Source: Desulfovibrio sp. | GTDB lineage: Bacteria; Desulfobacterota; Desulfovibrionia; Desulfovibrionales; Desulfovibrionaceae | Direction of reading: 5' to 3' | Length of the DNA stretch: 64,000 nucleotides | NCBI GenBank assembly: GCA_017415765.1 | Contig: JAFQED010000032.1 | Span: 4,709-68,708, forward strand | In this document: one piece after another, positions 1-64,000 of the stretch | How the letters are laid out: each line of letters begins with the position of its first letter | Numbering within the stretch: the stretch's first letter is position 1 | Notes under the pieces: model-generated | What the model saw: only the letters and a program-made list of their open reading frames with translations | The model's database searches: none | What the model was told of the DNA's origin: nothing | Position numbers and translations under genes: made by a program

Positions 1-1
1 C

Positions 2-136
2 CTCCGGTATGCCAAGGGCCTGTTGTACCAGAAGCCAGCAAGCCTTTTCGCCCAAATCCCTGATGGTCAATACATGGCGCATGGTTACCTCCTGCCGCAG
101 TGCTGTAGGCAACACGGCTTATATGAATTATTGTAG
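2..136 (+). CDS. 3' end of an unidentified CDS entering from upstream of the window
   Basis: Frame 2 is open from position 2 to TAG at 134-136 (LRYAKGLLYQKPASLFAQIPDGQYMAHGYLLPQCCRQHGLYELL*). No family recognised. Supported only by open frame and codon look. Confidence 0.25.
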   Translation, partial: LRYAKGLLYQKPASLFAQIPDGQYMAHGYLLPQCCRQHGLYELL

Positions 137-217
137 CAACCAGGCACGGGGCTGTCCAGATACCAAGGCTTGGGTTTGTCAGGATTTTGGACTATGCTCC
201 GGCAGGGAGAATGCGCG

Positions 218-907
218 ATGCAAGGATGTATTTTTGACTTGGATGGCACTCTGCTGGACACACTTGCAGATATTGCCGGGGCGTGCAATGCCATTCTGGC
301 CGCCCACGGTCAGCCCGTGCATACCATTGCGGCGTATCGGCAAATGGTGGGTAGCGGCTTTCCTGTACTTATTCGCCGGGCCTGGCCGCCAGAAGTTCTG
401 GCGCGACTTTCGCCCGCAGAGCAGGAGGGCGTACTGGCCGAGACCCGTGCCTGGTATGCAGCCCACCTCCATGATCATACCAGGCCCTATCCTAACATGG
501 TGCAGACCCTGCACAGGCTGGCAGCCTGTGGCGTCAGGCTTGCGGTACTTTCCAACAAGCCGGAAGAACTGACACGCCCCCTTGTGGAGCATTTTTTCCC
601 CGATATCCCCTTTGTCGCTGTCCACGGTGGCTGTGCTGCGCGCCCCCTGAAGCCGGATCCGGCTGCGGCTGCGGGGGTGCTGGCCGCCCTGGGCCTGTCG
701 GCGGAAAACTGCTATTATGTGGGCGACAGTGATGTGGATATGTACACCGCCCATAATTGTGGTATGAATGCCGTAGGGGCAGCCTGGGGCTTTCGAGGGC
801 CGGAGGAATTGCGCGCTGCCAAAGCCCACCATATTGTAAACTGCCCTGAAGATCTGCTTGCACTGCCCTACGCTGTAGGCAGCCAGGGATACGAAACAAG
901 GATGTGA
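218..907 (+). CDS. HAD-superfamily hydrolase, phosphoglycolate-phosphatase-like
   Basis: N-terminus MQGCIFDLDGTLLDT (HAD motif I DxDGT), LAVLSNKP (motif II), VGDSDVDM (motif IV). GGGAGA SD 7 nt before ATG 218. Upstream part of the 170..907 ORF judged non-coding. Confidence 0.85.
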   Translation: MQGCIFDLDGTLLDTLADIAGACNAILAAHGQPVHTIAAYRQMVGSGFPVLIRRAWPPEVLARLSPAEQEGVLAETRAWYAAHLHDHTRPYPNMVQTLHRLAACGVRLAVLSNKPEELTRPLVEHFFPDIPFVAVHGGCAARPLKPDPAAAAGVLAALGLSAENCYYVGDSDVDMYTAHNCGMNAVGAAWGFRGPEELRAAKAHHIVNCPEDLLALPYAVGSQGYETRM

Positions 908-911
908 CGTT

Positions 912-1610
912 ATGAAAAGGCCTATCATTGAAATAGACGAAGAAAAATGCAACGGCTGTGGCCAATGTGTACTGGATTGCGCCGAGGGAGCATTGGCCAT
1001 CATTGACGGCAAGGCCCGTCTTATCAGCGATGTGTATTGTGACGGGCTTGGTGCCTGTCTGAACTGTCCGCAGGGGGCCTTGCGCCTTATCACCCGTGAG
1101 GCTGAGGATTTTGATGAAAAAGCTGCCCTGGCTGCCAAGGCTGCACGTGAGGCCGGCAGTACAGCTGCGGCCGGTGCGTGTGGCTGTCCGGGCATGGCAA
1201 TGCGCAGCCTTCAACCCCTTAGCACCCTGCACAGCGAAGATAACAGCGCATCGTTACGGGCTGCCCTGCCATCCTGGCCCATCCAGTTACGCCTCATCCC
1301 GCCTACGGCCTCCTTTCTGCAAAAGGGCAGACTACTGCTGGCCGCGCACTGCGCCGGTTTTGCCCTGCCCGACCTGCATCAGGACTGGCTGACAGGCCAT
1401 GTCCCGCTTATCGCCTGTCCCAAACTGGAGGACAATGCCCTGCTGCTTGAAAAGCTGACGGCCATCCTGCGTGATGGTCAGCCCGCCAGTCTTGAAGTCC
1501 TGCGGATGAGTGTCCCCTGTTGTGGAGGGCTGGAACGCCTGGCCCGACAGGCCCTTGAGGCTGTCGGACGCCCGGCTGCGGGGCCTTGCCATGTAGTGCG
1601 TCTAGACTAA
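912..1610 (+). CDS. 4Fe-4S dicluster domain protein with a Cys-rich C-terminal domain
   Basis: CNGCGQCVLDC and CDGLGACLNCP ferredoxin-type cluster motifs. Further Cys motifs GACGCPG, IACPKLED, VPCCGG. Stop lies 10 nt before the transposase remnant. Confidence 0.8.
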   Translation: MKRPIIEIDEEKCNGCGQCVLDCAEGALAIIDGKARLISDVYCDGLGACLNCPQGALRLITREAEDFDEKAALAAKAAREAGSTAAAGACGCPGMAMRSLQPLSTLHSEDNSASLRAALPSWPIQLRLIPPTASFLQKGRLLLAAHCAGFALPDLHQDWLTGHVPLIACPKLEDNALLLEKLTAILRDGQPASLEVLRMSVPCCGGLERLARQALEAVGRPAAGPCHVVRLD

Positions 1611-1620
1611 ACTTGAGTCT

Positions 1621-1899
1621 TTGGAAAAGGCTGATGGTCGAATCGAAACCCATCGGTACTGGCAAAGTGAAGAAATTTCCTGGTTTGAAGACAAAAAACA
1701 TTGGCCTGGCATGCGTAGCTTCTGCATGGTTGAAGCCATCCGTGAGTATGAAGGGTATCGAAAAGTCAGTCGCCGTTACTATCTGTGCAGTTTATCTTGC
1801 AGTGAGGAACAGATAGCTCACAGCATTCGCTCGCACTGGCAGGTTGAAAATTCCCTTCACTGGTGTCTTGATGTGGTTTTTAAATCTAAAATACAGTGA
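1621..1899 (+). pseudogene. Remnant of an ISAs1-family (H-repeat-associated) transposase, internal/C-terminal fragment only
   Basis: Translation GRIETHRYWQSEEISWFEDKKHWPGMRSFCMVEAIRE...IRSHWQVENSLHWCLDVVF matches the conserved C-terminal block of ISAs1 transposases (GRIETR...W.GL.S......R......RYY.SS......IR.HW.IEN.LHW.LD..F). The roughly 250 N-terminal residues and the last ~40 residues are missing. No inverted repeats seen. Confidence 0.75.
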
Positions 1900-1999
1900 G
1901 AGTGAACAGGCAGAGCGGAACGCAAAATTTACCATCTCAGGTATTCCTTTTATGCTGGATAAATCTCCTTGCTTTGCATGTCATACTCTCGATTATGAA

Positions 2000-3451
2000 T
2001 TATGGTATAATATTGTTCATAGCAAGATAGCTATACGTCTCATCAGAAATCATAATTCTTAATTTTTCATAATCTTTATTATCAATAAGACTTCTGACTT
2101 TGCTTGCACTGACATATTCGCCATTAATAGAAAATCTATTTATTTCAATAACATCGATGCCATGTAATGGAAGGATATTTTTCATAGATTCATTATATAG
2201 TTTTGTAAGATTACAGAATGGTTCACATCCTACAAAACGCTTTTTTATATTAAGCTCCTTTGCAATGATAGTTGAAAATGTCAGAAGATCAGTGCTAGTA
2301 TCAATAAATACATCCTGCATATTTTCTTTTTCAAAATATTCTGGCAGAGTTGTTGATGATATAATCAATTTACCAGCAGGTAAAATCTTTATATTTTTTA
2401 CTCCCGTTAAATTGGCGTGTATGATTTTTATCCTGTCATCAAATAAAAACCTGGATTTTTCTTCATCTAGGACAAAAATGTATAGAAAATCACATCTCTT
2501 TAGGGCTTCATCAATCAAATATTTATGTCCTCTTGTAAACGGATTGGCATTGATTACGACACAACCATAACATTTGGAATTTTGAGAAACTTTTGATTTT
2601 ATATTGCGTAAAAAATTTATATATGGCTGTATTGATTTTGAGTATTTTATCTCTTTATTATTGCTATTTATCATATTAATAATATCAAACAACTTTAATG
2701 ATATTAATGTATATCCATTGTGATTCATATGAAATTGATCAAATAGTATTTCTCCATATTTATGTGGTCTCTGAAATATACATGACAAATCTTGATATAT
2801 GTAAAAATTTTGATTAAGAAAATTTTTTAGCTTATCGGTAAAAACTTCGCATCGTGCTATTGTTAATAAAATTACAATATCATCGTTACTAAATTCATAC
2901 ATTGGTGAAATCATCTGTCGTACTGACTCTTCAAGCCCTAGCCAATTAGCATGATTGATAACTTTTATTCCTTCTGGATATGTTTTGTTTAACATGCGCT
3001 GAAGCTGACTGGCAACTGTAAGCCTGTCCTCAGCAAAAACACCTACAGCGTTACAATTGCCAAATATATGAACTTTAGATTTGTATACATCTGGATTGTC
3101 AGTTGTTACTCTCTCTCCATTAATAACATTGTAATATTTTGAAGCACAATCATTTAAATTTCCAATTCCATTTTTCACAATAGACTTCATACCAGATAGT
3201 CTAAAATTAAATATCTCAATAATATCGTTAATATTATTATACTCACGATAATATTTAAGTAGATATTTTTTATTGTCTGGATTTAATAAAAATTGCCATC
3301 GCCTATTTTCATCTTTTATTTCTTTTTCTAATTTAGATGGTTTTTTTATCTGATTTATATGGTTACCTAAATTAATAATAACAAGCTTGCTACCTGAATA
3401 GTATATTTTATGCAGCAGAGATAAAATCATACACATTACCTTGCTCATCAC
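2000..3451 (-). CDS. Two-domain protein: unrecognised N-terminal domain (~290 aa) fused to a citrate-lyase-ligase (CitC)-like adenylyl/cytidylyltransferase domain
   Basis: Intact 483-codon ORF in strongly AT-rich DNA. C-terminal half has nucleotidyltransferase signatures: VVINANPFTRGHKYLI (T/HxGH motif) and YVSASKVRSLI (ISxxxxR-type motif), collinear with the CitC C-terminal domain. The N-terminal half lacks the GNAT domain of true CitC. Confidence 0.7.
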   Translation of the reverse strand: MMSKVMCMILSLLHKIYYSGSKLVIINLGNHINQIKKPSKLEKEIKDENRRWQFLLNPDNKKYLLKYYREYNNINDIIEIFNFRLSGMKSIVKNGIGNLNDCASKYYNVINGERVTTDNPDVYKSKVHIFGNCNAVGVFAEDRLTVASQLQRMLNKTYPEGIKVINHANWLGLEESVRQMISPMYEFSNDDIVILLTIARCEVFTDKLKNFLNQNFYIYQDLSCIFQRPHKYGEILFDQFHMNHNGYTLISLKLFDIINMINSNNKEIKYSKSIQPYINFLRNIKSKVSQNSKCYGCVVINANPFTRGHKYLIDEALKRCDFLYIFVLDEEKSRFLFDDRIKIIHANLTGVKNIKILPAGKLIISSTTLPEYFEKENMQDVFIDTSTDLLTFSTIIAKELNIKKRFVGCEPFCNLTKLYNESMKNILPLHGIDVIEINRFSINGEYVSASKVRSLIDNKDYEKLRIMISDETYSYLAMNNIIP

Positions 3452-3728
3452 TCTACATCATCTGAATGTCAAAACCTTCATTAGATGCCATTGATGTCCG
3501 GCTAAGAGGGAATAAAAAATCCAAAATCTCAGCAAGTGGTGGTATAGCTAGCTTAACAAAACACTTACCACACAAGAATATTTTTGACGTGTGCCACCAT
3601 ACTACACTCTTTTTCCAGATGCTACCCCTTATTCCCAGACATGCTTTTCAAAAACACGAACATCGGCACAAAACAGGTCGTTCGCCAGAAAATTCGGCAT
3701 CAAGGGAAATCAAAGAGAACTTGCGGAT

Positions 3729-3764
3729 TAGAGCGAAATGCCATTTTCAATGGCATTTCGCTCT
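3729..3764. repeat. Solo palindromic hairpin module of the intergenic repeat family (inverted orientation)
   Basis: TAGAGCGAAATGCCATTTTCAATGGCATTTCGCTCT is a near-perfect palindrome. Same unit as at 13829-13863, 14009-14043 and 56989-57022. Lies 24 nt downstream of the stop of the minus-strand M16 peptidase gene. Confidence 0.8.
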
Positions 3765-3787
3765 GGTCAGATACGCTAAGAACCGTA

Positions 3788-6433
3788 TTATGGCTCAAGG
3801 CTTAGTTCATATGCGCCTGCCTCTACCAGATATTTGCGAGCCACATCCTGTACCTGGGCAGGGGTGAGCTGGCGGGCTTTTTCCAGCAGGATTTTTTGGA
3901 AGCCCTGCGGCAAATCAAGTACGGCATCGCTGGCAGATTCGGACGCACGGCTGCCAAGGCTTTGTCGGTCTCGTAAATACTCGCCTAAAAGGCGATTTGC
4001 CCCAGCCTGCAAGGTCGCTTCCGGTAAGGGGGCGGTCTTCAGTTGGGCAATGACCTTGGCAAAGCCGTCTCTGGCCTGCGCCAGCTTGTCGGGCGTAGTG
4101 CCGATATAAAAGGCCAGATAACCTGCTTCGGGCATCAGTCGATTAAAGGCGGTCACGCTGTAACCAAGGCCTTGCTCGTCCCGCAGACTGGAGAACAAGA
4201 GACCACTTTGACCGGAAAGGACGGATCCCAGCAGCATCAGGGCCGGGGCATCCTCATGGGTCAGGGGCACGGTTTTGAACACCTGCAACAAATGGGCCTG
4301 GGAACGGCCGGGCAGCCGAAGATCCAGGTTTTGCTGTGAACCCCAGTGGGGGGGCGCAACAGTCAGGGCTGGCCCTTCAGGCCGGGGCAAACTCTGGGCA
4401 AAGGCCAGTACAGCTTCTCGCTCAAAGCTGCCGGCCACGGCCAATACCCACGGCTGTGCCAACTGTTTGTGCCAGAAAGCCCGGACATCACGCTGTTGCA
4501 AAGCGACCAGGCTTTCAGGTGTACCCAGGCTGTCCAATCCATAGGGCTGCCCATCGGGGTACAGAAAGGGCATCAGCCGCGCAAAGGCATAGGCCAGAGG
4601 GCGATCTGCCCGCTGCCTGATCGCAGCCTGCATCAGGTTTACTTCGCGTTCCAATTCGCTTGCAGCAAAGGTTGGCTCGCGCAGCATTTGTCCAAGGGCC
4701 TTGAAATAATCCTCATTAAAGCGTGATGGCCCGGTGAGCGAAATACTGAAACTTTGCAGACCAGCCCTGGCACTGGCCGAGGCAGCACGCTCTGCAAAAA
4801 AACGCTCCACATCCTGCTGACTGAGCGAGCCATAGCCCGCTGTGAGCAAGCGCGCTGTCAGACTGGCGAGGCCTTGCTGCTGTGGTTGCAGCAGGGCATT
4901 GCCCCCGGGCATGACAAAATCCAGAGAAACATAGGGGGCCGTGGCATCCGGGATAAGGATGAGCTTGCGTCCATCCCCCATATCCAGCACTTCCTGGGGG
5001 CCTTGCGCCACTGCTTTTTTATCCTCAACAGGGCTTTGACTGGCTGGCCAGTTGGTATCAAAAATTTTGCCAAAGTTCGGCAGGGTTGCCTCTTGCGGGG
5101 CCAGCACGCGGATGCGCGCCAGTTCGGGCCGCACCCATTGCCCCAGTACCGTCCTGATCTGTTCCAGACTGGCGTCATTCAGGGCCAGCCGCAAATTGCG
5201 TTCGCCCTGTTCTCCGCCCAGGTCAAACTGGACAGTGCCTTGCCAGCTTGCAAGGCCGTTCAGGGTCTCACCCACCCTGTCCATGCTGTCCTCAATATTC
5301 AACTTGGCACGCGCCAGTGCCGCCGGGCCAAAGTCCAGCTTGTCCAGATTGCCCAGATCGTGGGAAAGTTCCTGCCAGAACGGCTCTATCTTTTCGGGTT
5401 CAAGTTCGGCGGTAAGCAGCATCAGACCCGCCCGTGCCAGACTCATGTTGCCCACGCTGATAGATGTTGCCAACTGTTTTTCGTACACATACTTCTTGTT
5501 CAGCCAGGCTGTACCGTCCCCTGCCAGAAGGTAACTGGCAAGGTCGAGATCCAGCGAGCGTAAATCTGTCAAAGAAGGGGCAGGGAAGGCCACGCCAAGG
5601 TAGATTTTTTTCCACGGGCCTCGCTGCACCATTACCTTGGGGCCAGCCGCCGCAGAGCGTACATCCAGCGGTTCCGGTACTGGTTGTTCGCCATGATTGC
5701 TCAGACCGCCAAACAATTCCTGGGCATGGGCCAGCACATCTGCGGGTACAATGTCCCCGGCTACCAGCAGGAGCATATTCCGGGGTTGATACCAACGCTT
5801 GATGTACCCCCGCAGATCCTGCACGGTAAGGGAGCGGATGGTCTCTTCATAGCCAATGATGGGATGCCCATAGGGGGAACGGGCCAGTGTTGCGGTTTGC
5901 AATTCCTCAAACAGGCGGCTGGTGGGGGAATCCTTGCCGCGTTGCAGCTCCGAAACGATAACGTCTTTTTCTGCTTCCAGTTCAGCAGGGTCAAGGCTGG
6001 GAGCAACGGCCATATCCCTGACCACATCCATGCCCATACGCCAGTGGGCTGCAGGCATGTCGGTCAGATACCACGTCTTGTCAAAGCTGGTGGCTGCATT
6101 GAGATAACCGCCAAGGCTTTCCACATCGCGGGCTATCTGTCCCTTGGGACGTTTTTCCGTCCCCTTGAAGACCATATGCTCCAGCACATGACTGATGCCA
6201 GCCTGTGACGGCAACTCATTGGCAGAACCCGCCCGCACATAGAGGCGAGTGCAGACCAGTGGAAAACGCGTATCTCTGATAACATAGACCGTCAGGCCGT
6301 TGGCCAGGCGTACAAGCTGGCTTTCGCCAGTCTTGCCCGCCACGGGGGCAAGGGCATCACCGGCCTGGATGGCTTGCACCCATTGCGTCAGGGCCAGCAA
6401 TGTCACAAGGGTAAAAAGAAGAAACTTTCGCAT
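3788..6433 (-). CDS. Secreted double-length M16 (pitrilysin/insulinase) family zinc peptidase
   Basis: HVLEHMVFKGTEKRP (HxxEH zinc motif). Second M16-like half downstream. Start chosen at MRKFLLFTLVTLLALTQWVQA (signal peptide) with GGAG SD. The longer ORF 5' extension was rejected. Confidence 0.9.
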   Translation of the reverse strand: MRKFLLFTLVTLLALTQWVQAIQAGDALAPVAGKTGESQLVRLANGLTVYVIRDTRFPLVCTRLYVRAGSANELPSQAGISHVLEHMVFKGTEKRPKGQIARDVESLGGYLNAATSFDKTWYLTDMPAAHWRMGMDVVRDMAVAPSLDPAELEAEKDVIVSELQRGKDSPTSRLFEELQTATLARSPYGHPIIGYEETIRSLTVQDLRGYIKRWYQPRNMLLLVAGDIVPADVLAHAQELFGGLSNHGEQPVPEPLDVRSAAAGPKVMVQRGPWKKIYLGVAFPAPSLTDLRSLDLDLASYLLAGDGTAWLNKKYVYEKQLATSISVGNMSLARAGLMLLTAELEPEKIEPFWQELSHDLGNLDKLDFGPAALARAKLNIEDSMDRVGETLNGLASWQGTVQFDLGGEQGERNLRLALNDASLEQIRTVLGQWVRPELARIRVLAPQEATLPNFGKIFDTNWPASQSPVEDKKAVAQGPQEVLDMGDGRKLILIPDATAPYVSLDFVMPGGNALLQPQQQGLASLTARLLTAGYGSLSQQDVERFFAERAASASARAGLQSFSISLTGPSRFNEDYFKALGQMLREPTFAASELEREVNLMQAAIRQRADRPLAYAFARLMPFLYPDGQPYGLDSLGTPESLVALQQRDVRAFWHKQLAQPWVLAVAGSFEREAVLAFAQSLPRPEGPALTVAPPHWGSQQNLDLRLPGRSQAHLLQVFKTVPLTHEDAPALMLLGSVLSGQSGLLFSSLRDEQGLGYSVTAFNRLMPEAGYLAFYIGTTPDKLAQARDGFAKVIAQLKTAPLPEATLQAGANRLLGEYLRDRQSLGSRASESASDAVLDLPQGFQKILLEKARQLTPAQVQDVARKYLVEAGAYELSLEP

Positions 6434-6446
6434 GGCATCTCCTGCA

Positions 6447-6476
6447 TAAAAAACCGGGCGGAATACACCCGCCCGG
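6447..6476 (-). terminator. Intrinsic terminator between the DHH gene and the M16 peptidase gene
   Basis: Minus strand reads CCGGGCGG-gtgtattc-CCGCCCGG followed by TTTTTTAT. The U-tract ends about 13 nt before the peptidase ATG (6433). Confidence 0.7.
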
Positions 6477-6572
6477 AAACATAAGCATCCCTTCTGTACC
6501 CAGCAAGGGGACGCCTTTTTGCAAGGCATATCCCTGTAGGGCAGAGGGTGAGACAATGGCAAACGTTCTGCC

Positions 6573-7502
6573 CTACCTGTCCAGCGCAGTTACCAGGGCA
6601 GCACGCACGCTGTCAGCCTGCTCGTTAGGTACCTGGCAGGTGCCAGCAGCCATATGGCCTCCGCCGCCATAGCCCAGCATGACTTCACCCACATTGACCG
6701 GGCTGGTACGGTCAAGAATGGACTTGCCCACAGCAAAAACCGTATTCTGTTTTTTCAGTCCCCAAAGGATGTGCATACTGATGCTGCATTGCGGGAAGAG
6801 GGCATAGATCATAAAGCGGTTGGTACACCAGATGGGGTCTTCTTCCCGCAGGTCAAGCACTACCAGCTTGCCGTGGGTGACAGCGCAACGCCGTATTTGT
6901 TCTACGGCCTTATCGTGATGCTCGCGATACAGTTCCAGCCGTTCCCGCACATCAGGCAGATCCAGAATTTCATCAATACCCTTGCTGCGGCAGTGTTCGA
7001 TAAGTTCCATCATCAGGGCATAGTTGCTGATGCCAAACTCCCGAAATCGTCCCAGCCCCGTGCGCGGATCCATAATATAGTTGAGAAGGGTCCAGCCCGT
7101 GGGATCAAGAATGTCCTCCTGGCTGTAGTCGGCCGAGTCGGCTTTGTCCACCGCCAGCATCATTTCTTCAGATATGTCCGGGAAGCGTTCCTTGCCGCCG
7201 TAGTGCCTGTACACCACCCGTGCGGCAGAAGGGGCAGTCGGGTCAATGATGTAATTGGACGGGCGCTGGCCGCTGTGGCGCAGGGTTTCGGAAAGGTGAT
7301 GGTCAAAAACCAGATGGGCCTCTGGCCGGTAGGGCAGGTTTGTGGTGATGTCGGTCGGGCCGATCTCTACCTTGCCGTCCTGCATGTCTTTGGGATGCAC
7401 AAAGGTGATGCCATCCAGCATACCCAGCTCGCGCAGCAAAACAGCACAGACCAGCCCGTCAAAATCGCTGCGGGTCACCAGACGGAATTTTTGTTCACTC
7501 AT
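6573..7502 (-). CDS. DHH-family phosphoesterase (NrnB/COG2404-like)
   Basis: MSEQKFRLVTRSDFDGLVCAVLL (DxDG motif), VFDHHLSE (DHH motif), GGGGHMAAGTCQV (DHHA1-type GGGH). GGAGGA SD before ATG 7502. Confidence 0.8.
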   Translation of the reverse strand: MSEQKFRLVTRSDFDGLVCAVLLRELGMLDGITFVHPKDMQDGKVEIGPTDITTNLPYRPEAHLVFDHHLSETLRHSGQRPSNYIIDPTAPSAARVVYRHYGGKERFPDISEEMMLAVDKADSADYSQEDILDPTGWTLLNYIMDPRTGLGRFREFGISNYALMMELIEHCRSKGIDEILDLPDVRERLELYREHHDKAVEQIRRCAVTHGKLVVLDLREEDPIWCTNRFMIYALFPQCSISMHILWGLKKQNTVFAVGKSILDRTSPVNVGEVMLGYGGGGHMAAGTCQVPNEQADSVRAALVTALDR

Positions 7503-7630
7503 GCCGTTTCCTCCTGCAATGGAATTTGCATCTGTCAGAGTATTTTTCAATTAAAAATTATGTGTTGCAGTTCTCCCAACGCGTGGTGAACGGTCGGCAG
7601 ACTGAAAGCCTATTTCACCTGCAATGCGCT

Positions 7631-8578
7631 TTATAAAAGGTGACAACGTGCCCGCCAGCCGGGTGCCAGTTCTTTCCAGCCGGGGGGCTGTCTGCGACAA
7701 ATCTCACGAGCCTCAGGGCAACGTGGATGAAAACGGCAGCCCGGAGGTGGTGCAAGGGGGCTTGGCAGTTCTCCGCTCAGTGGACTTGTCAGAGCACCCT
7801 CGCCGCCAAGGGCTGGCATGGCAGCCATCAGGGCGCGGCTATAGGGGTGGGCCGGTTTGTTCCAAAAGACATCCCGTGGCCCTTCTTCCACCAGTTGCCC
7901 CAGATACATGACAACGATGCGCGGACAAAGAAAACCCACCACAGCCAAATCATGCGAGATAAAAAGATAGGCAGGGCTGAAACGCTCCTGCACATCACGC
8001 AGTAAATTGAGGGTCTGGGCCTGTACTGAGGCATCCAGTGCCGAGACAGGTTCATCGCACACCACCACTTCCGGTCGGGTAACAAGGGCACGTGCCACCG
8101 CAATACGTTGCCGCTGGCCGCCAGAAAATTCGTGCGGATAGCGGTGTTCCATACCGGCCAGCCCTACAGCTCCCAGCATTTCGGCTGCTGCCGTACGGCA
8201 GTCTTGTAATGGTAATCCCCGTGCCAGCAGCGGCTCTGCCACAGAATCCCCCACCTGCATCCGGGGATTCAGAGATGAAAAAGGATCCTGAAAAATCATC
8301 TGGATGCGTCCGGCTGCCCAGCTTCCCGGCCCGGCTGGCGGCAGGTCGCGCCCCTCCAGCAAAACCTGTCCGGCTGTAGGGCTGAGCAAGCCTGTGGCCA
8401 GTCGTCCCAATGTGGATTTGCCGCAGCCGGATTCACCAACCAGCCCAAGGCTTTCGCCGCGCTCCAGGCAGAGATCCACCCCGTCCACGGCCAGCAGTTC
8501 TCCGGCAGGGGCCAAAAAACCGCGTCGTACGGCAAAACTGCGGCACAGCCCACGTAGTTCCAGCAAGGGGGTGCTCAC
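7631..8578 (-). CDS. ABC transporter ATP-binding protein, oligopeptide/dipeptide/nickel (OppF/DppF/NikE) type, with no permease or binding-protein gene nearby
   Basis: Walker A GESGCGKST, signature FSGGQRQR, Walker B VVVCDEPVSALD. C-terminal oligopeptide-type extension HPYSRALMAAMP...CRFHPRCP. GTG start overlaps the cobT stop (GTGA). Confidence 0.9.
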   Translation of the reverse strand: MSTPLLELRGLCRSFAVRRGFLAPAGELLAVDGVDLCLERGESLGLVGESGCGKSTLGRLATGLLSPTAGQVLLEGRDLPPAGPGSWAAGRIQMIFQDPFSSLNPRMQVGDSVAEPLLARGLPLQDCRTAAAEMLGAVGLAGMEHRYPHEFSGGQRQRIAVARALVTRPEVVVCDEPVSALDASVQAQTLNLLRDVQERFSPAYLFISHDLAVVGFLCPRIVVMYLGQLVEEGPRDVFWNKPAHPYSRALMAAMPALGGEGALTSPLSGELPSPLAPPPGCRFHPRCPEAREICRRQPPGWKELAPGWRARCHLL

Positions 8579-9699
8579 ACGTCCATCCTGTCACCGGGCC
8601 GCGCACTCACGCCAGCAGTCTCAAGGGTAGCCATATCATTGAAAATGGCGGCTGCCGCACGCAGCAACTGCCAGGCCAGGACAGCTCCCGTACCCTCACC
8701 TAGGCGTAGTCCCAGTTGCAGCAGGGGGGCCTGCTTGCCTTGGGCCAGACATTCCATGACTGCGGCATGGCCGGGTTCGGCCGAGGTGTGGGACAAAATA
8801 GTGTAATCAGCCAGAGTAGGGGCCAGGTGCAGACCCACTGCCCAGGCTGCCCCGCAAATAAAGCCATCCACCAGAACGGGCAGACGCTCCATGCCCGCAC
8901 CAAGGAGGATGCCGCAGATGACGGCTATCTCCAGCCCCCCCAGCGCGGCAAGGATCCCCAGGGGATCTTTGCCGGTAATGGCTGTGGAGTGAAGTGTCAA
9001 TGCCTGCCTGATGACTCCTATCTTATGGCGCACCATCTCTGGCTGCGCACCGGCCCCCGGCCCTGTCACATCTTCGGGGGAAAGCCCCAGCAGGGCACAG
9101 TAAAGCGCGGTAGCCGATGTGGTGTTGCCAATGCCCATCTCACCCACTGCCAGGCAGGAATAGCCCTGTCTGGCAGCTTCCCGTGCCAGCTCCATACCCT
9201 TGTGCACGGCCTTCAGGCACATTTCGGGACTCATGGCAGGGCCTTGGCTCAGGTCATCCGTGCCTTCAGCAAGGCGGCAGTCACGCAGCATCGCATGCGG
9301 GGGGAACGGCCCACCGATACAGCCGGCATCCACCACCCGCAGATCCATACCTGCGCACGCACACAGCGCGTTGACCGCAGCCCCTCCCTGCAAAAAATTC
9401 TGCACCATTTGACGGGTGACTGCCTGTGGAAAGGGGGATACCCGCCGGACGGCCACACCATGGTCTGCGGCCACGGTCAGCATCAGGGCCGGGCTGACCA
9501 GTAAGGGCATCTGCCCCTGACGGATGGCATAAAGGCGGCTGGCCAGATCCTCAAGCCTGCCAAGGCTGCCCTGTGGTTTGGTCAGACTGTCCAGGCGTTG
9601 CTGTGCCTGCCGAAACCAACGCTCTTCCAACGGAGGCAATAGGCAACCGGGAAAATACTGCTGCAGCCAGTTTGGGGAATTCCCTGCTTTCCTGTCCAT
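8575..9699 (-). CDS. cobT: Nicotinate-nucleotide--dimethylbenzimidazole phosphoribosyltransferase
   Basis: LDSLTKPQGSLGRLEDLA, GEMGIGNTT and GLRLGEGTGA blocks typical of CobT. Full length, about 374 aa. Confidence 0.9.
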   Translation of the reverse strand: MDRKAGNSPNWLQQYFPGCLLPPLEERWFRQAQQRLDSLTKPQGSLGRLEDLASRLYAIRQGQMPLLVSPALMLTVAADHGVAVRRVSPFPQAVTRQMVQNFLQGGAAVNALCACAGMDLRVVDAGCIGGPFPPHAMLRDCRLAEGTDDLSQGPAMSPEMCLKAVHKGMELAREAARQGYSCLAVGEMGIGNTTSATALYCALLGLSPEDVTGPGAGAQPEMVRHKIGVIRQALTLHSTAITGKDPLGILAALGGLEIAVICGILLGAGMERLPVLVDGFICGAAWAVGLHLAPTLADYTILSHTSAEPGHAAVMECLAQGKQAPLLQLGLRLGEGTGAVLAWQLLRAAAAIFNDMATLETAGVSARPGDRMDV

Positions 9700-9832
9700 G
9701 CTGTCTTGTATCCTGTCAGGGCATATGGTGCAAGAGCTTGACTCCCACCGGGCCGGGGCTTATCTGGCAGGGGATCAATCTGAGCCTCAAATAAACAACT
9801 ATATAGTTTTTGCAACCTCACAGGAAAAACAT

Positions 9833-11188
9833 ATGCTCAAGCTGCCTGCCCTGTTTTATCGCATATCCTTCGCTGTCATTTGTCTGGCCCTTTTGGGGGG
9901 CTTGCCGATGGCCGGGCCACTTGTGGCCGCACCTGCCCCTGACAGCCCCCGCCTGACCCCGGTGGTGCGTACCGTGCAGCAGGTGGCCCCGGCCGTTGTC
10001 AACATTACAAGTACCCGAATCATTGAAAGTTTGCAGCCCAACCCACTGGAGCTGTTTTTTGGGCCAGGTTTTGATTTTGCCCCCGGGAGAGCGCAAAAGC
10101 AAAAACGTGTTAGTCTTGGTTCTGGCGTTATCGTGGATGGGGCGCGTGGCCTTGTGCTGACCAATGCTCACGTCATCACGGGCAGCACCGAAGTTATGGT
10201 ACATTTGCTGGATGGTCGCCAGTTTGCTGCTGTGGTCAAAGGGGCCGAGCCGGATTTTGACGTTGCCGTGCTTGCCATCAAGGGGGCGCACGACCTGCCA
10301 GCGGTGACTCTTGGGGACTCCACGGATATCATGCCCGGCGAGACTGTTATTGCCATCGGCAACCCCTTTGGCTTCAATCACACGGTCACCACGGGGGTGG
10401 TTTCTGCCCTTGACCGCACCATCCGTAACGGCAATGGGGTTTTTACCAATCTCATCCAGACAGACGCTGCCATCAACCCTGGCAACAGCGGCGGCCCCCT
10501 GTTGAATATGGAAGGTGCGCTCATTGGTATCAATACCGCTGTAGATGCGCGGGCAGAGGGCATCGGCTTTGCCATCCCGGTAAACAAGGCCCGTCGGGTC
10601 ATGGCTGATCTGATGAAAACAGGTCGGGTGGCTCCTCTCTGGCTGGGGATAATGGGCGAGGATCTGGACAGGCGTATGGCGGCAGCCCTTGATCTGAAAG
10701 ATGTCCACGGTTTGCTGGTGACTTCTGTTGCAGAAGGCAGTCCGGCAGCTTTGGCAGGTATCGTACCGGGGGACATTGTTGAAAGTATCAATGGCTCTTC
10801 CCTGCGAGATCGGCGTGACTATGTCAATCTGCTCCGCAACCAGACCCGTGATAGCAAAGTATCGCTGGGTTTGCTCCGCAACGGGCAGCGGGAAGGACTG
10901 AGCCTGCGCCCCGTTCCTTTTGACAATGCCACGGTCACGCAGTTGATGGAAGAACGTTGGGGACTCAGCTTTGGGCCGGGTAAACGCGGCTTGGTCGTCA
11001 CAAAAGTACGTGCCGATGGCCCGGCAGATTTTTTGCGCCGGGGGGATATAGTCACAGCCGTGGGGGGAACTGCCATCAAAACCATGGATGAGTTGCTGGA
11101 CATTTTTCGCAAGGAACGGTTGGCCAGCCAGATACTCTTGCAGGTGCTGCGCAATGGACGCGGCTATTATGCCCGCCTTGTGTTGTAA
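9833..11188 (+). CDS. Periplasmic serine endoprotease DegP/HtrA family with PDZ domains
   Basis: Catalytic triad contexts TNAHVI, DVAVL, GNSGGPLLN. N-terminal signal/anchor MLKLPALFYRISFAVICLALLGG. The ORF-track start at 9578 was rejected. Confidence 0.9.
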   Translation: MLKLPALFYRISFAVICLALLGGLPMAGPLVAAPAPDSPRLTPVVRTVQQVAPAVVNITSTRIIESLQPNPLELFFGPGFDFAPGRAQKQKRVSLGSGVIVDGARGLVLTNAHVITGSTEVMVHLLDGRQFAAVVKGAEPDFDVAVLAIKGAHDLPAVTLGDSTDIMPGETVIAIGNPFGFNHTVTTGVVSALDRTIRNGNGVFTNLIQTDAAINPGNSGGPLLNMEGALIGINTAVDARAEGIGFAIPVNKARRVMADLMKTGRVAPLWLGIMGEDLDRRMAAALDLKDVHGLLVTSVAEGSPAALAGIVPGDIVESINGSSLRDRRDYVNLLRNQTRDSKVSLGLLRNGQREGLSLRPVPFDNATVTQLMEERWGLSFGPGKRGLVVTKVRADGPADFLRRGDIVTAVGGTAIKTMDELLDIFRKERLASQILLQVLRNGRGYYARLVL

Positions 11189-11342
11189 ACAGGCACCATC
11201 CATCGTTTCCTGTACGGACTGTGCATTGCCGGATTTCGGACAAGGTACTTGACAGGCGCAGGGGGTAGAGCTATGCCAATGAAAAGCGGCACTTGCCGTC
11301 TCTGCACAAGCAGAAGAAACGCTAGTCTTTTTGGAGGACGCA

Positions 11343-11531
11343 ATGGGTTACAATGTGAATGTTGACACTGACAAGTGCGTGGGCTGTGGTGAATGTGTAG
11401 ACGTCTGCCCTGTGGAAGTCTATGAAATCAAGGACGGCAAGTCTGATCCCGTCAATGCGGAAGAATGCCTGGGCTGCGAGTCCTGTGTGGAAGTTTGTGA
11501 ACCCGGTGCCATCACTGTTGAAGAAGCCTAG
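11343..11531 (+). CDS. Small 4Fe-4S ferredoxin
   Basis: 62 aa, CVGCGECVDVCP and CLGCESCVEVCEP motifs. GGAGGA SD before ATG 11343. Confidence 0.9.
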   Translation: MGYNVNVDTDKCVGCGECVDVCPVEVYEIKDGKSDPVNAEECLGCESCVEVCEPGAITVEEA

Positions 11532-11696
11532 TATCTGCAGGGCGTAATCCTGGTAAGCCCATTGGGTACTGCCGGACACGCCGCACGATGTTTGCCGCCG
11601 GACAGCTATGTCTGGCGGCTTTCTATATCTTGCCCCCAAGGCCATTCAAGGGTAGGATGTGCGGGATTTTTTTATTTTGTCAAAAACAGGATTGCC

Positions 11697-12365
11697 ATGA
11701 TTCCCGACCTGAGCCCAATTTTTGCCAGCTACGAAAGTCTGCGGGACGAGGCAGACAAACTTTTTGCCCGCATCCGGCAAGACTTTCCCCAGTGCGTTAC
11801 CTGCAAGGAAGGCTGTAGCGACTGCTGCCATGCCCTCTTCGACCTTTCGCTGGTAGAAGCCATGTATATCAATCGCGCTTTTGAGCAGGCCTTCCCGCAC
11901 GGGCCGCAACGCTCGGCCATCCTGAGCCGTGCCTCCGAGACAGACCGCCACCTTACCCGCCTCAAACGTGATCTGTACCGTGCAGAAAAGGCTGGGGAAA
12001 GCCCTGCTGCCATCATGGACAGGGCGGCCCAGATCCGCTTGCGCTGCCCATTGCTGGATGACGATGACCGTTGTCTGCTTTATGATGCGCGCCCCATCAC
12101 CTGCCGTGTATATGGTGTGCCCACAGCCATTGCCGGGCGGGGCCATGTTTGCGGTTTCTCTGCATTTGAGCAGGGGCAAGGATACCCCACTGTATATCTC
12201 GATAAGCTGCATTCTCGCCTGGAAGTCTTGAGCAAGGATTTGGGTAAGGCCGTGAACAGTCGTTTTAGTGAACTGCACGAGACCTATGTGCCACTCTCCA
12301 TGGCACTCATAACCCGCTATGACGAATCCTATCTGGGTATTGGCCCAGCCCGGGCGGAGCGTTAG
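11697..12365 (+). CDS. YkgJ-family (UPF0153) cysteine-cluster protein
   Basis: CVTCKEGCSDCCH motif plus the downstream CPLLDDDDRCLLYDARPITCRVYG block typical of the family. Confidence 0.75.
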   Translation: MIPDLSPIFASYESLRDEADKLFARIRQDFPQCVTCKEGCSDCCHALFDLSLVEAMYINRAFEQAFPHGPQRSAILSRASETDRHLTRLKRDLYRAEKAGESPAAIMDRAAQIRLRCPLLDDDDRCLLYDARPITCRVYGVPTAIAGRGHVCGFSAFEQGQGYPTVYLDKLHSRLEVLSKDLGKAVNSRFSELHETYVPLSMALITRYDESYLGIGPARAER

Positions 12366-12367
12366 CC

Positions 12368-12760
12368 ATGTATCGGCATATCCCGGCCACGGTCTTTCGC
12401 GATGGAACTCCGCAGGAGCTGAATGACGAACAGGAGCAGCTCAAGCGCGAAATCTACGAAAAGATGAGTCCGCGCCGTCGCAAGTTTGTTGACCGCATCG
12501 GTTACGAAAACTGGGATCCCTTCCAGAAGCCCAATGAGCCGTTGGATATGCGGATGGACGTAACCAGGCGTACCACGCAGCAACTGGTAAGTGCCTTCCT
12601 GCGCGAAGCCGCCCGCCGCGGCCCCTATAGCAATGATTACGGCAAGGGCGCGTTGGAATGTGCGCTGGGTGTCGTCAACAGGGACGAAAAATATCAGGGA
12701 ATTTTTGATTTTTGCCTTTGGTATCATGAACTCCTGCAACAAGAGGGACTTATAGAATGA
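12368..12760 (+). CDS. Hypothetical protein (130 aa)
   Basis: ATG 3 nt after the preceding stop. The stop overlaps the next start (ATGA). Protein-like composition, no family recognised. Confidence 0.6.
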   Translation: MYRHIPATVFRDGTPQELNDEQEQLKREIYEKMSPRRRKFVDRIGYENWDPFQKPNEPLDMRMDVTRRTTQQLVSAFLREAARRGPYSNDYGKGALECALGVVNRDEKYQGIFDFCLWYHELLQQEGLIE

Positions 12761-13383
12761 AAGCACGCTATGACGATATCGATGAATACATTGCTGACCT
12801 GAAGGCAGAGATAGCCAGCAATGACCAGTGCGCCACCCACCACTACAATCTGGGTTTGGCCTTTCTGAGCAAACGGGATTTTGTTGCTGCCGAGGAAGCC
12901 CTGCTTGAAGCAGTACGCAATTCACCGCATCTGGCCGAAGCCTATGTCCAGTTAGGGGGGATATGTCTGGAGCGGGGGGATTTGGAAGGTTGTCTGCGCT
13001 ATAATGAAGAGGCTGCCAACTGCCGGGCGCGTTTTGCCATCCCGTGGAGCAATATCGGCTTCGTCCATATCCAGCGTGGCGAACCGGACAAGGCTATTAC
13101 TGCCCTGAACAAGGCCCTGAAGTGGGATCCCAAGTTTGTACAGGCCAAAAACTCCTTGGCTACAGCCCACTTCATGAAGGGAGACCTTGAAACGTGCGCC
13201 AAACTCTGCCGTGAGCTGCTGGAAAAGGAACCCGGCTTTGCTCCTGCCTGGAACAATCTTGCCCTTGCCCTGTTTGAGCAAAAAGACTACGCCGCCGCTA
13301 TCGATGCGGCAGACAAGGCCGCAGAACTGGGCTTTGATGTCCCTGAAGGCTTCCTTGAGGAGCTGAAGGCCCATCGGAGCTAG
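12757..13383 (+). CDS. Tetratricopeptide-repeat protein
   Basis: Repeated 34-aa TPR-like units (e.g. HHYNLGLAFLSKRDFVAAEEALLEAVRNSPHLAEAY, WNNLALALFEQKDYAAAIDAADKAAELG). Confidence 0.8.
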   Translation: MKARYDDIDEYIADLKAEIASNDQCATHHYNLGLAFLSKRDFVAAEEALLEAVRNSPHLAEAYVQLGGICLERGDLEGCLRYNEEAANCRARFAIPWSNIGFVHIQRGEPDKAITALNKALKWDPKFVQAKNSLATAHFMKGDLETCAKLCRELLEKEPGFAPAWNNLALALFEQKDYAAAIDAADKAAELGFDVPEGFLEELKAHRS

Positions 13384-13423
13384 ACTGGTTTCAAAAAAGT
13401 TTTACTTCAAAACTGTATTGCAA

Positions 13424-13480
13424 GGCCAAAAACGATATGGCTTATCTGGTGATAGCCTTACTCGTTTTTGGTCTTGTTTT
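13424..13480 (+). terminator. Long imperfect hairpin plus T-rich tail after the ferredoxin-TPR operon
   Basis: GGCCAAAAACGATATGGCTTATC / GATAGCCTTACTCGTTTTTGGTC arms (one bulge, a few mismatches) followed by TTGTTTTTG. Sits between convergent genes. Confidence 0.5.
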
Positions 13481-13519
13481 TGGGTGGGTATGCCGTACTG
13501 GCTTCAAATGGGTTGGGCA

Positions 13520-13798
13520 TCACTGGACATTTTTTATCAGCTCAACGACATCCTTCAGGACTTCGGTCAAGTAGGGGATATTCATACTGATAAGTTGTTT
13601 GAGAACTTTGTAGGCAATGGCCAGAACAATGGCTGTCCCTACTGTGAAGCCCAAACCTCGTGCAACACCTGAAAGAAAGTTCAGCCACAAGATTTTCCAT
13701 GTGCGCTGCGAGAGTTTGATATACTCCTCCAGACCACAGTTTTCCAGGCGGGTGGCAAGTTTTTCCAGTTCTGTTGTAGCACGCTTTTCATCGCTCAT
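13520..13798 (-). CDS. Small membrane protein (92 aa), unknown function
   Basis: MSDEKRATTELEKLATRLE... followed by a hydrophobic segment LWLNFLSGVARGLGFTVGTAIVLAIAY. Start chosen at ATG 13798. Confidence 0.6.
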   Translation of the reverse strand: MSDEKRATTELEKLATRLENCGLEEYIKLSQRTWKILWLNFLSGVARGLGFTVGTAIVLAIAYKVLKQLISMNIPYLTEVLKDVVELIKNVQ

Positions 13799-13827
13799 AT
13801 GGATTCCTGTGTTGGGCATAGGGGAAG

Positions 13828-13972
13828 GTAGAGCGAAATGCCATTGAAAATGGCATCGCTCTGGCGGACGCGCGAGCGGACGCCCGTGCCGTAAGCAAGC
13901 GGGAAAACCGCGCTTTTCCCGCGAAGCGTAGGCAGCGTATGGATTGAAACACAGAGTGTTTCAATCAGAAAA
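13828..13972 (+). repeat. Composite three-hairpin intergenic repeat element, copy A
   Basis: Hairpin 1 AGAGCGAAATGCCATT-gaaa-AATGGCATCGCTCT. GCGGACGC direct duplication. Hairpin 2 GCGGGAAAA-ccgcgc-TTTTCCCGC. Hairpin 3 GATTGAAACAC-aga-GTGTTTCAATC. Near-identical copy at 56988-57130. Confidence 0.85.
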
Positions 13973-14007
13973 TGCCTTAGTGCCTGGCACAACGTCAGTA
14001 ATGGAGG

Positions 14008-14044
14008 TTAGAGCGAACTGCCATTGAAAATGGCAGTCGCTCTG
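14008..14044 (+). repeat. Solo hairpin-1 module of the same repeat family, 7 nt downstream of the trpB stop
   Basis: TTAGAGCGAACTGCCATTGAAAATGGCAGTCGCTCTGA. Carries the CTGCC/GGCAG stem variant also seen at 56989. Confidence 0.8.
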
Positions 14045-14050
14045 ATCGAT

Positions 14051-15253
14051 TTACAGCCCGGCCAACTCGGCCACTTCTGCCACGTCCTTATCCCCCCGGC
14101 CAGACAGGCATACAAGGATATGGCTGTCCTGCGGCATGGTGGGGGCCAACTTGATGGCCTGCCCCAGCGCGTGGGAGGACTCCAACGCGGGGATGATGCC
14201 CTCACTGCGCGAAAGCAGGAAAAAAGCGTCCAAAGCCTCCTTGTCCGTAATACTGACGTATTCGGCACGGCCTGTATCTTTGAGCAGGGCGTGTTCCGGC
14301 CCTACCGAGGGATAATCCAGACCGGCAGAAATGGAATAGACCTCACCAGCCTCACCCTTGTCATCCTTGATCATATAGGAGTTGAAACCGTGCAGGATGC
14401 CCGGCTCACCCAGCGAGAGTGAGGCCGCGTGCTCGCCGTAGTTTGTGCCGCGACCGCCGGGTTCCACCCCCACCAGCCGCACCCCGGCATCATCCAGAAA
14501 GCCGGAGAACAGCCCAATGGCGTTGGAGCCACCCCCCACGCAGGCTACACAAACATCGGGCAGTTGTCCGGCAGCTTCCAACATTTGGGCGCGGGCCTCG
14601 CGTCCAATGACCGACTGGAAATGGCGCACCATGTACGGGTAGGGATGCGGCCCCACGGCCGAGCCAAGCACATAAAAAATGTCCGGGTCTGCCACCCAGG
14701 CGGTAAGGGCCTCGTCCACGGCCTCCTTCAGGGTACGCTGGCCGCTTTTGGCTGCTACCACTTCGGCTCCCAGCATTTTCATGCGGATAACGTTGAGGTG
14801 CTGGCGTTTGATATCCACCTCGCCCATGTAGATGGCGCACTTCAGGCCCAACAGGGCAGCCGTGGCAGCAGTGGCCACGCCGTGCTGTCCGGCCCCGGTC
14901 TCCGCAATGATACGGGTCTTGCCCATGCGTTTGGCCAGCAGGCATTGCCCAAGGGTATTGTTGATCTTGTGTGCACCCAGATGGTTCAAATCCTCGCGCT
15001 TGAGCCAGATTTGTGCCCCCCCCAGCCTTGCACTCAGGTTGGTGCAGTGGAAGACCGGATTGGGGCGGCCCGTATAATGGACAAAAAGACGTTCCAGCTC
15101 CTGCCCGAAAGCCGGGTCAGCCAAAGCGGCATCAAAGGCTGTAGCTACGTCGTCCAGCCGGGCTTTGAGGGCTTCGGACACAAACTGCCCGCCGTAGGGG
15201 CCAAAAAATCCATTGCTGTCGGGCTTGTTGCCCGGGGCAACATTCTGGCTCAT
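14051..15253 (-). CDS. trpB: Tryptophan synthase beta chain (TrpB1 type), stand-alone
   Basis: Collinear with E. coli TrpB over the full length: [16 protein letters not shown] (PLP lysine), [60 protein letters not shown]. Start at MSQNVAPG with GGAG SD. Confidence 0.95.
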
Positions 15254-15287
15254 GGCAATCTCCTTCTGCGCGATCATGGTAAGGATG

Positions 15288-15323
15288 AAAAAAAACGCCG
15301 CTTCCACTGGGGAAACGGCGTTT
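15288..15323 (-). terminator. Intrinsic terminator 34 nt upstream of the trpB start (candidate attenuator terminator)
   Basis: Minus strand reads AAACGCCG-tttccccagtggaag-CGGCGTTT followed by a run of T (8 T in total including stem T's). Confidence 0.7.
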
Positions 15324-15343
15324 ACACTGCATACGTTATCAGG

Positions 15344-15433
15344 CTATGCCCGCACGTCTCCCCTCCGCATGGATATGCGCCACCACCAACCCTGAAGGGC
15401 ATTGGAAGAGAGGGAAGAAGCGTGTTTGTACAT
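15344..15433 (-). CDS. Candidate trp leader peptide (29 aa) with three consecutive Trp codons
   Basis: ATG 15433; MYKHASSLSSNALQGWWWRISMRRGDVRA*; TGG TGG TGG at 15388-15380; TAG at 15346-15344. Lies between a sigma70-like promoter and the terminator, directly upstream of trpB. Confidence 0.6.
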   Translation of the reverse strand: MYKHASSLSSNALQGWWWRISMRRGDVRA

Positions 15434-15462
15434 ATGGATATACCTATCAGAAAATCATTGAT

Positions 15463-15491
15463 TTTTTACAGTACATACCCATGCGTGTCAA
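15463..15491 (-). promoter_or_regulatory. Sigma70-like promoter for the trp leader/trpB
   Basis: Minus strand TTGACA (15491-15486), 17-nt spacer, TAAAAA (15468-15463), about 30 nt upstream of the leader ATG. Confidence 0.45.
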
Positions 15492-15589
15492 GCCTCTCTT
15501 TGGACAGCAGGGTATCCAGTTTGAAATTGCAATTTGGGATATAAACAGAAATCATGGGCATTCCCGTATGATGGATACCGCCAAACAAG

Positions 15590-16633
15590 CTACTCAGATG
15601 TATCCGCGCTCTTGTCCATGTCCACAAACTGACCAAAGCCATCGGTGGCCAGGACTGATACGAGTAATTTGGTCATTTCGGCATCATAGCGTTGAGGATC
15701 GGCAGCCAGCTCTTTGGCTGCCTCCAGCGGTTGTTTGGCTGGTGCATGGGGACGTTGGCAAATCATGGCCGAAAAGGAGTCAGCAACGGCTGACAGGCGT
15801 CCCACCCGGCTGATTTGTCCACTCTTGGCTCGTTGGGGGTAGCCGGAGCCATCAAGGCGTTCATGGTGCTCAAAGCAGGCCCGCAGCAATTCCTCAAAGG
15901 CGATCTCAAGCTTCTGCATCACTTTGACCCCCAGCATGGGGTGCAGAAGTACCTTTTCCTTTTCTTCGGCCTTGAGTGGGCCAGCCTTCTGCAAAAGGAA
16001 GGCCGGAACCTTGCTCATGCCTATATCGTGCAGCAGCAGGGCCAGGGCAAGGCGGTCAAGATCCTTGCGGCGATATTCGCCTGTTATCTGCATCCAGAGC
16101 CACAGCCCAATGGAAAAGCTGTTGATGGCGTGACGCCCAGGAGAATGTTTGCGGAAAAGGCGACGCACAAAGGCATTGATGTGATGCTTGTCCTGCCAGA
16201 GGTATTCGGTCACCACCATGGTATCGCGATAGAGCGGCTCAAGAAGGCTTTTAACGGGCTGCTCATGGAACTCCGTATAGCGCATCAGCAGCGCACGGAT
16301 GCAGATGTCGGCGATCTCGGCTTCCTTGAGGTTGTGATCCTGCAGGACAAGATCCAACTGTTTTACAATATGTCGTGAGTAGATGGGGTGATCGGTACGG
16401 GACACGAAGAGGTCGCCTGTGGAACAGAGCTGGGCAACCTCTTCCACCTGTTCGTTGGACAGGCGCACGCCCTTGCGGGAATAGGGAGCCAGAACCCCAA
16501 TGTCATCGCGAAAGGTGAAAAGATCCACCGGGGGGCGATACTTGGGAAAGCTCGACAGGATTTCCGTGCTGATCTGGTAGTATTCCTCATTGATGTTTTG
16601 AGGAATCTCACGCGCCTGTTTCAGTGCTGCCAT
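15590..16633 (-). CDS. HD-GYP domain protein (probable cyclic-di-GMP phosphodiesterase)
   Basis: LLHDIGMSKVP (HD) and HHERLDGSGYPQ (GYP) motifs. ATG 16633 lies 1 nt after the pyk stop. An alternative GTG at 16669 would overlap pyk by 35 nt and has no SD. Confidence 0.85.
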   Translation of the reverse strand: MAALKQAREIPQNINEEYYQISTEILSSFPKYRPPVDLFTFRDDIGVLAPYSRKGVRLSNEQVEEVAQLCSTGDLFVSRTDHPIYSRHIVKQLDLVLQDHNLKEAEIADICIRALLMRYTEFHEQPVKSLLEPLYRDTMVVTEYLWQDKHHINAFVRRLFRKHSPGRHAINSFSIGLWLWMQITGEYRRKDLDRLALALLLHDIGMSKVPAFLLQKAGPLKAEEKEKVLLHPMLGVKVMQKLEIAFEELLRACFEHHERLDGSGYPQRAKSGQISRVGRLSAVADSFSAMICQRPHAPAKQPLEAAKELAADPQRYDAEMTKLLVSVLATDGFGQFVDMDKSADTSE

Positions 16634-16634
16634 G

Positions 16635-18050
16635 CTACTTCCAGTAGAGTTTGACAAGGTTTGTGCCACGCGGTGTGGAGGAGCCCTTAAGCTGACCAGC
16701 GGTGATCACAGCGCAATCACCGGGCTTGAAGTCGGGGCTGTTCCCAATAAATTCTTCGGCACGGGCCAGGTGGCTCAGCTCTTCCTCCGGTTTGGCCACA
16801 AAAACGGGTGTGACCCCCCACGAAAAGTTAAGAGCCTTGATAGTGGCAGGGTCGGGCGTCAGGGCATACACATGCTGGGGAGGCCTGCGGGCAGAAACCT
16901 GTCGGGCCGCACCACCGGTAAGGCTATGCGAAACAATGGCCTGTGCCTGTGCTTTTTCAGCCAGCAGACAGGCTGCGTAGGCCAGAAACTGGGGGATACC
17001 CTTATCGCTGTCCGGCTCGTCCAGTTTACGGCGTGCAAGCAGGAGCTTTTCGGCCTCATCGGTGATTTTGCGCATATAGCGCACGGTTTCCACCGGAAAG
17101 TTCCCCATGGCGGTTTCTTCCGACAGCATTACGCAGTCCGCGCCGTCCAGCACGGCATTGGCTACGTCCGTGGTCTCTGCGCGGGTAGGGGCAGGGCTGT
17201 TGACCATGGACAGCAACATTTGCGTTGCCACTATAACAGGCTTGGACGCCTTGTTACAGGCACTGATGATGCGCTTTTGCAGTGCCGGCAACTGAGGCAG
17301 GGGACACTCCACCCCCAGATCCCCACGGGCCACCATCACGATGTCGGCCTCGGCCAGGATCTCCTCAAGGTTATCTACCGCGCTCTGCCGCTCCAGCTTG
17401 ACCACCACGGGGACATGCCGCCCGGATGCGCTGAGCAGCGATTTGGCCTCGCGCACGTCTTCGGCAGTCTGGACATAGGAGATGGCCACAGCGTCCACGC
17501 CCAGTGCCAGCCCATCGGCAAGGTCTTTCTTGTCCTTGTCGGTCAGGGCGCGCACCTTGGTAGCCTTGCCGGGCAGGGCAAGGCCCTTGCGCGAGGTCAC
17601 GATACCCGCATTGTCGGCTACCAGCTGTACCAGACCGTCAGGGCGGCGCAGCTCCACCACAAATTGCAGACCGCCATCAGCCAGCACCATCCGGTCGCCG
17701 GGTTCAAGACTTTCCAGGATGACTTCATGGTCAAAGGGCAGGTAGGGCATGTCTTCCACACGCCGTTCACTTGTCCCCAGGAGCAGACGCATATTCTTGC
17801 TTACCTGGATGCTTTTTTCAGGCAGCACGCCCAGGCGGATCTTGGGGCCGGAAAGATCCTGCATGACGGTGATGGGGCAGGCCAGTTCCGCTTCAACCTC
17901 GCGGATATACTGGATGATATTGACAAATTCTGATGCACCGCCGTGGGAGAAATTCAGGCGGAAGACACTTACACCGGCCTCAACCAGTGCCTTGAGCTTT
18001 TCTTTACTGTTGGAGGCGGGACCAATGGTGGCAACAATTTTTGTTTTCAT
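16635..18050 (-). CDS. pyk: Pyruvate kinase
   Basis: MKTKIVATIGPAS, FRLNFSHG, MVARGDLGVE, ATQMLLSM blocks. 471 aa. Confidence 0.95.
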   Translation of the reverse strand: MKTKIVATIGPASNSKEKLKALVEAGVSVFRLNFSHGGASEFVNIIQYIREVEAELACPITVMQDLSGPKIRLGVLPEKSIQVSKNMRLLLGTSERRVEDMPYLPFDHEVILESLEPGDRMVLADGGLQFVVELRRPDGLVQLVADNAGIVTSRKGLALPGKATKVRALTDKDKKDLADGLALGVDAVAISYVQTAEDVREAKSLLSASGRHVPVVVKLERQSAVDNLEEILAEADIVMVARGDLGVECPLPQLPALQKRIISACNKASKPVIVATQMLLSMVNSPAPTRAETTDVANAVLDGADCVMLSEETAMGNFPVETVRYMRKITDEAEKLLLARRKLDEPDSDKGIPQFLAYAACLLAEKAQAQAIVSHSLTGGAARQVSARRPPQHVYALTPDPATIKALNFSWGVTPVFVAKPEEELSHLARAEEFIGNSPDFKPGDCAVITAGQLKGSSTPRGTNLVKLYWK

Positions 18051-18202
18051 GGCTATCCTGACTGTGGATCGGGTATATGGCTGGTAGTGCAGAAAAGTCT
18101 GCCATTTTTCTTGGGATAATCAGTGTTTTTAGTCCCCTTGTCAAGAAGCTGTGCCGCGTTCTTCAGGGCTGGTGTCCGGGCTGGTTCGGTCAGGGCATGC
18201 CC

Positions 18203-18266
18203 TTGACAGAAAGGGAGGGATGTGGGCATAAGTGGAAAAAAGTGGGAAAACAGCCCAAAATGTGGT
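18203..18266 (+). promoter_or_regulatory. Candidate Pmra promoter with MraZ-type GTGGG direct-repeat operator
   Basis: TTGACA at 18203-18208. GTGGG 18222, GTGGA 18232 and GTGGG 18242 at exact 10-bp spacing, plus GTGGT at 18262. Ends 6 nt before the mraZ GTG. Confidence 0.55.
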
Positions 18267-18271
18267 AAGTC

Positions 18272-18736
18272 GTGCAAACGCTCTTCAAAAAAAACCATGT
18301 CCGCAGTCTGGACGCCAAGGGACGACTGATGCTCCCGCCAGCGTACCGGGCAGCCCTGGCCGATGCCTCTCCCCCCACGGAGGAGAATGAGGCGGGCATG
18401 TTTTGGCTTGCTTCCTACAAGGACTATCTGACGGCCTATCTGCCCGCAGAATGGGAGGAAATGGCCGAGAAACTTTACAGTATACCCTCTCCCTCTGATG
18501 CCCTGATGCGTTTCCGCTCAAAATTCCTTGGTCTGGCCGAGGAAATGATACCGGACGCGCAGGGGCGCATACGCATCCCCCAGAGATTGATGCGGCAGGC
18601 GGGTCTTCAGAAGAGCGTGGTATTGGTGGGTATGGGACGGCGTTTCCAGATCTGGGATGAAGAACGGCTCTGTGGCGAGGAGATACCGGATGTGTCCGGC
18701 GAACTGGCTTCCGCCAATGTGCATATCTACCTGTAA
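18272..18736 (+). CDS. mraZ: Transcriptional regulator MraZ
   Basis: SLDAKGRLMLPPAYR and a second DAQGRIRIPQRL SpoVT/AbrB-like repeat. First gene of the dcw cluster. GTG start. Confidence 0.9.
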   Translation: MQTLFKKNHVRSLDAKGRLMLPPAYRAALADASPPTEENEAGMFWLASYKDYLTAYLPAEWEEMAEKLYSIPSPSDALMRFRSKFLGLAEEMIPDAQGRIRIPQRLMRQAGLQKSVVLVGMGRRFQIWDEERLCGEEIPDVSGELASANVHIYL

Positions 18737-18750
18737 CGCGGGGTAGGGCA

Positions 18751-19743
18751 GTGGCTCAGGAAGACGATAATGCGCAGAGGGATGCGGCCAGTCTGCACCG
18801 GCCGGTCTTGCCCGTGGAGACTCTGGCGGCCCTGAACCCAAGGGCTGGTGGACGTTATCTTGACGGCACGCTGGGCATGGGAGGCCATGCTTCGGCCATC
18901 CTGTCTGCCGCGCCGGATATTGAACTGTGCGGGCTGGATCGCGACAGCGAGGCCCTTGGGCTGGCTCGTCAACGGCTGGCCCCTTTCGGGCAGCGCGCTC
19001 ATCTTTTCCATAGCCGTTACAGTGATTTTGCCTCTGTCCTGGGAGAACTGGGCTGGCCCAGTATTGACGGGGCCTTGCTGGATATTGGTGTTTCGTCCAT
19101 GCAGCTGGACAGTGCCTGGCGTGGCTTCAGTTTTTGTGGCGATGGGTCGCTGGATATGCGGATGGATCAACATTCGGGACAGCCTTCGGCATGGCACTGG
19201 GTCAATTGCGAAAGTTTTGCGCGGCTCAAGGAGTGCATAGCCGAATTGGGGGAGGATCCACAGGCCGGTCGTATTGCCCGCGCTATCGTGGATGCGCGGC
19301 AAAAGGCCCCCATCGAAACAACGGCTGAACTGGCCGCACTGGTAGAACGGGCCTACCCGGCAGCATGGCGGGCCAGGGGGCGACGTCATCCCGCTACACG
19401 GACGTTCCAGGCCCTGCGGATGGCCGTAAATGATGAGCTGGGTGAGCTTCGCCGATTTTTGGATGGCATCTTGAGCTGGCTGCCCGTGGGGGGGCGGCTG
19501 GTGGTCATCACCTTTCACTCGCTGGAAGATCGCATGGTCAAGCAGACTATGCGGCATTGGGCCGAGGCCTGCCGTTGCCCCAAGCATGTACCGCTTTGCG
19601 TCTGCGGGCATCAGCCTGAGGTGCGTATCCTGTACAAAAAACCCCTGCAGGCCGGAGAGGCTGAACTGGCAGCCAATCATCGGGCAGGCAGTGCCAAGCT
19701 GCGCGCCGTGGAAAAAATTGCTGAAGCAGGAGTTGGAGCGTGA
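18751..19743 (+). CDS. rsmH: 16S rRNA (cytosine1402-N4)-methyltransferase
   Basis: HRPVLPVE, YLDGTLGMGGH, DIGVSSMQLD, ITFHSLEDR motifs. Confidence 0.95.
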   Translation: MAQEDDNAQRDAASLHRPVLPVETLAALNPRAGGRYLDGTLGMGGHASAILSAAPDIELCGLDRDSEALGLARQRLAPFGQRAHLFHSRYSDFASVLGELGWPSIDGALLDIGVSSMQLDSAWRGFSFCGDGSLDMRMDQHSGQPSAWHWVNCESFARLKECIAELGEDPQAGRIARAIVDARQKAPIETTAELAALVERAYPAAWRARGRRHPATRTFQALRMAVNDELGELRRFLDGILSWLPVGGRLVVITFHSLEDRMVKQTMRHWAEACRCPKHVPLCVCGHQPEVRILYKKPLQAGEAELAANHRAGSAKLRAVEKIAEAGVGA

Positions 19744-20042
19744 ATACGCGCACGCTGCATCGTCCCCGGCAGGGCAGAGGCTGGCTGCTCGTACTGGCCC
19801 TGGGGCTGCTTTCCTGCATGGTCATGGGGCTTGTATTGGTATGGAGTGGCATAGAGCGCACTGATACCACCTATTTCATCAATATCGCGCAAAATGAACT
19901 GCGCGAACGCCAGGCCCTAACGGCCAAGCTGGAAGTGGAACGCGAACGTCTGCTCTCGCCCTACGAGCTGCGCCGTCGTGCCGAGGAAGCAGGGATGCGA
20001 GAGCCAAAACCGGGCCAGATCCGTCGTATGCAGGTGCATTAG
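19740..20042 (+). CDS. ftsL: Cell division protein FtsL-like (single TM plus coiled coil)
   Basis: Position between rsmH and ftsI. TM segment WLLVLALGLLSCMVMGLVLVW followed by a heptad-like region. ATGA overlap with rsmH. Confidence 0.7.
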   Translation: MNTRTLHRPRQGRGWLLVLALGLLSCMVMGLVLVWSGIERTDTTYFINIAQNELRERQALTAKLEVERERLLSPYELRRRAEEAGMREPKPGQIRRMQVH

Positions 20043-20061
20043 CTTTTTTGTCGGGGAGAGC

Positions 20062-22185
20062 ATGTTCAGATTTGGTTCACGCAAACGCAATCGACCCATC
20101 ACGCACCGGGAGCCGTCCCGGGCCAGACAAGGGAAACTTGGGCTTGACCGTGCTGCAGGCAGCAGGCTGCAAAACCTGGCTGCCTGGCTTCGCGCAAGGG
20201 ACTGGGGGCGTGTGCGTATCGATCTGGTGGTGGCTTTCTTTTGCGTCCTCTGGGTTGGGCTGTGGGGCCGGGCGTGGTATCTGCAAATGGTGGAAGGTCC
20301 CCGGCTGGCAGAGCAGGCCCGGCGGCAGCATGTGACCAGCGAACTGGTCAGCGGGCGGCGCGGCATGATCCTTGATCGCAACGGACAGGTGCTGGCCCAG
20401 AGTGTGGAGGCCCGTTCCGTCTATGCCCGGCCGCAGGAGGTGCAGGACTTTCTGCACATGGCCAATACCCTTGGCCCGATCTTGGGCATGGATGCACAAA
20501 AGCTTCATGACGATCTTTCCCGCAGCCAGCGGCGTTTTGTCTGGCTCAAGCGCAAGGTGGACGACCGCACAGCCGAGGCCGTGCGCAAGGCCAACATCCC
20601 CGGTATCGGTCTTTCGCGGGAATACGATCGCATCTATCCCTTCCGGCATATGGCCGGGCAGCTCCTGGGTTTTGTCGGCTTGGACGACAAGGGACTGGAG
20701 GGCATCGAGCGTTCCATGGATGATCGCCTGGGCAGTATCCCCACCAGGCAGATAGTCCAGCGTGACGCACTCGGGCGGCGTTTTTATCTGCATGAGGAAG
20801 GGCGCGGCGAACCCCGTGGTGAGGATCTGACCCTGACCCTTGATGTGCAGATGCAGTTTATCGCCGAAGAGGCCGTGGAGCAGGCCGCCCGCGAAAGTGA
20901 GGCCCGCTGGAGCGGGGCACTGGTGGTGGATGTGCTGAGCGGCGAGATACTGGCATGGGCGCAGTATCCTTTCTTCAACCCCAATACCTATCGGGAGTCC
21001 TCGCCGCATATCTACCGCAACCGGCTGGCAGCAGATGCGCTGGAACCCGGCTCCACCTTCAAGCCGCTGGTCATGGCCGCTGCCCTGCAGGAGGGCAAGG
21101 TCACGCCGGACACGCTCATTGATTGCGAGGGCGGCAAGTGGCAGAGTGAGGGTTTTGTCATCCGTGATACCTCCAACCAGCACATTTTGCCCGCCAGCAA
21201 GGTGCTGCGCTATTCGTCCAATATCGGCATGGCCAAAATTGGTCTGGATATGGGTGCGCCCCTCTTTCACCGCTATCTGAGAGCCCTGGGTTTTGGCGAG
21301 CATACCAGTGTACCCGTGGCCGACAGCCGTGGGATCTTGCGTACGCCGCGTGACTGGGGAGAGGTGGACATCATGTCCACAGCCTTTGGCCAGAGTATTT
21401 CCGTGACGGGGCTGCAAATGGCACAGGCATACCTGACCCTGCTCAATCATGGAGTGTACAAGCCATTGCGCCTGATCCGTGAGGAAGGGCTGGTGGAAGA
21501 AAGCCATCGGCGGATCTTCAGCGAGCGCACGGTACGTCAGGTCATGGACATGATGCGTGACGTGGTACAGGCCGGAGATGGTACTGGTCGCCGTGCCCGT
21601 GTGGTGGGTGTGGAGGTAGGTGGCAAGACCGGCACTGCCCAGAAGGCCGACCACCGTAGCGGGACCTATGGCGAAAAGCGTCTGGCATCTTTTGTGGGCT
21701 TTTTGCCGGTAGAAGAACCGCGTTACCTGATACTGGTCATGGTGGATGAGCCAACGCGCAACCAGTATGGCGGTTTGGTGGCTGCCCCTGCCTTCAGGGA
21801 GATAGCCTCGCGCAGCCTGACTTATGCCGGTGTGCTGGCAGAGGTGCAAATGGCCAGCAACGAAGCAAGGGATCGCAAGGAGCGCAAACGGGGGCTGAAG
21901 CTGGCTGGCGTGGATGCTCCCTGGCAGGTGGCCGCGCCTGCTCCTGCCCTGCGGACTGCCCCTTCCATGCAGCTGCCAGGGCATCTGGCCCGTGCCAGCA
22001 GCCAGATACCAGACGTCATGGGCAAGTCTGTACGTAATGCTGTGGAGCTTTTTGCCCGGGCGGGCATCGTGCCGGAGCTGAAAGGTTCCGGCAACCGGGT
22101 GGTGCGGCAAAGTCCGCCTCCTGGTACGGATTGGCCCAAGGCTGACGGAAAGGTGGAATATATCTTGTGGTTGTCCGAGAGGTAG
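20062..22185 (+). CDS. ftsI: Penicillin-binding protein 3-type transpeptidase FtsI with a C-terminal PASTA domain
   Basis: STFKP (SxxK), SSN and KTGT motifs. N-terminal TM. C-terminal IPDVMGKSVRNAVELFARAGIVPELKGSGNRVVRQSPPPGT is PASTA-like. Start at MFRFGSRKRN after GGGGAGAG. Confidence 0.9.
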   Translation: MFRFGSRKRNRPITHREPSRARQGKLGLDRAAGSRLQNLAAWLRARDWGRVRIDLVVAFFCVLWVGLWGRAWYLQMVEGPRLAEQARRQHVTSELVSGRRGMILDRNGQVLAQSVEARSVYARPQEVQDFLHMANTLGPILGMDAQKLHDDLSRSQRRFVWLKRKVDDRTAEAVRKANIPGIGLSREYDRIYPFRHMAGQLLGFVGLDDKGLEGIERSMDDRLGSIPTRQIVQRDALGRRFYLHEEGRGEPRGEDLTLTLDVQMQFIAEEAVEQAARESEARWSGALVVDVLSGEILAWAQYPFFNPNTYRESSPHIYRNRLAADALEPGSTFKPLVMAAALQEGKVTPDTLIDCEGGKWQSEGFVIRDTSNQHILPASKVLRYSSNIGMAKIGLDMGAPLFHRYLRALGFGEHTSVPVADSRGILRTPRDWGEVDIMSTAFGQSISVTGLQMAQAYLTLLNHGVYKPLRLIREEGLVEESHRRIFSERTVRQVMDMMRDVVQAGDGTGRRARVVGVEVGGKTGTAQKADHRSGTYGEKRLASFVGFLPVEEPRYLILVMVDEPTRNQYGGLVAAPAFREIASRSLTYAGVLAEVQMASNEARDRKERKRGLKLAGVDAPWQVAAPAPALRTAPSMQLPGHLARASSQIPDVMGKSVRNAVELFARAGIVPELKGSGNRVVRQSPPPGTDWPKADGKVEYILWLSER

Positions 22186-22187
22186 TC

Positions 22188-23639
22188 ATGCAGGATTTTG
22201 AGGACTTGCTGGAGCAGTGCCGCAAGGGTGGGCTTGAGGTGCGGTCGGATTCGCGCCAGGTGGGCAAGGGCGACATTTTTGTGGCCGTTCCCGGCGTCAA
22301 TGAAGATGGGGCACGTTTTATCCCGGCGGCGGTTGAGGCCGGGGCTGCGGTGGTTGTTTGCCGACCGGGTGGGGCAGAAGCCGCTGCCGCCGGGGCTGCG
22401 GACTGCCGTGTGCTGTTGCACCCGGAACCGCGCGAAGCCCTTTGGCGGCTGGCAGCAGCCCGCTGGCGGACAGAGCAGCCAGGGCTGCGCGTTCTGGGCA
22501 TCACAGGTACCAATGGCAAAACCACCAGCACCTATCTCTTTGAGCATTTGTTTCGGGCGACCGGACAAAAGGTGGGCGTACTGGGCACTGTGAGCTACCG
22601 CTGGCCCGGCCATTGCGAAGCCGCGCCACTCACCACGCCTGACCCCCTGAGTGTCCACGCCATGCTGGCACAGATGCGTGACGCTGGAGTGGATGTGGTG
22701 GTTATGGAGGTCTCCTCCCATGCCATTGAGCAGCAGCGCGTCTGCGGGGTACCGTTTTCCGGTGTGGCCTTTACCAACCTTACCCAGGATCACCTTGATT
22801 TCCATAAGGATATGGAAAGCTATTTCAAAACCAAGGCGCGTCTCTTTCTCGAATTACCAAGGGCAGAGAAGGGCATGGCCGTCAATGCCGATGATCAGTG
22901 GGGTCGCCGTCTGCTGGAGCTGTGCCCCCGCGCGCTCTCCTTTGGCTTGCAGCAGGGGCCGCCCAGACGCCGTCATCTCTGGGGTGAGCTGCTTTCGGCC
23001 GGTACGGATGGCTGCCACTTGCGGATGCACCTAGACGGGCGGCAGTGGGAATTGCGCTCACCGCTGGTGGGGGCTTTCAATGCTTCCAACCTGCTGGGCG
23101 TACAGGCATTGGCACTGGAAACAGGGCTGCCTGTGGAGGCACTTTCCGCGCTGGAAGGTTTTTCTGGTGTGCCCGGACGGCTTGAACGGGTGGGGAACCC
23201 CCAGGGACTGAACGTCTTTGTGGATTACGCACATACGCCTGATGCTCTGGTCAATGTCCTCACGGCCCTGCGTAAGGCGGGCTTCAAACGTATTGTTACC
23301 GTATTTGGCTGCGGTGGTAACCGCGACCGCAGCAAGCGGCCACTGATGGGCGAGGCCGTGGCCGCCTTCTCCGATGTGGCTGTGCTGACTTCGGATAATC
23401 CCCGCTTTGAAGAACCTGAGGCCATCCTTGCGGATGTCCTGCCCGGACTTGCCAGGGCGCGGGAGGTTGTGGTGGAGGTTGACCGCCGCACAGCCACTGC
23501 CCGCGCTCTGAGGATGCTTGGTGCAGATGATGCCCTGCTCATTGCCGGTAAGGGGCATGAGGATTACCAGATAGTCAATGGTATCAAGCATCACTACAGC
23601 GATCAGGAAGTCGTGCGGGAGATTTTGGGATGCGCCTGA
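22188..23639 (+). CDS. murE: UDP-N-acetylmuramoyl-L-alanyl-D-glutamate--2,6-diaminopimelate ligase
   Basis: GITGTNGKTT, Mur ligase middle and C-terminal blocks, DNPR motif (TSDNPRFEEP). Confidence 0.95.
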   Translation: MQDFEDLLEQCRKGGLEVRSDSRQVGKGDIFVAVPGVNEDGARFIPAAVEAGAAVVVCRPGGAEAAAAGAADCRVLLHPEPREALWRLAAARWRTEQPGLRVLGITGTNGKTTSTYLFEHLFRATGQKVGVLGTVSYRWPGHCEAAPLTTPDPLSVHAMLAQMRDAGVDVVVMEVSSHAIEQQRVCGVPFSGVAFTNLTQDHLDFHKDMESYFKTKARLFLELPRAEKGMAVNADDQWGRRLLELCPRALSFGLQQGPPRRRHLWGELLSAGTDGCHLRMHLDGRQWELRSPLVGAFNASNLLGVQALALETGLPVEALSALEGFSGVPGRLERVGNPQGLNVFVDYAHTPDALVNVLTALRKAGFKRIVTVFGCGGNRDRSKRPLMGEAVAAFSDVAVLTSDNPRFEEPEAILADVLPGLARAREVVVEVDRRTATARALRMLGADDALLIAGKGHEDYQIVNGIKHHYSDQEVVREILGCA

Positions 23640-25027
23640 CCCTTCAGGAGATATGCGCCGCCCTGGAGCTTGCCATTCCGGGACAGGACTGTGAGTCCAC
23701 CAGTGTCTGCTCCGTGGTCACTGACAGCCGCAAGGTCATGCCGGGCGCGCTTTTTGTGTGCATTGCCGGGGCGCGTACCGATGGACACACGCATGCGGGC
23801 GCGGCTGTGACAGCCGGGGCGGTGGCGGTGCTGGCGTCACGTCCCTTGCCGGGGGTCGATGCGCCCGTGCTGGTAGTGCCTGATACCGTAAAAGCACTGG
23901 GGCAGGTGGGCGCGCTGTGGCGTAGCCGGACACAGGCCCGTGTGACGGGCATTACCGGTACAGCAGGCAAGACCACGCTCAAGGAAGTATTGGCCACTAT
24001 TCTGGCCGGGGCTGGCAAGACAGCCCGCAATGCCCTGAACCTCAATAATCAGATTGGTCTGCCCTCCTCCATACTGGCCACGGACGGTGATGAGCGTTTC
24101 TGGATCATGGAGGCGGGCATCAGCCAGGAAGGAGACATGGACGCGCTGGGCGAGATCTTGCGTCCTGACCTTGGCATCATCCTCAATGTGGGGCCGGGAC
24201 ATACGCAAGGCTTGGGAGAGAAGGGCGTGGCATGGCACAAGGCCCGCTTGCTGGCGCATCTTGCCAAGGGGGGGACGGGGCTGGTCAGTGCCGATTACCC
24301 CCAATTGCGGCGGGAGGCAGCGTACCATGACGTTTCTTTACGCTACTTCAGTTGCAGCGACCCTGATGTGGAGTTTTACGGCAGGTGGCTTGGCAACCGG
24401 GACGGGCTGGGGCGTTATGTCCTGCGTTTGGCAGGACAGGAATTTGAGGTGATAGCCCCCTTTGGCGGGGCCTACGGCGCGGAAAACTGCATTGCCGCCG
24501 CTGCTGCCGCTCATTTGTTGGGCCTTGACCCCGAAGTCATAGCCCATGGCCTGGCTGTGGCACGTCTGCCACAGCAGCGTTTTGCCCGTCTGCGTCTGGG
24601 CTCCTGGGATGTGATCGACGACAGTTACAATGCCAATCCCCTCTCCATGCAGCGTATGCTGGAAGCCGCCGCCACACAGGCCAGAGGCCGCAAACTGGTG
24701 GCTGTTCTGGGAGAAATGGGGGAACTGGGCAAGGACTCTGACAGGCTGCACGAGGGATTGGGACATCTGCTGGCCCGTTTGTCCCCGGCAGCCATCTTTT
24801 GGGCTGGAGGCCAGGCCGAGGCGGTGGCTGGTGGCCTGAAGGCTGCTGGTTATGGCGGCCTCTGGCTGCCTGTGGAAGATCCGCAGGCTTTTACGGCGCG
24901 TTGGCAAGAGATCATGGGTGACGGGGACGGAGTGGTACTGTTCAAGGGTTCCCGCTCCAATGGTTTGGAAACGTATCTGGAAGAACTGCGCACTGTGCTG
25001 ACGCACTCTCCTGAAGGAACAGACTGA
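23630..25027 (+). CDS. murF: UDP-N-acetylmuramoyl-tripeptide--D-alanyl-D-alanine ligase
   Basis: [18 protein letters not shown]. Position after murE. Confidence 0.95.
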
Positions 25028-26103
25028 TGTTCTACCACCTTCTGACGCCCCTTGCCTCGGAATGGACGCTTTTCAACGTCTTCCGCTATCTTTCGTTCCG
25101 TTCCATGGCGGCCCTGGTCACGGCACTGGTCATTTCCATCCTCATTGGGCCGCGTTTTATTGCCTGGCTGCGCCATCTCAAATGCGGCCAGCATATCCAT
25201 GAAGATGTGACCGCCCATGCCGCCAAGGCCGGGACGCCCACGATGGGCGGACTGATGATGCTTTTCGCGCTGGGGGTGAGCCTTCTGCTGTGGGCAGACC
25301 TGACCAGCCGTTATGTCTGGCAGACGCTGTTCGTTTTTGCGGGCTTTGGTCTTGTGGGCCTGTGGGATGACCTTTCCAAAATTCGCCAGCATACCAACAA
25401 GGGCATTTCGGCCAAGGCCAAGTTTACTGGCCAGACAATGGTGGCCCTGATTGCCATGTGGCTGCTTTGGGCAGACCCGGCATACAGCAGCAAGCTCATC
25501 ATCCCTTTTTTCAAGGACTGGACGCCGGATCTGGGCCTGTTTTACATCCCATTCGGTATCCTGGTGATGGTTTCGGCTTCCAACGCTGTCAACCTTACAG
25601 ATGGGCTGGATGGTCTGGCCATCGGGCCTGCCATTGTCGCGGCACTGGTCATGGCCATTTTCATCTATATCACGGGCAATGCCCGTTTTGCCAGCTATCT
25701 GCTGATCCCGTACATGCCCGGAGTGGGTGAGGTAACAGTTTTTTGTGCGGCTTTCATTGGCGCGGGGCTGGGCTTCCTCTGGTTCAATGCCTATCCGGCA
25801 CAGGTTTTTATGGGGGATGTAGGTTCGCTGTCTATTGGTGGAGTGCTGGGCTATCTGGCCCTGCTTGCCAAGCAGGAGCTGGTGCTGGTGGTGGTGGGTG
25901 GCCTGTTTGTGGCAGAAACGCTTTCTGTCATCCTTCAGGTCAGTTACTTCCGCTGGACGGGGGGGAAGCGCATCTTTCGCATGGCTCCCCTGCACCACCA
26001 TTTTGAACTCAAGGGTGTGCCGGAGTCGAAAATCATCATTCGCTTCTGGATAACATCCATCCTGTTGGGTCTGCTGGCCCTTTCTGTCCTGAAACTGCGT
26101 TAG
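25027..26103 (+). CDS. mraY: Phospho-N-acetylmuramoyl-pentapeptide transferase
   Basis: [33 protein letters not shown] motifs. Confidence 0.95.
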
Positions 26104-26113
26104 CGGGGAAGAA

Positions 26114-27421
26114 ATGGCACTGGAACGTATGCGCGGCAAGCGTATTCAAATTGGTGAACTGGCCGTGGTTGTGGGGGCGGGGCGTTCCGGCCTGGCCGCT
26201 GCCCGCTTGCTGCGGCGTGAGGGGGCCAGGGTCAGACTGCTGGACAGCAATGCTGCAGCTCTGGATGCCGATCGGCGCGAGGAATTGCGGGCTTTGGGTG
26301 TGGAAGTGCAGTTGGGCGAACACTCGGCTGCTCAGTTTGAGAATGCGGCCATGGTGGTACCCAGCCCCGGCATACCCGTGGCCGGGCTGGCAGACTATCT
26401 GCCAGCTCAGGCTACTGGTGGCCCGGAAGTACTGGCAGAGATGGAACTGGCCTGGCGATACCTTGAGCAGGAACCCGTATTGGCAGTAACCGGCACCAGC
26501 GGCAAGACCACTACTGTATCATTGGCAGCAGCCATGTTGCAGACACAGGGCTATGCCGTTTTTTTGGGCGGGAACATCGGTACACCGCTTTCGGAATATG
26601 TGCTGTCCGGGCGCAAGGCCGATGTGCTGGTGCTGGAGGTATCCAGCTTTCAGTTACAAGGCTGCACCACATTTTGCCCACGCGTGGGTGTCCTTTTGAA
26701 TCTTTTCCCCAACCATCTGGACTATCATAAGGACATGGCCGAATACACTGAGGCCAAGTTTCGGCTTTTCCGCTGTCAGGATGAAGGGGATCTCGCTATC
26801 ATCGCCTCTGACCTGCAAAGCCTGGCAGGGAAGTTTAAGCTTTCTGTCCGCAAGCACTGGCTGCGATCGGCAGAACGATTCTCTCAAAGCAATCTGCTGG
26901 GGGCGCACAATCAGTACAATATGGAGGCTGCCTGGCAGGCCTGTCGTTTCTTCGGCGTCAGCGAAGCCAATGCCGCACGGGCCGTGGCCGCCTTCCGGCC
27001 CTTGCCGCACCGGCTGGAAAAGGTCTGCCGTCGGCAGGGGGTACTCTATGTGAACGACTCCAAGTGTACTACGGTAGCTGCTCTCAAGGTCGCGTTGGAA
27101 GCTTTCACACAGCCTGTGCGCCTGTTGTGCGGCGGTAAATTCAAGGGTGGGGATTTGGCGGCCTTGCGTGACCTCGTGCGTGAAAAAGTTGTCGAAGTCG
27201 CCTTGTTTGGGGCCAGCCGGGAGCATTTTGAGTCGGCCTGGCAGGATATTGTACCGATGCACTGGTATAGCAGACTGGAGGAAGCTGTGCAGGCTCTTGC
27301 TGCTACGGCCCGGCAGGGGGATGTGATCCTGCTGGCCCCGGCTACCGCCAGTTTTGACCTCTACAAAAGCTATACGGAAAGGGGCGATGACTTCAGGCGT
27401 ATTGCAGGCGGGCTGGCATGA
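26114..27421 (+). CDS. murD: UDP-N-acetylmuramoylalanine--D-glutamate ligase
   Basis: VVGAGRSG, VTGTSGKTT, NDSKCTT motifs. Confidence 0.95.
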   Translation: MALERMRGKRIQIGELAVVVGAGRSGLAAARLLRREGARVRLLDSNAAALDADRREELRALGVEVQLGEHSAAQFENAAMVVPSPGIPVAGLADYLPAQATGGPEVLAEMELAWRYLEQEPVLAVTGTSGKTTTVSLAAAMLQTQGYAVFLGGNIGTPLSEYVLSGRKADVLVLEVSSFQLQGCTTFCPRVGVLLNLFPNHLDYHKDMAEYTEAKFRLFRCQDEGDLAIIASDLQSLAGKFKLSVRKHWLRSAERFSQSNLLGAHNQYNMEAAWQACRFFGVSEANAARAVAAFRPLPHRLEKVCRRQGVLYVNDSKCTTVAALKVALEAFTQPVRLLCGGKFKGGDLAALRDLVREKVVEVALFGASREHFESAWQDIVPMHWYSRLEEAVQALAATARQGDVILLAPATASFDLYKSYTERGDDFRRIAGGLA

Positions 27422-28599
27422 AAAACGTTTTTGTGGATACGGGCAAAAACAGGGCTGCCAGCGGGCTTGCAGGGATGGCGGACAAAGATCCCACCCCTGC
27501 GGGCTCCTTTGACTGGTGGCTTTTCACCATTGTGCTGGTCATCCTTGCCATTGGCCTGATCATGGTACTTTCGGCCAGTGGTATTGTTGCCGAGCGCATC
27601 AACGGAGATAAGTACTATTTCTTCAAACGGCAGCTTGTCTTTACCCTCGCCGGGGGAGCAGCCCTTTGGACAGCGGCCCTGCTGCCACGCGAGTGGCTCT
27701 ACCGTATGCAGTACCCGGCCTTGTTTGTCGCACTTTTACTGCTTCTGATAACGCTTTCACCACTGGCCCCCACTATCAACGGGGCCAAACGCTGGATACC
27801 GCTGGGGCCTGTTTCCATCCAGCCCATGGAATTTGTGAAGATCGCTCTGGCATTGTATCTGGCCTATTTCATGAGCACCAAGCAGGACTTGATCAAGACG
27901 TTCAGTCGCGGGGTCATCCCTCCCTTTGCGGTGACAGGGCTGTTTTGCTTCCTGCTGCTCCTGCAGCCGGATTTTGGCAGTGCCGTTGTGCTGGCCAGTA
28001 TCCTCTTTTTCATGTGTGTGGCCGGTGGGACGCGCTTTATCTACATTTTCTGTTCCATGGCCCTTGCCTGTGCCGGAGCTATGGCCCTTGCCATTTACTC
28101 GCCCTACCGTCTGCGCCGCCTGATGGCCTTTATGGATCCTTTTCAGGATATGCACAACACTGGCTACCAGCTGGTGCAATCCCTGCTGGCCATTGGTTCG
28201 GGCAGCTTTTTTGGTGTAGGTGTGGGAGCCAGCAAGCAAAAAATGTTCTACCTGCCGGAAGCCCATAATGACTTCATCATGGCCGTGCTGGCAGAAGAAA
28301 TGGGTTTTTTGGGTGTAACGGCGGTCATGCTGCTTTTTGCCCTTCTGTTCTGGCGTTGCTACAGGATCGTCATGGGGCAGAAGGTTCTGCGCGACCGTTT
28401 TTCAGCCTTTGGTCTCACCATCATCCTTGCAATGGGCGCGGTGATGAATCTGGCTGTGGTCATGGGGGTGGCCCCGCCCAAGGGTGTGCCCATGCCCCTG
28501 ATGAGCTATGGCGGCAGTAGCTTGCTGGCAACCATGATTTGTGTGGGGCTTTTGCTCAACTACTCAAGGACAGCGGTAACGTGGACAAAATCCTCCTGA
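27418..28599 (+). CDS. ftsW: Peptidoglycan glycosyltransferase FtsW (SEDS family)
   Basis: Multi-TM SEDS protein with blocks QPMEFVKI, LQPDFGS, PEAHNDFI, PLMSYGGSS. Confidence 0.9.
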   Translation: MKNVFVDTGKNRAASGLAGMADKDPTPAGSFDWWLFTIVLVILAIGLIMVLSASGIVAERINGDKYYFFKRQLVFTLAGGAALWTAALLPREWLYRMQYPALFVALLLLLITLSPLAPTINGAKRWIPLGPVSIQPMEFVKIALALYLAYFMSTKQDLIKTFSRGVIPPFAVTGLFCFLLLLQPDFGSAVVLASILFFMCVAGGTRFIYIFCSMALACAGAMALAIYSPYRLRRLMAFMDPFQDMHNTGYQLVQSLLAIGSGSFFGVGVGASKQKMFYLPEAHNDFIMAVLAEEMGFLGVTAVMLLFALLFWRCYRIVMGQKVLRDRFSAFGLTIILAMGAVMNLAVVMGVAPPKGVPMPLMSYGGSSLLATMICVGLLLNYSRTAVTWTKSS

Positions 28600-29651
28600 C
28601 CACCGGTGGGACCGGCGGACATATTTTTCCGGCACTGGCCGTAGCGGAGGAGATCCGCCAGCGATGGCCGCAGGCGGAACTGCTCTTTGTTGGCTCGCTC
28701 TACGGGCCGGAGCAGCGACTGGCAGCCAGGGCAGGCATCCCCTTTGAGGGACTGCCTGTACGCGGCGTGCTGGGGCGTGGCCTCAAGGCTGTGGCTGCCG
28801 GGGGCAGGATGGCCTGGGCCGTCTGCAAGGCATTGGGTATTGTGCGGCGTTTCAGACCACAGGTCATTGTGGGCTTTGGCGGCTATGCGGCCTTTGCGCC
28901 CATGCTGGCCGGTCGTCTGCTGGGGGTGCCGGGTGTCCTGCATGAACAAAATGCCATAGCCGGAGCCAGCAATCGGTTGTTGTCGCGTCTGGCGCGGCAG
29001 GTGTGCCTTTCCCTGCCGCAGACACAGGGCTTTGCCCATGCGGACTGCATACTCACGGGCAATCCCGTGCGGCAGGGCGTGGCGGCAGTGGGGCATCAGG
29101 AACGGGATTTCAGCACACGACATCTCCTGATCATGGGGGGGTCCCAGGGGGCACGGGCCATCAACCGCCTTGTTCCCGGTATTTTGCCCGCCCTGCGTGC
29201 GGCCGGGGTGGAAGTCCGGCATCAGGCCGGCCCGGCAGGACTTGAAGAAACGCGGGCAGCGTATGCAGAAGCCGGACACGACCCTGCCTGTGTCACAGCC
29301 TTCATTGAGGATATGCCTGCTGCCTATGCCTGGGCAGATCTCGCCCTGTGCAGGGCCGGTGCAAGCACTGTGGCAGAATTGTGCGCGGCCGGACTGCCGG
29401 CAGTACTCGTACCTTTCCCCAGGGCTATCCATGACCACCAGACCCGCAATGCCGAGGTCATGGTGCAGGTAGGGGCGGCCTTACTGATACCAGAGCATAC
29501 GTTAGCCGGTGCAGGCCTGGCAGAACTCCTGCCCGAATTGTTGCAGGATGATACGCGCCGTACCGCCATGTCAGCCGCAGCTCTGGGGGCTGCGCGGCCC
29601 GATGCTGCCGCACGGGTAACGGATGTGGTCGCGAGGATAGCGGCTGCCTGA
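28581..29651 (+). CDS. murG: UDP-N-acetylglucosamine--N-acetylmuramyl-(pentapeptide) pyrophosphoryl-undecaprenol N-acetylglucosamine transferase
   Basis: [19 protein letters not shown]-terminus, [19 protein letters not shown] 28581 preferred over the TTG at 28539 in the ORF track (uncertain). Confidence 0.9.
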
Positions 29652-29724
29652 CAGTGGAGAGTGTATCGCTTGCAGCAGGGCAGTGTGCGCGCATAGTATC
29701 CAGACTTTTTCTAAAGGCAAAGCA

Positions 29725-31098
29725 ATGAAGAACAAGATCAGACATATCCACATGGTCGGTATTGGGGGGGCAGGGATGAGCGGTATTGCCGAAGTCCTCC
29801 TGTCGCTGGGCTACGAGATCTCAGGCTCGGACATGGGGGATTCGGCCGTGGTGCAGCACTTGCGACGCCTTGGGGCCAGGATCAGCGTGGGGCATGCCGC
29901 AGAAAACCTTGGCAATGTGGAGGTGCTGGTCAAATCCACTGCTATTGCCGATGACAACCCGGAAGTGCTGGAAGCCCGCCGCCGCAATATCGCCATCATC
30001 CCACGGGCCGAGATGCTGGCCGAGCTGATGCGTCTGCGGCAGGGCATTGCCATTGCCGGGACCCACGGCAAGACTACCACCACCTCGCTGACAGCCTCCA
30101 TCTTTGACAAGGCGGGCGCAGATCCCACCGTCATTATCGGTGGGCGGCTCAATGCCTATGGCACCAACGCCCATCTGGGCAGTGGTGAATACCTCATTGC
30201 CGAGGCAGATGAGTCGGATGGTTCCTTCCTTTGCCTTTTTCCCATCATCAATGTTGTCACCAATGTGGATGAAGACCATTTGGATTACTACAAGAGTCGG
30301 GAATCCATCGATGCAGCCTTTGTCCAGTTTATGAACAAGGTACCCTTTTATGGTCGCAACATTGTCTGCGGTGATGACCCCGGTGTGTGTGCCCTCTTGC
30401 CACAGGTCAAGCGTCCGGTGCTGACATATGGTTTTGACGAGGGCAACCACTTGCGTGCTGTTCTGCTGGAAAGTGGTATCCAGAGCCGCTTTGAGGTTTG
30501 GCAGGGGCAAAGCCTGCTGGGCGAGGTCAGTCTGCCGCACCCGGGACGTCACAATATCCTCAATGCTCTGGCGGCCATTGGTGTTGCCCTGGCCTGTGAC
30601 ATCAGTTTTGCGGACTGTGTGGCCGGACTGGCCGAATTTCAGGGCGTGGGGCGGCGGTTTGAGTTTAAGGGACGGCGGGACGGCGTGTGTGTGGTAGATG
30701 ACTATGCCCATCACCCGGCAGAAATAGCAGCCACCCTTGGGACTGCCCGACAGGCCTTCCCTGACAGCAGGTTGGTGGTGGCTTTCCAGCCGCATCGCTT
30801 CAGCCGTACACAGGCCCATTTCGGGGAGTTTTGCAAGGTTTTTGAACGATGCGACCTCCTTTTGCTGACGGAGATCTACGCCGCTTCAGAAAAACCCATC
30901 CCCGGGGTTTCGGGCCAGAGTCTGGCACAGGGGGTACAGCAGGTCTGTGATACACCAGTACAGTATTTTCAGACGCTGGATGCCATGCGGGAGGGACTGA
31001 CAGACATTCTGCAAGACGGGGATATCCTGCTGACTCTTGGTGCAGGTTCCATCACCCGGCTGGGGCCGGCCTGGCTGGCAGGGGGCAAGGATGCGTGA
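29725..31098 (+). CDS. murC: UDP-N-acetylmuramate--L-alanine ligase
   Basis: [36 protein letters not shown]. Confidence 0.95.
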
Positions 31099-31981
31099 GA
31101 TCTCTTCCCCAAGCCTGGCAAGCCGTACCACCCTGCGGCTGGGCGGCACAGCCATTGCCGAGCTGATACTGGACGGGCCCGAAGATTTCACAGCTCTGCC
31201 AGAGCGACTGCAAACCCTGGGGGGTACCCCGCTGGTACTGGGTGCGGGCAGCAATATCCTTGCCCAGGACGGACAGTTGCCGCTGGTTCTGGTGCGTCCC
31301 AACATCACGACCGGGCCGGAAATCGTCGGACGTGCTGGGGACAGGATCCTGGTGCGGGCAGGTGCTGCTGTACCCCTGCCACGGCTGTTGCGTTTTTGTG
31401 CGCAGCATGGGCTGACAGGGCTGGAAGGACTGGCTGGCATCCCCGGCAGCGTGGGTGGGGCCGTGGCCATGAATGCTGGCTCATTCGGGGTACAAACATG
31501 CGAAAAAATTGAGTTTATTGATGTATTCACCCAAGGCTGCATCAACAGGATCACTGTTGCTGGACTGCAATTTGGCTATCGTACACTGTCCCTGTCTGGA
31601 AAAAATCAGGACTTCATTGTTGTTGAAGCCACTTTTGGCTTGACCGAATCCACAAGGGATGGCATCACTAATCTCATGCGTCACAACTTTTTTGAGAAAA
31701 AGTCTAGACAGCCTGTGACCGCCTGGAGTGCGGGCTGTGTCTTCAAAAATCCCGCAGGAGGATTTACTGCCGGCAAACTGCTCGACATGGCCGGCTTCAG
31801 GGGTAAAAAACTGGGCGGTATGGCCTTTTCGGAAGTGCATGCCAATTTCCTGATAAATGAGGGCAGGGGCGAGGCCGAGGCAGCCCTGACCCTCCTGCGG
31901 GAAGCCCGGGATGCGGTGCTGTCGCGCTTTGGTATCGGGCTGGAGCCGGAGGTCAGGATAGTGCCGTGCCTCTCGCTTTGA
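31091..31981 (+). CDS. murB: UDP-N-acetylenolpyruvoylglucosamine reductase
   Basis: [33 protein letters not shown] blocks. Start ATG 31091 overlaps the murC end. Confidence 0.9.
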
Positions 31982-32865
31982 AAAAAAGCGGGCGTAAATC
32001 CCGCAATGCCTACCGCAAGGAGAGGCCAGCACGCTCACGCCCCGGCAATGCGGGCAGTGCGGGAGGCGGCATGGCAAGACTGGCCCGCGTCAAGGTGGCC
32101 CGCCGCTGGAAGCCGCATTTCGGCGGGTTGAAAACTGCGGCTGCCGTACTGTGTCTCCTGGCGGCGGCATGTGCGGTGCTGGCTGGCGTGTGTACTCTTT
32201 CGCTCTGGCTGTACAGGGTGGCGACCACAAGCGAGTTTTTTGCCACCCGCCACATAGATGTGACGGGTAATGTTCGCCTTTCCCGCGAGATGGTACTGCA
32301 GTTTGGCGGCGTCAAGGAAGGTGGAAACTGCCTGGCTGTGAGCATCGCAGATGTGGAGCGCAGACTGCTGGAGACCCCCTGGGTCGAGGAAGTATCTGTC
32401 AAACGGCTTTTGCCGGACAGATTCGTTATACGATTGAAAGAACGGATGCCCTCGTTCTGGGTACGGCAGGACGGTGTACTCTACTATGCCAATGAGGGGG
32501 GCGGCCCCATCGCCCCGGTGGAAAGCGAGAACTTTCTCTCCCTGCCCACCCTGCAAATCGAAGAGGGTGCCGAGGATGCGCGACCGTATCTGGCACGTTT
32601 GCTGCGCGATATGCAGCGTGGCGCGCTTCCGGTGGAGGCCGGAGCCATTGCGGCGGTGAATCTCAGTCCTGGTCGGGGTGTTGAGATATATCTGGAAGAC
32701 CGGGAAATGCGTCTTTCCATCGCCACCGATGACTGGGATGGCAACCTGGCGCGACTGGGCATCGCCCTTGGCGACTTGGCCCGGCGGCATGAATTGAAGA
32801 ACGTGCGTGAGGTGCGCGCCCTCAACGGCGATGTCCGAGTGATTTTGAACAGGCCCGCGCAGTAG
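31966..32865 (+). CDS. ftsQ: Cell division protein FtsQ (POTRA domain)
   Basis: Basic N-terminus, one TM (AAAVLCLLAAACAVLAGV), then a POTRA-like HIDVTGNVRLSREMVL segment. Position before ftsA. Start uncertain (GTG 31966 or ATG 32071). Confidence 0.8.
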   Translation: MPLALKKSGRKSRNAYRKERPARSRPGNAGSAGGGMARLARVKVARRWKPHFGGLKTAAAVLCLLAAACAVLAGVCTLSLWLYRVATTSEFFATRHIDVTGNVRLSREMVLQFGGVKEGGNCLAVSIADVERRLLETPWVEEVSVKRLLPDRFVIRLKERMPSFWVRQDGVLYYANEGGGPIAPVESENFLSLPTLQIEEGAEDARPYLARLLRDMQRGALPVEAGAIAAVNLSPGRGVEIYLEDREMRLSIATDDWDGNLARLGIALGDLARRHELKNVREVRALNGDVRVILNRPAQ

Positions 32866-32891
32866 GGCCGCACCGTAATGGGAGAACAGGC

Positions 32892-34127
32892 ATGAGCAAG
32901 TCCGACCTCATAGTGGGCCTTGACATCGGCACGACCAAGATCTGCGCCGTGGTCGGCGAATTGACGGAATCCGGCCTTGTAGAAGTGGTGGGCATCGGCA
33001 CGAGCGTCTCCACCGGCTTGCGCAAGGGTGTGGTGGTCAATATCGAACAGACGGTGCAGTCGGTCCGCAAAGCCGTTGAGGATGCGGAGCTCATGGCCGG
33101 TTGTGAGATCCATTCGGTCTATGTGGGTATTGCGGGCAGCCACATCATGGGCATCAACAGCCACGGGGTCATTGCCGTCAAGGGTGGAGAAGTGGGCCAG
33201 CAGGATGTGGAGCGCGCCCTTGATGCGGCACGCGCTGTGGCTATCCCGGCCGACCGTGAAGTTATCCACATCCTGCCGCAGGAATACATCGTGGATAACC
33301 AGCGCGGTATTACCGATCCGCTGGGAATGGCCGGGGTGCGGCTGGAAGTCAAGGTACACATCGTCACAGGGGCTGTATCCTCAGCGCAGAACATCGTGCG
33401 TTCCTGCAAGCGCAGCCATCTGGAAGTTTCGGACATCGCCCTGGAGGCTCTGGCTTCTGCCAAGGCCGTACTGACAGAGGAAGAGCGCGAGATAGGTGTG
33501 GCCCTTGTGGATCTGGGCGGTGGCACCACAGATATTGCCGTTTTTGTGAACGGTGCCATCAAGCATACGGCTGTGCTGGGACTTGGCGGGCAGAACCTGT
33601 CCAACGATATTGCCTATGGCTTGCGTACCCCGGTAGCTGCGGCTGAAAAAATCAAGATCAAGTACGGTTGTGCCCTGGCAGACATGGTGCGCCAGGATGA
33701 GTTTATCGAAGTACCCAGTGTGGGGGGGCGTGATCCCAGCAAGGTTTCCCGGCGTATTTTGGCCGAGATTTGCGAACCCCGGATGGAGGAGATCCTCTTC
33801 CAGGCAAATCAGGCACTGGAACGCTCCGGCTACAAGGATATGATTGCTGCAGGTGTGGTGCTGACCGGCGGGACATCCCTCATCGAAGGCTGCCAGGAGC
33901 TGGGTGAGCAGATTTTCAATGCACCCACGCGTATCGGCTACCCACGCAATGTGGGCGGCCTCAAGGATGTGGTCAACAATCCCAAATTTTCCACGGCTGT
34001 GGGGCTGCTGCGTTACGGGGCAGAAATGGAAACAGCCGGACAGAAGAAATTCAACACGCGCAGCGAATCCAGCACCTTTGACGGATTGTTTGCGCGCATG
34101 AAGAAATGGTTTGCGGATATTTCATAA
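32892..34127 (+). CDS. ftsA: Cell division protein FtsA
   Basis: VGLDIGTTKICAVV, DLGGGTTDIAVF, VLTGGTSL actin-fold motifs. Confidence 0.95.
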   Translation: MSKSDLIVGLDIGTTKICAVVGELTESGLVEVVGIGTSVSTGLRKGVVVNIEQTVQSVRKAVEDAELMAGCEIHSVYVGIAGSHIMGINSHGVIAVKGGEVGQQDVERALDAARAVAIPADREVIHILPQEYIVDNQRGITDPLGMAGVRLEVKVHIVTGAVSSAQNIVRSCKRSHLEVSDIALEALASAKAVLTEEEREIGVALVDLGGGTTDIAVFVNGAIKHTAVLGLGGQNLSNDIAYGLRTPVAAAEKIKIKYGCALADMVRQDEFIEVPSVGGRDPSKVSRRILAEICEPRMEEILFQANQALERSGYKDMIAAGVVLTGGTSLIEGCQELGEQIFNAPTRIGYPRNVGGLKDVVNNPKFSTAVGLLRYGAEMETAGQKKFNTRSESSTFDGLFARMKKWFADIS

Positions 34128-34172
34128 TGTCTGGCGGGCATTGTGAGGATTACAAACAGCTAGGAGAGGACC

Positions 34173-35474
34173 ATGGCTCAGTCGATCGTGGATGATATTG
34201 CGACCTCATTGGCCGGAGCGGCAAAAATAAAGGTTATTGGTGTCGGTGGCGGCGGGGGCAATGCCGTCAACTATATGATAGATTCCGGTCTGCACGGGGT
34301 GGAATTTGTCAGTGCCAATACAGACTTGCAGGCTCTTAACAAGAGCAATGCCAGCCAGAAGGTGCAGCTTGGTGAAAAGCTGACCAGGGGGCTTGGTGCC
34401 GGGGCCAACCCCAATGTGGGGCGCGAGGCGGCTGTGGAAAGTGTCAACGCTATCCGCGATGCCATTGGGGATGCCGACATGGTCTTTGTTACTGCTGGCA
34501 TGGGCGGTGGTACGGGTACCGGTGCTGCCCCTGTGGTGGCACAGGCCGCCAAGGAAATGGGCATCCTGACCGTGGGCGTGGTTACCAAACCCTTTAACTG
34601 GGAAGGCTCACGCCGTCAGAAAGCCGCCGAAGCCGGACTGAAAGAGTTCAAGCAGCACGTGGACTGCCTTATCACCATCCCCAACGATCGGCTGATGGCC
34701 TTTGCCCCCAAGAAGATTTCCTTCAAGGATATGCTGGAAAAGGCCAATGATGTGCTTTATTACGCTGTCAAGGGTATTTCTGACGTCATCGTGGGCGATG
34801 GGCTGATCAATCTTGACTTTGCAGACGTGCGTGCCACCATGTCCGAGGCCGGGCTTGCCCTGATGGGCACGGGTATCGCGTCGGGTGAAAACCGCGCCCG
34901 TGAGGCTGCCCAACGCGCCATCATGAGCCCGCTGCTTGAGGATGTCTCCCTTGAGAGTGCCAAGGCCGTGCTTTACAACATCACGGCCTCCATGGACATC
35001 ACCGGCGAGGAAATTTCGGAAATCGGTGAAATCATTGCCGATGCAACGCCGCCGGACGCCAACATCATTTTCGGTGTGGTCTTTGATGAATCCATTGGTG
35101 ATGAGATCCGCCTCACGGTCATTGCCACTGGCATTGAAGCACCCCAGGCCGTGCAGGACGCCCCGCAGGAAAACACAGGCAAGGTCACCATATTTGACGC
35201 ACACAAACCTGGGCCGGACGCCGTTATGGTGTCCCCACGTCGTCCTGGCGGACGGCCATTCCTGCCGGAGGAAGCCGAAATGGCACAGCCCCGTCCGCGC
35301 AGCTCCGAAAACGCGAACTGGCTTGAGGGCGGTCGTCGCCCCTATCTGATGCGACACACCGCCTTACAGGGAAGTCTGCATCGGCAGCACAAGCCCGGTC
35401 AGGATGACTTTACCTATGATGGTGATGATGACGGATTTGAGATCCCGGCCTTCATCCGTATGCAGGCTGACTAG
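34173..35474 (+). CDS. ftsZ: Cell division GTPase FtsZ
   Basis: [22 protein letters not shown] tubulin signature. C-terminal conserved peptide [14 protein letters not shown]. Confidence 0.97.
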
Positions 35475-35717
35475 TCAGCGCGGGATTCGCTGTTTTCTAC
35501 AAATTCAGGGCTTGCCTCTTCGGCCCTGAAATGCCCGCCGGGAGGCCCCAGTGGGGGGTCTCCCAGTGCAGGGAGTTCTCGGTCGCATGCCCGCTATGAT
35601 CAGGAACGATGTCTGCGGAAGCTGTGCCCGCAAGGCAGCAAGCTCAATGGTCTTCCCCTGGCAGTAAAGCCCGCATTGCCGGAGAAGGCGATTTGGGGGC
35701 AGAAGCCCCGTGGACAG

Positions 35718-35757
35718 GAAACCCGTGGACGTATCGTGCCACGGGTTTTCTGTTTGT
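35718..35757 (+). terminator. Intrinsic terminator about 245 nt downstream of ftsZ
   Basis: GAAACCCGTGG-acgtatcgtg-CCACGGGTTTTC followed by TGTTTG. Confidence 0.7.
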
Positions 35758-35899
35758 CAAATCCCCCATAATCGCGCCGTTGCTTGCGTCCCTGTCACGT
35801 CTGGCAGCAAAGGGCTATTTTTTCATGGCCTTTTGCGGCGGGAGAGGATAGAGCTTGGAAGTCACATCAGCCAGAAATTGGCTTAAAAGGAGTATACGC

Positions 35900-36103
35900 A
35901 TGGCCCTGTTTGCCGCCAGAGATATGGAGACCACTATTGCCTGTCCTCATTGCAGCGGGCATTTGCATATTGCCCGCACCTGCCATGAAGTATATATGCG
36001 CTGCCCGACTTGTGGAAAGCACTTTCCGTTACGCGATTTCGTATCCAGGGCAGACGCTGCCATGGAGCATTTTTTGGAAAATGTGTACTGTGACAGGATT
36101 TGA
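35900..36103 (+). CDS. Small dual-CXXC zinc-ribbon-like protein (67 aa)
   Basis: AAGGAG SD 7 nt before ATG 35900. CPHC...(17 aa)...CPTC arrangement: MALFAARDMETTIACPHCSGHLHIARTCHEVYMRCPTCGKHF.... Confidence 0.65.
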   Translation: MALFAARDMETTIACPHCSGHLHIARTCHEVYMRCPTCGKHFPLRDFVSRADAAMEHFLENVYCDRI

Positions 36104-36514
36104 GCCAGCGTAGGACATTCGATTTGCCACCAAAGGTTTCGTTTGGTTCTGTGGTGGGCATGGCTGTCGGCTCAATCCATGTGTTTGCGCGTTCGGCAGG
36201 CGGGCCAGAGTAGAAGGGCAAGCAGCTGCCCCACAGCAAGGGTAATATCGCGATCTACAAGGGCCAGCAGCAGAACAAGGGTCGCGCCAGACCATTGCAG
36301 ACTGCACCGGCGTTTGGCGATGGCTACTGCCTGCAATCCGATACCCCCTGGCAGGAGCAGGCAGTTGAGCCAGAGCGGCAAGCCCGGTGTAGTGAGGGTT
36401 TCCTGAAGCATGGAAAAAGGTAGCCTGAAAAAAATCCTGTGGCAAATGAGCGCAGGCATTGTCAGGTGGCACATCGTATCTATAGTTGTACAAAGATATT
36501 TGCAGGAGTGGCTG

Positions 36515-37828
36515 ATGAGCACCTTGACACCGCGTGAAATTGTGGCCGAACTGGACAAGTTTGTGGTTGGGCAGGAACAGGCCAAGCGCATGGTGGCCGT
36601 GGCAGTGCGTAATCGCTGGCGGCGGCAGCGGTTGCCAGCCGAGTTGCGCGATGAGGTGGCCCCCAAGAACATCATCATGATGGGGCCAACCGGCGTTGGC
36701 AAGACAGAAATTGCCCGTCGCCTTGCCAGGCTCTCTGGTGCGCCCTTCATCAAGGTCGAGGCCACCAAGTTTACCGAAGTGGGTTATGTAGGGCGTGATG
36801 TGGAATCCATGGTGCGCGACCTGATGGAAATCGGCATCAACCTTGTGCGTGAGGAAGAAAACGCACGGGTACGCCAGGCTGCCGAAACCGCTGCAGAATC
36901 CCGCCTGATGGACTTGCTCCTGCCCAACTCCTTCGGACAGGAGGAGCGTGCCTCCACCCGCGAAAAACTCTTGCAGCAATTTCGGCTGGGCTTTCTGGAT
37001 CAGCGCGAGGTAGAGCTTGAGGTTACAGAACAGGGCGGGCAGGGCATAGACATTTTTGCCATTCCCGGCATGGAGCAAATGGGCGGGCAGGTCAGGGATA
37101 TGTTCAGCAAGGCCTTTCCCCCGCGCCGTAGCCGCCGCAAGATGAAGGTGCGTGACGCCTTCAATGTACTGGTACAGGAGGAGTCGAACAAGCTGGTTGA
37201 CCAGGATGCCCTTGCCGACCGTGCCCGTGAGCGCGTGGAGCAGAGCGGTATCATCTTTATTGACGAGATAGACAAGATCGCCAGCTCATCGCAAAACAGA
37301 ACATCCGACATTTCGCGAGAAGGCGTCCAGCGTGACCTTTTGCCTATTGTGGAAGGCAGCGTGGTCAACACCAAGCACGGCATGGTGCGGACTGACCATA
37401 TTTTGTTCATTGCGGCCGGGGCTTTTCACTTCAGCAAGCCTTCGGACATGATTCCCGAACTGCAGGGCCGTTTCCCCCTGCGGGTGGAGTTGCAGCCTTT
37501 GGGCAAGGAGGAATTTCTGCGTATCCTCACCGAGCCGGACAATGCCCTGACCAAGCAGTATGAAGCCCTCCTGGGCACGGAACAGATCGCCCTCAGCTTT
37601 ACCCGTGATGGTTTGGAAGAAGTGGCCTCCTTTGCGGAGAGCATCAACGCCCAGACCGAGAATATCGGGGCGCGGCGACTCTATACCATCATGGAAAAGA
37701 TTTTGGCAGATATTTCCTTTGATGCGCCAGAGATGCCGGGTGCCCAAATCGTTATCAACAAAAACTATGTGTGTGAGCATTTGCAGGACGTCCGTCAGGA
37801 TCAGGACTTGAGCCAATATATCCTGTAA
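36515..37828 (+). CDS. hslU: ATP-dependent protease ATPase subunit HslU
   Basis: [55 protein letters not shown] blocks. AGGAG SD before ATG 36515. Confidence 0.95.
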
Positions 37829-37857
37829 GGGTGTAAAACTGTTGCAAGGGGGGAGTC

Positions 37858-38706
37858 ATGCGCTGGCAGGGTCGTGCAGGCAGCAGCAATGTGGAAGACC
37901 GCCGTGGGCGGGGGATGGCGGGGCGCATACCGCTCAGGGGCAAGCCCAGTGCGCTTTTGCTGATAGTGGTTCTGGTGGCGGGCTACTATGGTGTGGATCT
38001 CACTGGACTGTTGCAGGGAGGCAGTATGTCGCTTCCACAGGTCAGCACCCCCTATACCCCCTCAGCTCAGGAAGAGGAGCTGGCCCGCTTCACCTCCGTG
38101 GCTCTCAAGACCACAGAGGATACCTGGGATACGATTTTCCGGCAGTCGGGCAAGGCCTATGCGCCACCCAGGCTGGTACTGTATTCTGGCATGACGGAGA
38201 CTGCCTGTGGCTATGGTCAGGCCGCCACAGGGCCTTTTTACTGCCCGGCTGACAAAAGCCTCTACATCGACCTTGCTTTCTATCAGGACATGCAGCGCAA
38301 GCTGGGGGGTGGCGGAGATTTTGCCCTTGGCTATGTGCTGGCCCATGAGGTGGGGCATCATGTCCAGAACGAATTGGGCATTGCCGCAGAAGTGCGGCGT
38401 TTACAGCGTACAGCCTCAAAAAGTGATGCAAACCGCCTTTCCGTGATGCTGGAATTACAGGCCGACTGCTTTGCCGGTGTCTGGGGCCATGTTATGCAGC
38501 AGGAGGGCATCCTGGAGCCGGGTGATCTGCAGGAGGCCCTGAACACGGCGGCTGCCATAGGTGACGACCGTCTGCAGCGGCAATCCACCGGCCGTGTTGT
38601 ACCAGACAGTTTCACCCACGGCACTTCCCGCCAACGCCTTGCCTGGTTCAGGCGGGGTTTTGACAGTGGTAACCCCGCCCAGTGCAATACCTTTGATGGT
38701 ATCTGA
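37858..38706 (+). CDS. YpfJ-family neutral zinc metallopeptidase
   Basis: N-terminus [17 protein letters not shown] typical of the family. TM segment. GPFYCP and HEVGHHVQ zinc motif. Confidence 0.85.
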
Positions 38707-38754
38707 CGGCGTGGCCGTGGTGCAGCAGCCCAGTGCGCATCGAACATAAGGGCG

Positions 38755-39864
38755 TTAGCTATCCCTGTCCGCAGGGGATCCCGTGGTAGTAACGGCAGCA
38801 TCAGCGGGAGCAGGGCTGAGCTGACGCTCTTCCATGAAAATTTGCCAGACTGTCACAAAGAGTACGGCAAGGATGGGGCCTGTCACAAAGCCGTCCATGC
38901 CAAAAACGGCGAAGCCACCCAGGGTCGAGAGCAGGACGAGGAAGTCCGGCAGCTTGGTATCGCGCCCCACCAGTACGGGACGCAGGATGTTGTCTGCCAG
39001 GCCGATAACGCAGGCCCCGTAAGACACAAGGATAAGCCCCTGCCAGAAATGTCCTGTTACAGCCAGATAAATGGCCGTGGGCAGCCAGACCAGGGCGGCC
39101 CCCACCACAGGAATGAGTGAGAGCACAGTCATCACCACGCCCCAGAGTACAGCGGCACGAATGTCCAGAAGCCAGAATATCAGGCCACCCAGCGTCCCTT
39201 GTGCCACGGCCACCAGCAGACTGCCCTTGACCGTAGCCCGCATCACTTCAGCGAATTTGGTAAACAGACGTTCCTCCCGGTGATCGCCAAAGGGCAGGGC
39301 ACGCAGAAGGACAGCCCGTAAACGTGAGCCATCGCGAACCAGAAAGAATGCCAGGTAAAGCACCAGTGCCAGATTGGTCAGAAAGTGCGCCGCACCACCG
39401 CCAAAAGCAACGGTATTTTTGGCTACAATGCCGCCAAGGGAAAGGGCAAGACCAGAAAGCTCATTCTTGAGGCGGGGGATGTCATAGCCAAACTGGGCCA
39501 GCCATACCTGTGCTGCGGGAAAAATGTCACGCAGACGGTCAACGATGTCCGTTACGCTGGTCGTGTCCTGGGAAATGCGTGCATAAAGCTCTGTGGCCTC
39601 GCCTATACAGGAGTAAATAAGCCAGAGCAGCGGCAGGATGATGACAACCAACGCAAAGGATACGGTCAGGAGTGCCGCAAGGCATGGCCCAAGCCCCAGC
39701 CGGGTACGCAGTAGTCTGTTGACGGGCGTAAAAAGCACGCCGATGACTACCGCCCAGAACAAGACATTGAAAAAGGGAAGCAGCAGCCAGCCAAAAAGCA
39801 GGCTGACACCCAAGAGCAGCACCAGAAAGGCACGGGCCTCAAAGCGTGGCATATCAGTGTACAT
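38755..39864 (-). CDS. AI-2E family transporter (PerM/UPF0118)
   Basis: Multi-TM protein with conserved C-terminal blocks VLSLIPVVGAALVWLP and LVLLSTLGGFAVFG. Start chosen at MYTDMPRF after GAGGGA. The long N-terminal extension of the ORF track was rejected. Confidence 0.8.
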   Translation of the reverse strand: MYTDMPRFEARAFLVLLLGVSLLFGWLLLPFFNVLFWAVVIGVLFTPVNRLLRTRLGLGPCLAALLTVSFALVVIILPLLWLIYSCIGEATELYARISQDTTSVTDIVDRLRDIFPAAQVWLAQFGYDIPRLKNELSGLALSLGGIVAKNTVAFGGGAAHFLTNLALVLYLAFFLVRDGSRLRAVLLRALPFGDHREERLFTKFAEVMRATVKGSLLVAVAQGTLGGLIFWLLDIRAAVLWGVVMTVLSLIPVVGAALVWLPTAIYLAVTGHFWQGLILVSYGACVIGLADNILRPVLVGRDTKLPDFLVLLSTLGGFAVFGMDGFVTGPILAVLFVTVWQIFMEERQLSPAPADAAVTTTGSPADRDS

Positions 39865-40081
39865 GGGGATTCCCTCATGGTCGGATATGGATGAGAGGAT
39901 TGGCTGGCGTAGCAGGTCAGCTGCAGCCAGGATATGTGCAGACACATTTTCTGGCAAGGGCCGCTGCCAGCATGCCAGGCCTGAAGGCTGCTTGAAGTGA
40001 CAGGATTTTTCCTTTACATACAGGCAATATGGAATGTCGCTCAAGACATTCCCAACGTCAATACCAGCCCTGGAGGATGAC

Positions 40082-41215
40082 ATGTCCCAGTCGGAACTTG
40101 TTGCCCTTGAGTCTCTGCCGGTTGCTGAAAACAAGATCCAGGCTGCCGCTGCAGAAATAGACTTCAATGACCCGTCACTCACCCTCAGTTATGGTTCCAA
40201 AACCATGAACGAGATTGCCAAGTTTGCAGACTCGCTCTTGGGCAATGTGCGTATCAAGGATTCCGGCCCTGTGGGAGAAAGCCTTGCCGAGCTGATGCTC
40301 AAGGTCAAGGATGTGGATCTGACCCAGATAGCCAAACCGGAAAAAAGTTTTTGGGAATCCCTGCCATTGGTGGGGGGGCTTTTTGATTCCATGCAGCGCA
40401 CAGTGGCCCAGTTTGATACGGTACTCGCACAGGTGGAAGGCATTTCCGAAAAGTTGGAAGATGCCATGCTCAGCCTGCTCAAGGATATTGAGGTCCTGGA
40501 TCAGCTCTACGCCCACAACAAGAATTTTTATGAAGACCTGAGTGCCTATATCCAGGCTGGAGAAGCCCGGCTGGAGCAGGCCCGTCGGGAAGAACTGCCC
40601 CGCCTGGAAGAGGAGGCCAAAAACAGCCCGGACAGTTTGGCCGCACAAAACCTGCGAGATTATGCCGAACGGCTCAACCGCTTTGAGCGGCGTCTGCATG
40701 ACCTCAAGCTTTCGCGTACCATCACCCTGCAAACGGCACCACAGATCAGGATGATCCAGAACAATGACCAGACGCTGGCCGAAAAGATCCAGACCAGTAT
40801 CCTGGCTACTATTCCCATCTGGAAAAACCAGATGGTGCTGGCACTTTCCATCCACAGCCAGCACAAGGCCGCAGGTTTGCAAAAGGATGTGGCAGATACC
40901 ACCAATGCCCTGCTCAGCAAGAATGCGGAAATGCTTCAGGCATCCACTGTGGCGGCAGCCCGTGAGGTGGAGCGTTCCATCGTGGATGTGGAAACCTTGC
41001 GCGGTGTCCACCAAAAACTGGTGGCTACCATTGAAGAAACCATGAACATTGCCCGTGAGGGTCGTGAGCGGCGGCGTGCCACCGAAGCCGAGCTGGCCCT
41101 GATGGAAAATGAAATGCGCTTGCGGCTGACTTCGTTGGCTGACCAGAAAAGCCGTGATGTCATTGCCGGGGCACAGACAGCCGAGGCCTTGCCCGGTGCT
41201 GCTGACAAGGGCTGA
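40082..41215 (+). CDS. TelA/KlaA-family toxic anion resistance protein
   Basis: DFNDPSLTLSYGSKTMNEIAKFADSLL and LQTAPQIRMIQNND blocks typical of TelA (PF05816). GGAGGA SD before ATG 40082. Confidence 0.8.
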   Translation: MSQSELVALESLPVAENKIQAAAAEIDFNDPSLTLSYGSKTMNEIAKFADSLLGNVRIKDSGPVGESLAELMLKVKDVDLTQIAKPEKSFWESLPLVGGLFDSMQRTVAQFDTVLAQVEGISEKLEDAMLSLLKDIEVLDQLYAHNKNFYEDLSAYIQAGEARLEQARREELPRLEEEAKNSPDSLAAQNLRDYAERLNRFERRLHDLKLSRTITLQTAPQIRMIQNNDQTLAEKIQTSILATIPIWKNQMVLALSIHSQHKAAGLQKDVADTTNALLSKNAEMLQASTVAAAREVERSIVDVETLRGVHQKLVATIEETMNIAREGRERRRATEAELALMENEMRLRLTSLADQKSRDVIAGAQTAEALPGAADKG

Positions 41216-41220
41216 TAGTC

Positions 41221-42591
41221 GTGCAGGGATCCAAGAAAAATGACGGATACCCCTCGGCTCTTCGCCGGGGGGCGGAAGTGGGGCTGCGGCTGCTTGGGGG
41301 GGTAGGGCGGCGTTTGCTGGTGCATCTTGCTGCTTTCACTGTTGCTGCCATCGTGGGGCTTTCTGCCCTGGGGCAGGGCTTTTTGCTTTCCGCCGTGCTG
41401 GATGCCCTCCTGGTGTATGTGGGCCTTGTCTGCCTGGTACCGCGTGGGGAAATGTCTGCACCGGAATGGTACTTCCCCGGTTTGGCAGGCGTGGCGCAGG
41501 GAGTCGCCTTGCTTGTATGGGGTTTGCCATTGCCTCTGGCCCTCTTTTTTGCCGGGCTGCAAACCTGGGTACAGCGTCTTATCCAGAGTCGGGGAGACCT
41601 GGGCTGGGAGTGGACGGTCAGTCCCCTCTTACTACTGTGTCTGTTTTTTTCCGTAGAACAGGTCAGTTCCTGGCCGTCAGGTATGCAGTCCTTGTGGAGC
41701 TTCCCTGTCCTGGGGTTTCTGGGCTGGGCAGCCCGAACAGGCTATCTCAGGCTGCGGGCAGATGCCATCCATAAAAAAATGCTGCACAATGCCGAGGCAC
41801 AACTGCGTACATTAGCCGTACAGCCGGCCTTGCCCGATGCGCTGCGGCAGCAGGTGGAACTTTTGCTGGCACAGGTTACGGAATATGCGGCCCTTGACGT
41901 ATCCACACAAAAGGACGCACAGGCCGTGGTCAGCCGTATTGCGGAAGTCGTGCGACAACTTGGGGCCGCCGCACAGAGCTGCGCTGGTCAGGCGGGCGCA
42001 GGGCCTTTGCTGGGGGGCTTACTGCGTTCCAACACATGGAGACAGGTCAGTGGCTCCCGTCAGGAGACTGCCCTTGAGAAAGCCCTTGCGGCTGGGAAGG
42101 CCCTTAATGCCCAACTGGGTGAGATCCTGGCAGCCGTGCGGCCTGTCCAGCCCCAGCAGCCGGAAGAGGGTAGGGCAGATAGCGCGGAACTGGCGCGTAT
42201 CTCTGCCCATGAGGAAGCAGCACGCCAGCTTTTGCAAAGCCGGACTACCCTGCCACCAGCCATTGCGGCGCATGTGGAAATCATAGCATCCGCCGCCGTG
42301 GGGATTTGCCAGAATATGCGCAATGACCCGCAGGACAGGTCGGCCGGGCACAAGTTTTTGGGGCGATACCTGAAGGTCGTCCAGCGGGTTGTAGATGAAC
42401 ATGTCCGCCTGGCGGCCAAGGACGCTGACCACGCTGATGTGGCTGCGGCACTGGCCCGCAGTGAGGAAATCCTAGCCCGACTGGGCAAGGCGTTTCAGGA
42501 TGAGCGTGCAGGTATGCTGCATAATGATGCGATCAACTATACGGCGGAACTCAACGCTCTGGAAAAGCTGTTGACCATGCGAGGACATTGA
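41221..42591 (+). CDS. Membrane protein with an XpaC-like (5-bromo-4-chloroindolyl phosphate hydrolysis protein family) C-terminal domain
   Basis: Several N-terminal TM segments. C-terminal HKFLGRYLKVVQRVVDEHVRL...LNALEKLL resembles the PF10112 helical domain from memory. GTG start 6 nt after the telA stop. Confidence 0.5.
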   Translation: MQGSKKNDGYPSALRRGAEVGLRLLGGVGRRLLVHLAAFTVAAIVGLSALGQGFLLSAVLDALLVYVGLVCLVPRGEMSAPEWYFPGLAGVAQGVALLVWGLPLPLALFFAGLQTWVQRLIQSRGDLGWEWTVSPLLLLCLFFSVEQVSSWPSGMQSLWSFPVLGFLGWAARTGYLRLRADAIHKKMLHNAEAQLRTLAVQPALPDALRQQVELLLAQVTEYAALDVSTQKDAQAVVSRIAEVVRQLGAAAQSCAGQAGAGPLLGGLLRSNTWRQVSGSRQETALEKALAAGKALNAQLGEILAAVRPVQPQQPEEGRADSAELARISAHEEAARQLLQSRTTLPPAIAAHVEIIASAAVGICQNMRNDPQDRSAGHKFLGRYLKVVQRVVDEHVRLAAKDADHADVAAALARSEEILARLGKAFQDERAGMLHNDAINYTAELNALEKLLTMRGH

Positions 42592-42687
42592 GGCAGCAGA
42601 TTGTAAGTGTAATGCCTTCCAATTTGGCAGTATGTGCTGCAATGGTGGCATCATATCGTATATATTCCAAACAGGCAGGAAGATTGT

Positions 42688-44271
42688 ATGGATCATGGAG
42701 GACTTTGGGCCTTTGTGCCACCCGTTCTGGCCATTGCCTTGGCCCTTTTGACCAAGGATGTGCTGATTTCCATTTCGCTCGGCATCGTGTCGGGTCTGTT
42801 GATCGTTGCCGGGGGAGATCCCCTGACAGCCCTTGTCAAATTTTCTGATCTTATGGCCGACAAGGCAGGGGATGCCTGGAATATCCGTATCCTGCTCTTC
42901 TGTGCCCTGCTGGGGGGACTGGTGGGGCTGATAGCCCGTTCTGGTGCCGCACAGGCCTTTGGGCTTTGGGCCTCACGTGCCATCAGGGGACGGCGCAGCG
43001 CGCAGAGCTTCACCTGGCTTTTCGGGCTGCTGATCTTTATTGACGATTACTTCAATTCGCTGGCTGTTGGGTCGGTCATGCGTCCGATAACGGATGCGCG
43101 CGGTGTTTCCCGTGCTAAGCTGGCCTATATCCTGGACTCCACCGCTGCCCCCATTTGTATCATCGCTCCGGTTTCCAGCTGGGTGGTGACTGTTATTTCG
43201 CAAATCCGTGCATCCAGTGGTTTTGGCGATTTGGGCGTCAGCGAAATGAGTTTTTTTATCATGCTCATCCCCTACAATGTCTATGCGTTGCTGGCACTCT
43301 TTATGGTGCTGTTTGTAGCCTGGACCGGCCGTGATTTTGGCCCCATGGCTACAGCAGAACGGCGTGCCGCCAATGGTGAGCTTTACAACGAGACCCTGTA
43401 TGGCCCAGCCCCCGGCAAATTGGAAGAAGGCAAGAATGCCTGTAAGGCGGCATGGTATGATATGGCCCTGCCCATGCTTGTTTTGTTGCTGGCCTGTGTG
43501 GTGGCTTTTCCATTGAGTACCTGGCTGGGCCTCAAGCCGGGTGAGAGCATGGCCCTGGTGGATGGCTTCCGCAATGCGGATGCCTCCAAGGCCCTGCTCT
43601 ACGGTATTGTTTTTTCCCTGGGCATCAGTTGGCTCTATTTTCTGCTCCGGCGGCTTGTTACCATCAAGGATGCCTCAGAGTCCTTTTTGGCAGGTATCAA
43701 GTCCATGGTTCCGGCCCTGGTTATCCTGATCCTTGCCTGGAGCATCGGGCATGTCATCAGCAAGCCCATGAGTGAGGGGGGGCTTGGTCTGCCGCTGGTG
43801 ATCGATGCCATGCTCAAGGGGAGCAACCTGCCCTTCTGGGTGCTGCCGCTATGTGTTTTCTTTATTTCCGGCTGCATTGCCTTTGCCACGGGTACCAGTT
43901 GGGGGACCTTCGGTATTATGATCCCCATTGTGTTGCCAACAGCCATCTCGCTGGCAACCGGTATGGGCTACGCTGGTGATGCGCTTTTGCAGTGCGCTCT
44001 GGTGTCTGTGGGGGCGGTACTTTCCGGTGCGGTGTTTGGTGATCACAGCAGCCCCATCTCGGATACGACCATCCTTTCCAGTGCCGGAGCAGGCTGCCCG
44101 CATCTTGAGCATGTGGCAACGCAAATACCGTATGCCGTGCTGGCTGCCCTGTGCGCCGGGGTGGGGATCGTTGTCGGGGCGTGGAGCATGAATGCGTGGC
44201 TGCCACTGTCCTCAGCCCTGGCGGTATTCCTGCCGACGTTTTTCTGGTTGACGCGCAAGCGGGAAGTATAG
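42688..44271 (+). CDS. Na+/H+ antiporter NhaC family
   Basis: About 12-TM protein with blocks FIDDYFNSLAVGSVMRP, YILDSTAAP, GDHSSPISDTTILSS. Confidence 0.85.
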   Translation: MDHGGLWAFVPPVLAIALALLTKDVLISISLGIVSGLLIVAGGDPLTALVKFSDLMADKAGDAWNIRILLFCALLGGLVGLIARSGAAQAFGLWASRAIRGRRSAQSFTWLFGLLIFIDDYFNSLAVGSVMRPITDARGVSRAKLAYILDSTAAPICIIAPVSSWVVTVISQIRASSGFGDLGVSEMSFFIMLIPYNVYALLALFMVLFVAWTGRDFGPMATAERRAANGELYNETLYGPAPGKLEEGKNACKAAWYDMALPMLVLLLACVVAFPLSTWLGLKPGESMALVDGFRNADASKALLYGIVFSLGISWLYFLLRRLVTIKDASESFLAGIKSMVPALVILILAWSIGHVISKPMSEGGLGLPLVIDAMLKGSNLPFWVLPLCVFFISGCIAFATGTSWGTFGIMIPIVLPTAISLATGMGYAGDALLQCALVSVGAVLSGAVFGDHSSPISDTTILSSAGAGCPHLEHVATQIPYAVLAALCAGVGIVVGAWSMNAWLPLSSALAVFLPTFFWLTRKREV

Positions 44272-44299
44272 GTCAGCCTCATCCAGGGCTATCCATTGT

Positions 44300-44345
44300 A
44301 CAGGGCGGATTGTCGTTGAAAGAGACAATCCGCCCTGTAAGTTTT
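44300..44345 (+). terminator. Intrinsic terminator after nhaC
   Basis: ACAGGGCGGATTGTC-gttgaaaga-GACAATCCGCCCTGT followed by AAGTTTTG. Confidence 0.7.
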
Positions 44346-44374
44346 GTGTTGCTGTAATGGCAGGGCAACACCTG

Positions 44375-44421
44375 ACAAAAACATGCACCTGCACGTATGC
44401 ACCAGGCATATGTGCAGGTGC
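44375..44421 (-). terminator. Intrinsic terminator of the minus-strand radical-SAM transcription unit
   Basis: Minus strand GCACCTGCAC-(17 nt)-GTGCAGGTGC followed by ATGTTTTTG. Confidence 0.6.
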
Positions 44422-44445
44422 AGGAAAAGGGGAGGATCCTATTTT

Positions 44446-44676
44446 TTACGTGCCCGCCGATTGGCTCAACCTGCGGCAGGAACGCAGACGCAGCTCTGCA
44501 ACAATGGCGCGTTCATATTCGGGTGCAAGTGAAAACTCGGTTTCCATCTGGGTGGAAAGCAAGTGGTCAATTTGCTGAGTTTCTGCCCAGATTTCCAGTA
44601 ATTCATCGTCAGCAAGGCTTTTGACGCGCTGGTCAAAGGATTCATCTTCATGGAACGGAAGGCAGGATGCCATCAT
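44446..44676 (-). CDS. Small acidic hypothetical protein (76 aa)
   Basis: ATGATG start 14 nt after the radical-SAM stop, with GAGG SD. MMASCLPFHEDESFDQRVKSLADDELLEIWAETQQ.... No family recognised. Confidence 0.5.
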   Translation of the reverse strand: MMASCLPFHEDESFDQRVKSLADDELLEIWAETQQIDHLLSTQMETEFSLAPEYERAIVAELRLRSCRRLSQSAGT

Positions 44677-44689
44677 AAACCTCGTTAGC

Positions 44690-47332
44690 TCATTGGAGTG
44701 TCTGCCCTGCCTTTGGCGGGGCAAAGTATTGTGCGGTCTTGAGCAGACGCAAATGTGTCTGCAGCTCTCGTTGCCCCAGCGGAGCCAGTATCGCCAAGCA
44801 TAAGGTGATTGGCGATATGTACAATGTACGCCAGTCTGTTATAAATGTCACTGCGCTGTCGGTATTTTTTTCCGTTGCCTGCCAGGAATACAGCAAGGGA
44901 CGAATATCCGCGCTACGCGGGCCTTTCTTGGTGTCACGAGTATGGATGTGACTGCCCTGGGTGCAAAAATCGGCAAAGCAGTCCTGCACGTCCCCGTGCG
45001 GGATATTGGGCAGACGCAGGGTAAAGGCTTCAAAGTCGGCCTGTTCGACCCGTTTGGCTGTACTCATGCTTTCCACATGCAGAACGCGCATCCCTGGGGG
45101 GAGCATGGGCGCAAGGGCCGTGCCCAATTGTGCCGGCGGCAGCATCTGGTGCAGGGTCAGTGCAAACCATTCTGCCTGGCTTTCCACCCCTACGGGCAAG
45201 GCCCGCCCAAAGGACAGCAGCGGCAGGGGATGGAATCCCTGCGAAAAGGCCAGGGGCAGGGCTGCCCGGCGCAAAGCCCGTTCAAGCACGGCTTGCAGTT
45301 CCAGTTGGCTCAGCCACGCGCTGCCATCACATTTGCTGTGCCAGATACGGTAACGCGCAGCCTTGTGGGTCAGTGCAGCGGCTATCTGTGGGGGGCGGTT
45401 GCCCTGTGTCTTGCAGATCAGGCGGCCATCGGCATCGCGTCTGGGCTCATGGGCTTTCTGGTCTCGCTGTTTGAAAATCAGGCGGTTGCAATGCACAGGG
45501 GTACGGCCATCAACTGGCGGACTTGCGTGTGGCAGTCGGGAAGGCCCGGCCGCAGTGTCGCAGACCCCACACTGCCGACAGGTACCATAGCGGCAATCTT
45601 CGGTAATTTTGCCTTCCATAGCCCGACGTCGTTCCCGCAATAAAAATTCTTCGGAAACGCCAGCTTCAAGATGGCTCCAGGGCAGGGGAGCACCCGGCTC
45701 ATAGCCGCTGATGGCTTCAGCAGTGGTCAGACCAGATTCCTCCAAAGCCTCCAGCCAGGGGGTGAGCTCAAAGCCTTCTATCCAACTGCTGAAAACAGCC
45801 CCTTTGCGGTAAGCGCGTTCAACCACATCGGCCATGCGCCTGTCCGCACGGGATAAAATGCCTTCCAGATGGCTCATGGCTGGTTCATGCCAGCGCATCT
45901 TGAGGCATTTTTGTCCCTTAAAAAATCCACGCACAAAACGTACACGCCGTTCTATTTCATCCAGATTTATCTGGGGTTCCCACTGGAAGGGCGTAAACGG
46001 CTTCGGCACAAAGGGGGAAAGGGCAGCAGTCACCTGCAAACGCGGCCCATCCGGCCCTGCGGCATCACGCACCTTGCGACACAGCCGGGCAATGGCTTCA
46101 AGGTCTTCGTCCTGTTCTGTGGGCAGACCAATCATGAAGTACAGTTTGACCTGTCGCCAGCCATGTTCAAGCAGCTTCTGGGCATGGAGGAGAAGGTCTT
46201 CCTCACTGACGCCCTTGTTGATGACATCACGCAAACGCTGGCTGCCAGCCTCAGGCGCAAGCGTACAGCCTGTGCGCCGCAGTTCGGACATACGTTCGAT
46301 GATTTCATCATCAATGGAGCCGACCCGCAGCGAGGGGAGCGAGAGACTTATCTGCTCACTGGCGCAGCGGTCGAGGGCTGTAGTACACAGGGTCTTGAGG
46401 GCAGAAAAGTCGCCGGTACTCAGGGACAGGAAGGAAATTTCGTCAAAACCCGTTTCCCGCAGACATTGGCCCATCAGGGCATTGATGCCGTCAAGAGAAC
46501 GCTCCCGCACCGGTCGATATACCATGCCGGCATGGCAAAAACGGCAGCCCCGTGTGCAGCCACGGGCTATTTCCAGTGAGAGGCGGTTGTGGACTGCGCC
46601 AATGGGTACCACCTGACGGGTAGGATAGGCAGCCTTGTCAAGGTCTGCCACGATACGGCGTGCCGGCCGGGGGGTATCGGGCAGGATGGCGTGCAGTTCT
46701 TCTCCGGGGTTACCGTCAAAAAGCGAAGGGACATAGACGCCGTGAATAAAGCGGGCTTTTTCCAGCAGTTGGCTGCGTGTCCAGCCCTGTGCCAGAGCAT
46801 ATTCCAGCAGTTCCAGTACTTCGGGCAGGCTTTCTTCGCCATCGCCCAGTACCATCAAGTCAATGAAGGGGGCAAGCGGTTCGGCACTGAGCAAAGCCCC
46901 ACCCCCGGAAATGACCAGAGGACAGGCCCGCAGGTCGGGATCCCGCTGGGTTGTACGCAGGGGGATATGGGCCAAATCCAACACATAGAGGACATTGGTG
47001 TAGCACAATTCGTGCGTGATGGAAAAGGCCAGGCAGTGCAGCTGTGCAAGGGGGGTGTCCGATTCCAGCGTACACAGGGGGCTGGCATGGGCACGCAGGA
47101 TCGCGCCAGCCTCCCTGTCCGGGGCCATGACACGTTCTGCCCACCAGCTTTCGCGGGCGTTGACGATGCCATAGAGGATCTTTTGCCCAAGATAGGACAT
47201 GCCTACTTCGTAGGTATCGGGAAAAACCAGACCAATCCGCAGACTGCATTGGCTGGCGTCCTTGTGACAGGCCCCGTCCTCAATGCCGGCAAAGCGGCTG
47301 GGGCGGGGCAGACAGGGCAAAAGTTCTCGCAT
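44690..47332 (-). CDS. Fused B12-binding-domain radical SAM protein (TIGR03960-like) plus radical-SAM-associated DUF2344 domain (TIGR03936-like), function unknown
   Basis: N-terminus LLPCLPRPSRFAGIEDG. Radical SAM CxxxCxxC in IARGCTRGCRFCHAG. Long C-terminal extension (about 250 aa) collinear with the DUF2344 family. 880 aa. Confidence 0.85.
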   Translation of the reverse strand: MRELLPCLPRPSRFAGIEDGACHKDASQCSLRIGLVFPDTYEVGMSYLGQKILYGIVNARESWWAERVMAPDREAGAILRAHASPLCTLESDTPLAQLHCLAFSITHELCYTNVLYVLDLAHIPLRTTQRDPDLRACPLVISGGGALLSAEPLAPFIDLMVLGDGEESLPEVLELLEYALAQGWTRSQLLEKARFIHGVYVPSLFDGNPGEELHAILPDTPRPARRIVADLDKAAYPTRQVVPIGAVHNRLSLEIARGCTRGCRFCHAGMVYRPVRERSLDGINALMGQCLRETGFDEISFLSLSTGDFSALKTLCTTALDRCASEQISLSLPSLRVGSIDDEIIERMSELRRTGCTLAPEAGSQRLRDVINKGVSEEDLLLHAQKLLEHGWRQVKLYFMIGLPTEQDEDLEAIARLCRKVRDAAGPDGPRLQVTAALSPFVPKPFTPFQWEPQINLDEIERRVRFVRGFFKGQKCLKMRWHEPAMSHLEGILSRADRRMADVVERAYRKGAVFSSWIEGFELTPWLEALEESGLTTAEAISGYEPGAPLPWSHLEAGVSEEFLLRERRRAMEGKITEDCRYGTCRQCGVCDTAAGPSRLPHASPPVDGRTPVHCNRLIFKQRDQKAHEPRRDADGRLICKTQGNRPPQIAAALTHKAARYRIWHSKCDGSAWLSQLELQAVLERALRRAALPLAFSQGFHPLPLLSFGRALPVGVESQAEWFALTLHQMLPPAQLGTALAPMLPPGMRVLHVESMSTAKRVEQADFEAFTLRLPNIPHGDVQDCFADFCTQGSHIHTRDTKKGPRSADIRPLLYSWQATEKNTDSAVTFITDWRTLYISPITLCLAILAPLGQRELQTHLRLLKTAQYFAPPKAGQTLQ

Positions 47333-47338
47333 GGTACA

Positions 47339-47366
47339 TCAAAAAGGCGGCGAATGCGCCGCCTTT
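47339..47366 (-). terminator. GC-rich hairpin plus T5 immediately upstream of the radical-SAM start codon
   Basis: Minus strand AAAGGCGGCG-catt-CGCCGCCTTT then TTGATGTACC-ATG (47332). 10-bp stem. Confidence 0.6.
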
Positions 47367-47381
47367 GCAGACTGTTTGTTG

Positions 47382-47726
47382 TCAGGAAATAAGACCGCTG
47401 CCACCAGCCCCGGGTATGGGGCCGGAGCCGAATTGCAGTTTGCCAAGGCCACCAGCTACCGTAAGATTGGTGCAGGCTTCGATGTACTTATCCTGGATTT
47501 CCTTGGGAGTATCGGCATAGCGGTAGAGAAAATTCTTGCCTTCCAGAGAACCCTTGAAGTCCGGTTCAAAAGGGTAACCGTAAGGCAGCATGAGCATTTG
47601 TACGCCCTGCTGAGTGGGGATAGTCTGAATGGCGGCCACTTCGTTAAGGCAATCCTTCTCCTGGTCGTATTTGCCAATGACCAGTTCACCAGTGACCAGT
47701 TTCATCAAACGAATATCGTAAGCCAT
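47382..47726 (-). CDS. Hypothetical protein (114 aa) with a Gly-rich C-terminal tail
   Basis: GAGGAG SD before ATG 47726. MAYDIRLMKLVTGELVIGKYDQ...TVAGGLGKLQFGSGPIPGAGGSGLIS*. No family recognised. Confidence 0.6.
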   Translation of the reverse strand: MAYDIRLMKLVTGELVIGKYDQEKDCLNEVAAIQTIPTQQGVQMLMLPYGYPFEPDFKGSLEGKNFLYRYADTPKEIQDKYIEACTNLTVAGGLGKLQFGSGPIPGAGGSGLIS

Positions 47727-47835
47727 GCGTTGCTCCTCATAGATTATGGCCAATACGGCTGCCTTTAGGTAGGCACTCGGACGGCAGGTGTCAAGGTTTT
47801 TTCCATGGTTTGGCAGAGATGCCGACTGTTGCGGC

Positions 47836-48387
47836 TTACGCTTGAGGCCCAGAATCCTGTTTGCCCGCAGGGGAGGGAGCTTCCGGCCCCTGTTGCAGCC
47901 GTCGGGCAAGGTGCTTTGGGTAGGCTGAAAGCCTTTCACCCTGCAAATGCAGGTGCAAGGCTCGCATCAGGCCAGCCACATCATCAAAATGCTCTTCCTT
48001 TCCAAAACCCTGCAAAAGCCAGCGGCTTCTGCCTTGTACAGTCCTGTGGCTGCTGTGCAGGGTTGTCTGGCGCATGTTGGGTTCCATGTGCCAGCAGCCT
48101 TGCGGCGTGTGCAGGATCACCTGCCGGCCCTTGCGTTCCGGCAGGAGGCCTTCCGGGTTCCCGGCCAGATGGAGCAAGTCCGCCACAGCAGCCCACAAGA
48201 TATGCACATGCTCATCCAGCGGCATGTTTTTGCGGTCTTCCAGAAGCTGCCGTTCACCATCATGGATGCGCTCCAGATTTCTGGCGCGGGTTTCATCCAG
48301 TGTGGTGATGCCCTTTTTCATGACACGGGCCGAATAAACCAGTGCCGCTACCAGTAGTGCGCCTGCCACAGCCCAGGCCAGCATCAT
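47836..48387 (-). CDS. Hypothetical membrane-anchored protein (183 aa)
   Basis: Start at MMLAWAVAGALLVAALVY (single N-terminal TM) after AAGGAAGA. No family recognised. Confidence 0.5.
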   Translation of the reverse strand: MMLAWAVAGALLVAALVYSARVMKKGITTLDETRARNLERIHDGERQLLEDRKNMPLDEHVHILWAAVADLLHLAGNPEGLLPERKGRQVILHTPQGCWHMEPNMRQTTLHSSHRTVQGRSRWLLQGFGKEEHFDDVAGLMRALHLHLQGERLSAYPKHLARRLQQGPEAPSPAGKQDSGPQA

Positions 48388-48609
48388 GGGCGTATCTTCC
48401 TTGTCTGTTTCATACAGGGTAGAATGTTGCCATTGTACGGCGGCTGTCAAGCCGGGATAACAGTGCCTTCGGGGGCTGACAGAATTGCCGCGAGGCTTGC
48501 CCTTTCCATGTTTTTTTGCCAAGATAGAGTATTGTTTGACCAGATTCCTGTCTGTGACGAATTTTGGGCGCGGGCAGCCGTGCCATATCTTTACCCAAGG
48601 GAGTCAACC

Positions 48610-50673
48610 ATGCCAACCCCACTGGAAATGCAACGCACTTTTGCTCTTGCCGGCACTGGCGGCTGCGGCAAGACCTCGCTGGCCGAAATGCTGCTGTTCA
48701 ATGCTGGTGCCCTGACCCGCATGGGTGCCATTGAAGACGGCAGCACCTGCCTTGACTATGAGCCGGAAGAAGTGCGCCGCCGTGGTTCTGTGCAGCCCGC
48801 CTGCGCCACCTATACATGGAACAAGAACCGGCATTTCCTGCTGGACATCCCCGGCGATGGCAACTTTACGGGAGATATGGAATATCTGCTCAAGGGTGTG
48901 GACAGCGTTGTCTTTGTGCTGGACGCCGTGGACGGTGTGCGCCCTCTGACCAAGAAGTTCTGGGGCATGGTGCGTACCGCTGGGCTGCCCGCCATGATGG
49001 TTATCAATAAGCTGGATCGTGACCGGGCCGACTTCAATATGGCTTTTGACGGGCTGGCTTCCCTGGGCATCAAGCCTGTGGCATTGCAGTTGCCTGTCCG
49101 GCAGGGGGATGCCTTTGTGGGCGTGGCCGATGTGCTTTCCGGCAAGGGCTGGATGTTTGGCGACAATGGCGCGATGAGCGAAGGCGAGATCCCGGCCGAG
49201 CTGGCCGATGACATCAGTTTGCTGCGCGACATCACGGTGGAAAATATCGCCGAAAGCGATGAAGCCCTGATGGAAAAGTACCTTGAAGATGGCAGCCTTT
49301 CCCTGGAGGATTTGCAGGTTGGTCTGCGCAAGGGTGTGTTGTCGGGCGATCTTGTGCCTGTGCTGGTTTGTTCCGCCCTGGAAAATAAGGGCGGCAAGGC
49401 AGTGCTGGAAGCCATTGAAGCCCTGTTGCCCTCGCCGCTGGATCGTCCTGCCCTGACTGATGTCAATGGTGCGGAGCGCGCTGCTGACCCCGATGCGCCG
49501 GTGGTCTGCTTTGTGTTCAAGACGCTGGCAGACCCCTTTGCCGGGCAGCTTTCCATTTTACGTGTGCTTTCCGGTACCATCAGCGGGGATGTCGTGCTCA
49601 GGAATATGCGTTCGGAAGAAGGCGAACGCCTGGGCAGCCTTCTCTACCTCACCGGTAAAACGCAGACCCCCTGCAAGGAAGCCGTTGGCCCTGGGGCCAT
49701 CGTTGCTGTTGCCAAGCTCAAGAATACCCGCACCGGTGACAGCCTTTGCGATGAAAAGCAGCCCTTTGCCCTGGCTGCGCCGCAGTTGCCGCCGCAGCTC
49801 ATCACCTACGCCCTTGCTCCCAAGGAAAAGGGCGAGGAGGACAAGGTCTATGCCGCCATCCAGCGGCTGCTGGATGAAGACATAACCCTCAAACTGGGGC
49901 GTGACGAGGAAACAGGCGACATCCTGCTGTCGGGTATGGGGCAGCTGCATATCGAGCTGTCTGTAGAAAAGGCCAAGCGTCGCTTTAAGATTGACATCGT
50001 GCTCAAAACGCCCAAGGTTCCGTATCGTGAGACCGTGCGGGGCAAGTGTCAGGTGCAGGGCCGCCACAAAAAGCAGTCTGGAGGACGTGGTCAGTTTGGT
50101 GACTGCTGGATCGAAATGGAAGGTCTGCCGCGTGGGTCTGGCTACGTCTTTGAAGATGCCATCGTGGGCGGTGTCATCCCCCGCCAGTATATCCCGGCCA
50201 TCGACAAGGGCGTGCAGGAAGCTGCTGCCCGTGGGTTCCTGGCTGGCTGTCAGGTGGTGGACTTCCGGGTCAAGGTCTATGACGGCAGCTACCATACGGT
50301 GGACTCTTCCGAAATGGCCTTCAAGGTGGCAGGCTCTCTGGCGTTCAAGAAGGCCATGGAAAGCCTCAAACCTGTTCTGCTTGAACCCATCGTTCTTCTG
50401 ACCGTTTCCATCCCTGATGAAAGTATGGGAGATGTCATCGGAGACCTCTCCTCGCGTCGTGGCAAGGTGCTGGGTTCGGATTCTCAGGGGGGTATCACGG
50501 AAATCAAGGCCCACGTCCCCATGAGCGAGGTTTTGCGCTACGCGCCTGACCTGCGTTCCATGACGGGCGGGCAGGGCTTCTTTACCATGGAATTTGACCA
50601 CTACGAAGAAGCCCCCCAGCCAGTGGCCGACAAGGTCATTGCCGAGCATCAGGCCGCTCGCGCTGCTGAGTAA
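48610..50673 (+). CDS. EF-G family translational GTPase, divergent paralogue
   Basis: Five-domain EF-G architecture: P-loop GTGGCGKTS, DIPGDGNF (G3), INKLD (G4). Domain IV/V blocks YRETV, HKKQSGGRGQFG, VGGVIPRQYIPAIDKG, DGSYHTVDSSEMAFK. GGAG SD before ATG 48610. Confidence 0.9.
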   Translation: MPTPLEMQRTFALAGTGGCGKTSLAEMLLFNAGALTRMGAIEDGSTCLDYEPEEVRRRGSVQPACATYTWNKNRHFLLDIPGDGNFTGDMEYLLKGVDSVVFVLDAVDGVRPLTKKFWGMVRTAGLPAMMVINKLDRDRADFNMAFDGLASLGIKPVALQLPVRQGDAFVGVADVLSGKGWMFGDNGAMSEGEIPAELADDISLLRDITVENIAESDEALMEKYLEDGSLSLEDLQVGLRKGVLSGDLVPVLVCSALENKGGKAVLEAIEALLPSPLDRPALTDVNGAERAADPDAPVVCFVFKTLADPFAGQLSILRVLSGTISGDVVLRNMRSEEGERLGSLLYLTGKTQTPCKEAVGPGAIVAVAKLKNTRTGDSLCDEKQPFALAAPQLPPQLITYALAPKEKGEEDKVYAAIQRLLDEDITLKLGRDEETGDILLSGMGQLHIELSVEKAKRRFKIDIVLKTPKVPYRETVRGKCQVQGRHKKQSGGRGQFGDCWIEMEGLPRGSGYVFEDAIVGGVIPRQYIPAIDKGVQEAAARGFLAGCQVVDFRVKVYDGSYHTVDSSEMAFKVAGSLAFKKAMESLKPVLLEPIVLLTVSIPDESMGDVIGDLSSRRGKVLGSDSQGGITEIKAHVPMSEVLRYAPDLRSMTGGQGFFTMEFDHYEEAPQPVADKVIAEHQAARAAE

Positions 50674-50690
50674 CAGCATTACAGCCAAAA

Positions 50691-50730
50691 CGCAGAAAAG
50701 CCCCGGCAACGGGGCTTTTCTGCGTGCAGC
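50691..50730 (+). terminator. Intrinsic terminator after the EF-G paralogue
   Basis: CGCAGAAAAGCCCCG-gcaa-CGGGGCTTTTCTGCG. The GC core stem is followed by TTTTCTG. Confidence 0.75.
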
Positions 50731-50911
50731 AGGGCATCGGCCCAGAATCCTGTACAGGCATTGCCAAGAGCCGAATCGGCATTATATAAAAGCAATGCCA
50801 CTCGGTACGTCCGTAGATTTGACACTGCTTGCAGCTTGGCAGTAATCTTTCGCAACTCATTTCTGCTGTCATGCAGCCTGTCGGCGTATCGCAATCGCAA
50901 CGGAGGACACG

Positions 50912-52897
50912 TTGAACCAGATGAATCGCAACCTGCTGCTCTGGGGCGTCATTGTCCTGGCAATGGCCATGCTCTTCAATATGTTCCAGCAGCCCCAGAG
51001 CGGGGGGCAGCGCGTTCCCTATACGGATTTTCTGGCACAGGTGGAAAGCGGACAGATCCTTTCCGTGACCATGCAGGGCAATACCCTCATCGGCAAGACT
51101 TCTGACAATACCACTATCCAGACCTATGCCCCGCCGGATTCCGGCCTTGTGCAGCGTTTGCTGGAAAAAAAGGTGGTCATCAAGGCCGAACCGCCTGAAG
51201 GCCAGCCGTGGTACATGGCCCTGCTGGTTTCGTGGTTCCCCATGTTGCTCTTTATCGGGGTGTGGGTCTTTTTCATGCGCCAGATGCAGGGGGGCAGCGG
51301 CAAGGCCATGAGCTTTGGGCGTTCGCGTGCGCGACTGCTCAATCAGGATGGCGGTGCGCGTGTCACCTTTGCCGATGTGGCCGGGGTGGATGAAGCCAAG
51401 GAAGAGCTTTCAGAGGTGGTGGAATTTCTTTCCAACCCCAAAAAGTTCACCCGCCTTGGTGGGCGCATCCCCAAGGGGGTCTTGCTGGTAGGTCCTCCCG
51501 GCACGGGTAAGACCCTGCTGGCCCGCGCCGTGGCAGGAGAGGCAGGTGTCCCCTTCTTTTCCATTTCCGGTTCGGATTTTGTGGAAATGTTTGTGGGCGT
51601 TGGGGCCTCGCGTGTGCGTGACCTTTTTATCCAGGGCAAAAAAAATGCCCCTTGCCTCATCTTTATTGATGAAATTGACGCCGTGGGCCGCAAGCGTGGG
51701 GCCGGGCTGGGCGGCGGGCATGACGAGCGCGAACAGACCCTGAACCAGCTCCTTGTGGAAATGGACGGCTTTGAAAGCAATGAGGGGGTCATCCTCATTG
51801 CGGCCACCAACCGCCCGGACGTGCTTGACCCTGCCCTGTTGCGCCCCGGTCGTTTTGACAGGCAGGTGGTTGTGCCCACCCCTGACTTGCGCGGTCGACG
51901 CCGTATCCTTGAAGTCCACACCAAGCGTACCCCACTGGAAGCCGATGTGAATCTGGATGTCCTGGCCCGTGGTACGCCCGGCTTTTCCGGGGCTGATCTG
52001 GAAAATCTGGTCAATGAGGCCGCGCTCCAGGCTGCCAAGCAAAATCAGGAAAGCCTGGACATGAGCGATTTCGAGTTTGCCAAGGACAAGGTTCTCATGG
52101 GGCGTGAGCGGCGCAGTCTGATCCTTTCGGACGAGGAAAAACGCATCACGGCCTATCACGAGGCTGGCCATGCGCTGGCCGCACGTCTGCTGCCGGGTTC
52201 CGACCCTGTACACAAGGTCACCATCATCCCGCGTGGGCGTGCCCTGGGCGTGACCATGCAGCTGCCTGAAGAAGACCGCCACGGCTATTCCCGCAAGTAT
52301 CTCAGAAACAATCTGGTGGTGCTGCTGGGCGGGCGCGTGGCAGAAGAACTGATCTTTGACGACATCACCACCGGTGCGTCCAATGACATCGAGCGCGTTA
52401 CCCGCACGGCCCGCAAGATGGTCTGTGAGTGGGGCATGAGCGATGCCATAGGGACTCTGGCCATCGGTGAAACAGGCGAAGAGGTCTTTATCGGGCGGGA
52501 ATGGGTACAGAACAAAAATTACAGTGAAGATACGGCCCGCCTTGTGGATGCCGAGGTCAAGCGTATAGTGGAGGAGGCCCACAACCGTTGCCGCCAGTTG
52601 CTGCAGGAAAACAGCGACACCCTGCATCGCATTGCCGGGGCCTTGCTGGAACGTGAAACCATCAATGGTGATGAGCTGGATCTTCTGATGGAGAATAAAC
52701 CTCTGCCGCCCATTGACAGCAATTCCCAGAAGGCCAATGCTTCTCATAGCGGGGGCAGTGCCGCTCCTGCCGGAGATGATTTCACGTTGGAGCCGGAGGA
52801 AGACAGCGGGCCAGCCAGCCCGGCAGAAGCGCAGGGCGCGCAGGACACACAGACTGGCGATGGACAAAAACGTACTACCAGCCAGGGCGATGACTGA
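50912..52897 (+). CDS. ftsH: ATP-dependent zinc metalloprotease FtsH
   Basis: [37 protein letters not shown] zinc motif. TTG 50912 (4 nt after GGAGGA) or ATG 50921 as start. Confidence 0.95.
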
Positions 52898-53744
52898 GCC
52901 AGGCATCCCCTGGGGCATCCGTGGGGACAGGGCGCTGACTGTGTCGGCGCCCTTTGGCATCATGGGCATCGTCAATCTTACGCCAGATTCGTTTTATGAT
53001 GGCGGGCGTCATGGGGGGGCTGAAAGTTGCCTGGCTCATGCCCTGACCCTGCTGGGGGATGGAGCCGATGTGCTGGACTTGGGGGCAGAGTCCTCTAGGC
53101 CTGGGGCAGAGCCCATCAGTCCGCAGGAAGAACTGTCCCGACTTTTGCCCACCTTGACGGCCCTGCAACGCAAAGTCCCTGACGCAGTCATCTCGGTGGA
53201 TACGTGGCGGGCAGATACGGCTGCTGCCGCTTTGGAGGCAGGTGCGGCTATTATCAATGATATTTCTGGCTGCCGGGGAGACGCGGCCCTGCCTGACGTG
53301 CTGGCCCAGTACAAGCCGGGCTACGTCCTGATGCACGGGGCAGGGTTCCCCGCTGACAGGGAAGTGCCATCCTTTGCGGATATTTGCGGTGAGGTCATGC
53401 GTTTTTTTGAGCAGGGCCTTGCCCGGCTGACGGCTGCGGGCTTGCCGGAAAACCGTATCGTTCTCGACCCCGGTATCGGCTTTGGCAAAAGGCTGGAGCA
53501 CAACGTGCGCTTGCTGGCACGGGTGGAAGACTGGGCTTGTTTTGGGCGGCCCGTACTGCTGGGCCTGTCCATGAAGTCGCTGTTTGGCAAGCTTTTGGGG
53601 CTGCCCACGGCAGAAAGAGGCCCGGCAACACAGGTGGCCTCGGCTCTTCTGTGGGAGAGGGGTGTGTTCTGGCATCGCGTCCATGATGTACGGGGCGTCC
53701 GACAGGCCCTCGCGCTGGCGGCGGCCATGCGCCGCCAGGCATGA
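52890..53744 (+). CDS. folP: Dihydropteroate synthase
   Basis: [43 protein letters not shown] overlaps the ftsH stop. Confidence 0.9.
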
Positions 53745-53813
53745 TGCCGGGGGCAGATCCCGGGGGGCGGATATGCCGCATGTCCCCGCAGGGGGCGTAG
53801 CGGGCAGGAGCGT

Positions 53814-54560
53814 ATGATGCTGCTGGAAATATATGATTTCAACTGGCGCGATGCGCTGGATATTTCGCTTGTCACCCTGTTGCTGTATCAGGTGGTGCAG
53901 ATGCTGCGCGGCACGCGGGCACTGGCTGTCCTGTCGGGGCTGGGTGGCCTGGCTCTCTTGTATCTTCTTTCTCGCAATATGGGGCTGTACACCCTTTCGT
54001 GGTTGTTGCAGCACGTCTTTTCCTCTCTCTTTGTGCTCATTGTGGTGATTTTTCAGGCAGACATCCGTCAGGCTCTGGGGGAGCTGGGCGCACGTTATGC
54101 CCGCATGTTCAAGCGGCGCAACATCAGTGCCGACATGCTGGATGAACTGGCACAAGCCTGTGTGGACATGGCCCGTCTGCGGGTAGGTGCCCTTATCGTG
54201 CTGGAACGTGGTATCCTGCTGGGCGACATGATACGCAACGAGGGAGTGCGGCTGGATGCCCTGCCCAGTCGCCGTCTGCTTATGAACATCTTTTACCCCA
54301 AGGCTCCTCTGCACGATGGGGCGGTCATCATCAGCAAGGGACGCATCATGGCAGCGGCCTGCATTTTGCCGCTGGCCGTGACCATCGGGCAAAATTTTGG
54401 CACACGCCACCGTGCCGGGCTGGGCATCACCGAGGAGAGCGACGCCGTGGCCATTATTGTTTCGGAAGAGCGTGGCGAAATTTCTGTAGCCATCCAGGGT
54501 AAGCTTATCCGGGCGTTGGACGGCGGACGACTGAGGCAGGTACTCAATGAAAATCTTTGA
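53814..54560 (+). CDS. cdaA: Diadenylate cyclase CdaA (DisA_N domain, membrane-anchored)
   Basis: N-terminal TMs. GALIVLER, DGAVII and RHRAGLG catalytic motifs. Confidence 0.9.
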   Translation: MMLLEIYDFNWRDALDISLVTLLLYQVVQMLRGTRALAVLSGLGGLALLYLLSRNMGLYTLSWLLQHVFSSLFVLIVVIFQADIRQALGELGARYARMFKRRNISADMLDELAQACVDMARLRVGALIVLERGILLGDMIRNEGVRLDALPSRRLLMNIFYPKAPLHDGAVIISKGRIMAAACILPLAVTIGQNFGTRHRAGLGITEESDAVAIIVSEERGEISVAIQGKLIRALDGGRLRQVLNENL

Positions 54561-55503
54561 GAAAGGTCGGGCCGTGGGTATCAAGCATTGGCTGGCCCTG
54601 CTGTTGTCGTTTGTGGCCGCAGTGTGTATGTGGTATGCCATCAGCGTGCGCGACCAGTTGGAAGCCCAACTGGAAGTGAATATCGACTATCACGGTATCC
54701 CGGCTGGACTGGTGGTCACGGACGGGCTTATCAGCAAAATCACAGTGCGTCTGCGCGGGCCGGTAGCTCTGCTGCGGGCCATACCGCAGCACAGGCTCAA
54801 TGAATCCGTTGATCTCTCCCACATCACCAAGGGCGTCACGGTCGTACCGTTTACAGGAGAAAGTATCGGCCCGGCCCTGCGCGCCTTTGAGGTCGTGGAC
54901 ATCCAGCCCCCACGTCTGGTGGTCAGGGCAGATGCCCTGGTCGAACGCAGCGTCCCCCTGAAGGTAGAGGTTAGGTCTCCCCTGCGCGGTGGTGCGCTTA
55001 AGGTGGAAGACATCAAGGCCAGGCCGGATACGGTTATCCTGCGCGGGCCGGAATCCGTCCTGCTTGGCATAGACAGTCTGCCGGTGGAAATCACGCTGGA
55101 CCCCAAGGCGTCCGACACCAGAGTACAGACCAGTGTGATCCTGGATACGCCCAGTCTGGTCACGGCCAGTCCCACCACCGTACAGGTAGGCTACAGCATC
55201 ACCAGCGGGCGTACCGTTGTTTCACGGCGTTGCCGTGTGGCCTGGGCGGGCAGCAGCGAGGGGCTCAGACTGGAGCCACAGGAAGTACGCATCCTTGTAG
55301 AAGTCCCCGAAGCCCTGGCCAGGAGTGCCGACTATCTGGACAAGCTGAAGGTGCTTGTTACGCCGCCCAGGCTGGAACCGGGGCAGAGCAGGTCTGTGCC
55401 CATTGATTACCGTCTGCCCGATGGGATGAGTCTGCTCCAGCCAGCCCCAACCTCGGTCATGGTCAGCCGTGCGCCCCTGTCGGCACCTGCTGCCGGACAA
55501 TAA
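54547..55503 (+). CDS. cdaR: CdaR/YbbR-domain regulator of CdaA
   Basis: N-terminal TM followed by repeated YbbR-like beta-rich units. Position between cdaA and glmM. Confidence 0.75.
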
Positions 55504-55514
55504 GGAGTTGCTTT

Positions 55515-56864
55515 ATGGAACGTCTTTTCGGTACGGATGGTCTGCGTGGCACTGTCAATACCTGGCCCATGACCGTGGATGTGGCCCTGCGGCTGGGCCT
55601 TGCAGCGGGGGTGCGCTTTCGGCGCGGGCCGCATCGTCACAAGGTCGTCATTGGCAAGGATACGCGTCTTTCCGGCTACATGTTCGAGTCTGCTCTCACA
55701 GCTGGCCTGTGTGCCGCCGGTATGCATGTCATCATGACAGGCCCCCTGCCTACGCCGGCCATCTCCTTTTTGACGCGCAGTATGCGGGCCGACCTTGGGG
55801 TTGTCATTTCTGCCTCGCACAATCCCTTTGCCGATAACGGCATCAAGTTTTTTGATGCCGATGGTTACAAGCTGCCTGACCAGACCGAGAATGAAATTGC
55901 CGAGCTTGTGCTGGCGCAGGACACGGTCTGGCCCTATCCAGAAGCCCGCAAGGTGGGCCGGGCCACCAAGATAGAAGACGCTGGCGGTCGCTACATCGTT
56001 TATACCAAGAGCTGTTTTCCCCCGCACCTCACCCTTTCCGGGTTGCGGATCGTGGTGGATTGCGCCAACGGTGCCAGCTACAAGGTGGCCCCTCTTGCCC
56101 TGGAGGAACTGGGGGCCGAGGTCATCCGGCTGGGGACAGAGCCAAATGGCGTCAACATCAATGATCACTGCGGTTCTCTCTATCCCGATGTGGTGGCGGC
56201 CAAGGTGCGTGAAGTACGCGCCGATGTGGGCCTTGCCCTTGATGGGGATGCCGACCGCCTGATCGTGGTGGACGAGCAGGGCAATATCCTGGACGGCGAT
56301 CAGATCATGGCCCTGTGCGCACAAGCCATGATGGCGCGTGGCGAACTGCCCGGCAATATGCTGGTGGCCACGGTCATGAGCAATATGGCTCTGGAGATCT
56401 TCATGCGTGAACACGGCGGTACGCTCCTGCGTACCAATGTGGGAGATCGCTATGTGGTGGAGGCCATGCGGCGCGAAGGGGCCATGCTGGGCGGGGAGCA
56501 GTCCGGTCATTTGATTTTCAGGCAGTACAGCACCACTGGCGATGGTCTGCTGGCGGCCCTGCAACTCTTGCGTGTCATGCGTGAGAAGGAAAAGCCCCTT
56601 TCCGAACTGGCAGGTCTGCTGCGGCCCTTCCCGCAAAAGCTGGTCAATGTACGTGTAGAAAAACGTCTGCCCTTTGAGGAACGCCCGGCCATCGGCCAGG
56701 CTGTTGCCAGGGTGGAACAGGCCCTGGCAGGACGGGGCAGGGTGCTTTTGCGCTACTCCGGCACCGAGGCCCTCTGCCGTGTTATGGTGGAAGGAGAGGA
56801 TGAAGACAAGGTTGCCCGTTATGCCGGGGAACTGGCCGAACTGGTAGCCCACGAATTGCGCTGA
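55515..56864 (+). CDS. glmM: Phosphoglucosamine mutase
   Basis: [25 protein letters not shown] (active-site Ser), DGDADR, GGEQSGH. Confidence 0.95.
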
Positions 56865-56987
56865 ACCTTGCGGGGTACGAGTTTTCGCTTGCACTTAACC
56901 GATTTTTGAAAGAATATATCGTTGTGGTGTTGCACCGCAAGGTCATCATTGTTTGGGGACATATCAGGCTGCTGCCTGAAAAATAGG

Positions 56988-57130
56988 TTAGAGCGAACTG
57001 CCATTAAAAATGGCAGTAGCTCAGGCGGACGCGAGAGCGGACGCCCGCGCCGTAAGCAAGCGGAAAAACCACGCTTTTTTCCGCGAAGCGTAGGCAGCGT
57101 GACGATTGAAACACAGAGTGTTTCAATCAA
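56988..57130 (+). repeat. Composite three-hairpin intergenic repeat element, copy B
   Basis: TTAGAGCGAACTGCCATTAAAAATGGCAGTAGCTCAGGCGGACGCGAGAGCGGACGCC...GCGGAAAAACCACGCTTTTTTCCGC...GATTGAAACACAGAGTGTTTCAATC. Collinear with 13828-13972. Confidence 0.85.
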
Positions 57131-57190
57131 AAATGCACTCGTGGACCAGCAAGACGTATCCTCGCGATACCAAATCAGCCGGAGGCGCGT

Positions 57191-58063
57191 ATGAAAAACA
57201 TTCGCAAGGTTATTATTCCGGTGGCCGGTTGGGGCACCCGCTCCTTGCCAGCAACCAAGAACATCCCCAAGGAAATGCTGCCCATCTACAACAAGCCTGT
57301 TATCCAGTACGTGGTGGAAGAAGCCCAGCGTGCCAAGATACAGGATGTCATCTTTGTCACCAACCGCGACAAGAGTGTGATTGAAGACCACTTTGACTAC
57401 AACCTTCAGTTGGAAGGTGTGCTGGAGCGCGCCGGCAAGCTGGACAAGCTGGAGGAGATCCGCAAGGTGGCGGAAATGGTCAACATAATGTCCGTGCGCC
57501 AAAAGAAACAGCTTGGCCTTGGTCATGCCGTGCTCTGCGCCAAAGAGCTGGTCAAGGATGAGCCTTTTGCCATCATGGTGGGCGATGACCTCATGTTTGG
57601 CGGCGTTCCTGGCATTGGCCAGCTCATTGAGGTTGCCATTTCCGAAAAGATGCCCGTGGTTGGCGTGATGGAAGTACCGTGGGAAAAGGTCAACAAATAC
57701 GGCATCATTGACGGGGACGAAGTTGCCCCCGGTGTCTTCCGTGTGCGGGACATGGTGGAAAAGCCCCGGCGGGAAGACGCCCCCTCACGCATGGCTATCG
57801 TAGGCCGCTATGTGCTGACGCCGGACATCTTTGACTACCTTGAAAAGGCAAAGCCCGGCCAGGGTGGGGAAATCCAGCTTACAGATGCCATGCAGGCCCT
57901 TGCCAAGGATCGCGGCATGATGGCTGTACGTATGTCCGGTATGCGTTTTGATGCCGGGGACTGGGCTGAATACCTCACAGCCAACATCTATTTTGCCTTG
58001 CAGGAAGAAGACCTGCGCTACGAACTGCTGGGGCTGCTCAAGAATTTTGTGCAATTCCAGTAG
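57191..58063 (+). CDS. galU: UTP--glucose-1-phosphate uridylyltransferase
   Basis: KVIIPVAGWGTRSLPATKNIPKEMLP N-terminus, VGDD, GRYVLTPDIF. Confidence 0.95.
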   Translation: MKNIRKVIIPVAGWGTRSLPATKNIPKEMLPIYNKPVIQYVVEEAQRAKIQDVIFVTNRDKSVIEDHFDYNLQLEGVLERAGKLDKLEEIRKVAEMVNIMSVRQKKQLGLGHAVLCAKELVKDEPFAIMVGDDLMFGGVPGIGQLIEVAISEKMPVVGVMEVPWEKVNKYGIIDGDEVAPGVFRVRDMVEKPRREDAPSRMAIVGRYVLTPDIFDYLEKAKPGQGGEIQLTDAMQALAKDRGMMAVRMSGMRFDAGDWAEYLTANIYFALQEEDLRYELLGLLKNFVQFQ

Positions 58064-58147
58064 CCGCACGTCTTGCCGGTTTTTGCAAAGCCCATTGCGC
58101 CTGTCGCAATGGGCTTTGCCATGCCCGGTACATTCCTGGATCCTGCC

Positions 58148-60511
58148 ATGTTTGCCCACTGTGCCCTGTTAAGTCCACCCTGGACTACCCTCAGCTATAT
58201 CGCGCCGGACTGCTTCCCCAGGACATTCTGGCAGCCGGGGCTGCGGGTGGCCGTCCCCCTGGGCAAGGGGGGGCAAACAGCCCTGCGGGCAGCAGTTGTG
58301 CTGGAATTTACGGACACGCCCCCCCAGCTCCCGCCGGGAGTTGTCTGCCGTGAGTTGGGCTGGCCGCTGGAAGTGGAGCCTCTGCTGACGCCGGAACTCA
58401 CAAACCTGGCCCAAGATCTGGCCAGACGGCAGGGAGTGGAGCCGGGTTATGTTCTTGGGCATGTACTGCCCCAGGGCTTGCGTCAGGCCCGTTTGCGTTT
58501 GCGCCATGTGCAGCGGCACGGGGCCACAGACATCAGTTTACGACAGGCCGCATTGGCAGAACCGGATGAACGTCTGCGGCTGGCACGGGCAGTTTGTGAT
58601 GGCAGTATCTGCCTGTTACCTCCCGGCACGGATGCAGCCAGTGAGGAGCTGTGCCTTTTACAGGCTGACCCGCCGTGGCCGGTGCGGCCCTCGGCCAGCC
58701 GCCAGATTGCCATACTGGAATTTTTGCACGAGCAGGGCAGTGTCAGCCGCAAGCATTTGCTCAAAAGCCTGGGGGCTGCATCTGCACCGGCCCTGCAAAG
58801 TCTGCTCCGCGCCGGACATGTGGCCCTTGTCCGGCCAGAGATGGAAAGCGGGCCGGAACAGGAACTTTTGCCTCCGCCCCCTCTGCCGTTCCAGCTGAGT
58901 GAACAGCAAAACGCCGTCTTGACCGCACTTACGGCACAACTGGATGGAGGCAGGGCGGTCAGTTGCCTTTTGCACGGCGTTACCGGCAGCGGCAAAACGG
59001 CTGTGTATCTGGAATTGGCGCGCACCTGCCTTGCCCGTGGCAAAAGTTTGCTCCTGCTGGCCCCGGAGGTAGCCCTGGCCCACAAGCTGCGGCGTGATGC
59101 GGCCTGTGCCCTGCCGGATGTGCCGCTCTATCTCTATCACGGCTACCAGACGTCCAGTCAGCGGGAGGCCACCTGCCGCGCACTGGCAGCCCGGCGAGAG
59201 CCATGCCTGGTGGTGGGGACGCGCTCGGCCCTGTTTCTGCCCATTCCTGACTTGGGCTGTATCGTTCTGGATGAAGAGCACGACGCCTCCTTCAAGCAGG
59301 ACGATGGCTTCAGTTATCAGGCCAAGGAGGTGGCCTGGTCGCGTATGGCGCATAGTCAAGGGCTGCTCCTGCTGGCTTCGGCCACGCCAGACATCAAAAC
59401 CTTCCACGCCGCCAGTAGTGGCCGTCTGCCCCTGCTGCGTCTGCCGGAACGGATAGGCGGCAAGGCCCTGCCGCCGGTGGAACTGGTGGACATCAGCAAG
59501 CTGCCCGCCGCTGGCAGCGATGGCAACATCCTGGCCTCCACCTGTGAGGCTGCCCTGCGCGAGGTGATCGCGCGGGGGGAGCAAGCCGTGGTTCTGCTCA
59601 ACCGGCGCGGCTATGCCCCACTCATGTACTGCCTTGCCTGCGGCAGCACCCAGCGTTGCCCCCAGTGCGAAATTGGCCTGACCTACCACAAGGGGCGGGA
59701 AAAACTGGTCTGCCACTACTGCGGCCACAGTCGGCCCTTTCCTGCCCCCTGTGACAAATGCAAGGGCATGGACTTCCTGCCGCTGGGCGAGGGGACGGAG
59801 CGTCTGGCCGAGCAGCTTTCTGTGCTGGCCGGGCAGCCTGTACTGCGGCTTGACCGTGACAGCACCCGCCGCCCCGGTCGGATGGAGGAGATCCTGGCAG
59901 CCTTTGCCCGGCAGGAAGTCCCTATCTTGGTGGGGACGCAAATGCTCTCCAAGGGCCATCACTTCCCGCAGGTAACGCTGGCTGTGGTGGCTGATGGTGA
60001 CCTTGGCCTGAACCTGCCGGATTACCGGGCTGCGGAGCGGACTTTTCAGCTTTTGCTCCAGTCGGCCGGGCGGGCCGGACGGGGAGAAAAGGCGGGCAGG
60101 GTGCTGATACAGACGCGGGATGTCAGCCATTATTGCTGGCAGTATGTCCAAAGCGGCGATTATGAGGGCTTTTATGCGGCAGAGCTGGCCCGGCGGCAAA
60201 AGTGGCGGTATCCTCCCTTTGTGCGCCTTGCTCTGATGCGTTTTTCCTTTGCACAGGAAGACGCTGGGGGCATGGCAGCCCTGAATGAACTGGCAGCAGC
60301 CATGCGTGTGCATGCCCGTGAACTGGGGGTGCAGATGCTTGGCCCGGCCCCGGCACCTCTGGCCTTGCTGCGGGGGCGGCGGCGTTATCATTGCCTGCTC
60401 AAGGCGGCAGACTGGCCCCCTTTGCGACAACTCTATTTTTGTGCCAAGGCACACGCTGCTGCACGCCCGCTGCGCCTCTCTCTTGACCTCGACCCCGTCA
60501 GCATGTTATAA
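58148..60511 (+). CDS. priA: Primosomal replication restart helicase PriA
   Basis: GVTGSGKT (Walker A), DEEHD. Cys-rich zinc region CLACGSTQRCPQCEIGLTYHKGREKLVCHYCG. N-terminus MFAHCALLSPPWTTLSYIAP aligns with E. coli [21 protein letters not shown], so ATG 58148 is preferred over TTG 58073. Confidence 0.9.
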   Translation: MFAHCALLSPPWTTLSYIAPDCFPRTFWQPGLRVAVPLGKGGQTALRAAVVLEFTDTPPQLPPGVVCRELGWPLEVEPLLTPELTNLAQDLARRQGVEPGYVLGHVLPQGLRQARLRLRHVQRHGATDISLRQAALAEPDERLRLARAVCDGSICLLPPGTDAASEELCLLQADPPWPVRPSASRQIAILEFLHEQGSVSRKHLLKSLGAASAPALQSLLRAGHVALVRPEMESGPEQELLPPPPLPFQLSEQQNAVLTALTAQLDGGRAVSCLLHGVTGSGKTAVYLELARTCLARGKSLLLLAPEVALAHKLRRDAACALPDVPLYLYHGYQTSSQREATCRALAARREPCLVVGTRSALFLPIPDLGCIVLDEEHDASFKQDDGFSYQAKEVAWSRMAHSQGLLLLASATPDIKTFHAASSGRLPLLRLPERIGGKALPPVELVDISKLPAAGSDGNILASTCEAALREVIARGEQAVVLLNRRGYAPLMYCLACGSTQRCPQCEIGLTYHKGREKLVCHYCGHSRPFPAPCDKCKGMDFLPLGEGTERLAEQLSVLAGQPVLRLDRDSTRRPGRMEEILAAFARQEVPILVGTQMLSKGHHFPQVTLAVVADGDLGLNLPDYRAAERTFQLLLQSAGRAGRGEKAGRVLIQTRDVSHYCWQYVQSGDYEGFYAAELARRQKWRYPPFVRLALMRFSFAQEDAGGMAALNELAAAMRVHARELGVQMLGPAPAPLALLRGRRRYHCLLKAADWPPLRQLYFCAKAHAAARPLRLSLDLDPVSML

Positions 60512-60596
60512 TATTTAACTATACTTTGTTGAAAGTTGTCTCTTTCTGGCAGTCTTTCCTGCCATATCCTTGTGTTTCTTTACATTTGGGGGGATA

Positions 60597-61871
60597 ATGA
60601 AAGTATTTCGCGCGATCATACTGGCCTGTCTGCTGGTTTGCGGCAGTGCCGCTACGGCCCTTGCCGAAGGTTTTGCCCTGTATGAATGGAGTGCCCGTGG
60701 CCTTGGTCTGGCGCAGGGCATGGTGGGGCGCGCAGACGATGCCTCGGCCATTGCCTACAACGGCGCGGGCATAACCCAGTTGCCCGGTACGCATATGATG
60801 GGCGGCCTGGCCTTCATCGCGCCTATGGGGACGCTGGACCTGGAACAGGGCGGCACTTCTCATTCCACCACCACCAAGCCCAGGACGTGGATGGCCCCGC
60901 ACGCCTATGTGACCCATCAGCTCAACGACCAGTTCTGGCTGGGCCTTGGCATGTTCTCCCGCTTTGGCGTGGGCAACAGCTATGATGAGAGCTGGATGGG
61001 CAAGTATAACGTCTATGACGTAGGCTTGCAGACCTTTTCCGTAGTGCCCACTATCGCCTGGAAGATAAACGACGTGGTTTCCGTCTCCGCTGGGCCGGAA
61101 ATCCTGTACGCTGATATTTATATCAAGAATAAGGTTCCTACATTCGTAGGGACAATGCCGCTGATTGATAATGATATGAAGATCCAGGGGGACGGCTGGG
61201 GTATTGGTGCCCACTTTGGCCTGCACCTGCGCTTCAACGAGCAGTGGTCTCTGGGCCTGGCCTACAAGAGCCAGATGACCCTCAATGTCAGTGGCAAGGC
61301 CAAGTTTGGACAGCAAAGTCCCCACAAAATCTCCGGTCTTCCCCCTGCCCAAGACACCGATGTGGAAGCCACAGTACAGCTGCCGGATTCGCTGGCCTTG
61401 GGTATTGCCTACAAGCCGCTGGATAATCTGAGCTTTGAAGTGGGCACCATCTGGACGCGCTGGTCCACCTACAATGCCCTGAACATGTATTTTGACAGCG
61501 GCTATTCCTCCATCAACAACAAGGAATGGCGCGACAACTGGACGTTCAACGCCAGTGTGGAATACAAGCCCCTGGACTGGTGGGCCTTGCGTGCGGGTGT
61601 TTCTCACGAAACTTCCCCCGTCAACGAAGATCACGCAGATTTCTGGATGCCCACCAATGGTCGTACCACATTGCACCTGGGTACGGGCTTCAACTGGAAC
61701 AACTGGACGGTTGACCTTGCCTATGCCCACATCTGGGTCAATTCCATCGGTTATGGGTCTACCGATGCATCGGGTATTGCGTCTGTGCCACCTACTATGC
61801 AGAGAATTACTGGCGAATCCAAGAACGTCCACGCCAATCTGTATATGTTTTCCATTGGCTACAGTTTTTAG
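60597..61871 (+). CDS. OmpP1/FadL-family outer-membrane transporter for hydrophobic compounds
   Basis: Signal peptide MKVFRAIILACLLVCGSAATALA, then EGFALYEWSARGLGLAQG. Alternating beta-strand pattern. C-terminal aromatic ...MFSIGYSF*. Confidence 0.85.
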   Translation: MKVFRAIILACLLVCGSAATALAEGFALYEWSARGLGLAQGMVGRADDASAIAYNGAGITQLPGTHMMGGLAFIAPMGTLDLEQGGTSHSTTTKPRTWMAPHAYVTHQLNDQFWLGLGMFSRFGVGNSYDESWMGKYNVYDVGLQTFSVVPTIAWKINDVVSVSAGPEILYADIYIKNKVPTFVGTMPLIDNDMKIQGDGWGIGAHFGLHLRFNEQWSLGLAYKSQMTLNVSGKAKFGQQSPHKISGLPPAQDTDVEATVQLPDSLALGIAYKPLDNLSFEVGTIWTRWSTYNALNMYFDSGYSSINNKEWRDNWTFNASVEYKPLDWWALRAGVSHETSPVNEDHADFWMPTNGRTTLHLGTGFNWNNWTVDLAYAHIWVNSIGYGSTDASGIASVPPTMQRITGESKNVHANLYMFSIGYSF

Positions 61872-61884
61872 CATACAGCAGGAG

Positions 61885-61908
61885 TCCCGGCAGGGCCGGG
61901 ATTTCCTT
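61885..61908 (+). terminator. Intrinsic terminator after the FadL-like gene
   Basis: TCCCGGC-agg-GCCGGGA followed by TTTCCTTA. Confidence 0.5.
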
Positions 61909-62118
61909 ATAGATAAGCCCTTGAATGAGCCGCCCCTGTGGGTGGCTCATTTCACGCCCTGGCTTCATGTAACTATTCTGTTGCAGCAAACAAAAAGCCT
62001 TGCTTTTTTGCATGATATGGAATAAACAAATTTTTTGCGCGGCGATTTTGCAATGCCCTGATGGCAAGGGCTGGCCGCCCGAAGCAGATATTTCTTTTTT
62101 GCATATACGGAGGACAGT

Positions 62119-62328
62119 ATGAGCAAGGAATGTATTTTTTGCGGCAAAAAGCCCCAGGGCGGTAATCTGGTCAGCCACTCCAACATCAAGACCAAACGCC
62201 GCTTCAACCCCAATTTGCAGCGTGTTCGCCACCAATTCCCTGACGGCAGCGTCCGTACCCTTAATGTGTGTACCCGTTGTCTGCGTTCCGGCGTGGTGAC
62301 CAAGCCTGTGGCCCGCAAGCAGGGCTAA
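62119..62328 (+). CDS. rpmB: 50S ribosomal protein L28
   Basis: [44 protein letters not shown]. Confidence 0.95.
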
Positions 62329-62350
62329 CGGAGTCCACATACAGTTTGCC

Positions 62351-62380
62351 AAGCCCCGACAGTTTCTGCCGGGGCTTTTT
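62351..62380 (+). terminator. Intrinsic terminator after rpmB
   Basis: AAGCCCCG-(11 nt)-CGGGGCTT followed by TTTG. Confidence 0.7.
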
Positions 62381-62384
62381 GTGT

Positions 62385-63416
62385 ATGCCTTCCCCTCCGT
62401 ACAGCCGCAAGGCGGCCCCCCAGATGCGTTCTTTGCCCTTGTATCGGCAACGCAACGAACTACGTCTTTGGCGCAGACCAGCCAGACTGCCCTTTGCCTG
62501 GCGCAACATCAGCGGGCCAGATGGACTGACCGGGTACATCCAATGGCGGGACTGGCGGCTTGTGCTGGATGCCTGCCGTATCCCGTATCAGGCCATCACC
62601 GTGCGAGGCCGCCAGTTTGTGTATGTGCCGCCGCTCTATGAAGCTCTTGCCCTGCACGAAATACACGGCTACGCGGCCGAGGGGGCGCGTACGCTTGAGA
62701 CATCGCAACAGGCCTCGGCTCATCCCCTCGCGCCACTCAGTCTGATTTTTTTGCTCCCCCTGTTACTCTGGCACGGCTTTCGAGTTGGTTGGTGGGTTGC
62801 ACCAGCCTTTTTGCCGCCGGTCAGCCAGTGGCTAGCTGCGGGTTCGCTGGACAGTGTCATGCTCATTGTCCATGCCCAGTACTATCGGCTGCTGACCGCA
62901 CTCACCCTCCATGCGGATGCCAGCCATCTTATGGGGAATCTGGCCTTTGGGGGTCTCTTTCTCTTTTTACTGGCGCGGCTTTGCGGTATTGGGCATGCTC
63001 TACTGCTGGGTATTGTGGGGGGGACTGTGGGCAATGCCCTGAGCCTGCTGATACATAAACTGTCGTTCATGTCGGCTGTGTTCCTGGGGCAGGGGGCTTA
63101 CAGCAGCATGGGTTTTTCCACCGTGCTGTTTGCCCTGATCGGTGCATTGGCCGGGCTTATGTCATGGCAGCAGGACAGAAAGCGGGTACTCTGGCCTGTA
63201 GCCGCAGCGGCAGCCCTTTTATCCATGCTGGGAGCTGGTGATGGTGATACGGACTATGCTGCCCATGTCTGCGGGCTTGTGGCCGGTATCGCGCTGGGGC
63301 TGGGCAAGGGATACTGGTGCAGCAGGCACTGGGCCGAACCGCCACAATGGCTGGCCGGACTGACAGCCCTTGCCCTGCCCACAGGGGCCTGGTGCATGGC
63401 CTTTGCTTCAAGTTAA
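62385..63416 (+). CDS. Rhomboid-family intramembrane serine protease with an N-terminal cytoplasmic extension
   Basis: HADASHLMGNLAFGG (rhomboid HxxxN block), GFSTVLFALIG (GxSxxxF, catalytic Ser), AHVCGLVAGIALG (catalytic His). Start ATG 62385 or 62424. Confidence 0.8.
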   Translation: MPSPPYSRKAAPQMRSLPLYRQRNELRLWRRPARLPFAWRNISGPDGLTGYIQWRDWRLVLDACRIPYQAITVRGRQFVYVPPLYEALALHEIHGYAAEGARTLETSQQASAHPLAPLSLIFLLPLLLWHGFRVGWWVAPAFLPPVSQWLAAGSLDSVMLIVHAQYYRLLTALTLHADASHLMGNLAFGGLFLFLLARLCGIGHALLLGIVGGTVGNALSLLIHKLSFMSAVFLGQGAYSSMGFSTVLFALIGALAGLMSWQQDRKRVLWPVAAAAALLSMLGAGDGDTDYAAHVCGLVAGIALGLGKGYWCSRHWAEPPQWLAGLTALALPTGAWCMAFASS

Positions 63417-63431
63417 AAAATAAGGAAACAA

Positions 63432-63899
63432 ATGCCCCCAGCCTGTATTATCAGTGCCTGTCTGGCCGGTATCCCCTGTCGGTATGATGGCAACAGCAAT
63501 GCCGTCCCTGCTCTGGTACGCCTTGCGGCCACTGGACAGGCTCTGCCCCTCTGCCCGGAAGTACTGGCCGGGCTGCCCATCCCCCGTCCGGCCTGTGAAC
63601 TCTGCGCCGGACGTATCCGCAGCCGTGAGGGCAGCGATCTTACAGAGCAGTTTCGTCACGGTGCAGAACAGGCACTTGCCCTGGCATTGCAGCAGCCCTG
63701 CCGGACGGCCATCCTTAAAAGCCGTTCTCCCTCCTGTGGCTTTGGGCAAATCTATGACGGCAGTTTCAGCCATCGGCTGTGCCCTGGTGATGGATTGTGG
63801 GCTGCCCTGTTACGCAGGGCCGGATTTCAGCTTTTTTCCGAGGAAGATCTGCCGCCAGACCTGTATACTATGATGGACAGCAGTGGGGGAGAGCGTTGA
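63432..63899 (+). CDS. DUF523 (YbbK-like) domain protein
   Basis: ISACLAGIPCRYDG...CPEVLAGLPIPRP...KSRSPSCG blocks characteristic of DUF523. Confidence 0.8.
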   Translation: MPPACIISACLAGIPCRYDGNSNAVPALVRLAATGQALPLCPEVLAGLPIPRPACELCAGRIRSREGSDLTEQFRHGAEQALALALQQPCRTAILKSRSPSCGFGQIYDGSFSHRLCPGDGLWAALLRRAGFQLFSEEDLPPDLYTMMDSSGGER

Positions 63900-64000
63900 T
63901 GCCTGTGCTGGCCGTGGGTCTGCTACGCTGACCCTGCATGACAGGGATGGATTTTATACGCACACAGGCGGAAATCTATTGACCTGCATGGAAAAAGAGA

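What the first reader, a model, noticed from the sequence alone, without database searches (positions are those of the whole stretch)
1611..3728. AT-rich foreign block of about 2.1 kb between two core genes, bounded by a transposase remnant and a repeat hairpin
- **Composition:** it changes abruptly. 60-nt lines I counted inside the block range from about 17% GC (line 2641) to about 48% (line 3001). A flanking line (4021) is about 63%.
- **Left edge:** a truncated ISAs1-type transposase fragment (1621-1899).
- **Right edge:** composition fades back to host level at about 3600-3728, next to a host repeat hairpin (3729-3764).
- **Cargo:** a single intact 483-codon ORF. In DNA this AT-rich, stop codons should be frequent in any unselected frame. 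The intact frame therefore argues for recent acquisition or ongoing selection.

This is the clearest accessory DNA in the window.
Basis: partly seen in the sequence, partly recalled or inferred. Interest (0 to 1): 0.65.

Follow-up and report, generated by a model that had tools for sequence, protein, structure and literature searches.

The report
AT-rich islet carrying glycan-acylase-like gene
A 2.1-kb piece of foreign, AT-rich DNA sits between two core genes of a gut Desulfovibrio-like bacterium; some strains of the species have it and others lack it, and it carries one intact gene from a large unstudied enzyme family that probably adds small acyl groups to surface sugars.

Summary
Window 1601-3724 is 32.5% GC. 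Same-size windows elsewhere in the 64 kb are 58.1 ± 2.1% (minimum 52.9%).

**Contents:**
- a decayed C-terminal third of an ISAs1-family transposase (1621-1899)
- one intact ORF on the minus strand (2000-3430/3451, 476-483 codons)
- the ORF's 0.3-kb upstream region

**Right edge:** it abuts a 35-nt perfect hairpin (3730-3764). This is a dispersed host repeat with three copies in the window.

**Accessory status:** independent assemblies span both junctions. Four sequencing runs from two studies hold the empty-site allele, in which base 1599/1600 joins 3725. The block is also absent from the sister species. It is therefore real, strain-variable, acquired DNA.

**The cargo is not citrate lyase ligase.** It joins a CitC-type adenylate-forming ligase domain to a new SGNH-like domain with a Cys/Ser-His-Asp triad.
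- The SGNH-like domain has about 7,000 representative relatives, and 57 of 70 sampled also carry the ligase domain.
- Homologues lie in capsule, exopolysaccharide, rhamnan and nonulosonic-acid loci.

**Inferred function:** ATP-driven acylation of a surface-glycan precursor, giving strain-level surface variation.

**Verdict:** an ordinary islet with a moderately interesting, uncharacterised cargo.

The parts
912..1610 (+). Left flanking core gene: a 232-aa 4Fe-4S protein (Fer4_6 / AF_0155 family), paired with the HAD hydrolase gene at 170-907. Its last four codons (1599-1610) differ at 5 of 12 bases, all synonymous, between the island allele and the empty allele.
   Evidence: Pfam. Precomputed PF27217. 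The HAD-Fer4 pair is conserved in relatives of 64-70% identity. Allele comparison.
1601..3724 (.). The islet itself: 2,124 bp, 32.5% GC. It is present in some conspecific strains. In others it is replaced by 3-4 bases (CTT / ACTT).
   Evidence: Composition. Empty-site joints 1599/1600->3725 in runs X2, X5, X8 and X12. Island-spanning contigs L001, L020-L022 and X1.
1621..1899 (+). Remnant of an ISAs1-family transposase gene. Only the C-terminal third is present (model positions 202-288 of 314). The 5' two-thirds are missing right at the islet's left border. A shifted frame seems to carry the last residues on to about 1975 (read by eye, not tested). GC is 43%.
   Evidence: NCBIfam NF033564, 98.6 bits, cutoff 70. 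Pfam DDE_Tnp_1. tblastn to annotated ISAs1 transposases at 42-46% identity. The best relative is only 68% identical and partial, with no intact close copy.
2000..3451 (-). Cargo ORF of 483 codons from GTG 3451. The probable start is ATG 3430 (476 aa), preceded by AAGG 8 nt upstream. It is a two-domain enzyme.
   Evidence: ORF list. Identical 476-aa protein P0001. Stop-free chance 1.4e-20. All family-invariant residues kept. Three of four strain SNPs are synonymous; the fourth is M153I.
2654..3394 (-). N-terminal domain (residues about 20-266): a divergent SGNH-like fold. The motif G131-N-C133 occupies the place of SGNH block I (G-D-S), and D238-x-x-H241 the place of block V.
   Evidence: AlphaFold model, pLDDT 93. 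The Foldseek matches with probability 0.6 or more are all SGNH esterases, and all are weak (E 0.018-0.8). Nucleophile column Cys 86 / Ser 50 of 140, His 137/140, Asp 119/140. Lipase_GDSL_2 matches at the same position in relatives.
2024..2566 (-). C-terminal domain (residues 296-476): the citrate-lyase-ligase C-terminal domain, an adenylate-forming HIGH-motif nucleotidyltransferase (here T306-R-G-H309).
   Evidence: Pfam PF08218, E 4e-58. TIGR00124 scores 186.6 bits, below its 262 cutoff, and only on model positions 113-328. Structural matches to PPAT, NMNAT and pantoate ligase at E 4e-7 and weaker. TmcAL and MJ0951 by sequence profile.
3431..3724 (-). Upstream, non-coding part of the islet (41% GC). 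It presumably holds the cargo gene's promoter and ribosome-binding site.
   Evidence: It lies inside the segment missing from the empty allele. Composition. No Rfam family matches. The promoter scan is no better than shuffled sequence, so the promoter is inferred only.
3730..3764 (.). Host REP-like palindrome with perfect 16-bp arms, 23 nt downstream of the M16 stop codon. It marks the islet's right border. In the empty allele its left flank (GGATTAG) supplies the Fer4 stop codon.
   Evidence: Other copies at 13830-13862 and 14010-14043. Depth spikes and many alternative flanks. A related AGAGCG...CGCTCT palindrome follows the M16 stop in the sister species.
3788..6433 (-). Right flanking core gene: an M16 (pitrilysin-type) metallopeptidase of 881 aa as called.
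   Evidence: Pfam. Homologues across Desulfovibrio. RNA contigs cover it in metatranscriptome X19.
1610..1615 (+). AACTTG, repeated exactly at 3718-3723. This is a possible short direct repeat at the two islet ends. No clean target-site duplication exists.
   Evidence: Read from the sequence. Six bases could match by chance.

Best explanation
**What it is (shown; confidence about 0.95).** This is a small, horizontally acquired genomic islet. It segregates as a presence/absence polymorphism within one gut Desulfovibrionaceae species.

**How it arrived (inferred).**
- An AT-rich gene from a low-GC donor travelled next to an ISAs1-family insertion sequence.
- It landed in the few bases between the stop codon of a 4Fe-4S protein gene and a REP-like palindrome that follows the convergent M16 peptidase gene.
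- The insertion sequence has since lost its 5' two-thirds and decayed, so the islet can no longer move on its own.
- It now probably spreads or is lost by homologous recombination in the flanks.

**What the cargo does (inferred; about 0.55 for the general role, about 0.35 for the exact relay).**
- The cargo is intact and under purifying selection.
- Its C-terminal CitC-type ligase domain activates a small carboxylate (acetate is the default guess) with ATP to an acyl-adenylate.
- The acyl group passes to the thiol of Cys133 in the N-terminal SGNH-like domain. Cys133 forms a triad with H241 and D238.
- From there the acyl group goes to a hydroxyl or amino group of a sugar precursor on the cytoplasmic side.
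- The expected result is an extra acyl decoration on a surface glycan (LPS, capsule or flagellin glycan). Strains with and without the islet would then differ at the surface that phages and hosts see.
For: **Acquired and strain-variable**
- Composition is 12 SD below the window mean. GC3 is 0.22 against about 0.6 in neighbours.
- An ISAs1 remnant lies at the left border.
- The empty allele occurs in X2, X5, X8 and X12. In X5 and X12 its depth equals the flank depth, while island pieces are 2-4 times lower.
- The island allele occurs in L001, L020-L022, X1, X3 and X4.
- The islet is absent from the sister species and from other Desulfovibrio.
- In X2 the island differs from the window at 4 of 2,124 bases. 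The flanks differ at 25 of 3,844. This fits exchange of the island between flank haplotypes.

**Cargo selected**
- Stop-free chance is 1.4e-20. SNPs are three synonymous plus M153I.
- Every family-invariant residue is retained.

**Domains**
- PF08218 at E 4e-58.
- The SGNH-like domain is supported by the Foldseek matches (those with probability 0.6 or more are all SGNH esterases), by weak profile matches to GDSL enzymes, and by GDSL Pfam hits in relatives.
- Cys and Ser alternate at the block-I position: 86 Cys and 50 Ser of 140. His is present in 137 of 140.
- The two domains are obligate partners: 57 of 70 N-domain relatives carry PF08218.

**Glycan role, from homologue neighbourhoods**
- Adjacent NTP_transferase.
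- Sulfotransferase, LuxC/E, ACP, KASIII and PEP mutase.
- WbqC, RgpF and a methyltransferase.
- An EPS/CPS locus with EpsG, Bac_transf, many glycosyltransferases and Acyl_transf_3.
- NeuB, Epimerase_2, CTP_transf_3 and FkbH_N, i.e. a nonulosonic-acid locus.
- Fusions to GT2 and epimerase domains.

**Recurrent mobility**
- Homologues sit in low-GC islands of other high-GC contigs: L024, L025 and L007.
Against: - No glycan gene lies next to the islet in this window, so the acceptor is unknown and the gene would have to act alone.
- Structural matches of the N-domain are weak (best E 0.018, TM about 0.3-0.5). The SGNH block III Asn is not evident.
- The closest homologue cluster (P0002, 51% identity) has Ala at the proposed nucleophile position.
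- No biochemical data exist for any family member that I could find.
- Expression evidence is thin. There is one 254-nt metatranscriptome contig in X10. X19 shows none, but its SNPs are those of the empty-allele haplotype.
- There is no clean target-site duplication, and the transposase is truncated exactly at the border, so the integration mechanism is not shown.
- Both alleles encode the same Fer4 C-terminus (VVRLD-stop) with 5 of 12 bases different. Neither a simple insertion nor a simple deletion explains this.
Confidence: 0.6

Rival explanations
1. The block was once fixed in the species, after a single old acquisition. The empty allele is then a secondary deletion, and today's polymorphism reflects loss rather than ongoing gain.
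For: - The IS is dead, so no active insertion mechanism is visible.
- Most runs and contigs examined carry the island.
- In X2 the same flank haplotype occurs with and without the island.
Against: - A deletion would have to recreate the exact Fer4 C-terminus R-L-D-stop from different codons and a 3-nt filler. By chance this is on the order of 1e-4 (my estimate; no tool computed it).
- Recombination between the short repeats present (AACTTG, TGCG) does not give the observed empty sequence (worked by hand).
- The empty allele's stop codon lies in the REP flank, which looks like an original arrangement.
Confidence: 0.25
2. The ORF is a genuine [citrate (pro-3S)-lyase] ligase (CitC) that activates citrate lyase for citrate fermentation.
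For: - PF08218 at E 4e-58.
- Some source annotations of homologues say '[citrate (pro-3S)-lyase] ligase'.
- tblastn finds annotated citC genes at 32-35% identity over the C-terminal half.
Against: - TIGR00124 scores 186.6 bits, below its 262.1 cutoff, and only model positions 113-328 align.
- The N-terminal GNAT-type part of CitC is replaced by an unrelated SGNH-like domain.
- No citD/E/F, citX or citG lies beside it here or beside any homologue examined.
- True CitC relatives with CitG/CitX fusions appear only at the weak end of the hit list and cover only 37-42% of the query.
Confidence: 0.03
3. The cargo is a decaying passenger with no present function. It looks intact only because it arrived very recently.
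For: - Composition shows no amelioration.
- There is no partner gene in the islet.
- Expression evidence is weak.
- The adjacent IS is already degraded.
Against: - The IS next to it has had time to lose two-thirds of its gene and to frameshift. Meanwhile the 1.45-kb ORF, in 28% GC DNA, kept a stop-free frame (1.4e-20 by chance) and every invariant residue.
- The island has accumulated strain SNPs that are mostly synonymous.
- It occurs on at least two flank haplotypes.
Confidence: 0.12
4. The junctions are assembly artefacts: a chimera of Desulfovibrio DNA with DNA of a low-GC organism.
For: The source is probably a metagenome-assembled genome, and contigs often break at the REP hairpin.
Against: - Five independent assemblies from different samples and assemblers span both junctions identically.
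- One 14.7-kb contig has even depth across flanks and island.
- Island and flank depths agree within runs X1, X3 and X4.
Confidence: 0.01

Closest known systems
CitC, acetate:SH-citrate lyase ligase ([citrate (pro-3S)-lyase] ligase, TIGR00124)
   Same: The C-terminal adenylate-forming ligase domain is shared (PF08218, HxGH-type motif). CitC's chemistry, known from the literature, is ATP plus acetate giving acetyl-AMP, followed by transfer to a thiol. The relay proposed here also ends on a thiol, Cys133.
   Different: The score is below the family cutoff. The N-terminal half is unrelated (SGNH-like instead of GNAT-like). There is no citrate-lyase gene context, and homologues lie in glycan loci.
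TmcAL (YlbM), the acetate- and ATP-dependent tRNA-Met cytidine acetyltransferase; HIGH_NTase1 family (PDB 5y0r)
   Same: Same superfamily of ligase domain (weak profile hits). Same logic: a carboxylate is activated as an adenylate without CoA, and a second domain chooses the acceptor (from my own knowledge of the published enzyme).
   Different: TmcAL's acceptor domain binds tRNA. Here the partner is an SGNH-like domain with a Cys/Ser-His-Asp triad, and the context is glycan synthesis.
SGNH-domain O-acetyltransferases and esterases of cell-surface glycans (OatA C-terminal domain, PatB, AlgX/AlgJ, CE2 acetyl-mannan esterases such as PDB 6hfz)
   Same: The fold class and the block I / block V layout match. 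These enzymes use a covalent acyl-enzyme on the block I nucleophile that is passed to a sugar hydroxyl (known chemistry, from my own knowledge). 6hfz, TesA and EstA are among the best structural matches.
   Different: Those enzymes are extracytoplasmic, use Ser, and receive acetyl from a membrane AT3/MBOAT partner fed by acetyl-CoA. This protein is cytoplasmic, has no signal peptide or membrane segment that I could see (not tested with a predictor), mostly uses Cys, and is fused to an ATP-dependent ligase. Similarity is weak (E at least 0.018).
Small serotype-converting islands: single glycan-modifying genes such as O-acetyltransferases carried by phages or IS-flanked islets in Shigella and Salmonella; ISAs1-family elements (IS1358, H-repeats) beside O-antigen loci in Vibrio cholerae and E. 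coli
   Same: A single low-GC glycan-modification-type gene, associated with an ISAs1-family element, is present in only some strains. The comparison itself is from memory, not tested.
   Different: There is no phage or integrase, the IS is a dead fragment, and the gene family is different and untested. No serotype or glycan data exist for this organism.

Membership tests
Horizontally acquired genomic island/islet | Composition and codon usage deviate from the host genome | tested here: met
   0.325 GC against 0.581 ± 0.021 elsewhere. GC3 is 0.217 against 0.56-0.66 in neighbours.
Horizontally acquired genomic island/islet | Variable presence among close relatives, with a demonstrable empty site | tested here: met
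   Joints 1599/1600->3725 in X2, X5, X8 and X12. The island is present in X1, X3, X4 and L020-L022. It is absent from sister species L023.
Horizontally acquired genomic island/islet | Mobility gene or its remnant, and flanking direct repeats | tested here: inconclusive
   An ISAs1 remnant is present. Only a 6-bp AACTTG repeat and imperfect TGCG...GAYTAR repeats flank the islet, and there is no clean target duplication.
ISAs1 family transposase | Full-length DDE transposase (about 314 aa in the model) scoring above the NCBIfam cutoff | tested here: not met
   The score is 98.6 bits against a cutoff of 70, but only model positions 202-288 are present. It is a fragment of a family member, not a functional member.
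ISAs1 family transposase | Terminal inverted repeats and 8-10 bp target duplication (from memory) | not testable with these tools
   The left end is deleted. No close intact copy was found to define the right end; the best relative is 68% identical and partial.
[citrate (pro-3S)-lyase] ligase CitC (TIGR00124 equivalog) | Whole-protein score above the curated cutoff | tested here: not met
   186.6 bits against 262.1. Only model positions 113-328 of 335 align.
[citrate (pro-3S)-lyase] ligase CitC (TIGR00124 equivalog) | Genomic association with citrate lyase subunits (citDEF) and citX/citG | tested here: not met
   None in the window neighbourhood or in the homologue neighbourhoods examined. The rest of the genome was not available.
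Citrate_ly_lig C-terminal domain (PF08218) / HIGH-motif nucleotidyltransferase superfamily | Domain match above the gathering score, with the HxGH-type motif | tested here: met
   196.5 bits against 20.9. The motif T306-R-G-H309 has G308 and H309 invariant in the family alignment. The fold matches PPAT/NMNAT.
Citrate_ly_lig C-terminal domain (PF08218) / HIGH-motif nucleotidyltransferase superfamily | Carboxylate-dependent adenylate formation | not testable with these tools
   Needs an enzyme assay.
SGNH/GDSL hydrolase-acyltransferase superfamily (N-terminal domain) | Flavodoxin-like SGNH fold | tested here: inconclusive
   The model has pLDDT 93. The Foldseek matches with probability 0.6 or more are all SGNH esterases, but E is 0.018-0.8 and TM 0.3-0.5. 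The window protein has no Pfam hit in this region. Lipase_GDSL_2 is below cutoff in relatives.
SGNH/GDSL hydrolase-acyltransferase superfamily (N-terminal domain) | Block I nucleophile (G-D-S) and block V D-x-x-H | tested here: met
   G131-N-C133 and D238-x-x-H241. The columns hold Cys 86 / Ser 50 of 140, His 137/140 and Asp 119/140. Cys in place of Ser is a variant.
SGNH/GDSL hydrolase-acyltransferase superfamily (N-terminal domain) | Block II Gly and block III G-x-N-D oxyanion-hole residues | tested here: inconclusive
   No conserved Asn at the expected place after the strand ending at residue 197. D191 is invariant. Model coordinates could not be inspected.
REP-like dispersed palindromic repeats | Short imperfect palindrome in many extragenic copies, usually just after genes | tested here: met
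   There are three copies in 64 kb, all downstream of genes. Depth is 3-5 times the flank, and contigs carry many different flanks.

The most novel reading that the evidence does not exclude
The cargo may represent a widespread, undescribed class of cytoplasmic glycan acyltransferases that need no acyl-CoA.

- A CitC/TmcAL-type ligase domain makes an acyl-adenylate from a free carboxylate.
- It loads a Cys (or Ser) of a fused SGNH-like domain as a covalent intermediate.
- That domain then decorates nucleotide-sugar or lipid-linked glycan precursors.

As a single mobile gene, such an enzyme would let strains switch a surface epitope by gaining or losing 2 kb.
Probability: 0.35. Interest if true: 0.6.

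Novelty: new member of a known kind. Interest (0 to 1): 0.33.

Why it matters
As a genomic feature this is an ordinary small island. It is unusually well documented here, because both alleles are seen in public data and the borders are known to the base.

The cargo is the more useful part.
- It gives a clean, minimal example (one gene, on/off between strains) of a two-domain enzyme family.
- The family has thousands of representatives in gut and environmental bacteria.
- Members sit in capsule, exopolysaccharide and nonulosonic-acid loci.
- I found no characterised member.

If the family does ATP-driven, CoA-independent acylation of surface sugars, it would add a new route to glycan decoration. 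It would also explain some strain-level surface variation relevant to phage and host recognition.

Tried and rejected
**Repeat search.** A search with three mismatches found the hairpin only once, and I first noted it as unique. That was wrong. A 1-nt indel hid two further copies.

**Empty junction outside the species.** This was not possible.
- In relatives the M16 gene is followed by acetyl-CoA synthetase (L023) or NrdD (L010).
- The HAD-Fer4 pair lies elsewhere.

**Defining the IS right end from an intact relative.** No close copy exists.

**Negative scans.**
- Anti-phage defence (PADLOC): none.
- RNA families over 1400-4000: none.
- Promoter and terminator consensus scans: no better than shuffles.

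**Other dead ends.**
- Plasmid collection: only distant hits. A Vibrio hit has no annotation.
- Cluster look-up: no names.
- Literature: no paper links citrate lyase ligase with SGNH or glycans. One search was badly framed and useless.

**Junction models.** Simple insertion with target duplication, and simple deletion between the short repeats, both fail to reproduce the observed pair of alleles (worked by hand).

**Not possible with these tools.** I could not inspect model coordinates to measure the distance between Cys133 and the ligase site.
Full report
**1. The observation**

The block is real and far outside the window's range.
- In 200-nt windows, GC drops from 0.64 (1401-1600) to 0.21-0.33 between 1901 and 3500. 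It recovers to 0.55-0.60 by 3800-4100.
- No other 1-kb bin of the 64 kb falls below 0.508.
- With the refined borders, 1601-3724 is 0.325 GC. 582 windows of the same size elsewhere give 0.581 ± 0.021, minimum 0.529.
- Third-position GC of the ORF is 0.217. Six neighbouring genes have 0.56-0.66.

The islet has three parts of different composition:

| Part | Coordinates | GC |
|---|---|---|
| Transposase remnant | 1611-1999 | 0.43 |
| ORF | 2000-3430 | 0.28 |
| Upstream stretch | 3431-3724 | 0.41 |

**2. Anatomy**

*Left flank.* A HAD hydrolase gene (170-907) is followed by a 232-aa 4Fe-4S protein gene (912-1610).

*Transposase remnant.*
- It starts eleven bases after the 4Fe-4S stop codon.
- 1621-1899 (+) matches the ISAs1 transposase model at 98.6 bits (cutoff 70), but only positions 202-288 of 314.
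- The gene is cut at the islet border, and its tail appears frameshifted (my reading of the sequence).
- Its best relative in 5.8 billion proteins is only 68% identical and partial. This is a dead copy of a rare insertion sequence.

*Cargo ORF.*
- The only long ORF runs convergently at 2000-3451 on the minus strand.
- Gene callers start it at M8 (476 aa) or M6 (478 aa). M8 has an AAGG 8 nt upstream.

*Right border.*
- 3730-3764 is a perfect 16-bp-arm hairpin. Its free energy is -30.4 kcal/mol, z = -6.1.
- It lies 23 nt after the stop codon of the convergent M16 peptidase gene (3788-6433).
Copies lie at 13830-13862 and 14010-14043, both after genes.
- In read data its depth is 3-5 times that of the flanks, and contigs with many other flanks end on it.
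- The sister species has a related AGAGCG...CGCTCT palindrome right after its M16 stop. The hairpin therefore belongs to the host, not to the islet.

**3. Is it accessory?**

Yes, on three levels.

*Not a chimera.*
- Four metagenome contigs from different samples and assemblers (L001, L020-L022) match the window at 99.85-99.95% without gaps across both junctions.
- Run X1 has one 14.7-kb contig of even depth over flanks and island.

*Absent outside the species.*
- In the closest relative found (L023; M16 82% aa, DNA 77-78%), similarity ends exactly at the M16 stop (window 3789).
- There the stop is followed by a small basic repeat ORF and acetyl-CoA synthetase.
- Eleven other Desulfovibrio loci (M16 59-66%) have neither the island nor the 4Fe-4S gene there; one has NrdD.
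- Relatives of the 4Fe-4S gene (64-70%) keep the HAD partner but are not followed by M16 or the island.
- The islet therefore sits at a synteny breakpoint.

*Polymorphic within the species.* This is the decisive level.

| Run | Study | Empty-site joint | Island pieces or contig |
|---|---|---|---|
| X5 | P2 | 1600->3725, depth 10.1 (= left-flank depth) | 2.3-3.4 |
| X12 | P2 | 1600->3725, depth 6.2 (same contig as the left flank) | about 2.4-3.4 |
| X2 | P2 | 1599->3725, depth 8.0 | 14.9 |
| X8 | P1 | 1600->3725, depth 3.1 | none |
| X1, X3, X4 | P1 | none | island only |

- The joints skip 2,124-2,125 bases, with 3-4 filler bases (CTT or ACTT).
- Low-coverage runs X6, X7, X9, X11, X13 and X14 also hold island pieces.

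**4. The junctions**

*The two alleles.*
- The empty allele reads ...GTG CGC TTG GAT TAG AGCG... Its stop codon lies in the left flank of the REP element.
- The island allele reads ...GTG CGT CTA GAC TAA ACTTGAG...
- Both give the same 232-aa protein ending VVRLD. In X2 the ending is VVHLD.
- Five of the last twelve bases differ, all silently. By contrast, the left flank in X5 differs from the window at about 1% of bases.

*What this means.*
- Relatives end in V-(R/Q/K)-L or V-R-L-G, so the V-R-L tail is under selection.
- A fresh insertion or a simple deletion would not reproduce R-L-D-stop by chance. My estimate is on the order of 1e-4.
- Recombination between the short repeats present (AACTTG at 1610-1615 and 3718-3723; TGCG at 1597-1600 and 3722-3725) does not yield the observed empty sequence.
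- My reading, which is inference: the two forms are old alleles. The island form arose in a lineage whose 4Fe-4S gene end had diverged. The forms are now exchanged by homologous recombination in the flanks.

*Support and limits.*
- In X2 the island differs from the window at 4 of 2,124 bases, while the flanks differ at 25 of 3,844. The same flank haplotype appears there with and without the island.
- Flank contigs may be collapsed mixtures, so this support is only suggestive.
- I record the matching C-termini as unexplained rather than solved.

**5. The cargo protein**

*C-terminal domain.*
- Residues 296-476 are a citrate-lyase-ligase C-terminal domain (PF08218, E 4e-58).
- This is a HIGH-motif nucleotidyltransferase fold. 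The full-length model has pLDDT 89 and matches PPAT, NMNAT and pantoate ligase at E 4e-7 and weaker. A sequence profile gives weak matches to TmcAL and MJ0951.
- The protein is not CitC. TIGR00124 scores 186.6 against a cutoff of 262.1 and aligns only from model position 113. No citrate lyase genes accompany it or its relatives.

*N-terminal domain.*
- The N-terminal 290 residues have no Pfam match.
- Modelled alone they give pLDDT 93.
- The Foldseek matches with probability 0.6 or more are all SGNH esterases: a polyesterase, the CE2 acetyl-mannan esterase 6hfz, TesA and EstA. All are weak (E 0.018-0.8).
- A sequence profile also touches GDSL enzymes (3mil, 4rw0, 7ddy).
- Some relatives match Lipase_GDSL_2 at the same position.

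*Catalytic residues.*
- The family alignment shows G131-N-C133 where SGNH enzymes have G-D-S, and D238-x-x-H241 where they have block V.
- Across 140 representatives the first column is Cys in 86 and Ser in 50. The His is kept in 137 and the Asp in 119.
- A Cys/Ser swap at one column next to an invariant His is what a catalytic nucleophile looks like.
- Block III could not be recognised.

**6. The family**

*Size and architecture.*
- The word-indexed search found only 76 relatives, the closest at 51% identity.
- A profile of the N-domain alone, scored against 1.84 billion representatives, found 7,047 at E ≤ 1e-3 and 572 at E ≤ 1e-30.
- Of 70 sampled, 57 also carry PF08218. A few carry GT2, epimerase, CBS or GDSL matches.
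- The two domains therefore form one conserved architecture.

*Neighbourhoods point to glycan synthesis.*
- A nucleotidyl-sugar transferase directly upstream.
- Methyltransferase, sulfotransferase, LuxC/E, ACP, KASIII and PEP mutase.
- WbqC, RgpF and a methyltransferase.
- A large EPS/CPS locus with EpsG, the priming transferase, nine glycosyltransferases and an AT3 acyltransferase. This homologue is seen on hundreds of gut contigs.
- A nonulosonic-acid cassette with NeuB, a 2-epimerase, a CMP-sugar synthetase and FkbH_N.
- One contig has two paralogues in tandem.

*Mobility.* In three other high-GC contigs the homologue lies in a low-GC island (L024, L025, L007). This gene type moves repeatedly.

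*Negative results.* There is no PADLOC match. I found no paper on such a fusion.

**7. How it most likely works**

*Shown.*
- The domain identities.
- The conserved triad columns.
- The obligate fusion of the two domains.
- The glycan context of relatives.
- The intact, constrained ORF: stop-free chance 1.4e-20, SNPs three synonymous plus M153I, all invariant residues kept.

*Inferred, from the known chemistry of CitC and TmcAL (carboxylate + ATP -> acyl-AMP -> acceptor) and of SGNH acyltransferases such as OatA and PatB (a covalent acyl-enzyme passed to a sugar).*
1. The ligase domain adenylates a small acid.
2. The acyl group is caught by Cys133.
3. It is delivered to a sugar precursor in the cytoplasm.

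*Unknown.* The acid and the acceptor. Here the gene stands alone, so it would decorate a glycan that the host already makes.

*Expression.* It is barely documented. One 254-nt contig in metatranscriptome X10 lies inside the ORF. X19 has good M16 coverage but none on the island, and its SNPs match the empty-allele haplotype.

**8. Verdict**

- As a genomic object it is an ordinary, well-delimited islet: a new member of a known kind.
- The cargo belongs to a large, uncharacterised enzyme family whose proposed chemistry would be a new variant of known ligase and SGNH mechanisms.
- Interest is modest overall. It would be higher if the enzymology is confirmed.

Noticed in passing
window 3730-3764, 13830-13862, 14010-14043; L023 12619-12680: A REP-like palindrome family (AGAGCGAA[A/C]TGCCATT..AATGGCA..CGCTCT) occurs three times in 64 kb, each time just downstream of a gene. 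It is multi-copy genome-wide, judged by 3-5x depth and many alternative flanks. A related palindrome follows the M16 stop in the sister species.
   Followed up: partly
window 1597-1615 versus the empty allele (runs X2, X5, X8, X12): The island and empty alleles encode the same 4Fe-4S protein C-terminus (VVRLD-stop), but 5 of the last 12 bases differ, all silently. In the empty allele the stop codon is supplied by the REP flank. Simple insertion or deletion does not explain this.
   Followed up: partly
window 3788 (M16 stop); L023, L010, L029-L039: The M16 3' end is a synteny breakpoint. Downstream lie acetyl-CoA synthetase in the sister species and NrdD/NrdG in a goat-caecum Desulfovibrio. The HAD-Fer4 pair sits at other loci in relatives, followed there by a conserved 'CTTGACAAAACATAG' motif.
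   Followed up: no
L023 about 12860-13250: Downstream of M16 in the sister species there is a GC-rich ORF encoding a highly repetitive basic peptide (repeats of RRSRPSRR[H/N]D).
   Followed up: no
L024 2314-5154; L025 3762-5234; L007 about 1000-10500: Homologues of the cargo lie in low-GC islands of other high-GC contigs. L024 has two tandem paralogues. In L007 the island also holds a 1,268-aa protein with no Pfam match, a GmrSD_N protein and a HigB-like toxin.
   Followed up: partly
window 3738-6000 in RNA run X19: The M16 peptidase gene is covered at depth 5-10 by metatranscriptome contigs, so it is transcribed in the gut. The contig ends inside the REP hairpin.
   Followed up: no
window 13300-13820: This is the second-lowest GC stretch of the window (0.46 over 500 nt). 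It holds a small minus-strand ORF (13520-13819, 99 aa) followed by the two other REP copies.
   Followed up: no
window 2201-2400 and 3201-3400 in several runs: Depth spikes occur here, and contigs match only 20-40 nt before running on into unrelated AT-rich sequence. These are probably chance matches of low-complexity AT-rich words from other organisms, not further copies of the island.
   Followed up: no

Follow-up and report, generated by a model that had tools for sequence, protein, structure and literature searches.

Does the region preceding a stand-alone trpB gene in Desulfovibrio sp. carry an RNA leader that adjusts expression of this gene to the supply of tryptophan, and by what means might tryptophan be sensed? 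The gene is located on the minus strand of the window, by which we mean the whole 64,000-nucleotide stretch of DNA that was analysed. The original prediction proposed a ribosome-mediated tryptophan attenuator at this site, a reading that is now supported by a conserved ORF containing two or three tandem Trp codons, a terminator, an antiterminator, and the consistent presence of trp genes downstream. On the basis of sequence comparison, the leader probably is a ribosome-mediated transcription attenuator that makes expression of the solo trpB gene dependent on charged tRNA-Trp.

A candidate leader upstream of solo trpB

The protein encoded downstream of the leader carries the Pfam PALP domain and matches the TIGR00263 profile with 572 bits against a cut-off of 392, which identifies it as TrpB. 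Neither trpA nor any other trp gene was found beside it, either at the window locus or at any of the orthologous loci inspected, and there is no trp operon elsewhere within the 64-kb window. Upstream of the leader are genes for pyruvate kinase and an HD-domain protein. The latter gene is co-oriented and ends at position 15590, 100 nucleotides 5′ of the leader promoter. The window also includes a dcw cluster (18272-31098); the remaining parts that were inspected are unrelated. The features assigned to the leader and its downstream gene are as follows.

15463-15491, minus strand: promoter, with −35 element TTGACA (15491-15486), a 17-nucleotide spacer and −10 element TAAAAA (15468-15463); read from the sequence
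15442-15445, minus strand: SD-like AGGU, 8 nucleotides 5′ of the leader ATG; read from the sequence
15344-15433, minus strand: leader ORF of 29 codons, MYKHASSLSSNALQGWWWRISMRRGDVRA*, with ATG at 15433, the WWW codons at 15388-15380 and TAG at 15346-15344
15404-15424, minus strand: segment 1, the putative anti-antiterminator strand, a pyrimidine tract (CACGCUUCUUCCCUCUCUUCC) formed by codons 4-10; from the minimum-free-energy (MFE) fold and RNAalifold
15383-15405, minus strand: hairpin P0, whose 3′ arm is formed by the Gly codon and the first two Trp codons; from the RNAalifold consensus
15366-15379, minus strand: hairpin PA (CGCAU-AUCC-AUGCG), filling the 14 nucleotides that separate the last Trp codon from segment 2; from RNAalifold
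15351-15363, minus strand: segment 2 (GGGGAGACGUGCG), within the leader ORF, with 4 nucleotides between its end and the stop codon
15309-15320, minus strand: segment 3 (CGCCGUUUCCCC), comprising the terminator 5′ arm and part of the loop; antiterminator partner of segment 2
15288-15323, minus strand: intrinsic terminator, in which 15323-15311 pairs with 15305-15293 (13 bp), followed by U8 at 15295-15288
14051-15265, minus strand: trpB, the stand-alone and putatively regulated gene (400 amino acids), with SD AAGGAG at 15265-15260 and ATG at 15253

The TTGACA-N17-TAAAAA promoter proposed at 15491-15463 is present at precisely these positions, although it was missed by a consensus promoter scan because the −10 element lacks the final T. 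Likewise, the leader ORF possesses the three TGG codons and the stop codon ascribed to it. The hairpin and T run were correctly placed at 15323-15288, but the stem is stronger than the description with a 15-nucleotide loop implied. Specifically, AAACGCCGUUUCC-CCAGU-GGAAGCGGCGUUU forms 13 bp closed by a 5-nucleotide loop (15323-15293), with the U8 run ending at 15288, and this element is the best terminator-like match in a scan for such elements. The gap of 34 nucleotides from the U run to the trpB ATG, and the SD sequence within it, are also as predicted. That gene callers would overlook the leader ORF is borne out by L081 and L082, in which the caller chose a different 29-amino-acid ORF.

Conservation of the leader and its base-paired elements

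Leaders of this architecture were recognised in 11 distinct Desulfovibrio lineages, in each case directly 5′ of trp genes. They precede a stand-alone trpB gene in five of these lineages and a trpE-trpGD-trpC-trpF-trpB-trpA operon in the other six. Contigs from the same species as the window carry an identical leader. Four further lineages with a leader-bearing solo trpB gene, found by exact-protein look-ups, encode TrpB proteins with 92% (L083), 87% (L084), 84% (L085/86) and 84% (L087/88) identity to that of the window, and their leader peptides are MFKHVSCLSSDALQGWWWRISMRRGDVRA, MRDFVSPISSDNLQGWWWRILIRGGDVRA, MHARFSLLCTDSLQGWWWRISVRRGDVQA and MSQSVSPIHFSSLQGWWWRISMRGGEVQA, respectively. Four different upstream neighbours are present among the five solo trpB lineages, namely pyruvate kinase/HD, a 2-hydroxyacid dehydrogenase, an ABC/Suf cluster and thyX; the contig of L084 is short and no upstream neighbour is visible.

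The leaders preceding trpE operons are those of L099, L210 (Desulfovibrio sp. SGI.169), L211, L212, L216 (isolate ZJ200) and L217 (a D. piger MAG), and all six share this build and contain WW or WWW. The first of these was retrieved by a metagenome pattern scan with CAGGGYTGGTGGTGGCG, an unspecific query that yielded one real match among 120 matching stretches, and the other five were reached through relatives of TrpE. Given this distribution, the leaders constitute an uncatalogued family of putative, classical-type Trp-sensing attenuators that is common to the trp operon and the solo trpB paralogue.

Elements needed for transcription and translation of the leader are retained throughout this collection. 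A promoter of the form TTGACA-N17-TAnnnn (once with CATTTT) is found at the equivalent place in all nine aligned homologues, and AGG or AAGGA is located 5-10 nucleotides 5′ of the leader ATG in eight of the nine as well as in L217. The leader ORF, which is present in all 11 lineages, has 26-31 codons and includes WW or WWW preceded by 13-17 codons whose N-terminal sequence is variable but whose length is conserved. Spacing is similarly constrained in the nine aligned homologues. The distance from the −35 element to 3 nucleotides beyond the U run is 204-226 nucleotides, segment 2 starts 14-17 nucleotides after the last Trp codon in every case (its first nucleotide is 16 nucleotides past this codon in the window), and the leader stop codon is located 1-11 nucleotides 3′ of segment 2.

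A covariance model trained on nine leader sequences finds only one full match in the window, which is the site described here (124.7 bits), whereas the next full-length match scores 10.8 bits. The same search therefore reveals no second copy of the attenuator within the window. The model also recovers two held-out trpE leaders with scores of 100.6 and 58.4 bits.

The unconstrained MFE fold of the window leader comprises a helix between segments 1 and 2 together with the terminator, and the RNAalifold consensus agrees with this structure. In the 1:2 helix, the pyrimidine tract at codons 4-10 is predicted to pair with GGAGGGGAGACG and to enclose both P0 and PA, such that the pyrimidine/purine pairings named in the original prediction are seen in the MFE fold. 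A small hairpin carrying the stop codon in its loop is predicted between the 1:2 domain and the terminator. Segment 2, which is nearly invariant among the homologues, has either segment 1 or segment 3 as its partner. Folding the leader for terminator and antiterminator alternatives, the check proposed for this candidate, yields two structures that are mutually exclusive and both conserved with compensatory changes.

Across nine homologues, 94.9% of the alignment cells in the terminator (3:4) are paired, with compensatory changes in six pairs. For the antiterminator (2:3), 93.8-94.3% of cells are paired compared with 41-61% for register-shifted controls; the figure of 93.8%, for which the shifted registers give 52-61%, refers to 11 sequences in an alignment that was fitted to the terminator state and is thus unbiased towards the antiterminator. 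Covariation in this helix involves two pairs and three cells, in which A-U is replaced by G-C in L211, L212 and L217. The pairing of GGGGAGACG with CGUUUCCCC, initially proposed to span 9 bp, extends to a 12-bp duplex of GGGGAGACG-U-GCG with CGC-CGUUUCCCC that has a predicted energy of −23.1 kcal/mol, a value matched by two of 500 shuffled sequences. Corresponding duplexes in the nine homologues range from −21 to −26 kcal/mol, and between 0 and 20 of 500 shuffles equal the natural sequence for each homologue.

Pairing between segments 1 and 2 is observed in 88% of cells, compared with 52-62% when the strands are slid relative to each other. Its covariation is not significant and its duplex energy is no better than that of composition-preserving shuffles, because the partner strand is an invariant purine tract. 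The conserved property of segment 1 is its pyrimidine-rich composition: the coding region before the Trp codons has a pyrimidine fraction of 0.62-0.75 in all nine homologues, compared with 0.50 ± 0.08 for the genes of the window. Among the enclosed hairpins, P0 is paired in 93% of cells with mainly one-sided changes, and PA is paired in 89% of cells with compensatory changes in two pairs.

Proposed mechanism and alternative explanations

The arrangement of these elements suggests the following model. Transcription would start about 7 nucleotides past the −10 element, near position 15456, and the 29-codon leader would then be translated. When tryptophan is plentiful, the ribosome would pass the WWW codons and cover segment 2 up to the stop codon; because segment 2 ends 4 nucleotides before the stop codon in the window, a ribosome at this position is expected to occupy it. 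The 3:4 helix would then form and RNA polymerase would terminate at the U8 run, before reaching trpB. When charged tRNA-Trp is scarce, a ribosome stalled on WWW would leave segment 2 free just past its leading edge, since the leading edge of a ribosome that holds a Trp codon in the A site would be about 10 nucleotides past that codon, whereas segment 2 begins 14-17 nucleotides past the last of these codons. Segment 2 could thus capture the nascent segment 3 through 12 bp, preventing terminator formation and permitting transcription of trpB. If the leader is not translated at all, segments 1 and 2 would pair, stabilised by P0 and PA, and the terminator would form. On this 2:3 model, a change of segment 2 from GGGGAGACG to GGCCAGACG would be expected to lock the switch off.

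Folding simulations agree with parts of this scheme. If the leader is masked and segment 4 has yet to be transcribed, the 2:3 helix forms in all nine homologues. If a ribosome is placed at the stop codon instead, segment 2 is left without partners, except for a few residual pairs in L087, L099, L210 and L211. The geometry of the leader was originally likened to that of classical trpL, and this part of the proposal does not hold. The Trp codons lie outside segment 1, a difference from E. coli trpL that weakens the proposed mechanism, and when a single 28-nucleotide footprint is masked at these codons, segments 1 and 2 are still paired in most homologues, leaving the fold unflipped in silico. 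The 1:2 and 2:3 structures are nearly isoenergetic at equilibrium. Equilibrium folding with ribosome footprints is ambiguous as to which of them prevails and is not counted here as evidence for the stalling step.

Stalling might keep segment 1 away from segment 2 in any of several ways. The helix might be unable to close around a stalled 70S ribosome due to steric exclusion, or the stabilising P0 and PA hairpins might be lost beneath the stalled ribosome. Alternatively, a second, queued ribosome might cover codons 1-10 and hence segment 1, which would also account for the fact that roughly 15 codons consistently precede the Trp codons.

Other explanations for the leader deserve consideration. 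Judged from the window by itself, a coincidence would be conceivable, in which the hairpin serves as the terminator of the co-oriented HD-domain gene that ends close to the promoter and a G+T-rich sequence happens to yield the WWW ORF, because WWW is present in 2 of the 303 small ATG-initiated ORFs of the window and TGGTGGTGG occurs nine times within it. Conservation in ten other lineages is decisive where the window is not, and excludes chance. The entire unit from promoter to terminator accompanies trpB or trpE and not the HD gene, given that the neighbours differ in L083, L085, L087/L088, L099 and L210-L212. In addition, neither the compensatory changes in the terminator and antiterminator nor the difference of more than 100 bits between this site and the next full-length covariance-model match is expected of a chance combination. 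The homologous leaders and the covariance model refute this explanation for practical purposes, and we consider it extremely improbable.

Sensing of tryptophan might instead be independent of translation, with a TRAP-like protein, uncharged tRNA-Trp bound in the manner of a T-box, or a riboswitch ligand stabilising the 1:2 or 2:3 structure while the ORF is incidental. The third codon positions around the Trp codons and segment 2 are conserved (CAGGGYUGGUGGUGGCG and GGGGAGACGUGCRGGC), as expected of a site that functions at the RNA level; UGG is the complement of the CCA end of tRNAs; and the failure of one stalled ribosome to flip the fold in silico would also be in keeping with such a sensor. 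The specific candidates were rejected, since no T-box (RF00230) or other riboswitch is matched at E ≤ 10 between 14800 and 16000 or at the gathering score in seven homologous loci. TRAP-type leaders of Bacillus carry 9-11 (G/U)AG triplets spaced by 2-3 nucleotides, whereas the leader at 15462-15288 has only four GAG or UAG triplets at irregular intervals. Furthermore, the ATG, SD sequence, reading frame, stop codon after segment 2 and 13-17 codons before the Trp codons are kept despite N-terminal drift, although none of these would be needed by a translation-independent sensor. The number of Trp codons varies between two and three and yet they are always in frame, which also counts against this explanation, and we regard it as unlikely. 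We consider it very unlikely that the conserved C-terminal stretch WWWRI.MR.GDV.A serves in regulation as a nascent chain, arresting the ribosome on sensing free tryptophan in the manner of TnaC, or that the released peptide or attenuator RNA acts in trans. Residues Q14, G15, W16-18, R19, I20, R23, G25, V27 and A29 are invariant in the six closest leaders, and trans-acting products of trp leaders have a precedent in peTrpL and rnTrpL of Sinorhizobium, with trans functions of both attenuator RNA and peptide documented for S. meliloti (PMC6614838, PMC7298713). The conserved residues, however, coincide with RNA that is constrained by pairing (PA and segment 2), and more distant leaders alter the peptide (RSDVCRGDVRVWPAA, RVLFSRGGQRM and RASQCTGDVQA) yet keep the pairing. 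A TnaC-type sensor is switched on by excess tryptophan, the opposite of what a biosynthetic gene requires. Even if correct, peptide-based or trans-acting functions would supplement attenuation and not substitute for it.

Ribosome-mediated attenuation is the reading that we prefer. On this reading, the window element is a copy of the leader that precedes trpEGDCFBA in other Desulfovibrio. A broader and more speculative proposal, which we hold to be doubtful as a whole, is that a genus-wide Desulfovibrio trp attenuator uses a non-classical read-out (a queued ribosome or steric exclusion) and that a copy of it was recruited onto a proteobacterial-type trpB paralogue. If this were true, some gut Desulfovibrio would induce the salvage of indole to tryptophan specifically on tryptophan starvation, while sister lineages would be without the switch.

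Known attenuators and the distribution of the leader among trpB orthologues

No Rfam family reaches its threshold at the window site, and none reaches its gathering score in seven homologous loci. An alignment to the Trp_leader family (RF00513) at 15288-15394 on the minus strand is below threshold, scoring 16.6 bits (E=2.8) where the gathering score is 41. This weak alignment, which covers model positions 1-100, arises because a similar GGUUGGUGG..CGCA string surrounds the Trp codons. By the Rfam criterion, the Desulfovibrio leader is outside the curated enterobacterial family. It nevertheless has the general features of leader-peptide attenuators, which are an ORF with tandem Trp codons, a terminator, a mutually exclusive antiterminator and downstream genes of the cognate pathway.

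The E. coli trpL leader that typifies RF00513 likewise has a short ORF with tandem Trp codons and an intrinsic terminator that precedes the first gene of the operon, and its four-segment logic of 1:2, 2:3 and 3:4 pairings resembles the one predicted for the Desulfovibrio leader. Several differences are apparent. The leader peptide is 26-31 amino acids long with Trp at codons 14-18, compared with 14 amino acids for E. coli trpL. The ORF continues for 8-12 codons after the Trp codons (11 in the window), and since segment 2 is contained in these codons, it is translated in the Desulfovibrio leader but follows the stop codon in E. coli trpL. In addition, Trp codons occupy an apical position in the 1:2 domain, between P0 and PA, whereas those of E. 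coli trpL are inside segment 1. Specifically, the best segment-1 partner ends 8-31 nucleotides 5′ of the first Trp codon (21 nucleotides in the window), unlike the E. coli arrangement, in which a single stalled ribosome masks segment 1. Because the Trp codons are 3′ of segment 1, the leader offers a test case for distinguishing direct masking by the ribosome from steric effects or ribosome queues. Finally, the window element would control a stand-alone trpB gene, which is not the case for E. coli trpL.

Similarities to attenuators from other bacteria are also evident. Lineage-specific trp leaders that combine leader peptides with alternative hairpins have also been predicted by comparative genomics outside the Enterobacteria, in Actinobacteria (PMC1262725). 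They are from another lineage and are unrelated in sequence to the Desulfovibrio leader. The trpL leader located before trpE(G) in Sinorhizobium meliloti is reported to depend on the ribosome, to use a run of three Trp codons and to govern just a subset of the trp genes, which are dispersed in that organism (PMC6614838, PMC7298713). The S. meliloti leader peptide has 14 amino acids; the organism is from another phylum, and no relationship in sequence to the Desulfovibrio leader was detected.

In the YtgR system of Chlamydia trachomatis, tryptophan is reportedly sensed through a WWW motif whose translation depends on tryptophan supply. This motif is said to be within a repressor precursor, with control exerted via repressor abundance and transcription blockage. 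The Trp codons of Desulfovibrio, in contrast, are in a cis-acting leader ORF coupled to a terminator/antiterminator switch. The parallel would be a functional one: the YtgR-mediated, Trp-dependent attenuation of C. trachomatis trpRBA is reported to concern trpB-based indole salvage induced by tryptophan limitation in a host-associated bacterium (PMC7755916). A description of a trp attenuator in Desulfovibrio was not found in the literature searched, and the work of Rodionov et al. (2004) is without mention of tryptophan.

The origin of the downstream gene bears on what the leader might be used for. The closest TrpB relatives are from Desulfovibrio MAGs and isolates. The solo TrpB has 54-56% identity to the TrpB proteins of Desulfovibrio trp operons and 60-64% identity to proteobacterial TrpB, and because it is nearer to the latter, we consider it a paralogue that was possibly acquired horizontally. 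Indole is plentiful in the gut, which together with this relationship to proteobacterial TrpB suggests starvation-induced indole salvage. A likely role for the solo enzyme, we infer, is to produce tryptophan from indole and serine during tryptophan shortage.

Desulfovibrio species are medically relevant in the gut, and regulation at the RNA level is to our knowledge little documented in this genus. The leader provides a defined candidate element for amino acid control in these organisms, and its annotation adds two features that escape gene callers, a putatively translated small ORF and a regulatory RNA. The existence of a trp attenuator as such will not surprise specialists, as regulators of this kind are well known and this is an uncatalogued example. 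What makes it interesting is the atypical placement of the Trp codons, the apparent recruitment onto a solo trpB gene that probably serves indole salvage, and the polymorphism for the presence of the leader.

This polymorphism became apparent when regions upstream of trpB orthologues were compared. The expectation that such regions would retain the leader is upheld for orthologues with 84-92% TrpB identity, which keep the ORF, WWW, terminator and antiterminator, but not for those with 82% identity or less, which have the same TTGACA promoter but a short untranslated region in place of the leader. The attenuator is thus not universal among solo trpB genes. The leaderless orthologues include those of D. 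piger ATCC 29098, ZJ369 and L213-L215. A GTDB scan with TrpB returned leaderless orthologues exclusively, all with at most 81% identity, and the window's own species is absent from this set. Presence and absence of the attenuator among orthologous trpB promoters provides a natural comparison for its function. For example, L088 and L214 share the thyX-trpB arrangement, and the attenuator of about 170 nucleotides is present in one and absent from the other.

Presence and absence of the attenuator at solo trpB loci

Two orthologues of the stand-alone trpB gene, L088 (84% TrpB identity, with the leader) and the leaderless locus L214, share a divergent thyX-trpB arrangement (1780-2100 and 1300-1500, respectively) and an identical upstream ACTATAGGCAAAAG motif. 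An attenuator of roughly 170 nt lies between the promoter and trpB in L088 and is absent from L214. The two loci represent a clean presence/absence polymorphism of the attenuator.

A TTGACA promoter is common to the solo-trpB orthologues that lack the attenuator (L001-L005, L012 and L015, about 2880-3000; L214, 1430-1500), and it is followed in each case by a short UTR. The spacer and −10 region of these loci are markedly conserved, with a GCAAAAAGCCAGAGTGA-like sequence, and may constitute a different regulatory site, such as an operator overlapping the promoter. At one leaderless locus, L001, the short 5′ region also contains a tiny ORF (MPPPDDLS*, about 2900-2930) with three proline codons in a row, which is probably due to chance.

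Annotation of the leader and the trpB start

Gene callers missed the ORF carrying the three consecutive tryptophan codons in both public-assembly contigs with the same locus (L081 and L082). They instead report another 29-aa ORF at window positions 15466-15555 (minus strand), which overlaps the −35 region and is probably spurious. The true trpB start is the ATG at 15253 (minus strand), which is accompanied by an AAGGAG Shine-Dalgarno sequence and agrees with the MSQ N-termini of orthologues. A start at GTG 15307 (minus strand; 418 aa), taken from a mechanical ORF list and extending the gene over 15254-15307 through the terminator U run, was rejected.

Origin and genomic surroundings of the stand-alone gene

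Stand-alone TrpB (window 14051-15253, minus strand) exhibits 60-64% identity to proteobacterial TrpB proteins, compared to 54-56% for those of Desulfovibrio trp operons, and in isolate ZJ200 a full trp operon is present alongside a solo-type trpB. Together, these observations suggest that the gene is a horizontally acquired paralogue.

In L082, which is from the same species and has an identical leader and trpB, the sequence departs from the window 45 nt past the trpB stop (window about 14005; L082 4248 onward) and leads into a gene for type III glutamine synthetase. An FKBP gene adjoins this synthetase gene in L082 and in two trpE-operon loci with a leader (L210 and L211). Among such loci, L210 and L217 have the synthetase gene immediately upstream of the trp leader and its trpE operon; in L211 and L216 it is likewise upstream, but separated by one or two genes. 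The divergence after trpB stems either from a strain-level rearrangement close to the ancestral trp locus or from a join made during assembly.

The window also includes the following cluster:
18272-31098, plus strand, complete division/cell-wall (dcw) cluster: mraZ, ftsI-like PBP, murE, murF, mraY, murD, ftsW, murG, murC
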